Shown here piece after piece: positions 1-64,000 of a stretch of 64,000 nucleotides of DNA. A program made the translations under genes and the position numbers. Location of the stretch: assembly GCA_010093995.1 (NCBI GenBank), contig ML992508.1:344506-408505 (forward strand), in the 5' to 3' direction. Origin of the DNA: Elsinoe ampelina (Eukaryota). Under the pieces are notes generated by a model. The model was not told the origin of the DNA. It saw only the letters and a list, made by a program, of their open reading frames with translations, and searched no databases. Each line of letters begins with the position of its first letter. Positions within the stretch are counted from its first letter, which is position 1.

Positions 1-101
1 ATGATGCCCGTTGTACATATATTCCATTCATCCAACCAATACCGGCCTGGTCATTACCCTATGTAGGGACTGCTATGTGTACAAAAATGAAACGCGATCA
101 G

Positions 102-1318
102 TCAGTCTACTGGAAGTCCAATGAGAGCAGCATGAACCAAGTTCCTGTCCTTCGGTCCATGTGAGACTGACACCTCCACCGTACGCGTGATCGTGAACTG
201 CTCCTGCCGAGCTGGTAGTATCTTCTCCTGGCTGGAGATGCTCGATGCATGGGTTCTGACTCTGGTCTTGTCGTAAGGTGAAGTGCTCGGCGCAAGTTCT
301 GGGTCTCTTGAGTCTGTGACGTTGCGGCGCATTACGCTTGACAGGCCGTGTCGTTTGAACAGAGGTCGAAGAATTGGGATGGTCGAAGCAATGATGACAA
401 TGTTGAGCTCCACGGAGACCCAAATTACGTACGGTATAAGGTCGTAGGTGTAGTCGACCCATTCGCTGAGTACTTTCGATTCGATTGTCTTCTTGATGGA
501 AGCCACCATTGCACTCGAAGAAGTCAGTATCGCTGGTAGTGACTATGTATAGACGGGACATACAGGAAGCTAAGACATAGCAGCGCCATGAGACCAATCC
601 GAGACCTCCAGGTGAGCTTGCTGAATGAAACTACCACGGCTGGTAGGACTGTAAGGAAGAGATCCGTAAGACTGTTGAGCGAGCCGGAGACATATCCCCA
701 CCATGTCTGAATCCTTGGATCCCAGCACTTGGTCGGGACCTCCTGTATCTTCCATAACGTCCACAGTATATCAAGATCCTTGCCGCATTGAGAGTACATG
801 ACCGCCACGGAAGCCACATTCACTACCACCTGTAGCACCATGAAGAAGTAGATGGGCCATCTCTTGATTCGGGGATTCTCGCCAGTGACCCAGAGAAGGA
901 AGAAGCAAAAGGAAAGTCGTCCAGCCATGGGTGAAAGGAAGGCCCAGGCGAACGAGTAGAAGCCGACTCGCAGAGTGTTTGAGAGGTGGTCTGGATTCGC
1001 AGCGATGTAGTACATGTGTCGACCAAGTCCAGTCTTCTGTGAAGCAGTAATACAGACACCATGCATCACGCCCATCACCTGTCATGCGTTAGTGGTAGTT
1101 TATATGTCGAAGCTGCTTCTTCCTACCAAGGCGAGAATGATGAATACATCGTCCCAGAATATCTTCCTGGCGATTTTGATCTTGACAAAGAGTCTAGCCG
1201 CACAGAAGACTGTTGAAATAGCCAGCAGAACCCAGATAATTCTGACCAGTGCCGGCCCTTGGTCGACATCAGGGCCTCTGTCCAGCGAATCCAACGTGGG
1301 CTGTTCAGTGGTGGCCAT
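102..1318 (-). CDS. PTH11-like (fungal rhodopsin-domain) integral membrane protein / putative GPCR, 3 exons
   Basis: Joined exons read MATTEQ...GPALVRIIWVLLAISTVFCAARLFVKIKIARKIFWDDVFIILAL | VMGV...GLGRHMYY...TDLFLTVLP...LCLSFL | AMVASIKKT...WVSVELNIVIIASTIPILRPLF. These are the WDD, GLGRH, D-x3-LP and E-x6-IPxLRPL motifs of this family. GT-AG introns with CTAAC/CTGAC branch sites lie at ~1079-1126 and ~514-563. Confidence 0.85.
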
Positions 1319-3080
1319 GGTGATGCAATGGAAGAGCTTGACTCGTCGGTATAGAAGGCCAAGCTGGCTCACCACTGTCGACTACACTAAAACACCATGG
1401 GACAGATTTCGAAGTCGAAAAGAGAAGAGAAGCAATATGTTGAATATGTCACACAACAAACCGTCTGGGCTGAAGAAGACTGTGAAACGGGAGACAGCAG
1501 GCCTACTTTGAATGATTCGGCGGCTACTCTGCGGCCGTGACTCGCGCCCCCCAGTAGATCCGTAGATGCCTTTACTTTTCCTTCTCATGAGCGGGGATCA
1601 GTACATGGCGGGATGTAACAGAAGTTACAGAACTATGGACCGCTCGACTAGGGCGGAACAGGGAACAGCTGGGCTGCGTGTGTTTGGTACCCCCAAGCCC
1701 ACGTAAAGAGCACACCATCCCGACCCAGGAAGCTGCAGCCACTACGCGTAGACTCTGTGATCCGAAACGATGCGATCGAAAGCCATCAATCCTGCACCAG
1801 CCTAGCGAAAACGGGAGGGCAGATAGATGAAAGAGGGGAGGAGCAAAAAGCAAGATGGCAACTGTGCACACTACTGCGCACCACACCGACGGCACCGGAC
1901 TGGTCGATTTTCGCCTCCTTTGCGCCCCTGGACCTGCCGACGAATCAGCATCCTGAACCACGGCCTTGGCTGAGAGTGTGATGGTCCTGTCAGTGTTCAC
2001 GGTCTCCAGTTCTCCCAGGGATTGAGTTTCGGCCATGATTCGAGCGAGCAATCTCTGGCGCTGCTCGACCCGTTCCAGCCCGTGAGCTTTTCTTGCGGAT
2101 TGGACTGGCCGACTGTTGTGTCTGAGCAGCGTATCATAATGGCAATCCGGAGGCATAGCGCAGGAGGTGAAGTCCTGATTGCTGCAGGATGCAATCTGGA
2201 TCACGTCGACCGACAGCTGCAGTGACAGGTGGATCCCAAACGTGCATGCATGCGCACGCAGACTAGGATGCTTCTCCAGACAGGCAGCTGCACGACGACC
2301 ATCCTCGGTATCGACATGGATCCATGGCTTGCCAGGTGACTCGCTTGGAGGCACATCGCGGCTCGGCATCTCCTCAGGGCACGTTTTCGGCCTGAAGACG
2401 AAGTCTCTGCCGCTTGTGCTTCACCTCATCCTCCCTTCTGTGCCTGATCGGTCCTGATGTACCTGTCGATCATGACTTTCCAGGCGTCTTGGTGTTCTGA
2501 TTGGCTTGGAGAAGAAAACTCCCGGCAGCATCTGGGATGCCCACGTGCCATCAATCTTATCGCTCCACAGCCGATCGTTCATCGTATGATCAGGACATAA
2601 GGGTGTAGTATTGTATACCTGGTCTATCACGGTTACACTATGGTCCGTCCGTATCCGTTCATCGCCCTGTGCTGGTCGATCCTTAGCGGTACCTTGCTGC
2701 GGCACAACAGGCTTCTTTTTGTTGTCTGCTTTTTTCTCACGTCAGATCTGTATCATGGGTTCGATCTACTTATCTTCCGCGGATGGTCCTGCAGCTTAGC
2801 GCTGTCGCTGCATACTAGTACGCTCAGAGCAGATTGAGCGGTATCTTACACTTCCCACAAACTACCAGAACTCAATAACATGGCATATATTTTGCTATGC
2901 AGCTAGCAATGTTCCCAGATCTAGAATAGAACAGATGATATTACCAGCTACATGGCGACCAAGCTAGACACCTACATTATCAGAGACTGGTCTGGTAGTA
3001 CTAATCTGTCCTAAGAGTGCAAGATCTCGGTGCTGTTTTTCTATCCCGGGACCCACCATGAACCCATGCTGTCGTTCTAC

Positions 3081-3364
3081 ACTTGCTTGTTGTCTGGCAA
3101 TGTCTCTTTCGTTCAGCCACATAAACAACCGACTGAACAGGACCCAGATCTTGAGTCGCCAACTCCTGGTCCAGCCCAAACTACCAGACTGCCATGCAAG
3201 CCATGCTTCCTGCCTGTCCTGTACTTGCTTATTTTCTGGCAATATCCCTCCCGTTCAGCCACACGAACAACCAACTGAACAAGATCCAGATCTTGCGTCG
3301 CCAACTCCTGGTCCAGCCCAAACTACCAGACCGCCATGCAAGCCATGCATTCTGCCCCGTCCAT
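3081..3364. repeat. Imperfect 142-bp tandem duplication of the NDH-2 gene 3' end
   Basis: 3081-3222 and 3223-~3364 align (acttgctt..tctggcaat..gttcagccac..ccagatcttg..gtcgccaactcctggtccagcccaaactaccagac..gccatgcaagccatgc), with mostly transition differences. Confidence 0.9.
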
Positions 3365-4500
3365 GTGTCTTTGCCACCAACAATGCCATCCCGCTGTCCA
3401 AGATATGCAATGCTCGCACGTTGCTGGTAGTTAAACGGAGCTTGGAACCCGCGAACTACCAGGTTTAGCTCTCGGGTCAGGTACTCACCCTTCTGCAGGG
3501 CGACTTCAGCAAGCATAGGTAGCGTATACCCCTCGATATCTGCGGCATCTCCCGCAGCATAGACGTCGTCCATCACTCTCCCGTCCGGCCGCATCACCCG
3601 CAAATGCTGATCCGTGAGGATCCGCGGCATGCCCTTCTCAGGCTTCTTGACGTCAAGCTGATCGACTAGAGTATTTGCCTTGTTCCCTGTCGCCCACAAA
3701 AGCATCCCATACGGCAGTCGTCCATCTTCCTTCGTATGTATGGCGTCGCTCTCCACCAGCTCGATATGAGAACCCGTTTTGAGCTCAACCCCTTTCCGAC
3801 GCATCGACTTCATTGCATACTCGCTAAGGGATTCGTCAAAGGTCGAAAGGATTTCCGGCGCAACATCGTGGATAGTAATCTGAACCTTGCCCTTGAGGTG
3901 GGGGTAAAGGTGCTGCATTGACTCCTCCCACAGGTCATGCAGCTCAGCTGTGGCCTCGATTCCAATAGCTCCGCCTCCCACAATCCGGATATGGAGCATC
4001 TCCCGCTGTCTTTCCTCGGGGATGCCTGGTAGTGATGCAGCATCGAGCATCTGCAAGACCCGCTGTTGCACTATCCTTGCATCACTGGTGGTTCTTAGAA
4101 ACAGAGCATGCTCCATGGCGCCTGGTGTGTCGAAGGTCTGGATGTCACATCCAGGCGCTAGCACAATCTTATCGTACTTGACAGTAAACCGCTCTTGCAT
4201 GCGGCCCAAATCGTCGACTGCATGCCTGCATGTGATGAGACGCTTGTCTAGATCGATACTCTCTGCCCACGCCTTGTAATACTGCAGAGCTGACCTGTGT
4301 CGTCGTCGGATGGGCTCCTCGGCAAGGCGGAAGTCGAACAAGCCACAAGCTGCAGATGCTAGGAGGGGCGTGTATTGAATCGTCCGCACGGGGGAAATGA
4401 CGGCTACGTTGTACAGCGATAGATCAATCTTCTGCGTGATGGGGAATCCGGCCCATCCTGCACCGACAATGGCCAGGGACAATTTCTTCGACGTCGACAT
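3229..4500 (-). CDS. Type II (alternative, non-proton-pumping) NADH:ubiquinone oxidoreductase / pyridine nucleotide-disulfide oxidoreductase
   Basis: Intronless 423-aa ORF with IVGAGWAG, YTPLLASAACG, YDKIVLAPG, IVGGGAIGIE, LLWATG, VYAAGDAA, LPMLAEVALQKGEYL and a C-terminal AWLAWRS...W...GRDI segment typical of NDH-2. Confidence 0.9.
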   Translation of the reverse strand: MSTSKKLSLAIVGAGWAGFPITQKIDLSLYNVAVISPVRTIQYTPLLASAACGLFDFRLAEEPIRRRHRSALQYYKAWAESIDLDKRLITCRHAVDDLGRMQERFTVKYDKIVLAPGCDIQTFDTPGAMEHALFLRTTSDARIVQQRVLQMLDAASLPGIPEERQREMLHIRIVGGGAIGIEATAELHDLWEESMQHLYPHLKGKVQITIHDVAPEILSTFDESLSEYAMKSMRRKGVELKTGSHIELVESDAIHTKEDGRLPYGMLLWATGNKANTLVDQLDVKKPEKGMPRILTDQHLRVMRPDGRVMDDVYAAGDAADIEGYTLPMLAEVALQKGEYLTRELNLVVRGFQAPFNYQQRASIAYLGQRDGIVGGKDTWTGQNAWLAWRSGSLGWTRSWRRKIWILFSWLFVWLNGRDIARK

Positions 4501-4834
4501 GGTGTGATGAGAGGAGCCGCAGATGCACTATCTCTCACTGCTTACCTGGGAGACAAGGCCAACTAATACCAACAGCACAACCGATACTAATAGAGCATTG
4601 GCCATGAACGTCATGATCAAGGCGCAAAGGGCACAAAAGATCGGAGAGCCCCCGATTTTCCCACAAAGCTTGTCAAAACTCTGGCAATCTCCCATCGAAA
4701 AAAGGCCTAACTTAGATTTGATTGAAAGTGACGTCGTCCCAAATCCGATCTTTCCACCACGAACGTGTCATCCTTCTCCCTCCTACGAACCATTCCACCG
4801 ATCGCATCGCACTTTTCGGCGTTCTTCGACGTGC

Positions 4835-5560
4835 ATGAACACCTCGATCTTGCTGTCACGGCATATTCGTGCCGCTCGTTATCTGCAACTGCCGTTCACA
4901 CTGCGAGCTCCCACAGCATCATACTCAACTACCAGAGACACCCCCCGAACAATGACCGCCCCCATTTCAAGCCATCAACGGCGGGGTAATAGACGCTTTG
5001 GTCCTGGCAATCCTAGGCAGGGTTCTGTTCTTTCCAGTGTACCCTCGTCAAATCAAGTCATTCCCGGTGCCGCAGTCTCGATTGTGCTGAAACTCGATCA
5101 GCCTACAGGTCGAGAAGTACCGGGTGTGGTGCAAGATGTGCTCACAAGGCACGATCATCCTAGAGGTATCAAGGTGCGCCTCACGGATGGCAGAGTAGGT
5201 CGCGTGCAGCGTATGGTAAGTGGTTCCATCGCTCCGTCGACTACGACATCATCTCTGGAGACGAACGGGATTGAAGTCAGATCGAATGGAGCAGCATCCT
5301 TGCAAGCTGGCAGCAATGGGTCATCACAGCCACTCAAATACCGCGATATAAGATTGGACGATGAGCCGGAAGCTCCTCCGACCACCAACGACCTTTCAGC
5401 ATATATCAAACCTGCCAAGCAGAAGAAACGTAAGGGCCAAGTGGCAAAGGTACCCGACGACGACGATCCGCTTGAGAACGAGGTCAGTTGCCCTGTATGT
5501 GGCGACTTCAAGGGCGATGAAGCGGCAGTGGCCCATCACGTACAAAGTCTCTTTGAGTGA
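4835..5560 (+). CDS. YwbE/DUF2196-family protein with a C-terminal UBZ-like zinc finger; start at 4835 or 4952
   Basis: PGAAVSIVLKLDQPTGREVPGVVQDVLTRHDHPRGIKVRLTDGRVGRVQ matches the YwbE signature from memory. The C-terminus is CPVCGDFKGDEAAVAHHV. Two in-frame ATGs. Confidence 0.8.
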   Translation: MNTSILLSRHIRAARYLQLPFTLRAPTASYSTTRDTPRTMTAPISSHQRRGNRRFGPGNPRQGSVLSSVPSSNQVIPGAAVSIVLKLDQPTGREVPGVVQDVLTRHDHPRGIKVRLTDGRVGRVQRMVSGSIAPSTTTSSLETNGIEVRSNGAASLQAGSNGSSQPLKYRDIRLDDEPEAPPTTNDLSAYIKPAKQKKRKGQVAKVPDDDDPLENEVSCPVCGDFKGDEAAVAHHVQSLFE

Positions 5561-5888
5561 ACGAACAGACAAGGCCAATCCTCAATATTCGACCACGCGC
5601 ACCAGACCATCTTTACTACTGGCTGACAAGATATATCACTGTTTACGGGATTGGATTTCGTCTTACAACCTCCTCTGTCATGCATCTCTGGCTAAACTTC
5701 GACTGGTGACAAAAGAGCTCCTTCGTGGATTTGCAGTATTTGCCAAGGCAGAACTACTTTCGAACTACCAGACGTTTTCTCTGGTTCAGCCGATCATGGT
5801 TCTTCAACACCCGGGTCTGGTGCTCTAAGTCAGTTCCAATTCCCCACACCGGGACCAAGGCCTCGCGTAAGATCCATCAGATGCGCAT

Positions 5889-7417
5889 TTAAGCTTTGAC
5901 AAACAGCTTCGTACTTATGCGAAGCCGGACAAGAGCAATAAGCCCGGCGGCTGCAAGGGCGAGAGATCCTGCATAGAACATGGCAGGTCTGTAAGCTTTC
6001 AGACCCGCCTGCTCACCACCGTATGCCTCCAGCAAGTAACCGGCAATCGGTGCACCCTACCAGACATCAGCGGCCAGCAGAGGAATTAGCATAACGAGCT
6101 GCCTACCATGAGATAGCCAGCGGTCCAACCACTCACGATCATACCCATAGCCACTCCAACTCTAGCTGAGCCAAAGACATTGCTGACTACGGTCGGCATC
6201 GTGGCGAGGAAACCGCCGTTGGAAGCACCATTGATGATGGCAAACAATATCAGGGGGGCGAGAGTGCTCGACACAGGCCACAGAGCCAGCATACTCAAAG
6301 CGTTTACCGACAGCGCGATGAAAACCGTGTTGAGAGATCCGATGCGGTCACAAGCAAGCCCACTGACGACTCTACTGACCGCCGAGGAGAAGTTGAATGC
6401 AGCTACCAACCCTGCTCCGGAGCTCCCCGATAGCCCAATAGAACCGCTGTATAGTGGCAAAAAGAAGGGTGGTACGAAGAGAGGAAAGGTCCCGATCGCC
6501 CCAGCCAGAAAGACGAGCACGAATTTGTAGTCCTTGAAGAGGCGCCTTTGATGGTTGTTAGAATTGTCGCGTCGAAGGAGGATGTTTCAAACCCACCATT
6601 CAACGAAAGCAGCCGGTCTACGGATGGGAACCCGCTCTTTGATCAGCCACGCGGCTGGTAGTCCAGTAGCCAACGTGATAAAGCCCAGCACCCTATAAGC
6701 CCAAGCCGTTCCCAACTTGTCAATCAAAGCATATATAATGAAACTCGTGACCGCACCACCAAGCCCACCACCAGCAAACACAATCCCATTCGCCAGTCCC
6801 CTCTTCCTACTAAACCACTGGCTCACCACAATCGACACAACCTAACCCACATCAGCACACCCTCTACCCAACCATCCCCTCCCTCCCAAACTCACCATAA
6901 AACACAAACTCATCCCCACCCCCACCACCACTCCAGCCATCACAAACAGTCCCCCCACCTCCCGCACCACAAACCCACTCCCCACCTCCCCGGCCCCAAT
7001 CAACCCCACGCCCACCATCGCCGCCCTCCTGGCCCCCAACCCCTCCACCGCCCTCCCCGCCCCCGTCCCCAAAACCGCCATGCTAGCCGCGGCGACAGAC
7101 CCCACGAACGCCAACGTAGACGGGGCGCTCACGCCCTCGGCCACGAGCGCGGACTGGAACACGCCCCAGCAGTAGCTCGTGCCGATGAACCACCATGTCA
7201 CGATGGCGCAGCCGAGGATGACGATCCAGCCTTGGCCGCCGTCCGGGACGAGGGAGTCGGCGAGGTGGGAGGCGGCGAGGATGGGGTCGGGGGATGGGGA
7301 GAGGGTGGGGGGAGGTGGGGAGGGGATGTCTCGCTGGGTTAAGGTTTGTTGGGCATGGGGGAGGGGGTCGGGGGAGATGGCGGTTGTGGTGGTTGTGGTG
7401 GTTGTGGTTGTTGCCAT
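5889..7417 (-). CDS. MFS monocarboxylate-transporter-like protein (MCH family), 4 exons
   Basis: PDGGQGWIVILGCAIVTWWFIGTSYCWGVFQ, QWFSRKRGLANGIVFAGGGLGG, CDRIGSLN and GAPIAGYLL...AYRPAMFYAG. Introns near 6843-6896, 6545-6595 and 6057-6107. Stop TAA at 5889. Confidence 0.88.
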
Positions 7418-7810
7418 TTGGAGGGTGTTTGATGGGATGAGAAAAGGGAGGTGGTGGGGAGTGTACTTATCCTTTGCTTGCCTGCCAGTGCTTGGTAGGT
7501 CGTTGTCATGCCCTGCTTCGGCTATTGATGGGATTGGTGCAGGATAGGGCGTGAGGAGGAAAGTGTGGGTGGTGGATGAGCAATTTCGGTTGAGGCTCCG
7601 ACTTCGCACATCCGAATTCCGCATCACATGCCATTACTGGACCTTCTTGCGGCTCTGCTGGAATCTTTGAGAATTATACAACATGTGCAATTGGATGTGA
7701 CGTGTCTTGGGTAGGCATGGCATGGGAAACAAAGTTGTCACCCACGCGTTTGCTGATGCGTGTTGTAGAAAGCACACTCTATAGTCTCCAAGACACATGC
7801 TGCACTCAAC

Positions 7811-8290
7811 ATGAATCCCCTCTTCTTTGTATAGCTCTTGGTGCTTGCCATCTTCTGCTCGGTGTCGGTCGCGGTCTCCTCCATCCCCTCTACTGCCGAC
7901 GCACCACTCACCACAGTCTCCGCAAGCACCACCGCCTTCTCCCTGACGACCTTGGCTTCGCCCTCTCTCTCCCTCTCAATCACAACTTTCTGCCAGGATT
8001 CATGCACTTTCCACTCGACCCTTATCCTTCCCCAGTACGCAAAGACTCTCCACATCCAGAATGGCGTGTGGAGCTGGCCGAGCGCTACGGAAACCCCAAA
8101 AACATCTTCGTTCAAAACAGCCCCGAAATGGCCTCCACCACCACCGTCACCTCCTCCGTGACCTCAACTTACTCCTCCACGACCCACACACGAATCTCCA
8201 ATCAAGCTGTGGGGATTGGCCTGGGAGCTGGGCTCGCAAGCGATGGATCGTCCCGATCTTGTGGTGAAAAATACAGTCCCAATCGTCATT
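7811..8290 (+). pseudogene. Probable decayed secreted/membrane Ser/Thr-rich protein gene
   Basis: ATG at 7811 gives MNPLFFV*LLVLAIFCSVSVAVSS, a signal peptide interrupted by TAG at 7832. An S/T-rich stalk follows, then a frame change near 8120 into STTTVTSSVTSTYSSTT...NQAVGIGLGAGLA (TM-start-like). Confidence 0.45.
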
Positions 8291-8293
8291 GTT

Positions 8294-9571
8294 TCATCCT
8301 TCGGCCACCGACTTTTGGAATAGACCCTGCATCCAGCATCGATACATCTTCAATCGTCGCTGTCTGTTTACCAGCATGCGTCGATCTACTCCGAGGTTGG
8401 TGATCTGAAAGCTCGTCCTCTCTGTGTCCCGCGGGTGTGAGTTCGGACCAGAATCGTTCAAGGCTGTATCTCGAATTTTCTCGGAAACCGCATTGACCTC
8501 ATCTGTGGATGCTTCAGACCCAGACCAGATCTTCCGGAGCTCCTCTTCCTCAAAGAAATAGACCCTCGTGCCATCTCCGCGGACATAAAAGTTCTCGTCC
8601 AGGTACCTGCTCTTCTTGAATCTCACCTGAGCCAAATCTCCTCGCCCATAGTCGCGAAATAATACTTGGCCTCCAGGTTTGAGCAAGTTCCAGACATTTC
8701 TCAATGCTTGAGCCCACTGTCTTGGCTCGAGGGCAGAGAACACAAATACCATGATCACTATGTCCACACTTTGGGGAGCAAGTCCAGGAGGCACAGCGGC
8801 GTCACCCTCGCCTGCTAGATCCCATACTTCGGCGGCCATGAACCGTTGATCGTATAGGTCGCTTCTCCTCATGACCTCGACTGCTTGCTTGCTGTAATCG
8901 CAGGCCACGAGCTTCAGCTTCTCGTTTTTGTTCATGGCGAGGATAGGGAAGGCGGTGTTGCCAGCTCCAGCACCAACTTCCAATATCGTGACGGGACCAT
9001 AATCTTCCTTTGTGGCTTCTACCAGTAGTGGGAACTCCTGACCCAACCACTTGCGATCTTTGAAGAAGTTTGCCTGGTTGTTGCTGTAGAACTTGTCCCA
9101 CCACTTCTCTGGCTTGTCATTGAACCTCTTCTTGTCGTGGTCGGAGACAGGATTGGCGCGCTGTAGCTCTGTTTGGGCCGTGATGAAGTCCTTGTATGCG
9201 TCGTCCACCTCGACGTGGTCCCAGGCATTGTATGCGAAAATGTCGTCTCCTTCTTCTAGGTAGCGAGAGCCGAATTGAAAAGGATCGGTCCTCTTTTGTG
9301 GGTTTGACGCTGAGTCTGTCGCGGGCTTCCGGACGGGTTGGTAGAAGGTTGGCACGCCGTAGGCAGACTCTTCTGCTGGTTGTGGTGTAGAGGGACCGGA
9401 GCCATCGATTGGTGTAGCAGGACTTGAGGTGGTCGTTGCAGGTACTGGAAGACCAGAGTTCGCATGCTCGTCCGGGACAGTGACAGCGTAACGCATGTGC
9501 TCCATGCCCTTGGAGAGCTGCTGGCGAGGCTGCTTCCTGCGTGCAGCCTCGTTGACAGCAGTCTCTTCCAT
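8294..9571 (-). CDS. TRM140: tRNA N3-methylcytidine (m3C32) methyltransferase, Trm140/Abp140/METTL2 family
   Basis: FGSRYLEEGDDIFAYNAWDHVE, WDKFYSNNQANFFKDRKWL, ILEVGAGAGNT, FRDYGRGDLAQVRF, YVRGDGTRVYFF and DRRMLVNR...MYRCWMQ. Confidence 0.93.
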   Translation of the reverse strand: MEETAVNEAARRKQPRQQLSKGMEHMRYAVTVPDEHANSGLPVPATTTSSPATPIDGSGPSTPQPAEESAYGVPTFYQPVRKPATDSASNPQKRTDPFQFGSRYLEEGDDIFAYNAWDHVEVDDAYKDFITAQTELQRANPVSDHDKKRFNDKPEKWWDKFYSNNQANFFKDRKWLGQEFPLLVEATKEDYGPVTILEVGAGAGNTAFPILAMNKNEKLKLVACDYSKQAVEVMRRSDLYDQRFMAAEVWDLAGEGDAAVPPGLAPQSVDIVIMVFVFSALEPRQWAQALRNVWNLLKPGGQVLFRDYGRGDLAQVRFKKSRYLDENFYVRGDGTRVYFFEEEELRKIWSGSEASTDEVNAVSEKIRDTALNDSGPNSHPRDTERTSFQITNLGVDRRMLVNRQRRLKMYRCWMQGLFQKSVAEG

Positions 9572-10091
9572 CTTGGGCTGTACTGGAAATGTAGAGGAGG
9601 TCAGAAGAGATGGACTGTGGGTTGGTTTAAAAAAAATTGTTGCGGGGCCTTGGTTTAACGATTAATTTGGCGGAGGAGCCCCACATCTGGTGGGGTTTTG
9701 CCCGTTCAATTCAAATCCCTAGATTTAATTTGACAAACTGGAATCTCATTCGGTGCCTAGAAATGTGTGTGTCACGAATGGCAACATGAGGGACGCTGGG
9801 TGATACAAGCAGGAAGTAGTATATAATCATGATGTGGCGTCTGCATGTGGAACTCGAAACCTCGTTTCTGATCAAAGCTATGGAGGGTTCCCTCTCCATT
9901 TCTTCTGCTCCTACTGCCTTTACCTGTAAAAGTACATTGTTCCATCGTTTTTGGACTTTCCAGCATGGTATAATACCACCACGGTGCGTAATGTTTGCTG
10001 ATCATGACCAACAGCCCCACCCTCTGAACCGGTTTCGATACCGCAAGCGGTGCTTGGACTGTCGTTCACTTACCATTCCAAAGGAACAGAA

Positions 10092-10099
10092 TATGTACA
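10092..10099 (-). promoter_or_regulatory. Candidate Puf3/Puf4-type element (UGUACAUA) in the MRPL25 3' UTR
   Basis: The minus strand reads TGTACATA ~35 nt downstream of the MRPL25 stop, matching UGUAHAUA. Confidence 0.45.
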
Positions 10100-10132
10100 A
10101 CCTCAACAGCTTTCCTGCAAGCTCGAGGTCGA

Positions 10133-10744
10133 TCACTTCGGCCATTTCTTCCAGCCTCTGCCATGACCTCTTTGCTTCCATTCCTTGACCAGCTCCGCCA
10201 TGCCCTCCATTGCTTTCCGCCTCTTTTCTTGCTTGCCACGCAGTTGCCTTTCCCACTCCTTACCCTTGACTCTCTGACCTACACCCGTACCCTTAACCCT
10301 CAGACCCTGCTCCTCGCGCTTCCTCGCGGCCAACTCAGGATGCCGTTCAGACTCGGGAAGCAGGCTCAGCACTCCACTTTTCTTGGCCATACTGTATAAC
10401 TCTGATTGTCGACGGAGACTGTATTGTGGTGGACGCCAGGCTGATGTGAGAGGATTTTGCCATGGAAGGAACGGATTTGATGCGCGATGAAGCGATGTGA
10501 GAGCAGACATTTGTTCTTGTGTCGCTGGAGGATTGGTTGTCCGTGAGAGCATGGGGTTGAGTTCGAGGGCTCGTAAGGAGGGTAGCGGTACCGCAGGTGA
10601 AAGACGTGAGGCCGTCTCCGAGGCGGATTGTGTAGCGGAAGTGTTGAAGGTGCCTGGTGGGTGTTTCTGGAAGAAGTTGAAGAGAGGCTGCGGTAGGCCA
10701 GGAGCGATTCGAATACGCGACGAATTGATTTTCGTGGTGGCCAT
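10133..10744 (-). CDS. MRPL25: Mitochondrial large ribosomal subunit protein mL59
   Basis: LPQPLFNFFQKHPP, NPFLPWQNPLTSAWRPPQYSLRRQSEL, GLRVKGTGVGQRVKGKEWER and KQRGHGRGWKKWPK. Likely start is MATTK at 10744. Confidence 0.88.
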   Translation of the reverse strand: MATTKINSSRIRIAPGLPQPLFNFFQKHPPGTFNTSATQSASETASRLSPAVPLPSLRALELNPMLSRTTNPPATQEQMSALTSLHRASNPFLPWQNPLTSAWRPPQYSLRRQSELYSMAKKSGVLSLLPESERHPELAARKREEQGLRVKGTGVGQRVKGKEWERQLRGKQEKRRKAMEGMAELVKEWKQRGHGRGWKKWPK

Positions 10745-11061
10745 GATGAGTGCAATATGATAGCCCGAAGGCGTTGGCCTTGAAGGTGTGTGATCCTGAG
10801 GAGAGATGATCCTCGACTTGCAAGGTGAGGTCGGAAACTTTTGTACGGTGGGCGACATCTACGATAGCTCGATCGAGCTGTCGCGTTCTCAAGCTGCCTG
10901 CGACCAGAAACATGAGAGCTGCACTTCAGCTTTACATTCAATCAAAGTCATCCGTCTGCGCAGCGTTTTCTCGTCACTCCAATATACGCTTCATCATCCT
11001 GACTCACACTGCATCTGCTCCGGATACATCACAAGCATAAAGAGATCAGAGAGACGTCGAA

Positions 11062-11830
11062 ATGGTAAGCAGCAGTGAGAATCATGGGTCGTGAACCACG
11101 TACTGACCATCCTAGGGGAGTCCATTCTCGATAAGTACGACTTGCACATTACTCGATATCAGGCCCATCCTAACGTTCATGTAGATGGAGGTGCCGCTGT
11201 GGCCATGGTCGGCAAGGACTGTGTGGCCATCGCCTGCGATCTGCGCTTGGGGATGCAAGCTCTCACAGTCTCCAACAACTTTCCCAAGATCTTCAACTAC
11301 GGCGATGTCTATCTCGGTCTCACAGGTCTAGCGACGGATGTTTCAACAGTGGCGGAGCTCATGCGATACAAGGTCAACATGTACAGACTGCGGGAAGAGA
11401 GGAACATATCACCACAGACAATGGCCAACTTGGTGTCGAGTAGTTTATACGAGAAGAGATTCGGGCCGTGGTTCGTCTCGCCAGTCATAGCTGGCATCAA
11501 CCACACGACAGGCAAACCTTTCATCTGCGGTTTCGACAGCATCGGATGTATCGACTTTGCGAAGGACTTTATCGTCAGCGGCACAGCGAGTGATCAGCTG
11601 TTCGGTACATGCGAAGGTCTATGGGAGCCTGATCTTGTAGGTGAACGGCGGGATTGGACACAAGCGGAGAGCTAACAGCATGACAGGGGCCGGACGAGCT
11701 GTTTGAGACCATCTCCCAGGCACTACTCAACGCCGTAGATCGAGATGCGCTCTCGGGTTGGGGCGCGCACGTCTACATCATCGAGAAGGACAAGGTGACG
11801 AAGAGATTATTGAAGGGCAGGCAGGATTAG
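11062..11830 (+). CDS. PUP3: 20S proteasome subunit beta-3
   Basis: Exons are ATG (11062-64), 11116-11134, 11185-~11636 and ~11687-11830. They give [30 protein letters not shown]...[12 protein letters not shown]...[47 protein letters not shown]. Confidence 0.96.
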
Positions 11831-13924
11831 GCGATGAGCAAGAGCACCGAGCAAAGAGTGGCTGATTGCATGGCGTGGCAGGAGGCGCATGAGGATGCGA
11901 TGCGTGAGGAGCGGTCAGGACCTACCATACTGGTCTTGACGAAGGCGGAGCACTCCGGAATGGCTCTTCCCGCATGTGCGATGAGCGCGAGGGGCGATCT
12001 TGTACAACAGCTCCGGAGATAGGAGTGCCACCACCACGAACATTAGCAAATCCAGCATGACACATCCTCTCCAACTCTTGCCCGTCCTTGCTTGCCACAA
12101 TGACCGGTGTTCCGATTGTCCCGATGCGCTCGTCCATTGAGATCCAGGTCGGTCCGATGTCTGCGGTGAAGCCGAGAAGAAGCACTCGCATGAATGGCAA
12201 GGATGAACAGTCGATATCGAACAGCAAAGGCCTGGTCTGCGCAACCGGTCAAGGGTGCCACTGAAATTAAGGCAAAAAGACAAAAATGCAGAGATGCGGT
12301 GAAGTTTGACTCGTGAACGACGTCAATTTTGGGGAGCAACCGGTCAAGAATCCTTGTAGTATCAACGTCGTCCCGTGGTCTGTCACAGTATGCTCAAGCA
12401 ATGCGAGGCGTGAATTAAGGCAAAGGACTGTCTAGTCCTGTCGATATAGAAGAAAAAAGATCAGCTCCAAGGCCAGGGGGAGAGGCTAACAATATAAGGT
12501 CTTCGGGGTGGGCGAAGGGCGATGGCTGCCAGAGGCTGTGCTCGTCGTCCTAGCCCTCTTAGCCACAGTTTAGTCGCTCAGCGTAGCCGCGATGAGAGCG
12601 CTCAATCCACTCGACGCGCTCAAGACGGCGTCAGGATATCAGGCAAGCACGGGGTAGACGAGCTGTCCATGAATCCGAGTCGTCGACGCGGATGTGCGGC
12701 TGAAAGAGGGGAAGAATCGATAGCCTCTAGCAGCTGAAGACTAGGAAAAACTTAGCCTATGGTCTTGTCCTTGGAACGAATCGGAGGCTGATAATGGCCA
12801 TGATTACGTCCCCATTGGATGCAATATTCAATATCCCCTGCAAACGCCATGCAGTGTGACGACCTCTCCAAGGACTCATCCGCCTCTGGTTTACCGCGCT
12901 GAATGCAAGGTCCGTTGTCATGCATACAAGTTCAATCAAGTGACATGACGAGCAGAGAGGAGAACGACCCTGGGAATGACTGTGGCTTTCTGAGGGGAGG
13001 ATCAGGGGGGCCCTCCATGGCGCAATTCTCCGCTGTCACACCTTTCCGTCCATGCCAAACTCATACGCCCCAAACGAGCCTTGCTCATCGCCATGAGCGT
13101 GATCCAATTCAAACATCAGCTACCAATGGATATTTTGGACTGTGCCAGCTCATTAGCCACAAGACCTCTGCTGAGGAGTCAGGAATAGTGAGCAATGTTC
13201 GAGGTGTACAGAGTAGGAGGGACAAGACCAATGATTCCACTAATGCACGTCAAGATACGGTACCGATTCATCAACTAGGCGCATCTTAGCCACAGATCAT
13301 CCTCGCACTTCACCGCTCAATCCGTCACGGCGGCCCAAATGGCGACCTACTTCCAATGAGTGGGAGACTACTGCATGCCTTGTTCACATGAAAGATCAAC
13401 CTCTCCAGAATGGTGCTTTCGCGTCCTATCATTTTTACCTTCATATCCTCATTCCCCAATATGCACATCCTCGACCCTTCCTCGTGTGTCTGCATCCACG
13501 ACACCGCATGGTCTCTCTCGGTATCACTGTCATATCCCAAAGCTTAGCTGACCCTCTACAGCCGATCCACTGGCTGTGGATGTTTCATTTTGACCTCCGC
13601 TCGACATCAGTGCTCATGTCAAGATGCGGCTCTGATCACTCGGCTATGACTTTGATCTGGTTTTGCTTGTCGTCAGTTGCGGCACAGTGTCTGCAGCTGC
13701 AGGGTGTGTCAACCATGGTTTGTATACTTATATGCATTGCTATCCTGTAGGTGCATACTTGCCACCAATTTGACCGGAACACGCATCCTTTACCATCTCG
13801 TTGTAGCTCACCTCCCAAGCACTGATCAATAGACACTCTACCGGAAGCACTATTACAGGTACTCATCATCTCGATCATAGTATCTTCTTGGCAAGCCTAC
13901 ACACTCCTGCCGTTAGTGGCAATC

Positions 13925-15504
13925 ATGGCCACACCTAGTAGACGTCGCTCTTCTGCTCGGAGGACTCGTGGCAGGCAAGCCCAGGATACTGCTCGTCAGG
14001 AACCAGGGACCTCTACACAACCACTTCGCCGTTCAAATCGACCAACAGCTCGACCATCTTCATACCGACGTGCTGGTGGAGACTCTTCAGACTCCGATGA
14101 CGATGACGATGCTGCTGCTGCTACTGACATACAGATAAATCCACCACAGAGACAAGTCGAGTCACGTTCTGGCAGCACAAGGTTGTTTGCTTCAATACAT
14201 CGACTGCCAGTGAACTCATTACTGACCTTCTCAGTGATGTATCTCCAATCGAAGAGTCTCTGATCAATCCTCCTGGTCGACTACAGTATGACTACTCCAG
14301 CTATAGAGCCATTGATCGTGATCGAATCAGGAAAGCGCGCTCGTCGACGCACGCACCGACCTTCTCTATCCCTCGCTATACCGAGATACAGGATCGAGAC
14401 GGAAAGCTTCAATTCTGTTTTCACTCGAGCAGTCATGAGAAGATCATTCTCCTGCCAGATCGTGGACCAAACAACACCGAGCGTTTACTTTCCTGCACAT
14501 GCAATAGAGGCGTCAGAGCCTCACGCACCGGCCTCATGCCTTCAACACAGCTATGCGAGCACATCTGGCATTTTCAAGAACAAATCGTAGCGTACCACCA
14601 CCCACAGACCTCGCAGCCCATCAAATTCGACGCTACCGAGGCAACCGTCGAGTTTGACGACTCTGCTGGGCCTCAATCTCTTTACGACCTCTTCCAACAA
14701 GCCCGCAACGGCACCCTCGGCAACTGGAAACTCAGTCCCGTGCCGTACAGCCCTGAAGATGAAGAGACCTACCAACGCGCAAGCCTACAGGTCCTCTGCG
14801 TCGCACTGAGCGAGGACCTTCTCCCGTCGGAGCTTCTATCCCCCGACTCGCCACAGCCATGGACCAAGTGAGTCCCCAACTCTCATTTCTTCCCTCCTCC
14901 CCCCCTTCCCTTCCCCTTCCCCTCCCCCGCACATCCCATTCCATAGCGGCCCTGACTCACCTGACATCCCCACAGAGACCTAGCCCACCTCCTCCTCTCC
15001 CGCGCCACAACCGACAGCACAATCCACCACCAACTCTCCCTCCTCCTCCCGCCCCAAGCCATCCAAACCTCCATCCTCTCCCGCCTCTCCGCCCGCCACC
15101 GCCGCATAATGACAGACTGCCTCTCCCTCTCCCCCCAAACCCCGCAAACCATGACCCCCATCGCCGCCCGCCTCCGCACCCTCGCATCCCAGATCGCCTC
15201 CCACGACGCCGCGTACCGCCACACCCCTGCGCTGCTGCAGGAGACGCGCGCCGAAATGGCCCGCGTGTTGCTCAGGATCATACACTCGACGATGGAAGTG
15301 AGGGCGCTCTTCGACGTCACGGTGGGCGCGCCGTTCGCCGCAGGGGGACTGTTTGGCGTCGAGGAGCTGAGGGGGTTCAGGGATGTGATCAGCGAGAGTA
15401 CGTTGGGGCAGATTGGGGAGATGGCGGCGGCGTTGAGTGGGATGGGGGCGGGGGTGGTGTATATCCGGGCGCTGAGGGGGGCGGTTACGGGGGAGGAAGA
15501 GTGA
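13925..15504 (+). CDS. Hypothetical protein with a SWIM-type zinc finger, 3 exons
   Basis: Introns at ~14182-14234 and ~14868-14975 join frames into MATPSRRRSS...GKLQFCFHSSSHEKIILLP...LLSCTCNRG...QLCEHIWHFQEQI...; CxC-x(n)-CxH is the SWIM pattern. Confidence 0.65.
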
Positions 15505-16089
15505 GGGGTGGGGAAGGAGGTGGAGAGTGGAGGGGGGGGCGAGAGGGTGAGGGGAGGAGGACGGCAGGGGGCAATGGGATGATGGCTGAGCTGGTCTTGG
15601 ACCATCGAGCTTTCTTTAGAAGGAGAGGGATAAGCATAGCAGGAGGATATCTGGTCTGATTTTATAGCCCCCCATCGCTCTTTTTACCTCGGCGAGCAGG
15701 TCTTGCCTGAAGATTATAGACAACGCATTACGCCTTTTCGCACAGATTGACGTTGATCCGTTCTTGCCTCCCTCTAGTCGATTTGTCGTCTCGTGTACTG
15801 CAGTCCTTCAACAAACCTCAAGTCAAGTACCACTGCTCTACGGTCATCCGTTGTTGGCCGATCCAATCAGGATTTCTTGTACAACAAAAGATGATTCTGA
15901 AAGTGCATTACAATTTTATCTTGTTCCCTCTAGTACATATCCTCATCCATGTCTTTTACCATTGCCATATCATTTCCTTCTCCCAACAACAAAAAACAAG
16001 TGTGACCCCTGTCATAGAAAAATCCAGTCCCGCCGGATTATCCACGCCGGCCCCCTCCTTTGTCTCCACCTATCATGCTCTTTCTGCGT

Positions 16090-18417
<2,328 letters not shown>

Positions 18418-19495
18418 GATGAGCTAGATTGAGCGAGTAGAGTGGTAAAAGGACAAGGAAGAAAAAATGATGGCCGACGAAAGAAGGCTGATGGAGACGG
18501 GAGACGTCTTCAAAGGTGTGGATGAGAAATCGTTCAGGGTATCGTTTCGTTGAATCAATGAGCGGGCGTAGCAATTGCGAGGGCGCGAGGGCAGATGAGA
18601 TGCCTGATTATGAAGTGGAAGCAGCAGAAGGATGTTGAGCAGTGAATGGTATGGTTGTGAGAGACAAGACGAGGGCGTTTATGGGTCCTTTTGAGGTTTC
18701 TGATGTTCCTTTTGCTCTTCGTGTCCAGGTAAACCAAAAGAACCAGGGAACGAGCTCTCACAAGATGCACGGACCGCGTGGGGGACAGTTCCCCTTTTTT
18801 TTGGGTCGTCATATTCTCCGTTTTGGGCTTCTTTTTCGGGACAAAACAGCTGCTGTAGAAACAGAAGAAAAGGCCGAGTCATGCGGCTATACTGACATGG
18901 TAGCCAGCTCACGCCTTCCAGTCTGCATTTACTGTCCATAGCTCTGTATACTATATTCAATCTACCCTCTCCTCGAGGTCTGAACCAAACATTCCCCGAA
19001 TCAGGCCTCACAGGGCGTGTGGCTGCTAGCCGCCCCGGTAGTCAGGGACGAACTGATGCTACTGTAGACGAGAGGCGCAGCACATGTCACCATGGTCCGT
19101 CCATGGCCTGTCCTTTCTCAACGGAGAGCAATTTTTGGTCTTCTGACACGCTCCGGCAAAGATCTGAGACGGCTTGTGATTTTCTCATGCTACGTCGGCG
19201 GCTGGCGCACACAAAAATAGCCCTTGAAGAATACGAATAACCTCCGGTGACGCAGCGCTTGTCTACAAGCCGCGGACCCTCTCGCACATCATTCGATCAC
19301 TCGCTCCGAATTTTTCTCAATAGCGCTGGCTCGGCCGGGTAGATCTATGCTGATCGTCCCGTGGTCTCATGCAGCCACTCTTCAGATGGATCTGCTGCGA
19401 GTGTCGTATTCGGTATTGCATGGACGCCGTTTGTCAATGGCATGGTCATAAGAAGCAGGTACAATATCTTGTCATCCACCATTCATCTGTACTAC

Positions 19496-20485
19496 CTAGC
19501 TCGGCTCTCCAGAAGGGCCGTCAAACATCTCGCCTGCGACAAGTGGAACACCCAGAATCGGTGTACCGTCTGCCTGAAACTCAATCTTCTTGACATTCGA
19601 GTACCTGTCGCCGCAAGAGCCTCCAGAGTTTGGAGTCGAATGATATGCCATCCACACCTCGGACCCGTCAGGCGATGTGAAGAAGCTGTTGTGTCCGGTA
19701 CCATAGTTACCATTGGCCTTGGAGAATTGAGGTTCAGACTTGGCCCACGAACTGCCCAGCAATGGATCACCGCCCTCATAGGTCAGCAGTGCTAGAGTGT
19801 AATCCGGTGTTCCGCAGTACGATGCAGAAAAGGCAAGGAATGTCCGGCCATTGCGATAGATGGCAAACGGCCCTTCGTTGACAGGAAAAGGTCCGATCCG
19901 CTCCCAATCTCTAGTCGGCGACGACAGAAGATACTCTGGCCCCATGTCGATGGGCGAGGACAGCTCACCGATACATAGCGACTGAAGTCTCTCGCCGGTA
20001 TCGTTGCGGAAGCACGAGTAGACAAAGTAGTCTTTGCCGTCGATGCTCAATGGCGTGCCGTCAATTGACCAGTCTGGAGTGTTGATGGTACCGAAGAAGC
20101 GAAAGTCGTCCCATGGGCTCGATCCTCCGATCAAGACTTGCGACTGCTGGATATCTGTCGAAGCACATCCGCCTGCCGAGAAATAGACGTACCATGTTCC
20201 GCCGAGATTGTGGATCTCGGGCGCCCAGACATTGCATTGTCTCTGAGGACTATCCGGTGACCAGATGACCTTGTTCTCTCCAGTCTTGAGCCCCTCTATA
20301 GTTGTGGCCCTTCGGAGGCGGACGTTGGACCAGGTCGTCGAGGTCATGTAGTAATAGCCATCATGCCACACGATGCTTGGATCGCCCCCATTCCTGGGCT
20401 CGACGGGATTGGAGTAAGTAGCAGCCAACACGGCAGTGATGCCTGTCAGCAAGACCACTGGACTTTTGAAGATGCTAGCGAACAT
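19496..20485 (-). CDS. Secreted glycoside hydrolase family 43 (alpha-L-arabinofuranosidase-like)
   Basis: Signal peptide, then YSNPV..GDPSIVWHDGYYY, VWAPEIH, WSIDG, VNEGP, FSASYC and YGTGHNSFFTSPDG (five-bladed beta-propeller GH43 motifs). Confidence 0.9.
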   Translation of the reverse strand: MFASIFKSPVVLLTGITAVLAATYSNPVEPRNGGDPSIVWHDGYYYMTSTTWSNVRLRRATTIEGLKTGENKVIWSPDSPQRQCNVWAPEIHNLGGTWYVYFSAGGCASTDIQQSQVLIGGSSPWDDFRFFGTINTPDWSIDGTPLSIDGKDYFVYSCFRNDTGERLQSLCIGELSSPIDMGPEYLLSSPTRDWERIGPFPVNEGPFAIYRNGRTFLAFSASYCGTPDYTLALLTYEGGDPLLGSSWAKSEPQFSKANGNYGTGHNSFFTSPDGSEVWMAYHSTPNSGGSCGDRYSNVKKIEFQADGTPILGVPLVAGEMFDGPSGEPS

Positions 20486-20547
20486 GATTGCTATGAGAAC
20501 GAGGAGTGTTATGAAAAGGCTTTGAGTGACGAGGACATCTTACTTGC

Positions 20548-20553
20548 TTTATA
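20548..20553 (-). promoter_or_regulatory. Putative TATA box of the left GH43 gene
   Basis: TATAAA on the minus strand ~63 nt upstream of the ATG. Confidence 0.4.
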
Positions 20554-20922
20554 GACGAGCTTGAGCATCGTCCACCTACTATCGGTGGTATCGTGTCCAT
20601 TCCTACCACTCTTGTGCCCGAAACTTTAGACTTGGAGTACGTCCTTTACGACGAGGTTGGAAAGTAAGATGTGGTCAGGATCTTGTCCTCCCAGCCAAGA
20701 ACATAGTCACCTTGGAAGCTCCGGTGGGTGAGGGGCGCGCTTGATGCCCGCTTCGAGCGTGGCACCACCGCGAATGGCTGCCGCAGTGCTGACGGGAATG
20801 CGATTGTCTGTCGATCCGATGCATTTACGTTAGTAGCGCGGTAGGTCAATCCCCAGCCGATGACCTGACCAAGAAGCATTTCGCTTGATTCTGTGAAGAG
20901 AGGAGATCAAGCTCCGACATGT

Positions 20923-21064
20923 TGTTGTAACTAGCAAATCGGATCGAGAGACGTGTGTTTCATTCAGAGAGTTACAATAACCGATTTATCTACTGTGCGT
21001 GCGCTGACTTATCAGTACCAGTTCTTTAGTACCAGAGAAGCTATACTAGCCTTCTATTACAACA
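20923..21064 (-). repeat. 3' LTR of copia element 1 (weakly RIPed)
   Basis: Aligns over 142 bp with 27630-27771. Confidence 0.92.
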
Positions 21065-21801
21065 CTCCCCCTCTAGTATAGATTACTAAAGCTAGAGAAC
21101 TGTCCTGTTATATGTAAGTGAAGTAATTAGCTTATTACTTTATCTCTTTATAATTGCTTATAATTGTTAGTGTTAGCCAATTATTAGTAAGAATTCACTA
21201 TTAGTTTAGCTTATAATTGCTAGCAACAATAGTAACTATTAACAATAGCTAGGCAGCTATTGTTTATATAAATAGACTGGCTTATAAGTCTTAATTAAAG
21301 AGATATAAGTATCTAACTAGCCTCTTTATGATTTCTCTTTCCTTTATTATACTTATAGTAGTAGCCTTTTCTTTTACATAACACTTTTACCTTCTTACTA
21401 TGCTATATTAATAACACTTACAATATAAGTGCTATAGTGTAGTAACAGCTAGGCATTAGCAGTATTGCTACTAGTGCTAGTGCTCTAAGTAGTCTACTAG
21501 GTGGCGGAGGTAGTAGTAAGAAGAGAAATCCTCTATTAAGGTTGCCTAGTACTTCTAATATTAATTACAATACTACTATAAGACTAATTACTTGTCTTAA
21601 TACTCTTAGTAAGTAGCTATAAAGCATTAATAGCATAAGCTAACATTAATAGCCTAATTAACTTAGACTTTGACTTAATAGTTAGCCGATATAATCTAGA
21701 ATACTCTCCTTAGGCTTAGGATGATTAGTTATTATAACTATACTAACTTATATCCTATCTAGAGGTCTATAGTAGTCTAGGCCTTTAGTACCTGTAGTAT
21801 A

Positions 21802-22578
21802 NNNNNNNNNNNNNNNNNNNNNNNNNNNNNNNNNNNNNNNNNNNNNNNNNNNNNNNNNNNNNNNNNNNNNNNNNNNNNNNNNNNNNNNNNNNNNNNNNNN
21901 NNNNNNNNNNNNNNNNNNNNNNNNNNNNNNNNNNNNNNNNNNNNNNNNNNNNNNNNNNNNNNNNNNNNNNNNNNNNNNNNNNNNNNNNNNNNNNNNNNNN
22001 NNNNNNNNNNNNNNNNNNNNNNNNNNNNNNNNNNNNNNNNNNNNNNNNNNNNNNNNNNNNNNNNNNNNNNNNNNNNNNNNNNNNNNNNNNNNNNNNNNNN
22101 NNNNNNNNNNNNNNNNNNNNNNNNNNNNNNNNNNNNNNNNNNNNNNNNNNNNNNNNNNNNNNNNNNNNNNNNNNNNNNNNNNNNNNNNNNNNNNNNNNNN
22201 NNNNNNNNNNNNNNNNNNNNNNNNNNNNNNNNNNNNNNNNNNNNNNNNNNNNNNNNNNNNNNNNNNNNNNNNNNNNNNNNNNNNNNNNNNNNNNNNNNNN
22301 NNNNNNNNNNNNNNNNNNNNNNNNNNNNNNNNNNNNNNNNNNNNNNNNNNNNNNNNNNNNNNNNNNNNNNNNNNNNNNNNNNNNNNNNNNNNNNNNNNNN
22401 NNNNNNNNNNNNNNNNNNNNNNNNNNNNNNNNNNNNNNNNNNNNNNNNNNNNNNNNNNNNNNNNNNNNNNNNNNNNNNNNNNNNNNNNNNNNNNNNNNNN
22501 NNNNNNNNNNNNNNNNNNNNNNNNNNNNNNNNNNNNNNNNNNNNNNNNNNNNNNNNNNNNNNNNNNNNNNNNNNNNNN
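21802..22578. other. Assembly gap (777 N)
   Basis: Run of N inside copia element 1. Confidence 1.
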
Positions 22579-25500
22579 AGGGGTTCTCCTTCTATAAAGA
22601 AGTAATTAGAGGTAAGGGATAGGTAGGGGTTATTAAAGGTAATAATAGTACTAAGTAGTAGATATAGCTTAGGCATAAGTAGCTAGTAATAGAGTTATAA
22701 TAGCTTTTTCTTTCTCTCTTCTTAATAATAAAATAATTTGCTTTAAGCTTTAGACAAATAAGATAGCTTAATAAGTAGTAGTAGCATAAATAACATACTT
22801 AAAATAACAATACATATAAAATCTAAATAAGTATATAGTATAGATATACACTAAGTAATTAGCCTTTGCTAATTAATTAAGGATCTTATTAGGAGACTTA
22901 GGCTTTATAAGTACATTAGCTAATTACTAAGTTATATTAATATACTTAAGCTTAATTACTCTAAGTTTATACTACTCTCTATAGTAATAATTCCTTAAAT
23001 TAATATACTTAGATCTCCTTAAATTAGTATAATCTCTTATAAGTTTAATAGCTAACTTGTTATTAACAAAGACTATAGTTAGGCTAAGGTAAATATTAGT
23101 AAGTAGCCTAAGTTTAATAATAAGATTTCTTAACTAATTAATCTCTCTATAGGTCTTAGTAAGGGCAAGGTATTTAGCCTTAGTACTTAATAATATAATA
23201 ATCTTCTATAGCCTTAACTTCTAAATAACTAGTACACTAAGCATGTAAATAATAGTGCTAGATATAGATCTTATAGTTAATCTATCTCTAGTAAAGTCTA
23301 AGTTAGAGTAGGCCTTAATTGTGTTAACTAATAGTCTATTAGTCTTCTTAAAGGTAAGGCCCTTTATAATAGTCCTATTAATATACCTCTAGATCTACTT
23401 AGCTATAACTACATAAGCTATAGTTAGATTCTAAAGGAACCTAGCTAGGTAATTAGTAGTATAGCTAATATTAGGCCTTATGTTGTTAGCTAGATATTGT
23501 AATTTACTAATAATCCTATTAAATGTCTTATAGTACTAAGCATTAACTTAGCTATTAGTTAGTTTATAGAGTTAATTAATAGAATACTTTATAGTTCTTG
23601 CTTAGTAAAGATTATAACCTTTAAGCTTCTCCTTTAAGTAGTATAATTGCTTAATCTTAATTAAGTCCTTAGTTCTATAAAGTTAAACACTAAGGAAGAG
23701 GTTTAAGTTTATAATCTTTATTAGAAACTTAAGATAAAGATCTTTAACTAGCTTATCTATATACTTCTACCTAGTAGTAATAATCCTAAAGTTATTAACA
23801 TACACAAGAACTATATAATACTTATTAATAAAGAGACAGGTATTACTATAGGATCTAATAAAACTAAGTAATAGAAGTGCCTTAACTATAGTGTTATACT
23901 AGAGGGTAGTAGCTTACTTAAGCCTATATAAGCCCTTTATAAGAACAATAAGCTTATCCTATTTACTAGGAATTAGTACGCCTTCTAGGTAGGAGATATA
24001 GTTCTTAATATTAATATCTAGTCTAAGGAATATAGTAACTACATCTACTGTTATAATAACCTAGTTATAATAAAGAGCATATACAAGAATTACTCTCCTA
24101 GTTTTAGCTCTTAGTATTAGTATAAAGGTTCTAACAAAGTTAATACCTACTCTTTAAGTAAAGCCCCTTATAGTCTAACGAGCCTTATATCTTTTAACTT
24201 TGCTATTAGTAAGCCTCTTAGTCTTAAAGACCTATTTACCTGTTATTAGCCTAACACCTCTTAGTGCCTAAGATTTCTTAATAATTAAAAAGGTTTTAGA
24301 GTTAGTTAGAGCCTTCTACTCTGCCTCTATTATAGCTTACTAGTAATAACCTTTAGGAGAGGATAGTATATCTCTTACTATTTGTAGGTCTAGCTTAAAA
24401 TTAACAGCTATAGATCTAATAATCTTACTATTGTTAAGTTTCTTATAATTAATCTAGCAATATGTTCTAAGGGACCTTCTAATAGTTTCTTATAGTAAGA
24501 GAGATCTCTTCCTTTTACTAGTTAGAGGTTATATATTAAATAGTGTAATAAGGAAGTTAACATCCTTATTCTATATATATATTAGTAGTTAATTAATATT
24601 AACTATAGGATTAAAGGTTAAATATAGTTCACTAATAACTTTAGGTAGTAGTATTATAAGGTCTTTACCTTTATAATTAGTAATATTAAGTTACTTCCTC
24701 TATTTATTAATAGGTTAAGGATCTAGTTTAGGATGTTAGTATTACTCCTTCTATTCTTTAATAGAGGTAGATAATTGTTATTTATATCTAAGGATAGAAG
24801 GGTAGTTAGATATTAGTTGTTTAACTTAAGGTTATTTAGCCTAAGTAGTTTATAGATTCTTATAACTAAAGGGTAGTTAGTTATAGCTATAGCCTTAATT
24901 ATAATTACTACTAAATGTCTACTCCCCCTAAAGCTATAAAGCCTTAGGTTATTATACCTATAGGATATATAGCTATTTAATGACTTATATTGCCTAGTCT
25001 TTATAGACTATATTCTTATTAAATGTTATATAGAGTAATATAATAATCTTTCCCTTCTAGGCTTACTAAGTATAATACTAATAGGGTATCTAGATAAGGT
25101 AATTAGTTGTTAAGTTGTTCTATATACTAACATGCTAACTAAGTAGTACTCTAGCTTAGAATTTGTATAATTTAGAAATATATTAGTTATAGATATAGGC
25201 TCTATAGCCGAAGCGTCTAATGTAAGTTAATAAGACTAGCCTATTATTATTAAGAAGATCCTTTCTAAGCTCTTATATAGGGATCTTCTTAGTTTTAGTA
25301 TAGGTAATTCTATTACTAATATAGATTATAAACTCTATAACTATATACTAGAGTTTAAGGGGTGCTCTATAATTAACAAAGATATACCTTGTTCTAAGAA
25401 TAACTACTTTGTTAGTAGCCTTAGATTTACTATTCTAGTATTAAGTATTAGGTGTAGAGATATCCTATCTCTACCCTTTAAGATAAATAGCTATTACTAG

Positions 25501-27629
25501 TTTATAGTTCCTAAATTTACCCCCTCTATTAGAGATAAAGATAAATAAAAGCTTGTTATAGGCTATTTTATTCCTTATATAGATAAGTTTAATTACTGCT
25601 AGTATATTACTCTTAAGAAAGAGAATAGTAATAAACTTATACTTACTTTTACTATATGTTATAAGGAGAAGGTATTTATAGCCCTTACTTAACTATAGTT
25701 TAATAGGACTAATAAGGTCTAGATAGAGCTTATCTAGTAAGTATTTTAGTATATCCCTTAGTTCCCTTAATACTACTCTCTATACCTTTAATATAGCATA
25801 TAGTTTATAGTAGCTAAGATCTAATATTTAAAGTTCTTCTAATCTAATAGCTTAACTTTTAGTAAGGGAGAGAATAGTATTACTAACATAGCCTAACCTC
25901 TAGTACTATCTTTCTAATATTAGCTTTTAAGTAGTTATAATAGCTAGATTTACTCTTATAGCCTATAGCTTCTATAGTTTTAGCCTTATAGGCAATTCCT
26001 TATAGTCCTAAGACTTATATACTTTAAAGTTCTTAAGCTATTTAACTCTTTTAAAGTGTTTAATAAGGCTAACTTCCTTTCTATCCTTTATTAAGGATTT
26101 GCTAACTATAGAGATACTAAGTTCCTCTTTATTCTAAAGATTAGATATAAGGGTGTTTAGTAATAATAGTAAGTATATACAATTATAAAGCTTAATAATT
26201 AACTTCTTGCCTTTACTATTAGTTAGGGTAAGCTTAACTATGCCTACTTCTACATTAAGTAGCTTCTTTGTGCTAATAGCTTATTTAAATTTAAAAACAC
26301 CTTTATGTACCTTAATTATTAAAAACTATAACCTGTCTTTAATAAAGTGCCTTAACGTACTAGAGTTATAGATTGCTCTATTCTTGCTATAGGTTAAGGA
26401 TAATAATATAGACACTACTACTACCCTATAGACTAGTATAATAATATTAACATTAGTGTTAGAGCGTTTATCTAATTTACCTACCTTAGTAGGTTCTCTA
26501 GATTCTTTAATAGCTGCTTAACCTCTAACTTTCTTAGTCTTTAACTTATTACCTTTACCTTTAGCCTTTGTGCCTTTATTATTTAACCTGTCTTTATTAT
26601 CCCTTTTACTCTAACTCTTTAGTACTTTCTTAGGGTACTACTTAAAGTAATCTACATTAGAGTAGACATAATAAGTACACTAAGTGCATTAATCCTTAAT
26701 ATAACTAGCTACTCTATAAATAGGGTTTAGATTAGTTCTTCTATTATATAAGGGCTTCTATATTCTAAGAGAGTCTATTATCTCTTTAAGACTCTTCTTA
26801 TAGTTAAGGCTAGATCTCTAGCTCCTTAACTATTTAGTAGTCTCTATTTCTATAATAAATATAGTCTTAATGTAGTATAGAGGGAGCCTGAACTTATCTA
26901 GTTTAGTACTAATAGTACTTACTCTTTGCTCTATAGTAATAGTGTATTAATAATAGTACTTTATAAAATCTTTATAGTACCTTTAGGTGTTATAACTTGT
27001 TATAATTACCTTATTAAGGTTATAGATAGCTATATATAGCTTATATAAAACAACAGGTTTAAATATAGCTTTAATAGTGTCTAGAAGTTCCTTTAAAGTC
27101 TTCTAAGTTATACTATAGTAAGGTCTAATAGATTTATAAATCCTTATTATAATAACACTATAAGCAATTCTGTCATTCTTATACTAGGTCTTATTCCTAA
27201 CCTTATAGATTGCCTTAGTGCCTTTACTAGTATCTAGGGCTAGTTCTTTAGGCTTTATAACTGCTAGCATCTAGTCGATGTTATAAATTATATATCTAAG
27301 TATATCCTTTTTAAGGAGGGCTACCTTAAGGGTTAATCTCTAAGTATTATAGTTGCTCTCTCTCTTAAGAATCTAAGTCTTAAGCATTTTTGCTAATCTA
27401 GACATAATAATAGTAATTAGCTAAAGGCCTGTTAATTTGATTAATATAATTAGCTTATTTAAGCCGTTTAAACCGTTTAATTAAAGAGTTAATACGGGCT
27501 ACTATAAGTGTTTATCTTAATGTAGCTAGTCTAGAATTTAGTGTAGGCGGCTTAGTAATCCTTTTAATAATAACACGCTTAATTTGCTATAGCTTTAAGT
27601 GCTTTTATAGAAGCGCCGGGCTTATAACC

Positions 27630-27771
27630 TATTATAACTAGCAAATCGGATCGAGAGATGTATATTTCATTTAGAGAGTTATAATAACCAATTTATCTAC
27701 TATGCGTGCGCTAACTTATTAGTACTAGTTCTTTAGTACTAGAGAAGCTGTACTAGCCTTCTATTACAACA
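27630..27771 (-). repeat. 5' LTR of copia element 1 (more RIPed)
   Basis: Same sequence as 20923-21064 with additional C>T/G>A changes. Confidence 0.92.
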
Positions 27772-27852
27772 CATGTAAGCTTAAAGATCGACATTAAACC
27801 TTAGTATATGCACGACTCTACCCCTACCTCTACTTTCTCTAGACGTCTCGTG

Positions 27853-28111
27853 TATTAACCTCGGCAAGAGCTATAGTGCTAAGAAGGACCCTAATTTAGT
27901 GCACCTAAGGTTAAACTAAGCACTTATTAACGGTTATACTAATTCATGATCAATTTAGACAGTTATTGTCTTATTCTGTTAAAGCTTAGGAGTTCTGTCA
28001 ATTTAGTTATCTCTTAGGTTATTAGGTTAAGTATTTATATAGTGAGAATCCACCTAATTTTAGTGGATTAGGCAGTAATAAATCTTCTCTCTCCCTATAT
28101 ATAAGTTAACA
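27853..28111 (+). repeat. 5' LTR of copia element 2
   Basis: Aligns over 259 bp with 32954-33212. Confidence 0.92.
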
Positions 28112-30742
28112 GTTATAAGCCTAGTATAACTACCCCTGCATAAGTATATTATTTAGTAGCTTCTCTACTCGATTTATTAGTTTAATCTCTATCATCTTGC
28201 TTTTTAAGCACTAGAATCTATTAAGTACTGCCTTATCTACTACTATAGGATTTAGGTGTTAATAAAGAGATAAACAACTATAGATACTAACACACTAATA
28301 GCTAGAACACCTATTATTCTTACTATATTAGCTAAATAGGCTAGCTAGCTATACATTATCAAGACAAGAGCATTAAACACTAAGATATAGAACCTTGTTA
28401 ATCCTTAATAGATTATTAAACTAGAAGGGCTCCCTAAGCCTTAGAGGCTAGATGTATTAGATCCTAACTTCTTAGCACTCTTCTAGATCTATAAGGAGGA
28501 GCAAGCTTAGCATAACAAATAGTATAAGGCCTTAGTAGATCTAGCTAGCCTTATTTAGTTATTAATTGCACTACAAGTTCTTATAGTTATCTAACTAGAG
28601 GAAGATCCCTATCTATAGGCTATCCTTAGAGCATTAAAGAACAGATTTATACTATCTAATGCTATAATTTAGCTTAAGGTTAAAGCTCTCTAGAGGAGAC
28701 AACTCTCTAGTCTATTATTACAGAACATGGACTATTAGCTTTAGCAATAGGAAGAGGTTATAGACAAGGCTAGGAATTATAACCTACTAGAAGCTTAAGG
28801 CTTAAGGCTATAGAGAGACTTCTTACTCTCTATCTTAAGGACTAAACTAGCATTTACTAACAAATATCTTATTAATCTAGATTTACTAACCCTACTATTA
28901 ATGCTCGAGTTAATTACTAAGTTTAGACAGTTTTACAAACTTTATAAGCTATATAGTAGCATAAAGGCTAGTAAGGGAGCAATAGCATTCCCTATAGCTA
29001 CTAAGGACTCCTTATAAGAGAAGCCTAGTTCTACTAGGGAGCCTAGATATATATACTAGAAGCAGTATAAGTAGAGTAAGTACTATTACTTAAATAAGTA
29101 TCTAAGGCTAGAAGGATAGTTACTAAACTAATAAACCCTTAAGGAGGTTAAGTAAAGGCTTAATAATAAGGCCTTAAGGGAGAAGGTTAAAGCTATCCTT
29201 ACTAAGGAGGCTTACCTTTATAAGGGGTTATCCCTACTAGTGCTAATTAACATAGCTATAACTGTTAGATTATACTTAGCATTTATCTTAGCTACTAGCA
29301 ACATCTTAAGTTTATAGATTCTAGATTCTAGAGCAACTAATTACATCTATAATTACACTATAAAGGACAGATATAAGGTTACTAGACTTATAGAACCTTA
29401 TAAGCAAATGTTCTATAGTAACACCTTACTTACTATTAAGAGTTAAAGATCGATTACTATTATAGCGATCTACAGGGGAAAGCTAGTAACTATCTAACTT
29501 ATATAGGTAGCTTATATGCTATTAATAATAACTAATCTAGTTAGCCTTAGGAGATTTCTAAAGGGTAGAGTCTACTAGAACACTTAAACTATAGAGATTA
29601 ATTATAAAGGGAGGGTACTCTTCTTAGTAACTCTAAAGCATAATTAATACATAGTAGAGAATAACTCTAAAGCTCCTTATGCTATTACTATAGCTATAGG
29701 AGGCACTAGAGATCCTTATCTATTAGTATTTACCTTAGTTATAATAAGAACTAATTAATCCTAGCATAAAGTTATAGGCTATCTAAGTATAGAGTCTATT
29801 AATCACCTCCTAACTACTATAGTTAGTAGTGAACTAACTTTAACTAAGTCTAACTTGTATTAACTAAGTTATCTTAGGTTACTATATTAGACTTATAAGC
29901 TATTAAATGCTTAGAAGCTTATCTTAAGGAGCTCTAACACTAAGATTGTTATAACTAAGCCCTTTAAAAGAATTACCTTTAACATTATTATTAATAGGTT
30001 TACTAGCTATAATAAGGTAAGGTATATAAGCTATTTTGCCTACAGGGCTACTAACTATTACCTTATAAGTAGTTATACTTATAGATATAAGATTAATAAA
30101 ATCTATATTAAGATAATTACCTATATTAAAAGCAATCTTAGCTTTAAGGTTAGATTTATTAGGAGTAACAATAAAGAGGCCTTTAGCCTTAGATTCACTA
30201 TCTTCCTAGATAGTAAAGGTATCTAAAGAGAGCTATCTGCTCTATACACTCTAGTACAGAATAGTTATAGTAAAAGGATAGGGTCTATACTATTAAGGAG
30301 AGTAAGGGTAGTAGCTATCTTTACTAATCTTCTAAGGGAACTACACCCTAAACTATATAGATTAGTAGCCTATCTAATAAATAGGACTCCACTTAAGAAG
30401 CTTAACTAGAAGACTCTCTTTAAGCTAGTTTATAGATGCCCTCTATTAATCTCCTATCTTAGGCCAATTAGATACAAGGCTTATACCCTAGATTATTATG
30501 TTATAAGTAGGGATAAGCTTACACTAAGAGCACACATTAGTTATCTAGTTAGATATAACTTAACTAACATATTTAGGATCTTTATACTAGCCTTAAAGAA
30601 GGTCATTAGAATAAGGGATGTTAGATTTAATAAGACTTAGTTCTACAAGCTAGAGGAGTAGCCTTAGCCTAGACTAATTAGACTACTTAATCTACTAAGA
30701 CTTCTACAGGAAGTTAATAAAGCTAAAGGGGTAGATAAAGTA

Positions 30743-30850
30743 CATCTAGTTTAGTATCTAGTTTAGCATCTAGTTTACTATCTAGTTTAGCATCTAGTTT
30801 AGCATCTAGTTTAGAATCTAGTTTAGAATCTAGCTTAGAATTCAGTTTAG
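30743..30850 (+). repeat. 12-bp tandem repeat (catctagtttag-like, ~9 units) in the integrase-RT linker of element 2
   Basis: Directly visible periodic units catctagtttag / tatctagtttag / aatctagtttag. Confidence 0.85.
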
Positions 30851-32953
30851 TAGATTCTAACTAAGGAACTAAATAATTATAGTTTATTATTATAGTTATA
30901 GGCTTAATAGGCTCTATTACCTCTACTAGATAATTATAGTCTACTATTATAGTTATAGACCCTAGAGCTAAACCCGGCTTAGATCTAGGAGGCTACATTA
31001 CTAGAGTAGTTCTATAATGCTCTAGCCTCTCTACCCTTAATAGCTGTATAGCCTTTACCTCTATCTAAAGCTAAAACTATAAGGAGTAAGGTAGAAGCCC
31101 TAGCTAAAGGGGTAACTAAGGAGCCTAAATAGCCTAGAAGAAGGATTGCTATAAGGTTAGCTAACCTATTGCCTAAGTATATCCTTACTATAAGAAGGAC
31201 TAGGAAACTAAGAAGGTAGGCCTACATTACTAGTCTTATATAGCCTTAGGAGGCTCCTAGATATCATTAAGCTTTTAATGCTTATCTATTAATAAAGCTA
31301 ATCTAGCTAAAGCTAGAACTAAGGGATAATCTACCTCTACTACTAGCTAACATTAGGGAGCTATAAGCTTATCCTTATAGGGAGCAATTCTAATAAATAA
31401 TAAAGGTAGAATTACTTACTCTCTATTTAAAAGATACTTAGACTATTATACTTATATCTTAAGCTATAGGGAAGCTAGTGCCACTAACCTAGGTCTTTAT
31501 ATATAAGACTAATAACAAAGGAGAAGTTATTAAACATAAGGCAAGGCTTTATATAAGAGGTAATCTTTAATCTATAGAGTTAGAGACTTATATAGCTATA
31601 TTAGCTACTAAGATTTTTAGAATGCTTATAGCCCTTCTTACTTATAAGGATATAGAGGCTATCTAGATAGATATTATTAATACTTATATTAATAGTCCTA
31701 TTAATAAGATAACCTACTACACTATCCTACCTAGATTTAAGCTTATACTAGAGATGCTTATAAAGGACTATCCTAGTATAGCATTATCTAATGTAATTCT
31801 CCTGCTAAAGAAGGCACTCTATAGCCTTAAATAAGCACTAGCTCTCTAGTATGTAGAATTTACTACTATACTAAAGAATCTTAGATTTACTTAGGCCCTT
31901 AAGGCTCTATGCCTCTAGCTAACCTCTAAGGTAATAATCTTCTTCTTTGTAGATGATATTACTATTATATACCTTAAGAAGTATAAGGGTAAGGCTAATG
32001 CTATTATTATAGCCCTATATGCTAAGTATAAGATAAAGATGCTTAGAGATCTAAGCTAGTTCCTAGCTATCTAGATTATAAGGGATAGGCTAACTAAGAA
32101 GCTGTAGCTTAGTTAAGCTTAGTATATCTAGTAGATGTATAGCAAGTTCATTATAGAACTAATAAGGCTAGTCTTATTACTACTGCTAGTTAAAATGCTC
32201 TAGCTCTCTAAAGGCTAAGTATTACTATAGGAGATCTATCTATATTAGTAGAAGATAGAATCTATCAATTTTGTAGCTGTTATTACTAGGCCTAATGTTG
32301 CCTTTGCTACTTCTAGATTGTTAGAGCATCTAATAAACCCTTTACTAACTTATTAAAGGATAGTAAATAGAGTTATCTAATATCTCTTTAAAACTAAGAA
32401 TCTAGCCCTTGCCTTTAATAGTTCTATACTACTACTAATCTTCTAAGCCTTATTAGATGCTAGCTTTAGAAGTTACCCTTTAAGGAAGAGCCTTTAGAGG
32501 TATCTATTTAAGCTATTCTAAGGCTCTATAGATTAGAAGGCTATAAAGCAGCCAACTATTACTACTTCTAGTATAGAGGCTAAACTACTTGCTCTTGTAG
32601 AGACTACTAAGCAAGCTATGTAGTAGAGGAGGCTAATAGCCTCTATCTATCCCCTAGAGCATGTTAGCATTTAGTGTAATAACTAGCAAACTATTAGCCT
32701 TATTACTAGTCCAATTAAGAAGCTTAACACACGTCTACGCTATATAGATATCTACTATCACTAGCTAAGGCAAGAGATTAATCTATCTAGCCCTATCTTA
32801 GTGACATAGACTCCCTTAGTAGACACCTTAGCTAATAGACTAACAAAGTTACTATCTCCTAGCAGGTATAAGGCCTTCTTATAATAGCTATCCCTCGAGT
32901 TAGTAGTCCACTAACTAGCTATAATAGACTTATAGCTATTTAGTAAAGGGGTG

Positions 32954-33212
32954 TGTTAACCTCGGCAAGAGCTATAGTGCCAAGAAGGACCCTAATTCAG
33001 TGCACCTAAGGTTGAACTAAGCACTTATCAACGGTTACACCAATTCATAATCAATTTAGACAGTTATTGTCTTATTCTGTTAAAGCTTAGGAGTTCTGTC
33101 AATTCAGTTATCTCTTAGGTTATTAGGTTGAGTATTTATATAGTGAGAATCCACCTAATTTTGGTGGATCAGGCAGTAATAAATCTTCTCTCTCCCCACA
33201 CACAAGTCAACA
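32954..33212 (+). repeat. 3' LTR of copia element 2 (weakly RIPed)
   Basis: Retains CA/TG dinucleotides lost in the 5' LTR. Confidence 0.92.
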
Positions 33213-33505
33213 TCGTGCTCCTTTGTTCCGCATTTACAGACTTATGGGAAGGTGTTCCTTTTCTGCATGTCACGAGTGTCAAATGCCGGAGCAATTAGAC
33301 TCCAAAGGTGGCTTGGCCGACTGCAGACGCCACATCACATCAGGGACATGATCTGCTCAGGTACCGATGACAGTCCCTCCGGTGGGGATACACTTCAAGG
33401 CATGTATTTGACCCTCTCTTCAATTCTCCATACAAACCTTCCCACAATCTCATATAAGACACAAACCACTCTCCCCATCCCCATATCCCCTCCACAACCG
33501 ACACC

Positions 33506-34504
33506 ATGCACATCCCCACCCTCCTCCTCCTCGGCCTCCAAGCCCTCCCCCTCACCCTCTCCGCCGCCATCAACAACCCACCTCCCAACTTCGCCGGCTA
33601 CCTCATCTCCACCTTCTCCGACCCCGTCCCAAAAGTCCACCAATACCTCTCCAACGCCAACAACCCCCTCTCCTACACCAAGCTCAACGGCGGCGACCCC
33701 GTCCTCGCCTCCACCGTCGGCACCCAAGCCGTCCGCGACATCTACCTCGCCCCCAACGGCGACAGGTCCAAATGGTTCCTCTTCGCCACCGACCTGGACA
33801 TCAACGCGCCGGGCTTCTCCTGGCCATGGGCCGTCACGAACGGGAGCCGGAGCATCGTGGTGTGGGAGTCGTCTGATCTGGTCACCTGGACGGAACCACG
33901 CCTGCAGCCCCTCGAGGACGCCCGCGCGGGGATGGTGTGGGCGCCATCGGCTGTTTGGGATGCTGTGGAGGGACAGTTCTACGTCTTCTGGGCGTCGAGA
34001 CTGTTCGCTGCTGAGGACGAGAACCATACTGGTCCTGCGACGTTGAATCGGATTCGGTATGCGACGACAAAGGATTTTAGGGGCTTCTCGGAGGCGAGGG
34101 ATTACATCGCTTTTGAAGATACGGGGGTCATTGATCAGGAGTTCCAGTACCTTGGTAGGCCTGGGCATTTTGCACGTTTCGTCAAGAATGAGACGTTGTT
34201 GCAGGTGTATCAGGAGGTGAGCACGACGGGGCTGTTCGGGCAGTGGGAGAGGTTGCCGGGGTATGTGAGTGCGAGGAGTCCGTTGGAGGGGCCGGCGAGT
34301 TTCAGGGATAATGTGGATCCAAACCTGTATCATTTGTTGTTGGATGATTATACGCAGTATCTACCTTCCCAGAGCAGCGACATCGGGAGTGGGGAGTGGG
34401 CTGAGACGAGCTTGGATGAGTGGCCCAGGGGTTTGAAGCATGGTGTTGTGACGCCTTTGACGACAGCGGAGTACGATATGGTAGCGGCAAAGTGGAAGAG
34501 GTAG
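33506..34504 (+). CDS. Secreted glycoside hydrolase family 43 protein (different subfamily from the left gene)
   Basis: Signal peptide, then [66 protein letters not shown] and KHGVV. Confidence 0.87.
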
Positions 34505-34564
34505 ATGGGTAATCTCGGAATGAACTTGACATTACGATTTCTTCCCCAATGACCAATGCTATGC

Positions 34565-36195
34565 TTATATCTCATTAAAACCATACGAACATCCCACGCC
34601 ACTATTAAACCCATCATAAGCCGCTGCGCCCAACTTCGTCTGGTTATCTTAGTACACGATGCACTGCCAGATCGTACTTGACGTTCGCCAGACGTTCCAC
34701 TGCGCCGCGTATTGACTGTTCGACCACCTGATGGCCGCACTGGCACAAGCTGTCGCCGCAGCCTGCGCGGGAGATGCGGAGCCGAAAGTCGTCTGTGTCT
34801 TTGTTCTCACCCCACTAGCGGTCGTGTGTAGACCTGCGAAGACGGGGGTTATAGCTAATAGTAACAATAGAAGATCCGGCGGCGGCATAACTGGCTGCTA
34901 TTATCGTTGCAGACACCTGCCCTACGCATTGATTGCTCGTGGTTGTAATCATCGCTGTTGTCGTTGTGGTTGTTGTCGTCGTCGTTGTTGTTGTTGTAGA
35001 GGTCGTAGTACTAGTTGTTGTGGTAGTGTCAGACGTAGTCGTTGTCGTCGTGGTTGTCGTAGTGTCGGATGTAGTCGTTGTGGTAGTTGGCTTTGTCGCT
35101 GTATTAGTAGCATCTGTTGTAGTTGTACTTGTTGTTGTAAAGTCGCTGGTAGTGCTTGTTGTGGTCGTTGGATCTATCGTAGTTGTGGTACTTGTCGTGC
35201 TAGTATTAGGGACCGAAGTTGTTGTAGAAGTCGTGCTCGTGGATGCTGCTTCCGAAGTAGTTGTACTCGCTATTGTTGTCGCTATTGAAGCGGTGGTAGT
35301 TGTGCTAGTGCTCAACGTGGGGCTCGGAAGAGCCATGGTAGTGGTGGTACTGGTTATTGTGCTGGTGCTTGTTGTGATTGTTGTAGTGCTCGTGGTGGTA
35401 GGGGTAAATGTCGTAGTAGTACTCGTCGTTGTAGCAAATTGGGCCGAAGTGGTTGTTATTGTCGTTGTCTTACTGGATGGGGCAGTGAACGGCTTGCTTG
35501 TAGATGTGCGTCCTAGCACGAATGTCAGCAAGATGGTGACCTCACACAAGGCTCTACTTGCCTGTACTTGTCCGAGAGGTGGTCTTGGATGTCAACGAGG
35601 AACTTTTGCTAGGGCTAAGCAGGCACTTGCAGCCCCTTGCAACCTCGACTGCCGCCAGGCCCAGGGACCGGTGAAAATGACCGGGCACCGCACTCTGTTA
35701 ACACATGTGGCTTTGGAGAGCAATGAACATGACTTGCGCCATAGAACTGGCAGAACTTCAAAGTATTCTGTACTCATCCTCGAGAGCACCCGCACTCGTT
35801 GGATTGCATTTGATTACTCTGTTCTGTACAGGCGCCGTGGACTTTGGTGGCTTTGCACCGGCTTGCTTCAAGACGCAAGCACATGCGCGAGTGAGGACTT
35901 TGGCATCCAACGATGAGAATGGAGATCGCTCTCGGGGCCTGTAGACAGTTCGGGTATGGTCACTCTTCGAGCAGCGCAGCTTACTTACGCAATGAGGAAG
36001 TATTTGCAAAACGCTACGGGATGCTGTGCATTGTCTTTGATGAGCACTATCTGGGACTGCAAGTTCCGACAAGCTACTAGCGCATCAGACGATGTCAACA
36101 TATCTTCATATTCGACATACTTTTCACTGTAGGGTTGAGATTGACGGCGGTCGCAGTGACGAGTAATTCGAGAAGCCAGAGTAGAACAATCTCAG
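34565..36195 (-). pseudogene. Disrupted gene for a secreted Cys-rich / Thr-rich (mucin-like) protein
   Basis: Spliced reconstruction gives a signal-like IVLLWLLELLVTATA with no ATG and two related Cys motifs (FCKYFL..R.RSPF..L....LTRACAC and FCQFYG..RSFSPVPGL....VARGCKC). A ~200-aa Thr tract and a C-terminal Cys domain follow. Lesions are frameshifts near 35768, 35661 and 34845 and an in-frame TAA at 34649. Confidence 0.7.
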
Positions 36196-36437
36196 TAACA
36201 AAGACTCCTTTGCCAGTTGGGTTGACCGTTGTATCGGTGAGGGGTGATCGCAGGAGACTGGCTTTGTAGGTCACGGATGGATTGAAGCAATTCGATAAAT
36301 CGTCCTCAATGGACTACCTACCTGCGCCATGAGCATATACGTTGATACTTTAGACTGATATGTTTGTGAAGATGGCAGTCCAACGCCAGCTGCGCCCGGT
36401 CATGACGAGATCCAAATTTGTGAATCATGTCGTCTCT

Positions 36438-36527
36438 CAGAACGACCAGAATGACCAGAATGACCAGAATGACCAGAATGACCAGAATGACCAGAATGAC
36501 CAGAATGACCAGAATGACCAGAATGAA
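36438..36527. repeat. 9-bp minisatellite (CAGAATGAC)x10
   Basis: Ten tandem units; only the first and last are imperfect. Confidence 0.97.
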
Positions 36528-37029
36528 AGGTTTATGGTGCCAGCTGCGGCGAAGGTACGACAGGGAGAATACAGTAATAAGAACTGACGGTTCGATGGCC
36601 AGCTATGAAGTTCAGAAGGGAAGCTTACTGTAAGTTGAGAAGGGCTTATCTTGCCAAGGCCGATGATAGCGGCTTGCCGGACACCATTAACTACAGTAAG
36701 TTAATCAAAGACCCCCGCAATCGGGTCAATTCAAGCCAATAAAGGGTCGAGAGCCCCGCGGCGATGCTCGGGGCATTTTTCTGGTCTTGACCACCAACGT
36801 CACTGGACATTTCAGACATGCCGCACAAAGGCATCATCGGGGATAAGCAAGGAACAGGAAGGTCGGCGGCTGCCCCACGCACTTTGCAGCATGCTTTGCA
36901 CATCTGTGAAGTATATTGCTTGACCGTCATGTCTAACTTTTTCACTCCAGGCAGATAAGTAGTGCTTTCCCACTTCAATCCCTCTCATCTCTGCGTCTGT
37001 CCTTTCTGGTCCTGTTCGGTATCGCAGCC

Positions 37030-38775
37030 ATGGTCTTGTTCTCAAGTGGTCGAGTGACTGCACTCGCGTGTCTCCCCTTGTTCGTCAGCAACGTGCTCTC
37101 GGGGCCACTCGACCATGTGGCCTGGCACACCGGCAGGAATGCCACAACATATGGCCGACAGGGTGCTGTGTCGTCCGAGACCGCATTGTGCTCGCAATTG
37201 GGAGCGAAGATCCTGCGAATAGGAGGGAATGCGGCCGATGCCATGGTAGCCAGTGTCTTCTGCACAGGCGTGGTTGGCATGTATCACAGCGGTATAGGAG
37301 GAGGAGGATTCGCAGTTGTCCGCGCCTCCAATGGTACCTACGAGTTCATCGACTTTCGAGAGGCAGCTCCTCTGGCAACGAACGAGACTATCTACGTCGG
37401 GAACGAGCAGGGGAGTCTGACGGGTGGTCTGGCCAGTGGTGTTCCTGGCGAAGTGCGCGGCTTGGAGTACATCCATGACAAGTACGGACGATTGCCGTGG
37501 AAAGACGTGGTTACGCCAGCCGTCAAAGTTGCAAGATACGGCTTTCCAGTCACGGAAGACCTGCTGAGCTATATCGCATCTGCCACAACTGGATCTTCTG
37601 GCAATTTCCTGGTCAATGACCCAAGCTGGGCACTCGACTTTGCCCCGAACGGCACCGTTCTGGGCCTCGGTGAGACTCTCACGCGCAAGAGATACGCCGA
37701 CACACTCGAAACAATCGCAGAAAAGGGAGCAGACGCCTTCTACTCCGGAGCAATCGCCCGCACCCTCATCCGCGCTCTTCGCGCCAGCAACGGCACCATG
37801 ACCGAAGCCGACCTAGCCAACTACACCATCAAATCTCGCACCCCAGCCAAGATCACATACCGCAACTACACCCTCCACTCCTCCTCGGCCCCCGCATCCG
37901 GCACCATCGCCCTCTCCGCCCTCAAGATCCTCGAAGGCTACACCGACGCCGGCCTCCCCTCGGCCATCAACCTCACCACTCACCGCCTAACCGAAGCCTT
38001 CCGCTTCGCCTACGGCCAACGCACCCTCTTCGGCGACCCCCTCATCATCCCCTCCATGGACACCTACCAAACCTCCATCCTCTCCGACCCCGTAACCTCC
38101 GCAATCCGCTCCCGCATCTCCGACGCCCGCACCCAAAACGTCTCGTACTACGACCCCGCCGGCCTCGAAATCCTCGACACACCAGGCACCTCACACCTCG
38201 TGACCGCCGACTCGTCGGGCCTAGCCCTCAGCCTCACCACCACCGTCAACCTGCTCTTCGGCAGCAAACTCCTGATCCCGGAGACCGGCATCGTCATGAA
38301 CAACGAGATGAACGACTTCTCCATCCCCGGCGTGCGCAACGCCTTCGGCTTCGAGCCCAGTCCGAATAACTACGTCCGTCCCGGCGCCAGGCCGGTGAGT
38401 TCCATCTCGCCCATCATCGCCGAGGACGCGAATGGGGATCTGGTCTTCCTCACTGGCGCCGCGGGCGGGAGCAGGATCATCACCGCGTCGGCGTTGCAGG
38501 TGTGGAATGTGCTGGACAGGGGCATGACGGCGCAGGAGGCGTTGGCTGAGAAGAGGTTGCATGATCAGTTGGTGCCGGATCAGACGAGTATGGAGGAGGG
38601 GTATGATGCGGGGGTTGTCGAGTTCATGAGGGGGAGAGGGCATAATGTGAGTATTCCCGGTACGGCGGGGACGAGTTCCGCGCAGAGTATTAGGGTGGAT
38701 AGGACGAGGGGGATGGCGTTGTTTGAGGTGGGAAGTGAGCCGAGACAGGCGAATAGTGGGGGTTTTGTGGTGTGA
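37030..38775 (+). CDS. Gamma-glutamyltranspeptidase (glutathione hydrolase), secretory
   Basis: GGNAADA, HSGIGGGGF, IDFREAAP, GVPGEVRGL, catalytic GTSHL, TTTVNLLFGS, NNEMNDFS, RPVSSISP, GAAGGSRI and RLHDQL. Confidence 0.95.
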   Translation: MVLFSSGRVTALACLPLFVSNVLSGPLDHVAWHTGRNATTYGRQGAVSSETALCSQLGAKILRIGGNAADAMVASVFCTGVVGMYHSGIGGGGFAVVRASNGTYEFIDFREAAPLATNETIYVGNEQGSLTGGLASGVPGEVRGLEYIHDKYGRLPWKDVVTPAVKVARYGFPVTEDLLSYIASATTGSSGNFLVNDPSWALDFAPNGTVLGLGETLTRKRYADTLETIAEKGADAFYSGAIARTLIRALRASNGTMTEADLANYTIKSRTPAKITYRNYTLHSSSAPASGTIALSALKILEGYTDAGLPSAINLTTHRLTEAFRFAYGQRTLFGDPLIIPSMDTYQTSILSDPVTSAIRSRISDARTQNVSYYDPAGLEILDTPGTSHLVTADSSGLALSLTTTVNLLFGSKLLIPETGIVMNNEMNDFSIPGVRNAFGFEPSPNNYVRPGARPVSSISPIIAEDANGDLVFLTGAAGGSRIITASALQVWNVLDRGMTAQEALAEKRLHDQLVPDQTSMEEGYDAGVVEFMRGRGHNVSIPGTAGTSSAQSIRVDRTRGMALFEVGSEPRQANSGGFVV

Positions 38776-38962
38776 AAGCGTGGTAGTATCAATCAATTCA
38801 TCTCATGATCAGAGGTTAGAATGTCTTGGTTTTATGATTTTCGTATTCTCGATTGGGTATTATTGTACAAGAATGCTTCGCCGTCTCCAGGCCTCTGTTG
38901 CCTGATTGTGATCTATCAAAACATCCATCGTCTTTCGCCTGGCATCACCGCATGGCTACCAA

Positions 38963-41027
38963 CTACGAGCCGTTGCTAGCGGGCTCCTGTTTGATGAGAT
39001 CACCCAGCTTCTCACGAGCGACGGGAACCACCTGAGCACTGCCATTCGTGAAGGCTTCCAGCTCGAGATACTCCTTTGCCGCAGTCAATATGTCTCCGCG
39101 CTCAGTGAGCCACTCCATGTACTTCTCGGTGAGCTTGTTAAGCTGCACCTTGCTCACTTTGCCGCCGGCCCTCAAATCCTGGTAGATGGCCTTCACTCGC
39201 TCGCGGTACTTCGGCAGGTACTCCTCTGGCACAGCGAGGTGCTGCTCGAAGTCGAACCAGTAATGCCAGAACGTCTCCGAGTCGGCAGCCTCAACCTTGT
39301 ACTTCTGGAATACTTCGAGCGCACGCAAGGCATCGTTCTTAGACTGGTATACCAGGTGAGCCAACGCTGATATCAGCATACCGCGTGTCGCTGCGCTGAT
39401 CTGAGGATCTTTGAGATAGTGATGGTAGATACCGATTGCTGCCTCGACGCCGAATGTACGCAAGGTAAGATTAGCCAGGCAGTTGACAGTGTTGGGATAA
39501 TCCGGCCTAGCGAGGAGGACGCCCTGGTAGATCTCGGCGGCAACATGAGGGCGGCCCTGTGCTTCCTCAAACAAGGCCCACTTGTGACGGATCTGCGGCA
39601 GCGCCACAGGGAGGTAGTAGCAAGAAGCACGCTGATAGATGTTTCGGGTCTCCTCAACCTTGTCCTCTTTCGTATTCATCCAGCGTGCGTAGCGAAACCA
39701 GAAGTCGGCATAGTGGGCGCAAATGACAACGCAGCGTTCGTACAGGAAGGTGATGCGATGGAAGTCCCCTTCGGCCTCCTCAAAGTCCAGGTACTTGTGC
39801 CAGTTGGAGATCTGCGCCTCATCAAGATCGGTGACGTGAAAGTAAAGGCGCTTGATCTCGGCTTCGTACGTCCAGCGCTTGTTGACCTCGTCCTGCGTAC
39901 GTTTAAAGCTCTCGTAGTTGATCTGGTCCAGCTTTGAGCGCATATCGCGCTCAACGTCGGCTTGGGTACCGTTGTTGATCTGAACTAGACGATAGCTGTC
40001 CTGACTCAGGCGTGCGATGACTTCCTCGGATGCAAGAGCGTTGATGGGCATCTGTGCGGACATGGCACGATACTTCTCGTAATAGCGTGCGTACTGATGC
40101 ATAGGAATCTTGACGACACGAGAGAGGATCGCAAAGACGTTGGCTGACTGACCAAGGCGTTCCTCAAAGTCAATGTATTTGTCCCAGAATGGATGAGCGA
40201 GAAAATCCAGACCAACACACTCGGCTCCACGCTCAAAGAGTCTGCGATGTTGTCAGTGTGGTCCCAAAAGGTAGGGATGACGGATTGGTGAGGGGTTGGA
40301 GAGACGGGAAATTTACGAAGAGCAGCGGTGAAAATAGTTTGGCAGAGGTTGTGTGTCCCTCGCCCAGGGTGGTTTAGCAGAGGCTGTGTCATCCTCGCTT
40401 TGGCCACTCGTCCGATGCAACAAAAACTCAGAAGGTGCTTTGTGTTAGAGATGGAAACGGTCATCTCAAGTCGCGCCGATCACGGTCTGCGTCTGGAGTT
40501 GGACTTGGTTTGATGATGTGGAAAAGGTATCTTGTCGTAACTCACTCTCTCTGCACCTCGCTGTCATGGCTGGTCTCAAGCACGAAACTGCAGTAGTTGG
40601 TCCACAGATCGACGGAACAAGCGACGCTGGCGATGCCGCGCTCATAGATCTTTGAGTGAGAGTCAGTGGCAGTTTCATCAAAAGTTGGTGGGCCACTCAC
40701 AAAGGTGGCAGATTCGGGGCCAGCGAGGGAGAATTCGAGGTCGGCGTATTTCTTCCAGAAGCCAAAGAAGAGCGGGAACTTTGCCAAGAAGCGATTGTAG
40801 ACATCGCGAGCAGCATCAATGGCCTGTGGGCTTGAGTTGCGATGAAGGCCGCCTTCGAGGTCTTCGACCTGACGGACCAGCTTCTCCCAGTTTTCGTAAT
40901 TGTCAGGGTCGGCGAGCTGGAACGTATGTTAGAACCGGTCAACAACAACGAAAGCAGATACATTACTGACCACTTCCTTGTTGGCCGCATTCAGGTCGGG
41001 GAAATCGCTGTAGTTGATGTCTGCCAT
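38963..41027 (-). CDS. PRP39: U1 snRNP HAT-repeat splicing factor Prp39, 4 exons
   Basis: MADINYSDF..., LADPDNYENWEKLV..LEGGLHRNSSPQAI, FPLFFGFWKKYADLEF, YERGIASVACSVDLWTNYC, LFERGAECVGLDFLAHPFWDKYIDFEER and RWTYEAEIKRLYFHVTDLD..WHKYLDFEE. Introns at ~40917-40973, ~40651-40700 and 40242-40545. Confidence 0.93.
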
Positions 41028-41771
41028 TTTTGCGGCGACTGGCCCTCGGCGGGGCTGAAGCAGAGATGAATCACTTCAGGTGAGAGCTGTCGCAAATCGC
41101 TGCGCAAGTTTTCACGGCTCTGTAAGCTGTCAATATGTATTGCGCAAGGTCAAAAACACAACGCGAGGCGTGGCAGCAATGGCAGCGAGCGGACGATTTG
41201 TTGCGCCGTAAATGAAGGAGCAAACGGGTTCTGTTTTGAAGATGATGAAGACGAATCTAGAAAAGCGTTGTCGCAGGGAGGAAGAGCTCGGAGCTCGGCC
41301 GAATTTTGCTGAGCAGGTCTAGCCGAGGCGCGATTCAGCATCTTGTGGCAATTCTTGCCGAATTTGCCACCAGGCAAGCAACGTGACACTGGGGACTTCG
41401 TTTTCACAACTGCTTCCTATCCTGGTTTGATCAATGCATGCAATCATCCAGCTACGATAGATGCTATCGCCGCAAAACAAAATGCGCCCGCCAACATCCG
41501 TGCTCAAATTGCAGGAAGGCCAATCTTACTCAACGCACATACATTGATCGAACCAAGGAAAGAAATGTCTGCATAGATGTCGTTGATGATCTTGAGAGAC
41601 GATCGAGCAAAGGATGTGGATCTTTAATCCATATAGATGCGGCTGCTCACATTCGAAAGCATCCATCAAAGAGGTAGCCTGGGACATCATCTCTACACAC
41701 AATTTCCCCTCCCACAAAGGTCATGACATCTCAAGATCGCTCTGCTCTCGCAAGCGCTGATCTAGCATTCC

Positions 41772-43022
41772 TCACGTTCTACTGCCCTGCACCTTCTCCC
41801 CCCTGACATACCTCACCGTATCCCCCGCCGCAAAACTAAACGGACTAGTCCCCATATCCGGACTCCTCGGACTGATAGGTAGCGCAAACAAGTCATCCTC
41901 CCTCTCCTCCTCCCGCTCCTCTCTGCCCTTGAAGCCCGTCTGCCCGCTCGTGATGGCGTTGAGACTCCCTTGCCCCACAGCTTTCTGTTGCCTTACTACC
42001 TCCTCGGGTGGCCGTTGGGGGGCGAATTTTCTTTGACCTTGGGGTAGGGGTTGTGACAATGACGAGTGGGGTTGAGGTGCTTTGGCGCCGAGGATGGATG
42101 GGTCGGGTACGCCTTTGAGGGTCGCGAAGCTGCCGAAGGAGCTCACGGCTACGTCGCTTTGTTCGGGGCTCAGGGGGTTGAGGTCGTCTTGGAGATGTGT
42201 CTCGTCGCTTCTTTCGTCGCTGTGGGTATTTGATGTGTTCAGCTTCAGGCCTTTGAGCTTGTCCATTAGTCGGCCTCCGCCTGGGCTTCGCGGGCTGGCG
42301 GGGCTGCGGAGGCCGCCGTCGAGCGTGGCTAGGCTGGCTCGGTGGTCATTCTGTTGCGTTGGCCGTGTGGTCACGCCAAAGTGTGTCTCGATCCAATCCC
42401 GCTCTTGAATGGCCATTTGTAATGCTATGCCTTCTACGTTGGTCTGCGACTCGTCATTGATTTCTCGTGCGAGGACTTGGAGGCGTCTCTTGGCCCAGAT
42501 GGTGTGCAGGACGCCCTTTTTGCCGGATGTGCTGGCTGATGCGCCAAGTGATGGGGGAAAGATGGCGGGCAGAGGATTGACTTTCCACGTCACGCCGGTG
42601 GTGGTCTTGTCGTCGCTGGGTGTGAGCGTGAGCCAGACGGTGCCAGGAACGCGCTCCCCTTCAGGGAGGAGGAAGTAGAGACGGTTGATGCTGCCGTCGT
42701 CGCGGCTGGAGGTGCCGGAGGAGGGCAGGACGGTGCGTTTACCTTCCCATGTTACGGCCCAGGTGCCTGGTATGGAGCGGGTTGTGGTGTCTTCTTCCCA
42801 TTCGACCATGAGAACCTTTGTGCAGTCTCTTGTCCGACCGGATTCATATTCGAAGCGGGCGAGGGCATTGGATGTGCTGGTGCTATTGGGGCCTGGTGAG
42901 CTGGTGGGAGCGTCATTGCTAGGCGATGTCGTGGCCGTGAAGAGAGACGTGGTGGGCGTTGGTGTAGGAGGGGTAGGTTTTGTAGTAGAGGGAGTTTGGG
43001 TAGCTGGGGAAGTCGATGTCAT
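41772..43022 (-). CDS. Conserved-looking fungal hypothetical protein
   Basis: Long intronless ORF with LARFEYE..TKVLMVEWEED, PLPAIFPP.LG..GKKGVLHTIWAKRRLQVL and DLFALPISPRSPDM.SPFSF. Likely start is MTSTSP at 43022. Confidence 0.75.
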   Translation of the reverse strand: MTSTSPATQTPSTTKPTPPTPTPTTSLFTATTSPSNDAPTSSPGPNSTSTSNALARFEYESGRTRDCTKVLMVEWEEDTTTRSIPGTWAVTWEGKRTVLPSSGTSSRDDGSINRLYFLLPEGERVPGTVWLTLTPSDDKTTTGVTWKVNPLPAIFPPSLGASASTSGKKGVLHTIWAKRRLQVLAREINDESQTNVEGIALQMAIQERDWIETHFGVTTRPTQQNDHRASLATLDGGLRSPASPRSPGGGRLMDKLKGLKLNTSNTHSDERSDETHLQDDLNPLSPEQSDVAVSSFGSFATLKGVPDPSILGAKAPQPHSSLSQPLPQGQRKFAPQRPPEEVVRQQKAVGQGSLNAITSGQTGFKGREEREEEREDDLFALPISPRSPDMGTSPFSFAAGDTVRYVRGEKVQGSRT

Positions 43023-43975
43023 GATGAACGCTGGATGCTGTGATGTTGGTGAACTGGTGCGAGCACAATGCGGTTGGAACTGTGTCCAAGGCTGGCGGTG
43101 AAGAAACTGGGCTAAAGCTATGTACAAGAAGCCAATGTCGTACTATATCGCAGTCCGGTGGGGATGCGTCGTCGCTATGTCGTCGCCATGACCTTGTGCT
43201 CCGGATGGCGGAGAGTCGATATCGATACGAGACGATGGCAACGGGAAAGGATCGAAGACAGTCGGTCGTTCTTCAGAGCTGATGAGCTCTATCTCCCCTG
43301 TTTTCAGTTGTCAGCTCGTGCAAGAAGCAACACTCTCCGTGGCCGGGTCGTCAGCCATGATCTGCGACGGACTCGTCTTGGTTCAGGCCCATTTTAGACT
43401 CGTCAAATGTCCGCTACCCGGAATGGTGCCATCTAGGTGGCGGCGACCAGGGTGAATCGGGCGGTAGCGCAGAGCAAGAGCTCCGCTGCGAGTTTCATAC
43501 CTTTCAGCTCTAATTTCTTCACTTCTTCTCCTGATAATTTAGCTGCTGCAACAAGACTGGACCAATCTCAGCCTTACACGAGGGGGCAGATGCTTGACAC
43601 CTTGACCAACAACGGACGACTCACGAAAATGATTGCTCTCTGCTACTCGATGGTAAATACATACGGTTCAACCTGACCTAGTCAGCGTCTTCACACGATG
43701 AGAGCGCCCCCGTCGGATTCTCGGCTTGACAATACAATTACCAAGTATGGCGAGCGCATTGTCGATGCCCATGTGAAATCACAATGAGAGTCAGACACGG
43801 TGTCCCAGCAAGCGCAATATGGCTCACCATGTTTAGAAGCTGTGGAAGCATGCCTGCCTTCTCAAAGGGACAACAGCTTATGTTCACACGATGTTCTTTC
43901 TAGCTTATGATAAGTCTTTCTCTCTTTACTACGCGCTCCCAGTTGCCTATCCTTCTTGACATCGAGCTCTCAACC

Positions 43976-44986
43976 ATGACCACCTTCTTGCTCAAAGCTT
44001 TCGTCACATCCACGGCCCTTGGGCACGGCATTGTCTTCCAGTGCGAAGGCCATGGCTTTTGTCAATCCCTTACATCAGCACCACTTCACAATCTGCGCTG
44101 TCAGCAGGATACCTCATGGATGACCTGCTCCAACATACCCCGCCCGAGTTGTTCGCCGGGCTTCAACAGCATTATCACAGTGGATGGTACCACGTCTGGA
44201 CAAACGATAAATATCAACGGACTGAACAAGGTCAACATCGATGGCGCTCAGGATCATCCATTGTCTTTCGGGATCTGGTCATTCTCGTCACAACCCAGCT
44301 TTCTCGGTATCCTGGAAGACCAAGAATCAATGAAGCGTGATCCTCTACCTCTCACAGCCTTCATCCAGCACTACCCGGCTGTAGCTTTACGACTAGCGAG
44401 CCCGATGTGGAATATCCCAGACCAGACCACCACCATCTTCAACAGCCTTGTTGACCTCGCACATCCAATGGTAAACAGTGTGGCGTTCATCGCCGCCGCC
44501 TCATCGATCAACGACCTCTTTGACCTGACCAGTCCTGCCAGGCATCCGGTCGGTGAACAACTCATTCACCGTATAGCGGTGCACGACTACCACGCCGCTC
44601 ACACATTGGCTGCAGACTTCATAATCCGCCAGACAATGGACCACGCTCTAAACCATCGTATCAGAAAGAGCGTCGCGATGGAAGACCTCCCGACGTTGAT
44701 CCTGCTGACTCACATCTACGCCTCCATCGCTGTCGAACAAATTGTCAAAGTCCTGAAGCAATACCGAAAAGACAGATCGAGGAAAACCGAAGCCGTGTCC
44801 ATTCATCCCGGGACTAACCACGCACTGACGACTCCGGCCACTTTGCCGTGGATTCGTGGTCGAGACAAAGTAGCCATGCCGCCTCCACCGGATCCGAAAT
44901 GTGACTACGTCCGCACGGCTGTCTCGGTAGCGGAAACACTGATCAAAGCATCAAAAACGTACAAGCAGATACAGCGGTGCGAATGA
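43976..44986 (+). CDS. Hypothetical protein (no recognisable family)
   Basis: ~336-codon intronless ORF with good start context (CAACCATGA); alternative ATG at 43907; Cys-rich N-terminal third. Confidence 0.5.
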   Translation: MTTFLLKAFVTSTALGHGIVFQCEGHGFCQSLTSAPLHNLRCQQDTSWMTCSNIPRPSCSPGFNSIITVDGTTSGQTININGLNKVNIDGAQDHPLSFGIWSFSSQPSFLGILEDQESMKRDPLPLTAFIQHYPAVALRLASPMWNIPDQTTTIFNSLVDLAHPMVNSVAFIAAASSINDLFDLTSPARHPVGEQLIHRIAVHDYHAAHTLAADFIIRQTMDHALNHRIRKSVAMEDLPTLILLTHIYASIAVEQIVKVLKQYRKDRSRKTEAVSIHPGTNHALTTPATLPWIRGRDKVAMPPPPDPKCDYVRTAVSVAETLIKASKTYKQIQRCE

Positions 44987-45425
44987 GCTCACGAAGAAGC
45001 GAGGTTGTATGAATATCATCTCAGTCGGATCCATTGTTCCTATCAAGGACCTCATAGTGGCTTTGGTCCAGCCACATCTATAGAATATCGTCGAGCCTAT
45101 TGCTGCGACCTCAACCATCTTCCATCCACCACCTCCTTCCACCATCTCTCACCTGCTCACTCTCTATCTCCACCCATAATTGTCCCTCCCTCCATCCTCC
45201 CCCAAGGTATATCTCCTAACCGAAATGCGCCAGCGCAAGTGATTGCGTTTGATGGCAGTAAACTTAAGTCGAGAAGTGATCGAGACATCGCCGGTCTCTA
45301 TATATCGCATGCGGTCGTGGTATCATGAACAATCCGCTTCGTCCCATCCCTTCGCTTCGATCCGCCAACGCAATGCCAACAACAAATAGTAACAGGTAAA
45401 GACAAACAGAAAGAACAGGCTCCGA

Positions 45426-47475
45426 TCAGATCAACAAACAATCCCAATTCTTCTGCGCCATGACACTCCTCCAGTGCAACGGCGCAAACCCCACCTCCCC
45501 ACCATACACCGCATTCGCAGGCCACAAATCGGTCAGAATATCCTTGACACGGCCCAAGGAACCGATATCCTGGAAATTCTCCGTCGCCACGTACCGCTCG
45601 AGAAACATGTGCTTCACGGGACTATCAGCGCTCGCGACCGACCCGGCAATCAGCAACGGCCACGCAAGCGAGCGATCGAACCCGCCTCGCCCGGTGGGGA
45701 TATACGCCATGGCATCGACGAAAGCCTGCACCAGCCCCGCCATGCTGGCCGAGGTGGGATCGAAGCCCGGCACCATGGAGCAGAGATAAATCCGCGCCGC
45801 GAGGCGGAACACCACGCTGAGGTTCCGCATCAGCTGCCTCGGCCGCAAGGAGCCGTCGCGGCTCTGCGAAGGGATCTGCATGCCCGCCGCCGCGCCTTCG
45901 TTCATGCTGATCTGGTTCCCGAGGATCTCGATGTATTTGCAGAGCATGGTCTCGTCCATGCCCTCGAGGCGACGTTCTTCCAGGCAGGCGATCTCCGAGA
46001 TGAGGTACATGAGCGTGTCGTCGCAGCCCATGAGGCCTTGGAGGCCGATGGGTCGTTTGGCGATGTTGAGCTCGCGGTAGACGTCGGCGAGCATGGGGGA
46101 TTTGCCCCGTATGGTGGCGCCGAGGATGTCGATCCACGCGAAGAGGGTCATGCTGAAGGGGACTTCGCCTGACGGGCCCATGGCGCCGTTGAGGAGCATT
46201 TCGGGGTATTGCAGGCTGTCGATGAGACCCTTTGCGGAGATGAGGTGGTGGTGCCAGGGGATGTCGGGGAGGACGGCGTCCTCGGGGCTGCCGACGCAGG
46301 AGGGGAAGAAGATCATGCTGAGAGTGGTTTCGAGGATTTGTTCGTGGTTTTCGTCGCGGTTTAACTCGTTGCAGAGTTCGGTGATGGTTGCGAAGCGATG
46401 TCTCATGATGTCTTGGTCGAGTTCGGGGGTCATGGGTGACTCTGGGGATTGGATGCCTTCCAGGGCCTTCTTGTGAGTACCTGCTACGCTTAAACAGCAG
46501 TGTCGGAATGAGAGGTTCGTATCGAGGGCGGGAAGCACAATGCCAGCTCTGGCAGATCCATGCTGTGTGGCGTCGAGAACGGGGAAGAGGAGTTTCGAGG
46601 TCGAGTCAACAAAGTGGTCTAATAATGGTCGGTCCTGCTCGTCAATGTAGACCGAAGGATCGAGTGTGGGCGTCATCTGCTCGTGCGGTAGCTCGAAGAA
46701 GTCCCACCCCATCTGATCGTCGGAGAGTGGCTCCTTCAAATTCTCAAATTCTTCTGGCTTTGACGACCAGGAGTCTTGCGGGACAGGTGAATGGTCAGTC
46801 GAGTGCACTGGTGGAGGTTGGAATGAGCTGAAACTCGAGATGGTCGAGTCCCTTCGAGTCGGAATGTCGTTCACAAAGATGTGGCGCTCGGTCTTGACGT
46901 CAATGTCGTAGGGTGAAGGGAAAGAGTAGTGAGGTGGATGCGCAGCATGGTGGCGGGGAGTCATGGCGAAATAGCTCTCGGGTGATAGCGTGTACAGGCT
47001 GTGGTCAGAGGTGAGTGGCGATTGATCGATCGAAGCAGCTCTCGAGTGGGTGTAAGAGCCCATTACCGAGTCCGAGAAGCCTTCTGGAGTCGACATGGAA
47101 TGGCACAGTCCTGGTGGTGTTGCCGAACCCATTGTTTGCGATTGACTCAGGCTTTGCGCCGTCTTCTTTGCCAATTGAGTTGATTTGATGATGTTCTTGA
47201 TGTAATCCTTCTGGTCCCGCCGCTGGTCGGAGTTCCCCCACCATGTTGGTCGTTTGTAGTCGCATCGTAACCCAAGATGTTTGCATGCTCGACACGCTGG
47301 CTTTGCTTCATCGCACTTCTTTCTCCGCAATCGACATGTGAAGCAACCTGGTAACTTGGTCAGACTCGATTAGTTGCGGTCGATGGTCAAACGTACCTGA
47401 TCTTGACCTCTTGTGCTGTTTTAACGAAGCCGCAGTTTTTGGTTCTTTTGAAGGTATCGTGGTCGGTGCTGCCAT
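45426..47475 (-). CDS. pro1: Zn(II)2Cys6 transcription factor, PRO1/ADV-1/NosA family (sexual development, cell fusion)
   Basis: KQHKRSRSG|CFTCRLRRKKCDEAKPACRACKHLGLRCDYKRPTWW, PYDIDVKTERHIFVNDIPTRRDSTISSFS, WIDILGAT, GLMGCDD..MYLISEIACLE and GFDRSLAWPLLIAG. Intron at ~47349-47396. Confidence 0.88.
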
Positions 47476-50400
47476 GTTTGTTTTCCTGGCCGGAACAGCG
47501 AAACCAGTATTCCTCGAAGGTCCAGAGAGTGTGGACGAAGACATTAAACTATATGAGTACAACGCTACTCGCAAACAAGCTCAGGAACTGAATTAGTGGA
47601 AAGCTAAAGGATTAGGACTGCAGGGTCCAAGAAGGGGACGGTGCGGGCGCAGAACCGGCTGCGGTTGATTAACGATGGGATTGGGTAGCGAATCTGGGCC
47701 AGCCAGATGGAAGAAATGCAAGAAATGCAAGAAACGACAGAGACGGCCTGGGGGGACGAGTGATGGACGCTGGGTTCCGAAGGGTGGGCTGGGGGCCGGA
47801 GACCTTTTATGCCCCGAATCGGCCAGAATGGAGGACAAGTGAAGGAGGATCTATTTCTGGATTGATCGAGAATTATGGTAAATGACGACGATAGTGTGCG
47901 AAATGGAGGAAAGTGGCGGGGATGAATGCAGAGTAAATGACCACAAAGTCGAGAGCAAGTCGAGATGATTGGATGGGTGTCGTGCCGTAGCGCTTAATGC
48001 ATGCGAGTCAGTGCGGGAGGACACTATTTATGACCGATGCGGCATGGTCGATATGCAGCATACATGATGTGCTCTGTCGGTGTGGTGATCCAGATGACAA
48101 GATAGTTGATGATCCAGGAACGGCGCCGCAGCTGATGATGTGAACGGACCATTGCGGACCTGTCAGTACGATAGCACATGTAGATCCGACATACCTCGTG
48201 CTTCACCATGCTCAGCGCGCAAGGAGATGAGACTCAGCCGTACTAGTCTTCAGACTCGACAGCCAGCAGCTCATGCAACGGATAGCGAACCGTAGCTAAG
48301 CGAGCTGGAAGATGGATGGAAGCTTGTCAAGAAGCACTGACATGGCTTTGTGATCAGCAGTATCTCGGCGAGATGCATCATGGATGCAACCGTGCCGGAA
48401 GAAATCTTGATCGCTGTGGAAGGGCCCGAAAGGGAACTGCGGCCGAACCGGAGCCATCGCACTATGGGACTTTGCGGCTCCATTGGCGATCGAGTGGATA
48501 GTGCTTGCTGCACAATGATCCATGGGGCGATGATTGCTTGGCTTATCAGAAGCCGTCATGGTCCAAAGATGCATCTGCGGGCTGTGGTAGGACGTCAATC
48601 AATCGAGCCGTTGGGCTAGGGCAAGCCACGATTGTGTGCGTGTGTTCGCTCATGCAAGCACTTTGCAGCCGCCTTCGTCGAGGCCAGACAAGCGTGTTGC
48701 TCCGCATGCTGCATGTCTCAATCATGGCATATTGCTCTATGCGCTATATTTTGCCGGCCGTTCACTGTCGGTCTGCAAGATATTTGATCAGCTGTATTTC
48801 CCTGCTCGTGCACACCGCTGATTCGCAATCGCCTCTTGCACAGCCCTTCAGGACAGGAGTCGAATGCTTCAGGCAAGCACGTTGTGACCAGCTGAGCGAG
48901 GGCATGTGGACAAACGGCGAGTCGCACGTATAGCAGCAAAAGTAGGACGGTAGGCGCTGAGTGGCCGGGATGAGGTGTGACGGGGAGGAGAAGAGGTGCA
49001 CGAGGTGCATTAGCGAGAGCGAGTGAGGTTGCCCGACAGCCAATCATCCCGGTTTTTTAGCTCGACTCCAAAGTGGGGGACATGGGCCGGCACGGAATGG
49101 TCCGCCCGCCGTCCGAGCTTCTCAACCTCCTCTTTGCCCAAAAATGCCACAAACAAGACACCTTCCACCTTTGCACGACACCTCCCGCGTGAACTTGCTC
49201 CGAGCTCATTGTTCCTTGCTGGGGACTCGAGGGAACACGTGCCCTTTACCGTCTGCATGTGGGATGGGAAACGGCATTCGACAAGACATGATTTCCAACG
49301 GCCTTGCTGACCGCTCTTCTTGAGCTCAATTGGCCGATTGACAGGGATACGAGATTGTTGTACGACGTCTTCAGCTATCCCAGATCCCAGCCAACAAGCT
49401 GGCTTCTTGATCGTCCTCGCAGGGCGGCTCAACAGCTAATCTATCCAGCTCTTGGTCCCTCAGGGTCGCTAATCAATCTGCACTAGAGGTCAACTAAAAT
49501 TCACTCTATTCAGCCACTATCCCACGCCCATTGGCGACCCGACAGAACGGTTCGTCTGCCCTTCCGAGGATTATGCGCATTTCGTCCATTTTGCCAGAGA
49601 TCCACCTCGGTCGGCTGTGCTGTCCGACCGAGTTCCTGTCCTGCCCCTCATCTCATGCGACAGCTGGTTTTACTGGTCGTCGTCTCGATGTGCCTGTCTG
49701 TCCTCGTTGACAGCTGCGCCAAGGGCACAGGATTCGACTCACGGTTCCACAGAACCATACTTGAGCAATCCTCCCAGCATCAAACCGTCGTCCACGGAAA
49801 CACGGGAACAGGTGACCAGAACTCAACTTGGCGTGTGACTCAGTCTCGACTCGAGTAGCCATGTCGTGACGGGCACACGGACTCGAAACAATAGACACTC
49901 CTCCGCACGACGCACCTTGCAGGATCAGGTAATGTGCCTGGCAGCTTTTGGCACAACACCCTCCAACCGTTCCTCGATCTCATGCGTGCTCTCCCGCCTC
50001 TCGCCCCCCAGCCGTCCTGCGCATTCCTTTTTCTTCTGGTCCCCTAGGGTCTCAGATGGTTACAGGGACCATGAAGCCATAAATTATCACCCTTCCGAGG
50101 TCGCAATGTCGCACCAAGATGCACGCTCTATCGAAACTATCAAAACTGTCGGAAGAAATCCCAGCCCATCATTCGACTCTAGCGTGAGGTTTGTATTGTT
50201 GCACCAGTAGGGCTTTCCTGTCGGGCCATGGCATTCTTAGCTGTCAATCAATCTTCTCCCCGACCTCGCCAAGCTGTATTGCCGGACGCTGTCAGGTCGG
50301 TTCACTGTCCGTGCGAGTCATTGATCGACTATGCTTCCCGTGGGTGCACTGGCAGTGGTTCCGGCGATCTCCCGTCATTCCCCAAACCCGACCTGCCCCC

Positions 50401-50932
50401 AATCTGCTTGCATCTCTTACCGCCAGCCTTCCTCCATCCTCAGCGCTAAACTCGTGCTCCTATTCGACAGCCACGATGCAACGCCAGAGCCTGTAGAGTC
50501 ATGGACCTGGCGGGCTCCTTGCTTCATGCAATCTATCGGCAAGCTCAAACGTGCCAGCCCGACGCTGTCGCTGTGCTTTGGCTCTCGCAACGTGCAACAA
50601 GCTCCAATCAGCATGGCGGTCACACGTCTTCGACCTCGTCTCACGAACAGTGCATGGTAGGTCCCGACTGCCCGAATGAGTCCAACACCCTCAAAATTGA
50701 TCCAGCCTGCCCACGCGTGCGTGAGGAAACTTCCACGCCTTCTTCTGCCGCGCCCATACAGCTTACTCTCGTTTCGTTCCATATTCCACAATTGCCGGCG
50801 GCACAGTCGAATCTTAAGACTGCAGAGCATTGTCCTCAGCTGAATGGGCTTTGCCGCATTGCTGCATGCCAACCTGACATCCTTCGGTGAACTATAGCTG
50901 TCGGTCGCTGCAAGGAACAACAAACAGACACT

Positions 50933-53357
50933 ATGACAGCACTACAGCGTCCAATGGAGATGGCGTTGCGGTCGACTACGCCATCATTGCTGGCTCGTAG
51001 TACAGCAGACTTTACAAGACCTGTCTCACAGGTGACTGACAACTTCTTCACCGAGTTCGGAGATGATGAGAGTGACGCCGAGCAGAACTCGCTTCGGTCA
51101 AGTAACCAATCTGTGAGCATCAGTGGTGTACAAGGGTGATATGTTTTCTAATTCCCACCAGATTGACGACGCTCGAAGACGCAGTGACACGACCATCTCA
51201 TCCTATGAGGTGCCAACGCCGCAGACCGAGCAGGACCAGTTCGAGATTCTCATCAAGCCTGTCCAAGGTCCGCAAGGTCCACATCTGTTTCGAGCCTCGA
51301 CATCATCAGCCGAATTCGTCTTCGACTATGCATTGCAAATGTCGCCAGTGGAGCTCAAGAATGAGCCTCCACCAAGGCCAGATACAGCAAAGTCGCATCG
51401 TCCAGCAACACGTATGTCCAGAAGGTCGTTGCCACCAATCTACGCCAACATTCCCGGCATGCCGGCAAACATTCACGACTGGTCTTCCGAAAGCGTCATT
51501 GACTGGATGTACAGTACTGGTGTAGACTTTGGCATCATCCAGAGCTTTAGAAACAACGACATCACTGGTACGGTCTTGGTCGACATGAAGTTTGAAGACC
51601 TCAAGGACCTTGGCATTCCATCATTCGGCAAGCGACACGAACTGTGGAGCAACATTGTTGCCCTCAAAGGTGGAGAAGCAGGCCCGAGTCCAGTGACTAC
51701 ACCCTTTCAAGACATAACAAGTCCCTCTACCGAGTTCAGATCGGACTCAACTTCGCCACTTAGCGCATGCTCAGCGACGGAAATGGAAGACCTCACGCCT
51801 ATCACAGAACAAGCACCGAGGAAGAGAAGAGGCAGGAAGCACCGGGCGAAGCAACAGTTCAACCAGCAAGACATCGATATGTCCGCCATGTCATTCATCG
51901 CCATTGAGGAGCACATTCCCAAGGAGCACAAGTGCAGCAAGGGCCAGGACTGTGAGCATTGGAGGAAGTGGAGCCGTCGCGTCGAACGGTCCAAGAAGTT
52001 CAATGACAGGTTCAAGAAGGGTTCATTCCCAAGCAGTCCTGGCGAAGGTGGCACAATCATCATTCACGGAGACCCTGGCAATGCAGCCACCGCACCAAAT
52101 CTGGCACCAAGAGTAAGAAAAGCCATGAGCAGTCGACCAACTTCTGAAGGGATCCCATCAGTAGTCGCCTCCTCGGACATCCTTGGACCAGATCAGCTAC
52201 CTGAGATCTACCTTCACCAGGACATGCTTCAGACTTTGGACGAACGAGATCCACTCGAGAACGTCAAGCACTTTCTCCATCTCCAACACATGTCAAGTCC
52301 AATGGAGGCACCCGAAGCTCCCGAGTACGACACCTTTGATGAGCCAAAGTACGAGATCTTCCCCACCACGTATCACCAGCCGCCGTACGTGCCACACCAG
52401 AACCCAGCTGCCCCAGTTCAGCTTCCACGTAACACACCCGCACCACTCGAGAACCTCAAGCACCTCCCGAAGCTCGCCATCCCCCGCGCTGCCACTGCCA
52501 GTCCCACCTACCTCCGACGAGCCAACACGATCCGCTCCCCCGTATCAGCCATCACCCCATCCCGCAGCCAAGCCGCCACCCCCATCGCCCTCCCCCGCGC
52601 CTCCACCCCAGCATCCGAAATGGACCTCCCCATCACAGCCCCCAACCTCGGCCCCATCGCACGCGACACCTCCCAATCCGTGCCCCCCAACATGCAATAC
52701 CGCGACCCCATCACCTCCCCCCTCCACCGCTCCAACTCCCGCCGTCCCTCCTTCGCCCTGCCCCCTCTCCGCGAGGAGCCCCTCGGCGCCTTCTCCCCCC
52801 TCAGCCCCACCAACGCCCTCTCGCGCCACCCCACCGTCCGCCGCGCCTCGGACGAAACCACCCTCCCTTCGGACCTCGCCCGCTCCAAAGCCCTCTACGG
52901 CGACGCCTGCACCCGCTCAGGCTGGATGAAAAAGCGACGCACCCGTCTCCTGCGCCACGAGTGGTCGGACGCGCACTTCCGCCTGACGGGCACGCAGCTG
53001 GCCGTGCACGGCGACGAGAAGCAGACTTCGCGGCCCAAGGACACGATCGATGTGGATCGGTACACGGTGAATGCTTCGTCCGGGGCGAGCAATGGGAAGT
53101 TGTCGGCGGCGTTGAAGGCGATGCGGATTAGGGAGGAGAAGGGGCCCGGGGATGGGACGGCGTTTGCGTTTCAGCTTGTGCCGGAAGGGAGTCCGGAGAG
53201 GAAGTTGCGGAAGGGCAAGGAGGGGGAGAAGGGCCACGGGAAGACGCATCATTTTGCTGTGGGGGATAGGGAGGATAGGGTCGAGTGGATGAGGGAGTTG
53301 ATGTTGGCCAAGGCGAAGGGGAAGAGTATGAAGGGGTGGGAGGTGAAGGCTGGGTAG
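50933..53357 (+). CDS. SAM- and PH-domain protein (Boi/Pob1-related), 2 exons
   Basis: SAM domain WSSESVIDWM..FRNNDITGTVLVDMKFEDLKDLGIPSFGKRHELW; PH domain SGWMKKRRTRLLRHEWSDAHFRLTG...HHFAV..REDRVEWMRELMLAK. Intron at ~51113-51161. Confidence 0.85.
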
Positions 53358-53517
53358 ATGAGTGAGGGGATTTGCGAAGCAACGAGGGATTGGATGGGAA
53401 CGGGAGTGCGCAGGTCGCGCTTGGGTTTTCGGTTTGGTTATGGTTGAGCGGATACCCTGTTTTCTCGGTGCATCTCTAGGTCTATAGCTGTTCATGAATG
53501 TGGATGACAGATATCAA

Positions 53518-54198
53518 TTACTGTTCCCTGGGCTGGACACCCTGCTTGATGAACTTTTCGTGGACTTCCTTGTAGACTTCTTCGGGTGACTTGGTGGCGC
53601 CGACCTTGACTACCCTGCCGTCCTTCTCAAACATGTCCACGACGGGCATGCTTGTCTCGACAAAGGTCTTGAATCGCTTCCTGATGCTCTCAATGTTGTC
53701 GTCGTCCCTGCCGCTTGTCTTGCCTCGCTCCAAGAGTCTCTTCTCCATCTCCTCCTCAGGGCAGTCGAAGAACAAAGTGAACTTGCTCTTCACCACTGCC
53801 TCTTCGAACTTGGTCGCCTGATCGAGCTTCCTTGGGAACCCATCGATGAGGAACATCCTGTTGCCGTCCTTGTCCATCTTCTCCTTCATTGCGTTCTCAA
53901 GCAGTTGAATCGTCACTTCCATCGGCACGATTGTTCCCTCCTTAATATATGTCCTGATCATGTCGCCGAATTGCGAGCCAGGACGGTCTTGCTCTGCTCG
54001 TAGCAGATCACCAGCAGAGAGATGAGCGAAGCCATAGTCTCGGACAAGGTTGGCGCACTGCGTGCCCTTTCCTGCACCGGGTCCACCAAGAACGAAGATG
54101 ACGAGAGCTTGATCAGGACCTGTACCTGGAGTGAAGAGGGGCGCCGTGCGAGTTGCAGCAGGAAAGTCGTACTTGATGGGCTTATCGGTGGGCGCCAT
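53518..54198 (-). CDS. URA6: UMP-CMP (uridylate) kinase
   Basis: FVLGGPGAGKGTQC, HLSAGDLLRAEQ, GTIVPMEVT, FLIDGFPR and RGKTSGRDDDNIESIRKRF. Confidence 0.95.
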   Translation of the reverse strand: MAPTDKPIKYDFPAATRTAPLFTPGTGPDQALVIFVLGGPGAGKGTQCANLVRDYGFAHLSAGDLLRAEQDRPGSQFGDMIRTYIKEGTIVPMEVTIQLLENAMKEKMDKDGNRMFLIDGFPRKLDQATKFEEAVVKSKFTLFFDCPEEEMEKRLLERGKTSGRDDDNIESIRKRFKTFVETSMPVVDMFEKDGRVVKVGATKSPEEVYKEVHEKFIKQGVQPREQ

Positions 54199-54207
54199 TG
54201 TGGTAGA

Positions 54208-54528
54208 TCAGCCCTCTCTGTATTTGCGCTTGTCTACGTCGCTAACGTCGAGGAGAGGAGGAGGCTTGGGTCCACGGCCACTGCCTTGACCTTCACGAGA
54301 TTTGGCGAGGCGATAGAAGAGGAAGGAACCGGTGAAGAAGATAATGACCAGGGGAAGGAGGGGCAGCTGGTCGGAATTGGACTTGCGGCGTGGAGGTGGA
54401 GGAGGTGTAACTGTGTTGCTCGTCGGCTGCTTAGTGTCGTCGAGTAAGCGGCGGGAGATGGAGAAGTAACGAGTGTTGCGTCGAAGGGTAGGAGCGATGA
54501 ATCGTGTTGCTAATCTTTGGGCGAGCAT
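54208..54528 (-). CDS. Small ORF with mitochondrial presequence and a single TM helix, in frame with URA6
   Basis: MLAQRLATRFIAPTLRRNTRYFSISRRLL (Arg-rich, no acidic residues, R-x-F-S site) and TM LPLLPLVIIFFTGSFLFYRL. Its TGA lies 9 nt before the URA6 ATG. Confidence 0.7.
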   Translation of the reverse strand: MLAQRLATRFIAPTLRRNTRYFSISRRLLDDTKQPTSNTVTPPPPPRRKSNSDQLPLLPLVIIFFTGSFLFYRLAKSREGQGSGRGPKPPPLLDVSDVDKRKYREG

Positions 54529-54983
54529 TGTGAACGGTGAGCAACTTGTTTGGGAGCCCGAGATGCAGCTCTTGCCCAAAAAAGCTCAAGGGCGGAAGCT
54601 CCCGAGCAGAGTGGGCCAGACGTCATGGACATTTGATTCTCGAACGGATTTTCTTCCATGAACAAGTCAAATTATACATTTCCGACCACGTGGAGTCTCA
54701 GTCTACTACAGCGTCATTTGATCAAAATGCCATGAGAATGAGAATTCCAACGGAGGTGTTGGTGGTGGTCGACAAGAGTCTGTCAAGCGGAATGCTCTAT
54801 CTGAAGCAACATCCAAGCGAGCCAATGTCAGACTGCCAATTCCGGTGTCACAACGGATCAGGCAACCGGTCATGGTGTACTGTAGGTAAGATGGCCTGAC
54901 CGTCAATATAAAGAGAATCATCGTCCTCGAAGCAATAGGTGTTTCCTTATCTTCTACGTATCCACCGCCAAATAGTATTAGAG

Positions 54984-56745
54984 ATGCTACTGACCAGAAG
55001 TCTGTTGCTGGTTGGAGCGATCCCATCACTGATCAATGGGCAAAGCAATCAGCAGATTGTTTTGCAGGATATCCACCATGATACACCCGAGACGAGCGAC
55101 TTCGACATTGTTCAAGCATTGAAAGATAGATCTATTGACGTCTCAACTGTTCCTGTCCTGGCGAAGCTGACAGAAGAGACGAAGAGCTCCAAAGAGACTG
55201 CCTGTGCTGCGGCTGTAGGTCAACAATGCACAGCTCCGACCAGAAGACTGACATGGTATAGTGCTCAGCCCTAGATTTCATGTATGCTAAAAATGAGATC
55301 ATCACTGCATCATCGCCTGATATCGAAACTTTTGTCAAAAGATTCTGGTCAAATAATCAGGCAGAGACGCTTCCAGCATGTGTCTTCAAACCAGTTGATG
55401 CTGAAGCAGTATCTGTGGTGGTCTTGCTGTCCAGACTCACGCAATGCCCTTTTGCAGTCAAAAGTGGAGGTCATGCTTCTTTCCCAGGTGCCTCCAACAT
55501 TCAAGGAGGCATCACGGTCTCGTTCGAAAGGATGAAGTCATTCCAAGTATCCGAAGACAAATCGACTGTCACAATCGAGCCCGGCTGGAAATGGGGACCG
55601 CTGTACCGCGAGCTGGGTAGTCATGACTTGACCGTCGTGGGTGGTAGAGTAGCGTCTGTCGGTGTAGGAGGCTTGATTACGGGTGGTAAGCAATCCCCAA
55701 CCCACCACCAACAACCATACTAATCACAACAGGCGGCATCTCTTTCTTTTCCAACCTCCATGGCTGGGCATGCGACAATATCGCTTCTCTCACCCTCGTC
55801 ACCTCCACCGGCGCCATCATCACCGTCTCAGCCACCTCCAATCCCACCCTCTTCTCCGCGCTCCGCGGCGCCGGCCCCAACCTCGGCATCGTCACCTCCT
55901 TCACTCTCCGCACCATCCCTCTCCCTGCGGGCCAAATCTGGGGCGGCACCCGCACTTACCTCCCCGACACGTACCCCTCCCTCATCCACGCCTTCACCAC
56001 CCTCTCTTCCTCCTCCACCCTCGACCCCAACGCCGGCGCCTGGATCTCCTTCGTCCGGTACAACGGCACCGACATCGCCCTCGCGGAGCTCTACTACGCC
56101 CGACCCGACGGCCACAACGCCACCATCTGGCAGAACTTTGACGCCGTGCCCTCGATCGCCTCCACGACAGAAAACAGACACATCGCCGACTACGCCGCCA
56201 AAGTCGAAGCCGACGCCCCACCCGGCCACCGACAGTACTTCTACGTCATGACGGTCAAGAACTCGCACGAGATGAACACGGCAGCCATGCAGCTCTACTA
56301 CGACGCCATCGCCCAAGTAGAGCAATACGAAGGCGGCTTCGGGGCTTTCGTCCTGCAGAGCATCTCCACCGAACAACTGCGCCACATGAAGCGGGACGGG
56401 GGCAACACGCTCGGCCTCGACGCCGAGGACGAAGCGCTCACGCTCATCCTGCTCAACCCTCGATGGAGCAACAAGGAGGACGACGAGGGCATGTACCGCT
56501 TCGGCAGCGATTTGTTCAAGCGCATCAAGGAGGCGGCCGTGGAGAGGGGGTGTGAGAAGGGCTATCTGTATATGAATTACGCGAGCGAGTTTCAGGATGT
56601 GGTGGCGAGTTATGGGAGCGCGGGGGAGAGGTTGAGGGAGGTGGCGAGGGAGTGGGATCCGCGGGGGGTGTGGCAGAGGTTGATGCCGGGGTATTTCAAG
56701 CTGGATGGGGCGCCGACGCGGGGGACGGGGATGTTCAGCTTTTAA
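54984..56745 (+). CDS. Secreted FAD-linked oxidoreductase (BBE-like/VAO family), 3 exons
   Basis: Signal peptide, FWSNNQAETLPACVFKP, FAVKSGGHASFPGASNIQGG (covalent-FAD His), VGGRVASVGVGGLITG|GGISFFS..HGWACDNI, LRGAGPNLGIVT and YMNYA..QDV..YG..L..VAREWDP.GVWQ. Confidence 0.9.
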
Positions 56746-56796
56746 GGCACGGGGGCAGGAGGAGAAGGGGTGATGGTGTTGCATTGGGGGGGGGTC

Positions 56797-58867
56797 CTAT
56801 GAGAGATTTATTCCCGGAGAGGAGTTGTTCAGTCGTCCTTCTTTGGACATTTGGAGAATCGACTCGGCAAAGGGCATGACGTCGTCTAGTCCTCTTGCTC
56901 GCACGCCCTCGACCATGACGTGGGCGAATTGTTCGAGGAGCTTGCTGTCGAGCTCGCTCGTCTCTCCGTCTGCGTCGAGGAGTATGAGGTTGTAGAGATG
57001 GAAGAAGGCGAGCATGGGATAGAATGAGATGAGTCTGGAGCGGTCAGCTGGTAGCAGCCCAAGTAGTTGGACGTTACTTACGACACGGATCCGCTGTACA
57101 TCAACGACTGATTGTTACTGGCGGCATCCATTTCGGTGATTTGCAGAATCGTGTTGAGTACAGCTCGCGATGATTCGATGGCAAGCCTTGAAGGTCCAAC
57201 GTGGCTGAGCTCGCCCAGCTTGCGCTCCCAGAAGACTACCAGGCAGTGCCCGAAAATGTAGGAATCGGCGTATACCCAGCGTTCGATCGGGGACGCCACA
57301 AGGGTTATTGATTCGCTCTATCGGTCTATCAGTATGTTGTATCGACGAAATTGCCAAGGCGCGGTGAACATACAATTTTCCAGTCTGCGAGGACTTCTTG
57401 TACCTCCTTGACGCACCGTTGCAGTCCTTCCCGGATCTGTCCCATCGTAGAATCTTGATCGTCGAGGAGCTCAAAGGATCGAAGCACAATCAGACTGAAT
57501 CGGGATGTGACGATGAAGGAGGTGGCGGCAGAGGCCTCTTCACTCTTCTCAAGAGCCGATAGCGAAGTGGCCGGCAGGTCAACCTTCCATGGTTGAGCGG
57601 TCAGAACAGCTGGTCTGGAGAAGAACACACGGAAGACGCATTCTGTGAATATCAACCCCCAGACCATGACTCGTTTGGCATCGGCGAGGTCTTGACTGTC
57701 GGTCTTCGAATCTGGAGTGGTCTCGTACTGGTTGAGACCCAGTTTGATGGCAAGTTGACAAGCTTGGATGTGTGCTTTCCAGGCCGTCCGGCGATCAAAG
57801 TTCTCGGTTGCGATCCATGACTAGAACCTCTGTCAGTTCAGAATCCGGTAGACAGGCCTCCTCGCGCAGGATACTGCGACGTACCAGAAGTGCTGCTGCT
57901 GTGAGGTCAACAGCAGAGACGTTTTCCTTCTTGGACCAGTCCCGCGTCAGCTTGAGACAGTACTTGTAGATCTTGGTACCCCAAGAGGGATATTGGATTG
58001 ATGCACCGTCTTCCATTGTCCAGCCTTGAAAGAGGAGGAACCAATAGATGATCTCCATCGATGGATCAAAGGAGACTTGAGGGCTATGGATGATCTTTGG
58101 CATGAGCTTGAGGACATCTTTGTCAATCAGGCCCAGAAATGCCTCGAAGAATGTCACCTCGAGCGCCTCTGGATCATGGTCAGTCACTGACACACAACGA
58201 ACCGTAGTAGTAAGCTGCGGGCCATACTAACTTCGTAGCCAAGTTTCCGCGACTTTCTGAGTGAGAGCAGGGCGCTCGGAGGCTTCGATCACGGCTGGAG
58301 GACTAAAAGGACTCGCTATTGACTCGGGCGTCAGTCCCAAGCTGGGAAAAGAGAAACCAGCTGTCAGGTCAGGCAAGTCATCGAGATCAGGAAGGAACCC
58401 GCTATCTTGTGGCGTTGTTTCACTACCCGTCGATTGGATCTGGACTGGTTGTGGAGTCTCGTTTGCGAGATTTGGCGAAGCCGTCTGCGATTGGATTGCT
58501 GCGAGACTTTCAGACGAGATGTGGCTTTCGAGCTTCTCCAGTCGTTCGAGAAGCTTGTCGAGAGGCTTCTCTGCTGGATCGTCAGCTCGGCAATAGATGG
58601 CACAGGGGCTGTTGCATACTTGTCCTTGGCTTTCGCTTCTTCCTTGCAGAATATGTGCACTCCGAGTCGGTCACACGGCATCTAGCACACTTTGGCTTGT
58701 CTTTTGTGCATCGGATCTGATGATGGGGTTGGCAAGGCGTTATGCTAACACGTTGGCATAACTCGTGCGTACCTTACTTCTCCTGCAAACGTCGCACTAT
58801 ATCCGCGTGTTAGGTACGCGACCATGTCACAAGAGCTCGAGCGACTCACCGATAGATGCTCTGTCAT
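56797..58867 (-). CDS. Zn(II)2Cys6 fungal transcription factor, multi-exon
   Basis: Spliced N-terminus MTEHLS|CDVCRRSK|IRCTKDKPKCARCRVTDSECTYSARKKRKPR, followed by the coiled coil LLERLEKLE. Downstream exons include FWGL-like WGLIFTECVFRVFFSRPAVL and YPMLAFFHLYNLIL. Internal exon limits are approximate. Confidence 0.8.
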
Positions 58868-59764
58868 GGCGACACTCGGATGGCACGATCCGAATGTCCG
58901 AGAGATGGTGTGTTGTGATTACAGAAGCGGCAGCTCGGACATATAACATCAACAGAGAGCCGTAGGCATGCCTTATTGCTGCCTATCTTAGAATGGGACA
59001 TGCTGACTTACCGCAGTCGATGCAGGTCTGTCATCGTATGAGCATGATCGGTGGTTGTGGCTAGACGTTGCGTTATCGGCATTTTTAGTGCAAGCTGAGC
59101 CGATAGAGAATTGAAACAGATTGCCCCAATTTTGCGCTCGGAAATTCCAGGTTGTAGCTCGAATAATTCTTGACACAAAACTTTCTTTCTCCGCAAATAT
59201 CTTATTCTCCGAACCTCCGGCGGGTCGTCACTGGCTCAGGATGCGAGATCGCAAGCATTTACCGCTGCGGCGTATGTCAAGTACTTAATTGCATGCTTTC
59301 GAAAGGGACAATGAGAGGTTCTGAGCTAGTCATGCCACCGTGTACACACCTCGCTATATTGTGATTGTTGATATGGACTTGATCGTAGTCGGCGTCCCTA
59401 TAGCTTGTGAGCTGTCAATTCGACATGTGAACAGTGATTGCTCTATCCGGTGGAAAGCTCCTGCAACGATCTTGGTCATGGTCAATCCACGACAATGATA
59501 TGAATGAAGCATTCCCGTCGCTCAAGCATTATCGACCGAATCTCAAGCTAAGCCCAAAACGGCCTAGATCAGATCTGTGATTGACCCCACGTCATTGGTC
59601 GCTCACGACGATTCTCGAATTCATCCCACCGTCGAAACATCCAGACAATATACATCTGCTTATGTGAGCCATTGACGCGCACGAGGGCACGAGAATGGAC
59701 CATACACCTTGAATTACCTCTCGACTCTTTCATCCACCCACAAGTCATCCATACGACCCTCGAC

Positions 59765-62188
59765 ATGGATGTGAGTGCGGGGTCAGCACCCCCACCAAGT
59801 GATCCCACATCGCCAAATAGTAGAGGTTCTCGCGGTCGAGGTCGAGGAAGAGGTGGCCCGAGAGGCGAGCGAGGTCGAAGTGATCGAGGTCCGAGAAGAG
59901 GCGGCCGAGGCAGAGGAGGACCACCAGGCGTAGAACACTCCAGACCTGCTGAGCCAGCAAACGGAGCTGTACCAACATCGGTCGCAAAAGGTTCTGCTTT
60001 TGGTCTCGACGGCAGCAACGATACGAACGGAGAAGGAGAGGTAGAGGCCGAGGTCTGCTTCATCTGTGCTTCTCCAGTCGTCCACAATAGTGTAGCACCA
60101 TGCAACCACAGGACATGCCACATCTGCGCTTTACGTTTAAGAGCTTTGTACAAGACAAAGGCTTGTGCGCATTGTAGAGTGAGTGGAGGATCACGCATGC
60201 CCAGTTTCATTTGCTGACGGATTCTACAGACGGAGGCCCAGGTCGTCATCTTCACGGACGACGCAGAAAAGCGATACGAAGACTTCCACGATGGCGATTT
60301 CACCACCAAAGACTCGAACCTTGGTATCAGCTACGAGAAGCAGGAGATCTTCGAGGATACTGTGCTTTTATTACGGTACAACTGTCCAGATGGGAGTTGC
60401 GATGTGGCATGTCTAGGCTGGCCCGATCTTCATCGACATGTCAAGAGTGTGCACCACAAGGTCATGTGCGATTTGTGTACGAGGAACAAGAAAGTCTTTA
60501 CCCACGAGCACGAGCTCTTCACTCCGCAGGACCTTAGGAAGCATGAGAGATTCGGCGACGACAATCCCGGTGCGGAGGACCAGACTGGCTTCAAAGGACA
60601 TCCTGAGTGTGGGTTCTGCAAGCAACGCTTCTACGGCGATGATGAGCTTTATGCGCATTGCAGAGACAAGCACGAGCGATGTCACGTATGCGATCGCAGA
60701 GATGGTGGACGAAATCCTCAGTATTACGTGGACTACAACGCCCTCGAGATCCATTTCAGGAAAGACCATTTCTTGTGCCCTGATCAGGAGTGTCTGGAGA
60801 AGAAATTCGTCGTCTTCGAGTCGGAGATGGATCTGAAAGCGCATCAATTGGAGTCACATCCGAACGGGTTGACAAAGGGAAGGGATGCAAGGAGAGTCGA
60901 CATGTCTAGCTTTGACTATCGGCAACCTCACCAACAAGATCGTCCACGAAGGGAAGGACGTGGTCGAGGCAGGGGTAGGGATCCCAATGCAGAGCCAATT
61001 CCTGCATCCTCAGCTCAGCCAATGCGGAGAGATGAAGTCGCGTATCAACGGCAGATGGCAATCCATTCTGCACAATCGGTCACTGGACGGACATTCGGGG
61101 GTCAACTCAGTCAAGCCGAAGCACCTGTCGCAGCTCGAGCACCAGCAAACACGCGAGAGCCCGACACTGTCACTGTCACCAGGCCTGCTCACCCTGGGCT
61201 TGCCCAAAATCTTGATGCGCTTACGCTGGACGACACACCCACGGCCAACCTCACACCACAAGAACAAGCACGTAGGCTACGACATGCGTCTGTCACTGAA
61301 CGCGCTTCCCTCCTTCTCAAGAACGACCAACAGAAGCTCTCCGAATTCCGCACGAAGGTCTCTGCCTACAGAGCTGGAACTCTCAACGCTTCAAGCTTGA
61401 TCGACTCCTTCTTCGCCCTGTTCGACGTCTCATCCTCCGATCTCGGCAAGCTCATCAAAGAACTTTCCGACATCTTCGAACAACCTTCCAAATGCGATAA
61501 CCTCCTCAAAGCCTGGTCAGACTGGAAAGCCATCAACGAAGACTACCCCACCCTCGCCCCACCATCCTCCACCACCGCCTCCTCCTCCTCCACCAAACCC
61601 AACACATGGGCCGCCTCCGTCGGCTCCCAAGCCCACACCAACCCTCTCGCCGGTCTGAACGTCGCTTCCGGCTCGCGCGTCCTCAAACTGAAATCCTCCA
61701 CCGCGCAATCCAACCGCTCCGCCACCTCCCGCGCCGCGGCGAGCGCAGGTAATCCCTTCCCACCTCTCGCCTCCACCATCTCCACAACGCTCAACACGCG
61801 CGCCCGCCCCTCCATCCCAGCCTGGCTCAACGCCGCTTCCACCCCCTCCTCCACCCCGGCCGTCAGCACGAAAATCACCTCCGCGAGCAGCAGCGCGCGC
61901 GCCAGTCCCGCGCCTCAAGTGAACCAGCGCCCCCCGCTGAGCGGGAGGGATATGTTCCCCGCCTTGCCGAAGGCGCAGAAGCCGACGAGTACGGTGTTTA
62001 GTCCTGGGTATACGGGGATGGGGGTAAGGAGGGTGAACAGTCCCGCGGTAGGGGGAGGGGTGAACGCGTGGGGCAAGGCGAATGGGGAGGGACGAGGAGG
62101 TGGTGAGGAGGTGGGGGAGGTGCACGAGCAGGAGGCGAAGGGGAGGGGGAAGAAGGGGAAGAAGCAGGTTTTGTATAATTGGGGGTAG
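59765..62188 (+). CDS. HEL2: RING E3 ubiquitin ligase of ribosome quality control (Hel2/ZNF598)
   Basis: CFICASPV..APCNHRTCHICALRLRALYKTKACAHCR, C2H2 fingers, GFKGHPECGFCKQRFYGDDELYAHCRDKHERC and C-terminal FPALP...KKGKKQVL. One intron at ~60179-60229. Confidence 0.93.
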
Positions 62189-62476
62189 ATGGGAGGGAGG
62201 AAAAGGACGGGAAAGAGGGGAGAGGGATGCATAGCGAGGGGAAGGCTTGAGATGGATTGGGGTCAGGGAAGGGGAAATGTAGATGATGTGAACATGGCTC
62301 ATGGCGTGGTAGGCATGATGATAGAAGCACAGTCATGAAAACGTCAGTTTCGATTCGTCTAGCTTTTCCTTCTCCAATGGCACCATACCTCTAGCGTATA
62401 GCAGCCATGCCAAATTTCCATACGTGACCCGACCCACTCCCTATCCGTTCCTCTCTTTCTCTCTCGGCAAAAAGAC

Positions 62477-63876
62477 CTACTCAACCTCCACGGCCTCCCC
62501 CCTCTCCTCCCTCCTCTCACCCCCACCCCTTCCACCCCTATACCCACCCCGTCCCCCCCGTCCCCCCCTCTCAAACCCCCTCCCCTCTCCCTCACCCCTC
62601 GCCTCCCTCTCCTTATCCGCGACAAACTCCCTCTTCTGCTCCCCCAACACCCTCAACACCCCCTCCAGACTCCTCTTCCACATGTCCAACCTCGCCGCCA
62701 CCTCCCGCCACTGATGCTCCCCGAACACCCTGTACGTCGCGCGATGGATGAGAAACGTCTGGCCGCTCTGGCTGAGTTTGCCCTCCACCAGCCCGGCGCG
62801 GATGACGTCGATGACCCACCTCTCCACCTCGGAAACCTCGATGCGGAGGGCCTTGGCGATGGTGGCGTACGGCAAGGTGCGGGACTGGGAGGCGCCGGCC
62901 GCGAGGGAAGAGAGAGTGAGGAGGCGCATTTTGGTTTCCAGCGTCTCGCGACCGAGGCCGGATTTGTTGAGGAAGTCGGTGTGGGAGGAGGCGAAGTCGA
63001 GGAAGTCGTCCAGGACTTCGGTCGAGAAGATCTCGAGGAGGTCGAACCAGTCCGACTCCGATTTGCGGAGGGCTTGGATCGAGTCCAGCGAGGTGAGGTC
63101 GGAGAAGTCGAAGGTGGAGGGGGCGTTGAGGGCCGAGGTCAGGGCTTTGATGGAGAGTTTCGAGGCTTCGGGAGTGGAGGCTTCGTCGCTGTCTTGGATG
63201 GTGCGGAGGGCGCGGAGGAGGTAGGCGTAGGATTGTGCATCGTCGCCGCTGTCAGAGGCGACGTCGGAGATGGCGAGGTAGAGTTTGCGGGCGTCTTCTT
63301 TATCGATGTCCCAGTTTTGGAGCCAGAGGTCGAGGGTTTTGAGCTGGGGACGGAGCAGTTCGAAAGATTGGGTGGATTTGCGAATTAGAGTGAGGATGGC
63401 GAGGAGGATGTGGTAGCGGGCTTCGCTTGAGGAAGGAAGGGTGTTGAAAATTGTGGTGAGCACGTTGAGCTGCAGCCCGACAGAGTTGTGCGGTGACGAT
63501 GTCACTGGATTTGACAAATTTGTGCAGATTTTGGGGAGGAACATCTCCGGCTTTGGCGCCTGTCGGACGAGGTGTACGAGCTGGTTGTATGCAGCGAGGA
63601 ATTCTGTCTCGTATCAGCCTCAATGTCCATCATACCTCCCTTCATTCAAACGCCAAACTCACCTCTTTCTGGCGCAGTGCTCAATATTGGGCTGGCCGTC
63701 ACCAGCTTCTTCAATACATCCTCCTTCTTCCCCTCCTGCAATTGTGGTTGAATTTCTGATTGTACCGAAGTCGACTGTCCTTGCGCGCTCGACAGGCCGT
63801 CCAGATACGTCGCGAGCTCATCTGCGAGCTCCTCGAAGGAGCCTTCGACAATGAGCGTGTTCGTAGGGGCGGGCAT
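62477..63876 (-). CDS. eIF3m: Translation initiation factor eIF3 subunit M (PCI domain)
   Basis: MPAPTNTLIVEGSFEELADELATYLD, intron at ~63604-63663, KMRLLTLSSLA and VERWVIDVIRAGLVEGKLSQSGQTFLIHRATYRVFGEHQWREV. Confidence 0.93.
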
Positions 63877-63976
63877 GGTGAATGTGTGGATTGGCGACCG
63901 CCGTGTGTCGTGTGCGATTCCTCGTCGTCCGCACACAAAAACTCAGAGTGAGGTCGCGCGGAATCTTGGCATTTTT

Positions 63977-63994
63977 CTTATCGATAAGCACGTG
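63977..63994. promoter_or_regulatory. Perfect palindrome CTTATCGATAAG abutting an E-box CACGTG in the eIF3m promoter
   Basis: 12-bp palindrome at 63977-63988 and CACGTG at 63989-63994, ~100 bp upstream of the ATG. Confidence 0.5.
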
Positions 63995-64000
63995 CCCGCA

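Follow-up and report, generated by a model that had tools for sequence, protein, structure and literature searches.

The PRP39 gene and its third intron

The minus-strand gene at positions 38963-41027 of the window, the 64-kb stretch of DNA analysed here, is PRP39. According to the gene model, its productive form is a 551-aa protein made from four coding exons, in which both the N-terminal and the C-terminal HAT-repeat domains are present: the protein matches the Pfam families HAT_PRP39_N (PF23240, 2e-25) and HAT_PRP39_C (PF23241, 2.6e-54), and in the PDB it matches PRPF39 (6g70, 3.2e-39) and yeast Prp39 (5zwn_U, 2.5e-25). PRP39 of Elsinoe batatas has the same length (551 aa) and is 94% identical. 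The parts of the gene on which the analysis centres are as follows.

38963..41027, minus strand: PRP39 gene, start codon to stop codon (gene model)
40546..40649, minus strand: coding exon 3, ending in phase 2 (...AGA GA) (gene model; RNA joints 40649|40701 and 40486|40546)
40545..40242, minus strand: whole intron 3, 304 nt, GTGAGT...CAG, removed whole in the productive splice (sequence)
38963..40241, minus strand: last coding exon, 425 aa plus stop, with most of the HAT repeats (gene model, Pfam, RNA contigs)

The other two introns of the gene model are 54 and 51 nt long. A reading of the DNA made without RNA or database searches (the sequence-only reading) had singled out the 304-nt intron as oversized, stating that introns here are mostly ~45-110 nt; this agrees with the short introns of PRP39 itself (51, 54, 59 and 75 nt, including the two described below) and with intron 2 of related genes, which is what our check covered.

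Two splice forms of the third intron

RNA evidence came from assembled contigs of four public runs (X1, X2, X3 and X7) belonging to three studies; these are contigs, not reads, so abundance is known only roughly. All RNA joints at PRP39 are GT..AG on the gene strand, and the contigs are cDNA-derived, since the other two introns of PRP39 are spliced in the same contigs. The contigs show two splicing paths for the PRP39 pre-mRNA. One takes out the 304 nt whole; the other takes out two short introns, 59 and 75 nt and thus of ordinary size for a fungus, and keeps a non-coding exon of 170 nt. The second path uses the following features.

40487..40545, minus strand: mini-intron 3a, 59 nt, GTGAGT...GCAG (joint 40486|40546, CT..AC on the plus strand, in X1, X3 and X7)
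40317..40486, minus strand: cassette (poison) exon, 170 nt (within spliced contigs in four of four runs)
40480..40482, minus strand: premature stop TGA, the third codon past the exon 3 junction, GA|A CCG TGA (sequence and RNA junctions)
40311..40316, minus strand: weak donor GTAAAT of mini-intron 3c (joint 40241|40317, four of four runs)
40242..40316, minus strand: mini-intron 3c, 75 nt, branch CTGAC at 40256-40252, acceptor CAG (spliced in four of four runs)

The joint that marks removal of mini-intron 3a, at the acceptor AG 40488-40487, occurs in three of the four runs, and the joint that marks removal of the 75 nt of mini-intron 3c occurs in all four; a single contig of 2114 nt (X3 record 9) carries all five exons, cassette included. 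The productive 304-nt splice starts from the same donor as mini-intron 3a. Mini-intron 3c is in addition retained in some contigs (X1 record 2, depth 60.6; X7 record 12, depth 2.4). The skipping joint, 40241|40546, is found in two runs, X1 and X7. The contig-joint listing labels it "skips 304, 170 letters between", the legend defining these as other letters in the record; despite this label, we infer that it is a direct junction of exon 3 to exon 4, because the joint table holds no partly fitting record, because the depth sums place the record on 40212-40241 and 40546-40573 only, and because 30 + 28 nt fits a 31-mer unitig, the cassette and exon 4 both starting with AC. Skipping gives the coding form that is conserved and that every homologue matches: the consensus of 22 PRP39 proteins reads ...IRELFERG... 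over the junction.

In X1 the skipping contig has a depth of 116.8 and the inclusion contigs 96.8-105.5, and in X7 the corresponding depths are 6.8 and 3.9-4.6; the contigs of X2 and X3 follow the inclusion path only. The poison form seems to be at least as abundant as the productive one, with the caveat that contigs rather than reads make this a rough estimate. We note that such abundance, and the presence of inclusion alone in X2 and X3, would be unusual for an efficient target of nonsense-mediated decay (NMD) and runs counter to the main reading set out in the Discussion.

The length of the cassette, 170 nt, is not a multiple of three, and its TGA lies 163 nt 5' of the last exon junction (40317|40241), beyond the ~50-nt mark. 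Four hallmarks of a poison cassette are found: inclusion, skipping (with the direct junction by inference), a stop more than ~50 nt upstream of the last junction, and a conserved unit (see below). The sequence-only reading had proposed a stop-bearing cassette inside this intron, and in that general sense the RNA and the conserved splice signals bear it out; one exon boundary and the stop codon had been misplaced. All the motifs it named are where it put them (CTAAC at 40448-40444, AAG at 40440-40438, GTAAAT at 40316-40311, TGA at 40430-40428). Its internal donor GTAAAT and 75-nt downstream intron are exact, with the joint in all four runs. Its acceptor AAG, with an exon start at 40437, appears as a joint in none of the four runs (contigs drop rare forms), and the real acceptor is 49 nt away; the cassette is consequently 170 nt (40317-40486) and not 121 nt (40317-40437), because the acceptor in use is AG 40488-40487, and the in-frame stop is the TGA at 40482-40480 rather than the one at 40430-40428. 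Short motifs of this kind are expected by chance in 304 nt, and it is the RNA contigs that decide among them.

Conservation of the long intron in Pezizomycotina

For comparison we used 80 fungal PRP39 loci from metagenomes, whose nearest named relatives are Dothideomycetes, Eurotiomycetes, Lecanoromycetes, Leotiomycetes and Sordariomycetes. An intron in the same phase could be placed in 73 of the 80, with a length of 309-518 nt, and five further loci end inside such an intron. Counting the gene studied here, all 74 of the introns that could be placed are 304-518 nt long, as against a median of 51 nt for intron 2 of the relatives (n = 65).

Motifs were counted over 60 distinct introns. The outer signals are invariably strong, with a donor GTAAGT or GTGAGT in 60/60 and a branch site NCTRAY in 60/60. 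Inside the intron, a donor GTGAGA/G/C (or GTGTGG) is present in 55/60 and a branch block TCTCAC in 44/60. The weak donor, GTAAAT in this species, could be located in 55 of the 60 and matches the consensus in none of them (for example, GTTTGC and GTATTT in relatives). These interior blocks, namely the GTGAGA donor, the TCTCAC branch, the acceptor and the weak donor, are splice signals only; the alignment of relatives shows no sequence conservation of the cassette exon body outside them. That the same splice signals recur in moulds and lichen fungi only distantly related to one another points to an ancient switch controlling the splicing machinery. The sequence-only reading had looked to orthologous introns for conservation of length, internal signals and stop; the length and the internal splice blocks are conserved, but the stops are at chance level. 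Indeed, 46 of 48 predicted a+b units of relatives give a stop or a frameshift, and these carry no weight, because non-coding sequence would give as many by chance. The predicted 3a acceptors of relatives are moreover unreliable, as the same rule gave a 42-nt intron here instead of the true 59 nt.

The inner donor and branch block of relatives belong to a third short intron, 3b (GTGAGA...TCTCAC...YAG, about 45-69 nt), which starts ~87-220 nt into the long intron; downstream of it come an exon-b segment of ~90-186 nt and then 3c (~65-101 nt). The corresponding positions in the present gene are as follows.

40471..40477, minus strand: GGCGCGA, aligned with the inner donor block GGTGAGA of relatives; donor lost here (alignment)
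40444..40450, minus strand: CTCTAAC, aligned with the 3b branch block TTCTCAC of relatives (alignment)

Downstream of CTCTAAC comes CTGAG (AG 40428-40427), aligned with the 3b acceptor TCAG of relatives, and no splice joint in the CTCTAAC/CTGAG region occurs in the contigs of the four runs. Inner intron 3b, still present in relatives, has been lost in this species, and the CTAAC that had been taken for the branch site of the cassette lines up with its branch block. RNA proof of splicing covers 3a and 3c in this species only, and 3b in one locus only, L030. This Aureobasidium-like contig of RNA type, which is without intron 2, is missing exactly the 56-nt GTGAGA...TCAG segment of locus L004, so that inner intron 3b is really spliced there; it retains 3a and 3c, which is not what a simple cassette model predicts. 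In another contig, L037, exon 3 is joined straight to exon 4 and intron 2 is kept.

Three further leads were pursued and set aside. Single folds, judged by eye, gave a plausible hairpin with the inner donor GGTGAGA in the loop, but across 52 sequences the complementarity of the flanks equals that of shuffles (mean z +0.17) and of cross-species pairs (-5.89 versus -5.89 kcal/mol). GTGAGA is the reverse complement of TCTCAC, which raised the possibility that inner donor and branch pair; within- and cross-species duplex energies are -10.98 and -11.00 (permutation p = 0.54, 49 sequences), and because there is no covariation we regard the complementarity as a product of two conserved motifs. Lastly, the N-terminal extensions in 56 short database proteins, considered as traces of cassette transcripts, look like genomic intron read-through in the examples inspected by eye.

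Discussion

We propose that the long third intron serves PRP39 as a unit of regulated unproductive splicing, a reading to which we assign a probability of roughly 0.6. The inclusion mRNA would be a target of NMD, or would yield only a 128-aa fragment, such that inclusion of the cassette would lower PRP39 output. According to the available text of one study, knockdown of human PRPF39 reduces the use of weak 5' splice sites (PMC9808567). Since PRP39/PRPF39 aids the U1 snRNP in using weak 5' splice sites, a high activity of PRP39 should promote use of the weak inner donor and hence inclusion; the level of this U1 factor would then be under negative feedback. This feedback is suggested by the conservation of the weak donor taken together with the role of PRPF39 at weak sites. 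More tentatively, and at somewhat less than even odds, we suggest that PRP39 of Pezizomycotina holds an ancient sensor of U1 snRNP activity, spread over at least five classes and arisen independently of the mammalian PRPF39 exon, in which the cell chooses between a single long splice, which is productive, and several short ones, which give the poison form. Such a sensor would consist of up to three short introns of normal size plus two mini-exons that do not code. Its outer sites would be strong and its inner sites deliberately weak, with a strong inner donor besides, and through that choice it would gauge the cell's own capacity for 5'-splice-site recognition.

An alternative possibility, which we consider unlikely, is that the long intron is removed stepwise, in the manner of nested or twin introns, with the short introns serving efficiency and the exon-bearing mRNAs being side products. 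The L030 contig, which lacks 3b while the outer parts remain, fits this idea, and nested spliceosomal introns (stwintrons) have been described in Pezizomycotina, as far as the available literature text goes. The likeness to stwintrons extends to an intron within an intron in filamentous ascomycetes and, in L030, to loss of the inner intron before the outer parts. However, in a stwintron as described there, the inner intron splits the donor, the branch or the acceptor of the outer one and has to leave first, whereas 3b lies mid-intron and splits none of these; the outer signals are intact without 3b, and in the species studied here the outer intron functions without it, the inner donor being lost and yet the long intron and both isoforms kept. 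Furthermore, once 3a and 3c have been spliced, as in X3 record 9, the junctions re-form no splice site: the cassette is not removable later, because the junction GA|ACCGTG has no GT at it.

It is similarly improbable, in our view, that the cassette form is waste, produced when a spliceosome adapted to short introns removes a long one badly and uses cryptic sites. Splicing noise of this kind would account for the coexistence of several partly spliced forms (3c retained in X1 and X7, L030 with 3a and 3c, L037 with intron 2), as well as for an inclusion form that is abundant and not rare. It leaves unexplained why the intron is 304-518 nt long in every placed case when the median for intron 2 is 51 nt, and why an inner donor, branch, acceptor and, specifically, a weak donor are kept across five classes; we disfavour noise because cryptic sites ought to drift.

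We give little credence to the idea that the inclusion mRNA exists to make the 128-aa N-terminal HAT fragment, which would have its own function, for instance a dominant-negative one, and that decay is not the point. The abundance of the inclusion form would suit such a role, and the available text on mouse PRPF39 calls its exon-containing mRNA a weak NMD target and discusses a truncated dominant-negative protein (PMC6582350). Against it, the cassette is unconserved in sequence beyond its splice signals, and the stop stands two codons into the exon here, the boundaries and stops of relatives being predictions. Finally, that the intron owes its length to a non-coding RNA encoded within it, such as a C/D-box snoRNA, an option left by the sequence-only reading on the strength of imperfect C/D-like boxes, is very improbable indeed: Rfam gives no match in the intron, to C/D-box, H/ACA or other families (E up to 10; the sole match, sR46 at E = 4.6, is a chance one on the other strand within exon 4), and at gathering score neither the whole window nor any of 14 related loci yields one, the 304-nt fold is no stabler than shuffles (z -0.45), the box-like strings are unconserved while the splice signals are conserved, and the segment appears as an exon in mRNA contigs.

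The preferred reading, regulated unproductive splicing, has a close counterpart in mammals. In mouse and human PRPF39, De Bortoli et al. (2019; PMC6582350) describe a conserved alternative exon that induces NMD, which the sequence-only reading had mentioned for mammals. Compared for the kind of gene and of exon, the two cases share, as far as the available text describes the mammalian one, an orthologous kind of gene, coding for a HAT-repeat factor associated with U1 in organisms that lack Prp42, and a stop-bearing cassette that is easily detectable and whose region is conserved among related species. They differ in that sequence conservation in mammals covers the exon together with its flanks, whereas here it is confined to the splice signals, and in that the fungal unit comprises as many as three short introns and a pair of short exons that do not code. 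NMD sensitivity has been shown for mouse and human PRPF39 in that text, and is predicted for fungal PRP39. More broadly, splicing regulators, among them SR proteins and hnRNPs, are known to undergo homeostatic unproductive splicing (Lareau 2007 and Ni 2007, cited in the available text of PMC9808567; for SMNDC1, PMC11357089). PRP39 resembles these, in what the sources at hand describe, as a splicing-factor gene with a stop-bearing exon whose usage would be tied to the activity of its own machinery; it differs in that its feedback is a proposal. According to the accessible part of the SMNDC1 paper, RNA-seq could neither find nor exclude such isoforms in other model organisms, fungi included (PMC11357089), and that paper accordingly records no fungal example spanning several classes. 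Our search, which took in papers other than those available by subscription only, found no published case of a poison exon in fungal PRP39 or of a deeply conserved homeostatic poison exon in fungi.

Poison exons in splicing factors are textbook matter in animals and plants, and U1-70K/U1C is a further case of homeostatic unproductive splicing; alternative splicing in filamentous fungi is mostly regarded as intron retention or noise. The PRP39 case combines RNA support and class-spanning conservation in a core U1 factor. The conserved parts are the very signals that one would mutate, which makes U1 snRNP homeostasis in fungi directly testable in genetically tractable systems such as Aspergillus, Neurospora or Aureobasidium, and the intron offers a natural case of short-intron splicing competing with long-intron splicing. 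Of practical note, public gene models disagree at this intron: those of Aureobasidium PRP39 differ there, giving proteins of 545, 580, 627 and 635 aa.

An unproductive exon within the long PRP39 intron

The PRP39 gene ends in an exon that matches Pfam HAT_PRP39_C (2.6e-54) and HAT_PRP39_N (2e-25), as well as the structures solved for mouse PRPF39 (6g70, 3.2e-39) and yeast Prp39 (5zwn_U, 2.5e-25). Among database proteins, the PRP39 of Elsinoe batatas (551 aa; Dothideomycetes, Myriangiales) comes closest, at 94% identity, which marks the source of the window as closely related to that fungus. When 22 PRP39 proteins of Pezizomycotina are aligned, they read ...SHDxDxIRELFERGA... over the exon 3/exon 4 junction; excising all 304 nt of the third intron therefore yields the conserved protein.

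Features of the PRP39 locus in the window
41027 to 38963, minus strand: PRP39 gene, four coding exons, 551 aa, introns of 54, 51 and 304 nt
40545 to 40242, minus strand: long intron, 304 nt
40545 to 40487, minus strand: mini-intron 3a
40486 to 40317, minus strand: cassette (poison) exon
40316 to 40242, minus strand: mini-intron 3c

A sequence-only reading of the long intron had proposed a 121-nt poison cassette (40317-40437). All the motifs that it named are present where it placed them; we looked for RNA because such motifs alone are within chance in 304 nt. Logan contigs of four public sequencing runs from three studies (X1, X2, X3 and X7) were aligned to positions 38800-41300 of the window. 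No run is catalogued as RNA; since the 51- and 54-nt introns are spliced out in all four, the runs are cDNA-derived. A joint that removes 75 nt (40241|40317) occurs in all four runs, exactly at the proposed internal donor GTAAAT (40316), and a joint that removes 59 nt (40486|40546) occurs in three. Both read CT..AC on the plus strand, which is GT..AG on the strand of the gene, and a single 2114-nt X3 contig contains all five exons. Thus, 40317-40486 is an exon of 170 nt. The acceptor predicted from sequence (exon start 40437) is used in none of the four runs, the AG at 40488-40487 being used instead. Inclusion of the cassette does bring in an in-frame stop, as had been suggested, but at a different position: the frame reads GA|A CCG TGA, with the stop at 40482-40480, 163 nt upstream of the last exon junction, and the cassette length is not divisible by 3. 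We have little doubt that both the cassette and this stop exist. The 75-nt intron 3c is also found retained (depth 60.6 in X1, 2.4 in X7).

One additional contig each in X1 and X7 carries the joint 40241|40546, with the output label "skips 304, 170 letters between", which by its legend would mean extra letters in the record. We infer that this joint is the productive exon 3-exon 4 junction, because no partly fitting record is listed among the contigs aligned to the region, because bin depths show the skipping contig (depth 116.8 in X1, 6.8 in X7) to occupy only 40212-40241 and 40546-40573, and because its length is that expected of a 31-mer unitig across a direct junction. The size of 30 + 28 nt arises because the cassette and exon 4 share an initial AC; these two letters also account for the start of the exon 3 contigs in X1, X2 and X7 two letters before 40546. 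In X1 and X7 the skipped and inclusion forms have contig depths of comparable magnitude, contig depth being a poor measure from which we claim no ratio; contigs of X2 and X3 keep the inclusion path alone. Contigs of X2, X3 and X7 differ from the window at single bases (38905 A>G, 39365 C>T and 39819 T>C, plus strand); since X1 has no differences, these look like strain variation.

Conservation of the long intron and its splice signals

Scanning metagenome contigs with a PRP39 protein alignment yielded 80 fungal PRP39 loci (43-61% identity over the best aligned segment). In 73 of them an intron of 309-518 nt could be placed at this codon and in this phase (...IRE | LFERG). Of the other seven, five are on contigs truncated within an intron of this kind, with its blocks recognisable, one begins within exon 4, and one is an RNA-type contig (L037:1-600) in which exon 3 is directly joined to exon 4 and the short intron 2 is retained. 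In these genes, the median length of intron 2 is 51 nt (n=65, seven without the intron). Over the last exon, the loci are 61-99.8% identical to their nearest named relatives: Aureobasidium and other Dothideomycetes, Chaetothyriales and Eurotiales (Eurotiomycetes), several Lecanoromycetes, one Leotiomycete and one Sordariomycete, where class was looked up for five names and the remaining names are placed in the classes to which we take them to belong. The long intron and its inner splice signals, whose comparison among orthologues had been proposed as a check, are kept across Pezizomycotina, and we are highly confident that conservation of the unit is real.

Aligning 60 distinct introns with MAFFT showed intron bodies to be unalignable; the alignable blocks are, without exception, splice signals.

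Conserved blocks of the long intron, 5' to 3' (counts over 60 distinct introns)
Intron start: outer donor, GTAAGT or GTGAGT, 60/60
~25-35 nt after the outer donor: pyrimidine run containing branch sequences like CCCATAAC, then CAG; corresponds to mini-intron 3a (window: 59 nt)
After 3a: inner donor, context ..GA..G|GTGAGA, 55/60 (GTGAGA 43, GTGAGG 8, GTGAGC 3, GTGTGG 1)
~35-45 nt after the inner donor: branch block TTCTCAC (TCTCAC in 44/60), YAG about a dozen bases later
After the inner intron: variable stretch, ~90-190 nt
After the variable stretch: conserved but weak donor (GTTTGC 19, GTATTT 18, GTTTGG 4, others 14, not found in 5; GTAAAT in the window)
After the weak donor: pyrimidine-rich 65-100 nt with consensus branch NCTRAY, 60/60, then AG

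None of the weak donors found is GTAAGT or GTGAGT. The inner donor, branch block and YAG form an inner intron, 3b, mostly of 45-69 nt (median 55), between exons a and b of the relatives. The inner donor of the window is degraded to GGCGCGA (40477-40471), so that the single 170-nt exon takes the place of the two exons a and b of the relatives and of the intron 3b between them. Relics of 3b persist as the branch CTCTAAC (40450-40444) and the acceptor CTGAG; the CTAAC that had been taken for a perfect branch site is this relic. The L011 group of loci also lacks the inner donor at the aligned position, and L071 is unalignable there. Inner intron 3b is spliced in vivo: L030, an Aureobasidium-like contig without intron 2, misses exactly the 56-nt GTGAGA...TCAG segment of L004 and L003 and retains the parts matching 3a and 3c.

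Within 3b (e.g. L021:3674-3758), GTGAGA is exactly the reverse complement of TCTCAC, whose branch sequence CTCAC is non-consensus relative to the usual CTRAC. Neither a hairpin displaying the inner donor nor pairing of the inner donor with the branch block was supported: within-species complementarity did not exceed shuffled or cross-species controls for the former or controls for the latter, which also showed no covariation in permutation tests.

Public gene models of Aureobasidium PRP39 conflict at the long intron (that of L009, Aureobasidium pullulans-like). It is cleanly removed in P0087 and P0082 (545 aa); P0076 (580 aa) reads its last 105 nt in frame, across the weak donor; and P0081 (627 aa) and P0088 (635 aa) read more of it than P0076 does, including the GGTGAGA block.

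Regulated unproductive splicing as a possible mode of PRP39 control

The PRP39 intron gives two splicing outcomes, one of them non-coding, and it is kept long, with three sets of splice signals of which the outer sites are strong and the last donor weak. A downstream exon junction and a long 3' untranslated stretch are the usual triggers of NMD, and the stop-containing mRNA has both, the latter exceeding 1.4 kb. Human PRPF39 is reported to promote use of weak 5' splice sites (PMC9808567), and a conserved stop-containing alternative exon, described as a weak NMD target, is reported for mouse and human PRPF39 (PMC6582350). We favour a reading in which NMD controls dosage and PRP39 provides the feedback, and give regulated unproductive splicing in this form a probability of about 0.6; the exact direction of the feedback is less secure. 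The simplest model would be negative feedback. If PRP39 is ample, U1 would be able to use the weak donor of 3c, with removal of each short intron singly and retention of the poison exon; if PRP39 is scarce, only the strong outer donor and the outer branch and acceptor would be left, and the long splice would give the coding mRNA.

Alternatively, the inclusion mRNA may encode a functional 128-aa fragment. The cassette form could also be a product of splicing noise, but this would leave the conserved length and the conserved weak signals unexplained. A further alternative, stepwise removal of the long intron, is suggested by L030. However, the cassette junctions do not recreate any splice site, and the window species manages without the inner intron, so stepwise removal fails. 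An intronic snoRNA, offered in the sequence-only reading as an alternative, is not supported.

The PRP39 cassette belongs with the known poison exons of splicing-factor genes, and its build is unusual, as is, for fungi, the depth of its conservation. Our literature search (PRP39, fungal poison exons, unproductive splicing, Neurospora NCU10810) yielded no account of a poison exon in a fungal PRP39 gene. In Neurospora, prp39 mRNA is among the spliceosomal transcripts that rise upon exosome knockdown, and the passages naming prp39 do not mention isoforms (PMC4549623). A paper on the SMNDC1 poison exon describes the data as too thin to judge such isoforms in other surveyed model organisms, including fungi (PMC11357089).

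PRP39 is flanked downstream by a long ORF on the opposite strand (36937-38775, plus, 612 aa) and upstream by a long Ser/Pro/Thr-rich ORF on the same strand (41772-43142, minus, 456 aa). Annotations of many Aspergillus genomes, and of some others, show PRP39 as a fusion with a PRP28-type DEAD-box helicase (1314-1424 aa; P0001-P0012, P0025), which may reflect either merged adjacent genes or a genuine fusion.

Follow-up and report, generated by a model that had tools for sequence, protein, structure and literature searches.

A conserved two-cistron unit of a predicted mitochondrial microprotein and the UMP-CMP kinase URA6 in Elsinoe ampelina and other Dothideomycetes

Directly upstream of the pyrimidine kinase gene URA6, Elsinoe ampelina carries a second, much smaller coding open reading frame (ORF1), and ORF1-URA6 is a real and conserved two-cistron unit, a system of a kind already known with a new example here from a fungus; a search of the literature found no paper on it. 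Fungal nuclear genes are treated as monocistronic. In the window, namely the whole stretch of 64,000 nucleotides of contig ML992508.1 that was analysed, ORF1 runs on the minus strand from an ATG at 54528-54526 through 106 codons to a TGA at 54210-54208, which is followed by TCT ACC ACA (54207-54199) and then by the URA6 ATG at 54198, in the frame shared with ORF1 (Table 1). These elements, i.e., a 106-codon ORF with a presequence and a transmembrane helix, a TGA and an in-frame URA6 start, had been reported in the initial annotation of the stretch, and on rereading of the letters all were as described. The arrangement, rare and operon-like, is probably to be understood as a single transcription unit that holds two distinct cistrons, rather than as a split or fused gene; they would respectively encode a mitochondrial microprotein and the cytosolic URA6, and the first start codon (AUG1) would be bypassed by scanning. 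As such, a coding ORF of more than 100 codons would at the same time serve an essential enzyme of the pyrimidine pathway as its AUG-free leader, a layout kept across several Dothideomycete genera, by which a nucleotide kinase and an uncharacterised, predicted mitochondrial membrane protein would be coupled in their output. Because a conserved coding ORF1 doubles as the leader of URA6, the locus offers a clean natural test of how eukaryotic ribosomes serve two cistrons.

Table 1. Features of the ORF1-URA6 locus in window coordinates.
Feature	Position	Strand	Description
ORF1 including TGA stop	54208..54528	-	106 codons; predicted presequence, one predicted TM helix and short C-terminal tail; unnamed conserved family
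ORF1 R-Y-F-S-I-S, residues 20-25	54454..54471	-	Window copy of the family R.FS.S (alignment A2 consensus)
ORF1 predicted transmembrane helix, residues 57-75	54304..54360	-	Best 19-residue Kyte-Doolittle window, 1.89
ATG-free stretch, 327 nt, any frame	54199..54525	-	ORF1 body, stop and 9-nt spacer
ORF1 TGA stop, next base T	54208..54210	-	Present in RNA contigs of 4 runs
9-nt spacer TCTACCACA, stop to URA6 ATG	54199..54207	-	Read from the sequence
ORF2, putative URA6-type UMP-CMP (uridylate) kinase, 226 codons and stop	53518..54198	-	Pfam ADK 4e-46; E. batatas 99% identity
URA6 P-loop GGPGAGKG	54064-54087	-	ORF2 translation
Candidate 66-nt intron of the initial annotation, unsupported	54181..54246	-	No joint in 4 RNA runs; poor splice signals
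Region common to the ORF1-URA6 unit and the divergent neighbour gene (plus-strand ATG 54984)	54529..54983	.	Sequence; contigs

The identity of the downstream ORF (ORF2) is clear from its translation, which is assigned to the UMP-CMP (uridylate) kinases of the URA6 type, in the adenylate kinase family PF00406. It matches the Pfam ADK profile (PF00406) over positions 1-150 of 151 (E 4e-46, 157 bits vs a cut-off of 26.8), contains the P-loop GGPGAGKG, and is 99% and 88% identical to proteins named uridylate kinase in Elsinoe batatas and Sphaceloma murrayae, respectively. Contigs of the divergent neighbour gene start at 54946-54969, and the region it has in common with the ORF1-URA6 unit would alone offer room for the promoter of the latter. 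A scan of the locus for promoters and terminators of bacterial type is irrelevant for a fungal host.

The ORF1 protein belongs to a family of its own. Searched with HMMER/phmmer against 1.84 billion representatives, it yielded 34 relatives (E<=1e-3), which are without exception stand-alone proteins of 105-172 aa and together with the window protein make up an alignment of 35 members (A2). The conserved features of this alignment are (i) a basic N-terminus with R.FS.S, (ii) a block QLPV.PLVAIF..GS..FY.L.KSREGQG, and (iii) a tail of 23-45 residues. In the window protein, residues 1-30 comprise 7 R/K and 1 D/E, the hydrophobic window of 19 residues lies at 57-75 and the tail is 31 residues long, while over the 35 family members the first 30 residues comprise a median of 6 R/K and 0 D/E, and one 19-residue window with a Kyte-Doolittle mean of at least 1.58 is present in all (35/35). 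The presequence and the single transmembrane helix first read from the window alone are thus features of the window protein and of 35/35 family members alike. Mitochondrial presequences are cleaved at the pattern R-x-(F/Y/L)-(S/A), to which the R-Y-F-S-I-S of ORF1 would correspond, and a mitochondrial location is predicted for the ORF1 product. None of the 35 family members matches any Pfam family, the window protein giving only a chance match (0.063), and a profile search of the PDB with the ORF1 family returned 0 matches to solved structures. The look-alikes of ORF1 in the Atlas are small single-pass mitochondrial subunits, all of them with scores <0.9, and are taken as leads only.

Selection on ORF1 could be estimated from 10 pairs among five related metagenome loci (dS up to 0.68), where its dN/dS amounts to 0.08-0.17, next to 0.00-0.09 for the adjacent kinase in the same locus pairs at similar dS. 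Judged by these ratios and by its relatives, ORF1 is a real, conserved and stand-alone protein under purifying selection. Because of this range of dN/dS together with the conservation of the family, two other views of ORF1 are ruled out, namely that of a decayed N-terminal extension and that of a merely regulatory upstream ORF. An upstream ORF lacking conservation, considered at the outset as something that would undo the case, is at odds with the 34 relatives and the same dN/dS.

A scan of metagenomes with a smaller alignment (A3) yielded 12 related loci, in which the tandem layout recurs. ORF1 is closed by a stop codon in 12/12, and in the 9/9 loci reaching far enough a kinase lies on the same strand 2-116 nt past this stop; in L001 and L002, the sequence ends after 18 codons of an apparent kinase start. 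The spacers from stop to ATG measure 2, 3, 3, 3, 6, 36, 45, 72, and 116 nt in the relatives, those of the Aureobasidium-like group being of 3, 3, 3, 6, and 2 nt, and 9 nt in the window.

Public databases also hold fused “URA6” models, in 7 clusters of 300-348 aa from Dothideomycetes, and since these models come from several genera, i.e., from Elsinoe australis, Elasticomyces, Delitschia, Aureobasidium, Zopfia, and Neocucurbitaria, the adjacency of ORF1 and URA6 spans the class. The sole fused model compared with DNA is P0077, the others being known as protein models alone. Against the DNA of locus L010, the frame in P0077 is changed by skipping 14 nt (GTCCTGCCTCCTAG), which is too short for an intron, and since no spliceosome could remove 14 nt, this fusion is an annotation artefact rather than a real splice product. 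The model P0003 from E. australis, known as a protein model alone, is a fusion of 328 aa, nine codons shorter and with no visible frame jump, whose junction ...G-T-S-A-T-M aligns with ...G-stop-S-T-T-M in the window. The words “Isoform B” in the name of P0003 are not a sign of splicing, as a short form of 224 aa (P0009) bears the same name. As regards annotation, gene finders drop the small ORF1 or weld it to URA6, in at least one public model via an impossible 14-nt intron, and the 7 public clusters with fused “URA6” models should be re-examined.

The transcripts of the locus were considered through RNA contigs of 4 runs (X1, X2, X3, X6; 3 studies) aligned to 52500-55800. Two 47-nt GT..AG introns of the neighbour gene are spliced out, at 55215-55261 in 4/4 runs and at 55685-55731 in 3/4, so these runs represent RNA with visible splicing. 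In each of the 4 runs, one contig extends over ORF1, its TGA, the spacer and URA6 alike, showing 0 mismatches, 0 gaps and no joint. Since the TGA is bridged without mismatch in 4 runs from 3 studies, with 0 other letters and 0 gaps, the main RNA keeps this codon and a sequencing or assembly error, which had been envisaged as an alternative, is excluded. The ORF1 relative of E. batatas (P0002) terminates at the same residue as ORF1 in the window. From the unspliced contigs, both ORFs would be carried by a single mRNA molecule, with the proviso that a contig over both is not proof of a single molecule and that contigs hide 5' ends and drop rare isoforms. Contigs over both ORFs end at 54518 (X2, X3; one study) and at 54515 (X6; another study), with no loose end, and the ORF-spanning contig of X1 ends at 54490, a separate contig of depth 2.5 lying over 54523-54794. 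Near AUG1 (54528) as they are, the ends at 54490-54518 are at most a weak hint of a very short leader and do not place the 5' end.

The same contigs bear on the 66-nt intron by which the initial annotation would remove the stop and fuse both ORFs. The letters of this intron are present, with a GTTAGC donor (54246), a CTGAT resembling a branch site 27 nt before the end and an AAG acceptor (54181), but the signals are poor next to those of the two verified neighbour introns (GTAGGT/GTAAGC donors, CTGAC/CTAAT near the end and TAG/CAG acceptors). As there are 33 GT..AG pairs in the ORF1-URA6 stretch whose excision would keep the frame and eliminate the stop, the presence of this one is no more than expected by chance. 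The splice joint 54181-54246, proposed as a check, was found in none of the contigs of these 4 RNA runs (3 studies), where the splicing of the neighbour is apparent.

Between the start of ORF1 and the URA6 ATG, 0 ATG are found in any frame in 8/8 full loci (327-437 nt), this ATG-free stretch being 327 nt long in the window and 356-437 nt in the 7/7 full related loci; for comparison, the kinase ORFs hold 8-20 ATG per 660-714 nt, and the kinase of the window 9 Met in 226 residues. Taken by itself, the stretch of the window is not significant (codon shuffle P(0)=0.53, mononucleotide shuffle 0.053), so the case for an ATG desert rests on recurrence across lineages. By synonymous resampling, the probability of having no out-of-frame ATG given the peptide is 0.377, 0.258, 0.058, 0.893, 0.471, and 0.090 in six lineages, for a product of ~2e-4, to be read with the shared ancestry of these lineages in mind. 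At the protein level, Met is nearly absent from the QLP column onward (3 in 1,850 residues over the 35 family members), and the last N-terminal Met is located 47-70 residues before this column in 35/35 proteins. Regarding start contexts in the window, AUG1 (ttCACAATGc) and the URA6 start, AUG2 (acCACAATGg), are identical at -4..-1 (CACA) and differ at +4 (C vs G). An A at -3 of AUG1 is present in 5/6 lineages, and a G at +4 is found in 0/6 lineages for AUG1 and in 3/6 for AUG2. Leakiness of AUG1 driven by its context is not evident, since this context is not clearly weak in the window.

In this reading, the ORF1 product would be imported into mitochondria and anchored there by its single helix. 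Because the ORFs are only 9 nt apart, URA6 would have no promoter in the gap and the body of ORF1 would serve as its leader. Small ribosomal subunits failing to initiate at AUG1 would continue to scan over ~330 nt devoid of AUG, up to the URA6 AUG, and initiate there. They would miss AUG1 through leaky scanning, if this codon is placed right at the 5' terminus of the mRNA or quite close to it, or because some transcripts begin just downstream of it; the leader would then be very short or absent. That URA6 is reached by scanning across ORF1, via leaky scanning or via start sites at AUG1, is most likely, and it is the simplest reading because scanning subunits heed internal AUGs and elongating ribosomes do not. 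The free microprotein from a bicistronic mRNA, initially mentioned as a mere possibility, turns out to be the best supported of the three products then proposed, considering that ORF1 is conserved, URA6 adjacent and the contigs unspliced. Moreover, between the closely related L009 and L010 (dS 0.04-0.07), the spacer differs by 1 nt, which places URA6 in a different frame, so ORF1 and URA6 need not be read as one. What speaks against scanning is the frame shared by ORF1 and URA6 in 5/6 lineages, an excess which scanning does not predict and which is unexplained.

Bicistronic nuclear loci of green algae provide the closest parallel to scanning across ORF1. As described in PMC11892635, mutagenesis supports leaky scanning at these loci, the marks of which are few AUG before the second ORF and short leaders. 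The ORF1-URA6 unit resembles them by its two conserved ORFs, which would lie on one transcript, scarce AUGs before the second one and short inter-ORF spacers, and the first ORF of the algal loci is often a small organellar membrane protein, with TOM22 and OST4 as the test cases (PMC11892635). It differs from them by its ascomycete host, by a start context of ORF1 that is not clearly weak in the window and by ORFs that are in frame in most lineages, and is known here from sequence and RNA contigs.

The shared frame brings in the possibility that a low level of readthrough at the TGA generates, beside the two separate proteins, a third product of 336 residues in which presequence, transmembrane helix and URA6 would be joined and directed to the mitochondrial inner membrane. 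In its favour, ORF1 and URA6 are in frame with an open spacer in 5/6 lineages (binomial p=13/729=0.018 for frame alone, in a sample of six lineages), at spacer lengths of 3, 6, 9, 36, 45, and 72 nt, and P0003 of the congener E. australis is modelled as a fusion across the stop position of the window. Against it, the stops of the relatives are TGA, TAA or TAG, followed at +4 by T, G, A, A, G, C, and A, i.e., with no common context, and L010 (2-nt spacer, independently backed by the P0077 model) as well as L012 are out of frame. The openness of the spacers in L003 and L008 is nothing special, as there is no stop in any frame there, and no stable structure follows the stop (z=0.30 over 106 nt, from 5 nt before the stop onward). 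Fungal glycolytic enzymes are reportedly dual-targeted to peroxisomes via stop-codon readthrough or alternative splicing, in work going under the names of Freitag 2012 and Stiebler 2014. There too, a stop splits a targeting signal from an in-frame enzyme, but the peroxisomal signal is C-terminal and the leaky UGA-CUA conserved, whereas in ORF1 the position is N-terminal, the letters are TGA-TCT and the context is unconserved. Readthrough at a low level is unlikely, though it stays alive as a minority reading because the in-frame excess (5/6) is unexplained. The mitochondrial, membrane-anchored kinase that the initial annotation expected from splicing or readthrough has fared poorly, considering the missing joint, the poor splice signals, the varied stops, the out-of-frame L010 and L012 and the lack of structure. 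In its widest form, the idea would be that of one ancient ascomycete mRNA decoded in three ways into three products, namely a microprotein akin to the Min9 of yeast, made from AUG1 to the TGA, the cytosolic URA6, made from AUG2 when AUG1 is skipped and the AUG-free stretch scanned, and a rare readthrough fusion anchoring UMP-CMP kinase in the mitochondrial inner membrane; this is decidedly improbable, but if true, the fusion would explain the shared frame of 5/6 lineages and the possible loss of the stop in one Elsinoe species.

Overlapping transcription units are frequent in compact fungal genomes, and URA6 could accordingly possess its own start sites deep inside ORF1, in which case ORF1 would be translated from a long mRNA and URA6 from a separate, short one that overlaps it. 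Contigs cannot separate overlapping transcripts, which leaves room for such internal starts, but the AUG-free stretch spans all of ORF1 in 8/8 loci and Met is near-absent from its protein, when a short leader would need neither of these. Start sites of this kind are therefore decidedly unlikely.

Alternatively, ribosomes that have translated ORF1 and stopped at the TGA could restart at the URA6 AUG 9 nt further on. Reinitiation past ORFs of >100 codons is usually inefficient. The spacers of 2-9 nt found for the window and the Aureobasidium-like group would suit such a restart, but those of 36-116 nt in 4 lineages would not, and the AUG desert is left without explanation, since internal AUGs are ignored by elongating ribosomes; termination-reinitiation is as such very unlikely. 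Coupling of stop and start is described for a fungal virus, at the UAAUG junction of the hypovirus CHV1 (PMC2699510).

Lastly, a fusion of ORF1 to URA6 through alternative splicing that would take out the stop with an intron (54246-54181 or some other pair), as in MOCS1, can call upon a frame-keeping GT..AG pair and the fused public models in 7 Dothideomycetes clusters, but is extremely improbable in view of the absence of a joint in 4 RNA runs (3 studies), the poor signals, the 33 such pairs arising by chance and the artefact in P0077.

Other systems share part of this organisation. The MOCS1 of animals is presented in bioRxiv 10.1101/429183 as one locus with two ORFs, which are either bicistronic or fused by splicing; ORF1-URA6 is similar in having two ORFs at one locus and dissimilar in that its contigs show no splice joint. 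In Drosophila, Sloth1 and Sloth2 are described as mitochondrial peptides from a bicistronic transcript (PMC9681215). ORF1 is alike as a small and, here, predicted mitochondrial protein on a probably bicistronic transcript, but the Sloths are small paralogous peptides, whereas the second product is here a metabolic enzyme.

In the yeast Saccharomyces cerevisiae, the protein Min9 is possibly the counterpart of ORF1. MIN9, i.e., YKL023C-A, encodes 75 aa (8.5 kDa) and is listed in the high-confidence mitochondrial proteome with a location in the matrix or inner membrane (PMC5494306). As printed there, its sequence contains one Met, and it is like ORF1 by eye only, with R-F-Y-S-S in a basic N-terminus, a single hydrophobic segment and a short tail (PMC5494306). 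The phmmer search with ORF1 returned no protein of <105 aa among the relatives found, Min9 being of 75 aa. Going by the systematic names, MIN9 (YKL023C-A) would adjoin URA6 (YKL024C) on the same strand and on its upstream side. YKL023C-A is treated in the literature as an uncharacterised gene. With the window protein and its relatives, the ORF1 family is extended by 35 members, and a possible context is provided for Min9-like proteins. If MIN9-URA6 of yeast were the same unit, the arrangement would be older than the divergence between budding yeasts and filamentous ascomycetes, and the two-cistron question would become directly testable in the best fungal model.

Considering the bases that follow the stop codon of ORF1, i.e., the 106-codon predicted mitochondrial small protein upstream of the UMP-CMP kinase ORF URA6, they are similar in three lineages, namely the window and the metagenome loci L003 and L008, despite the next ATG lying at 9, 36, and 45 nt, respectively. 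This similarity may reflect either a conserved element or the leftover of an older start context.

Positions of features at and around ORF1 and URA6
Feature	Position	Strand	Remark
Convergent neighbour	window 51141-53357	+	738-aa ORF with SAM and PH domains
Bases after ORF1 stop	window 54199-54207		TCTACCACA
Bases after ORF1 stop	L003 2729-2737		ACATCCACA
Bases after ORF1 stop	L008 1429-1437		ACAACCACT
TATAAT-like box and CACGTG	window 54668-54695	-	read from sequence
Divergent neighbour	window 54984-55800	+	introns seen in RNA contigs

In the Aureobasidium-like loci L009 and L010, 73 further codons are open 5' of ORF1 in the same frame (2123-2341), a stretch where several ATGs occur in two frames; gene callers would choose this longer start, which is probably wrong. 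The same pattern of upstream extension is found in ORF1 family members of 140-172 aa. As for the public "UMP-CMP kinase-like" model of Aureobasidium pullulans (P0077, 336 aa), it fuses ORF1 to an out-of-frame stretch and leaves out 14 nt (GT...AG) at L010 2627-2640, which is an impossible intron. In Elsinoe batatas, the ORF1 relative (P0002) is 89-90% identical to ORF1 of the window and the URA6 relative (P0007) 99% identical to URA6; their locus tags, KVT40_001896 and KVT40_001744 respectively, stand 152 apart, though the source contigs are equally long.

Downstream, the stop codons of URA6 and of the convergent neighbour are separated by 160 nt and the 3' ends of both genes probably overlap, since RNA contigs from runs X2 and X3 span the two genes alike. 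Within URA6, run X1 exhibits a two-way bubble at about 54037-54096 (contig depths of 803 and 32), where the minor path differs by a single letter at 54066, probably a polymorphism.

On the other side, RNA contigs confirmed two 47-nt introns in the divergent neighbour (55215-55261 and 55685-55731); no Pfam match was obtained for its first exon, and its start, at 54984, resembles a signal peptide. The TATAAT-like box and CACGTG lie about 140-165 nt 5' of AUG1, the ORF1 start codon, inside the intergenic region common to both divergent genes.
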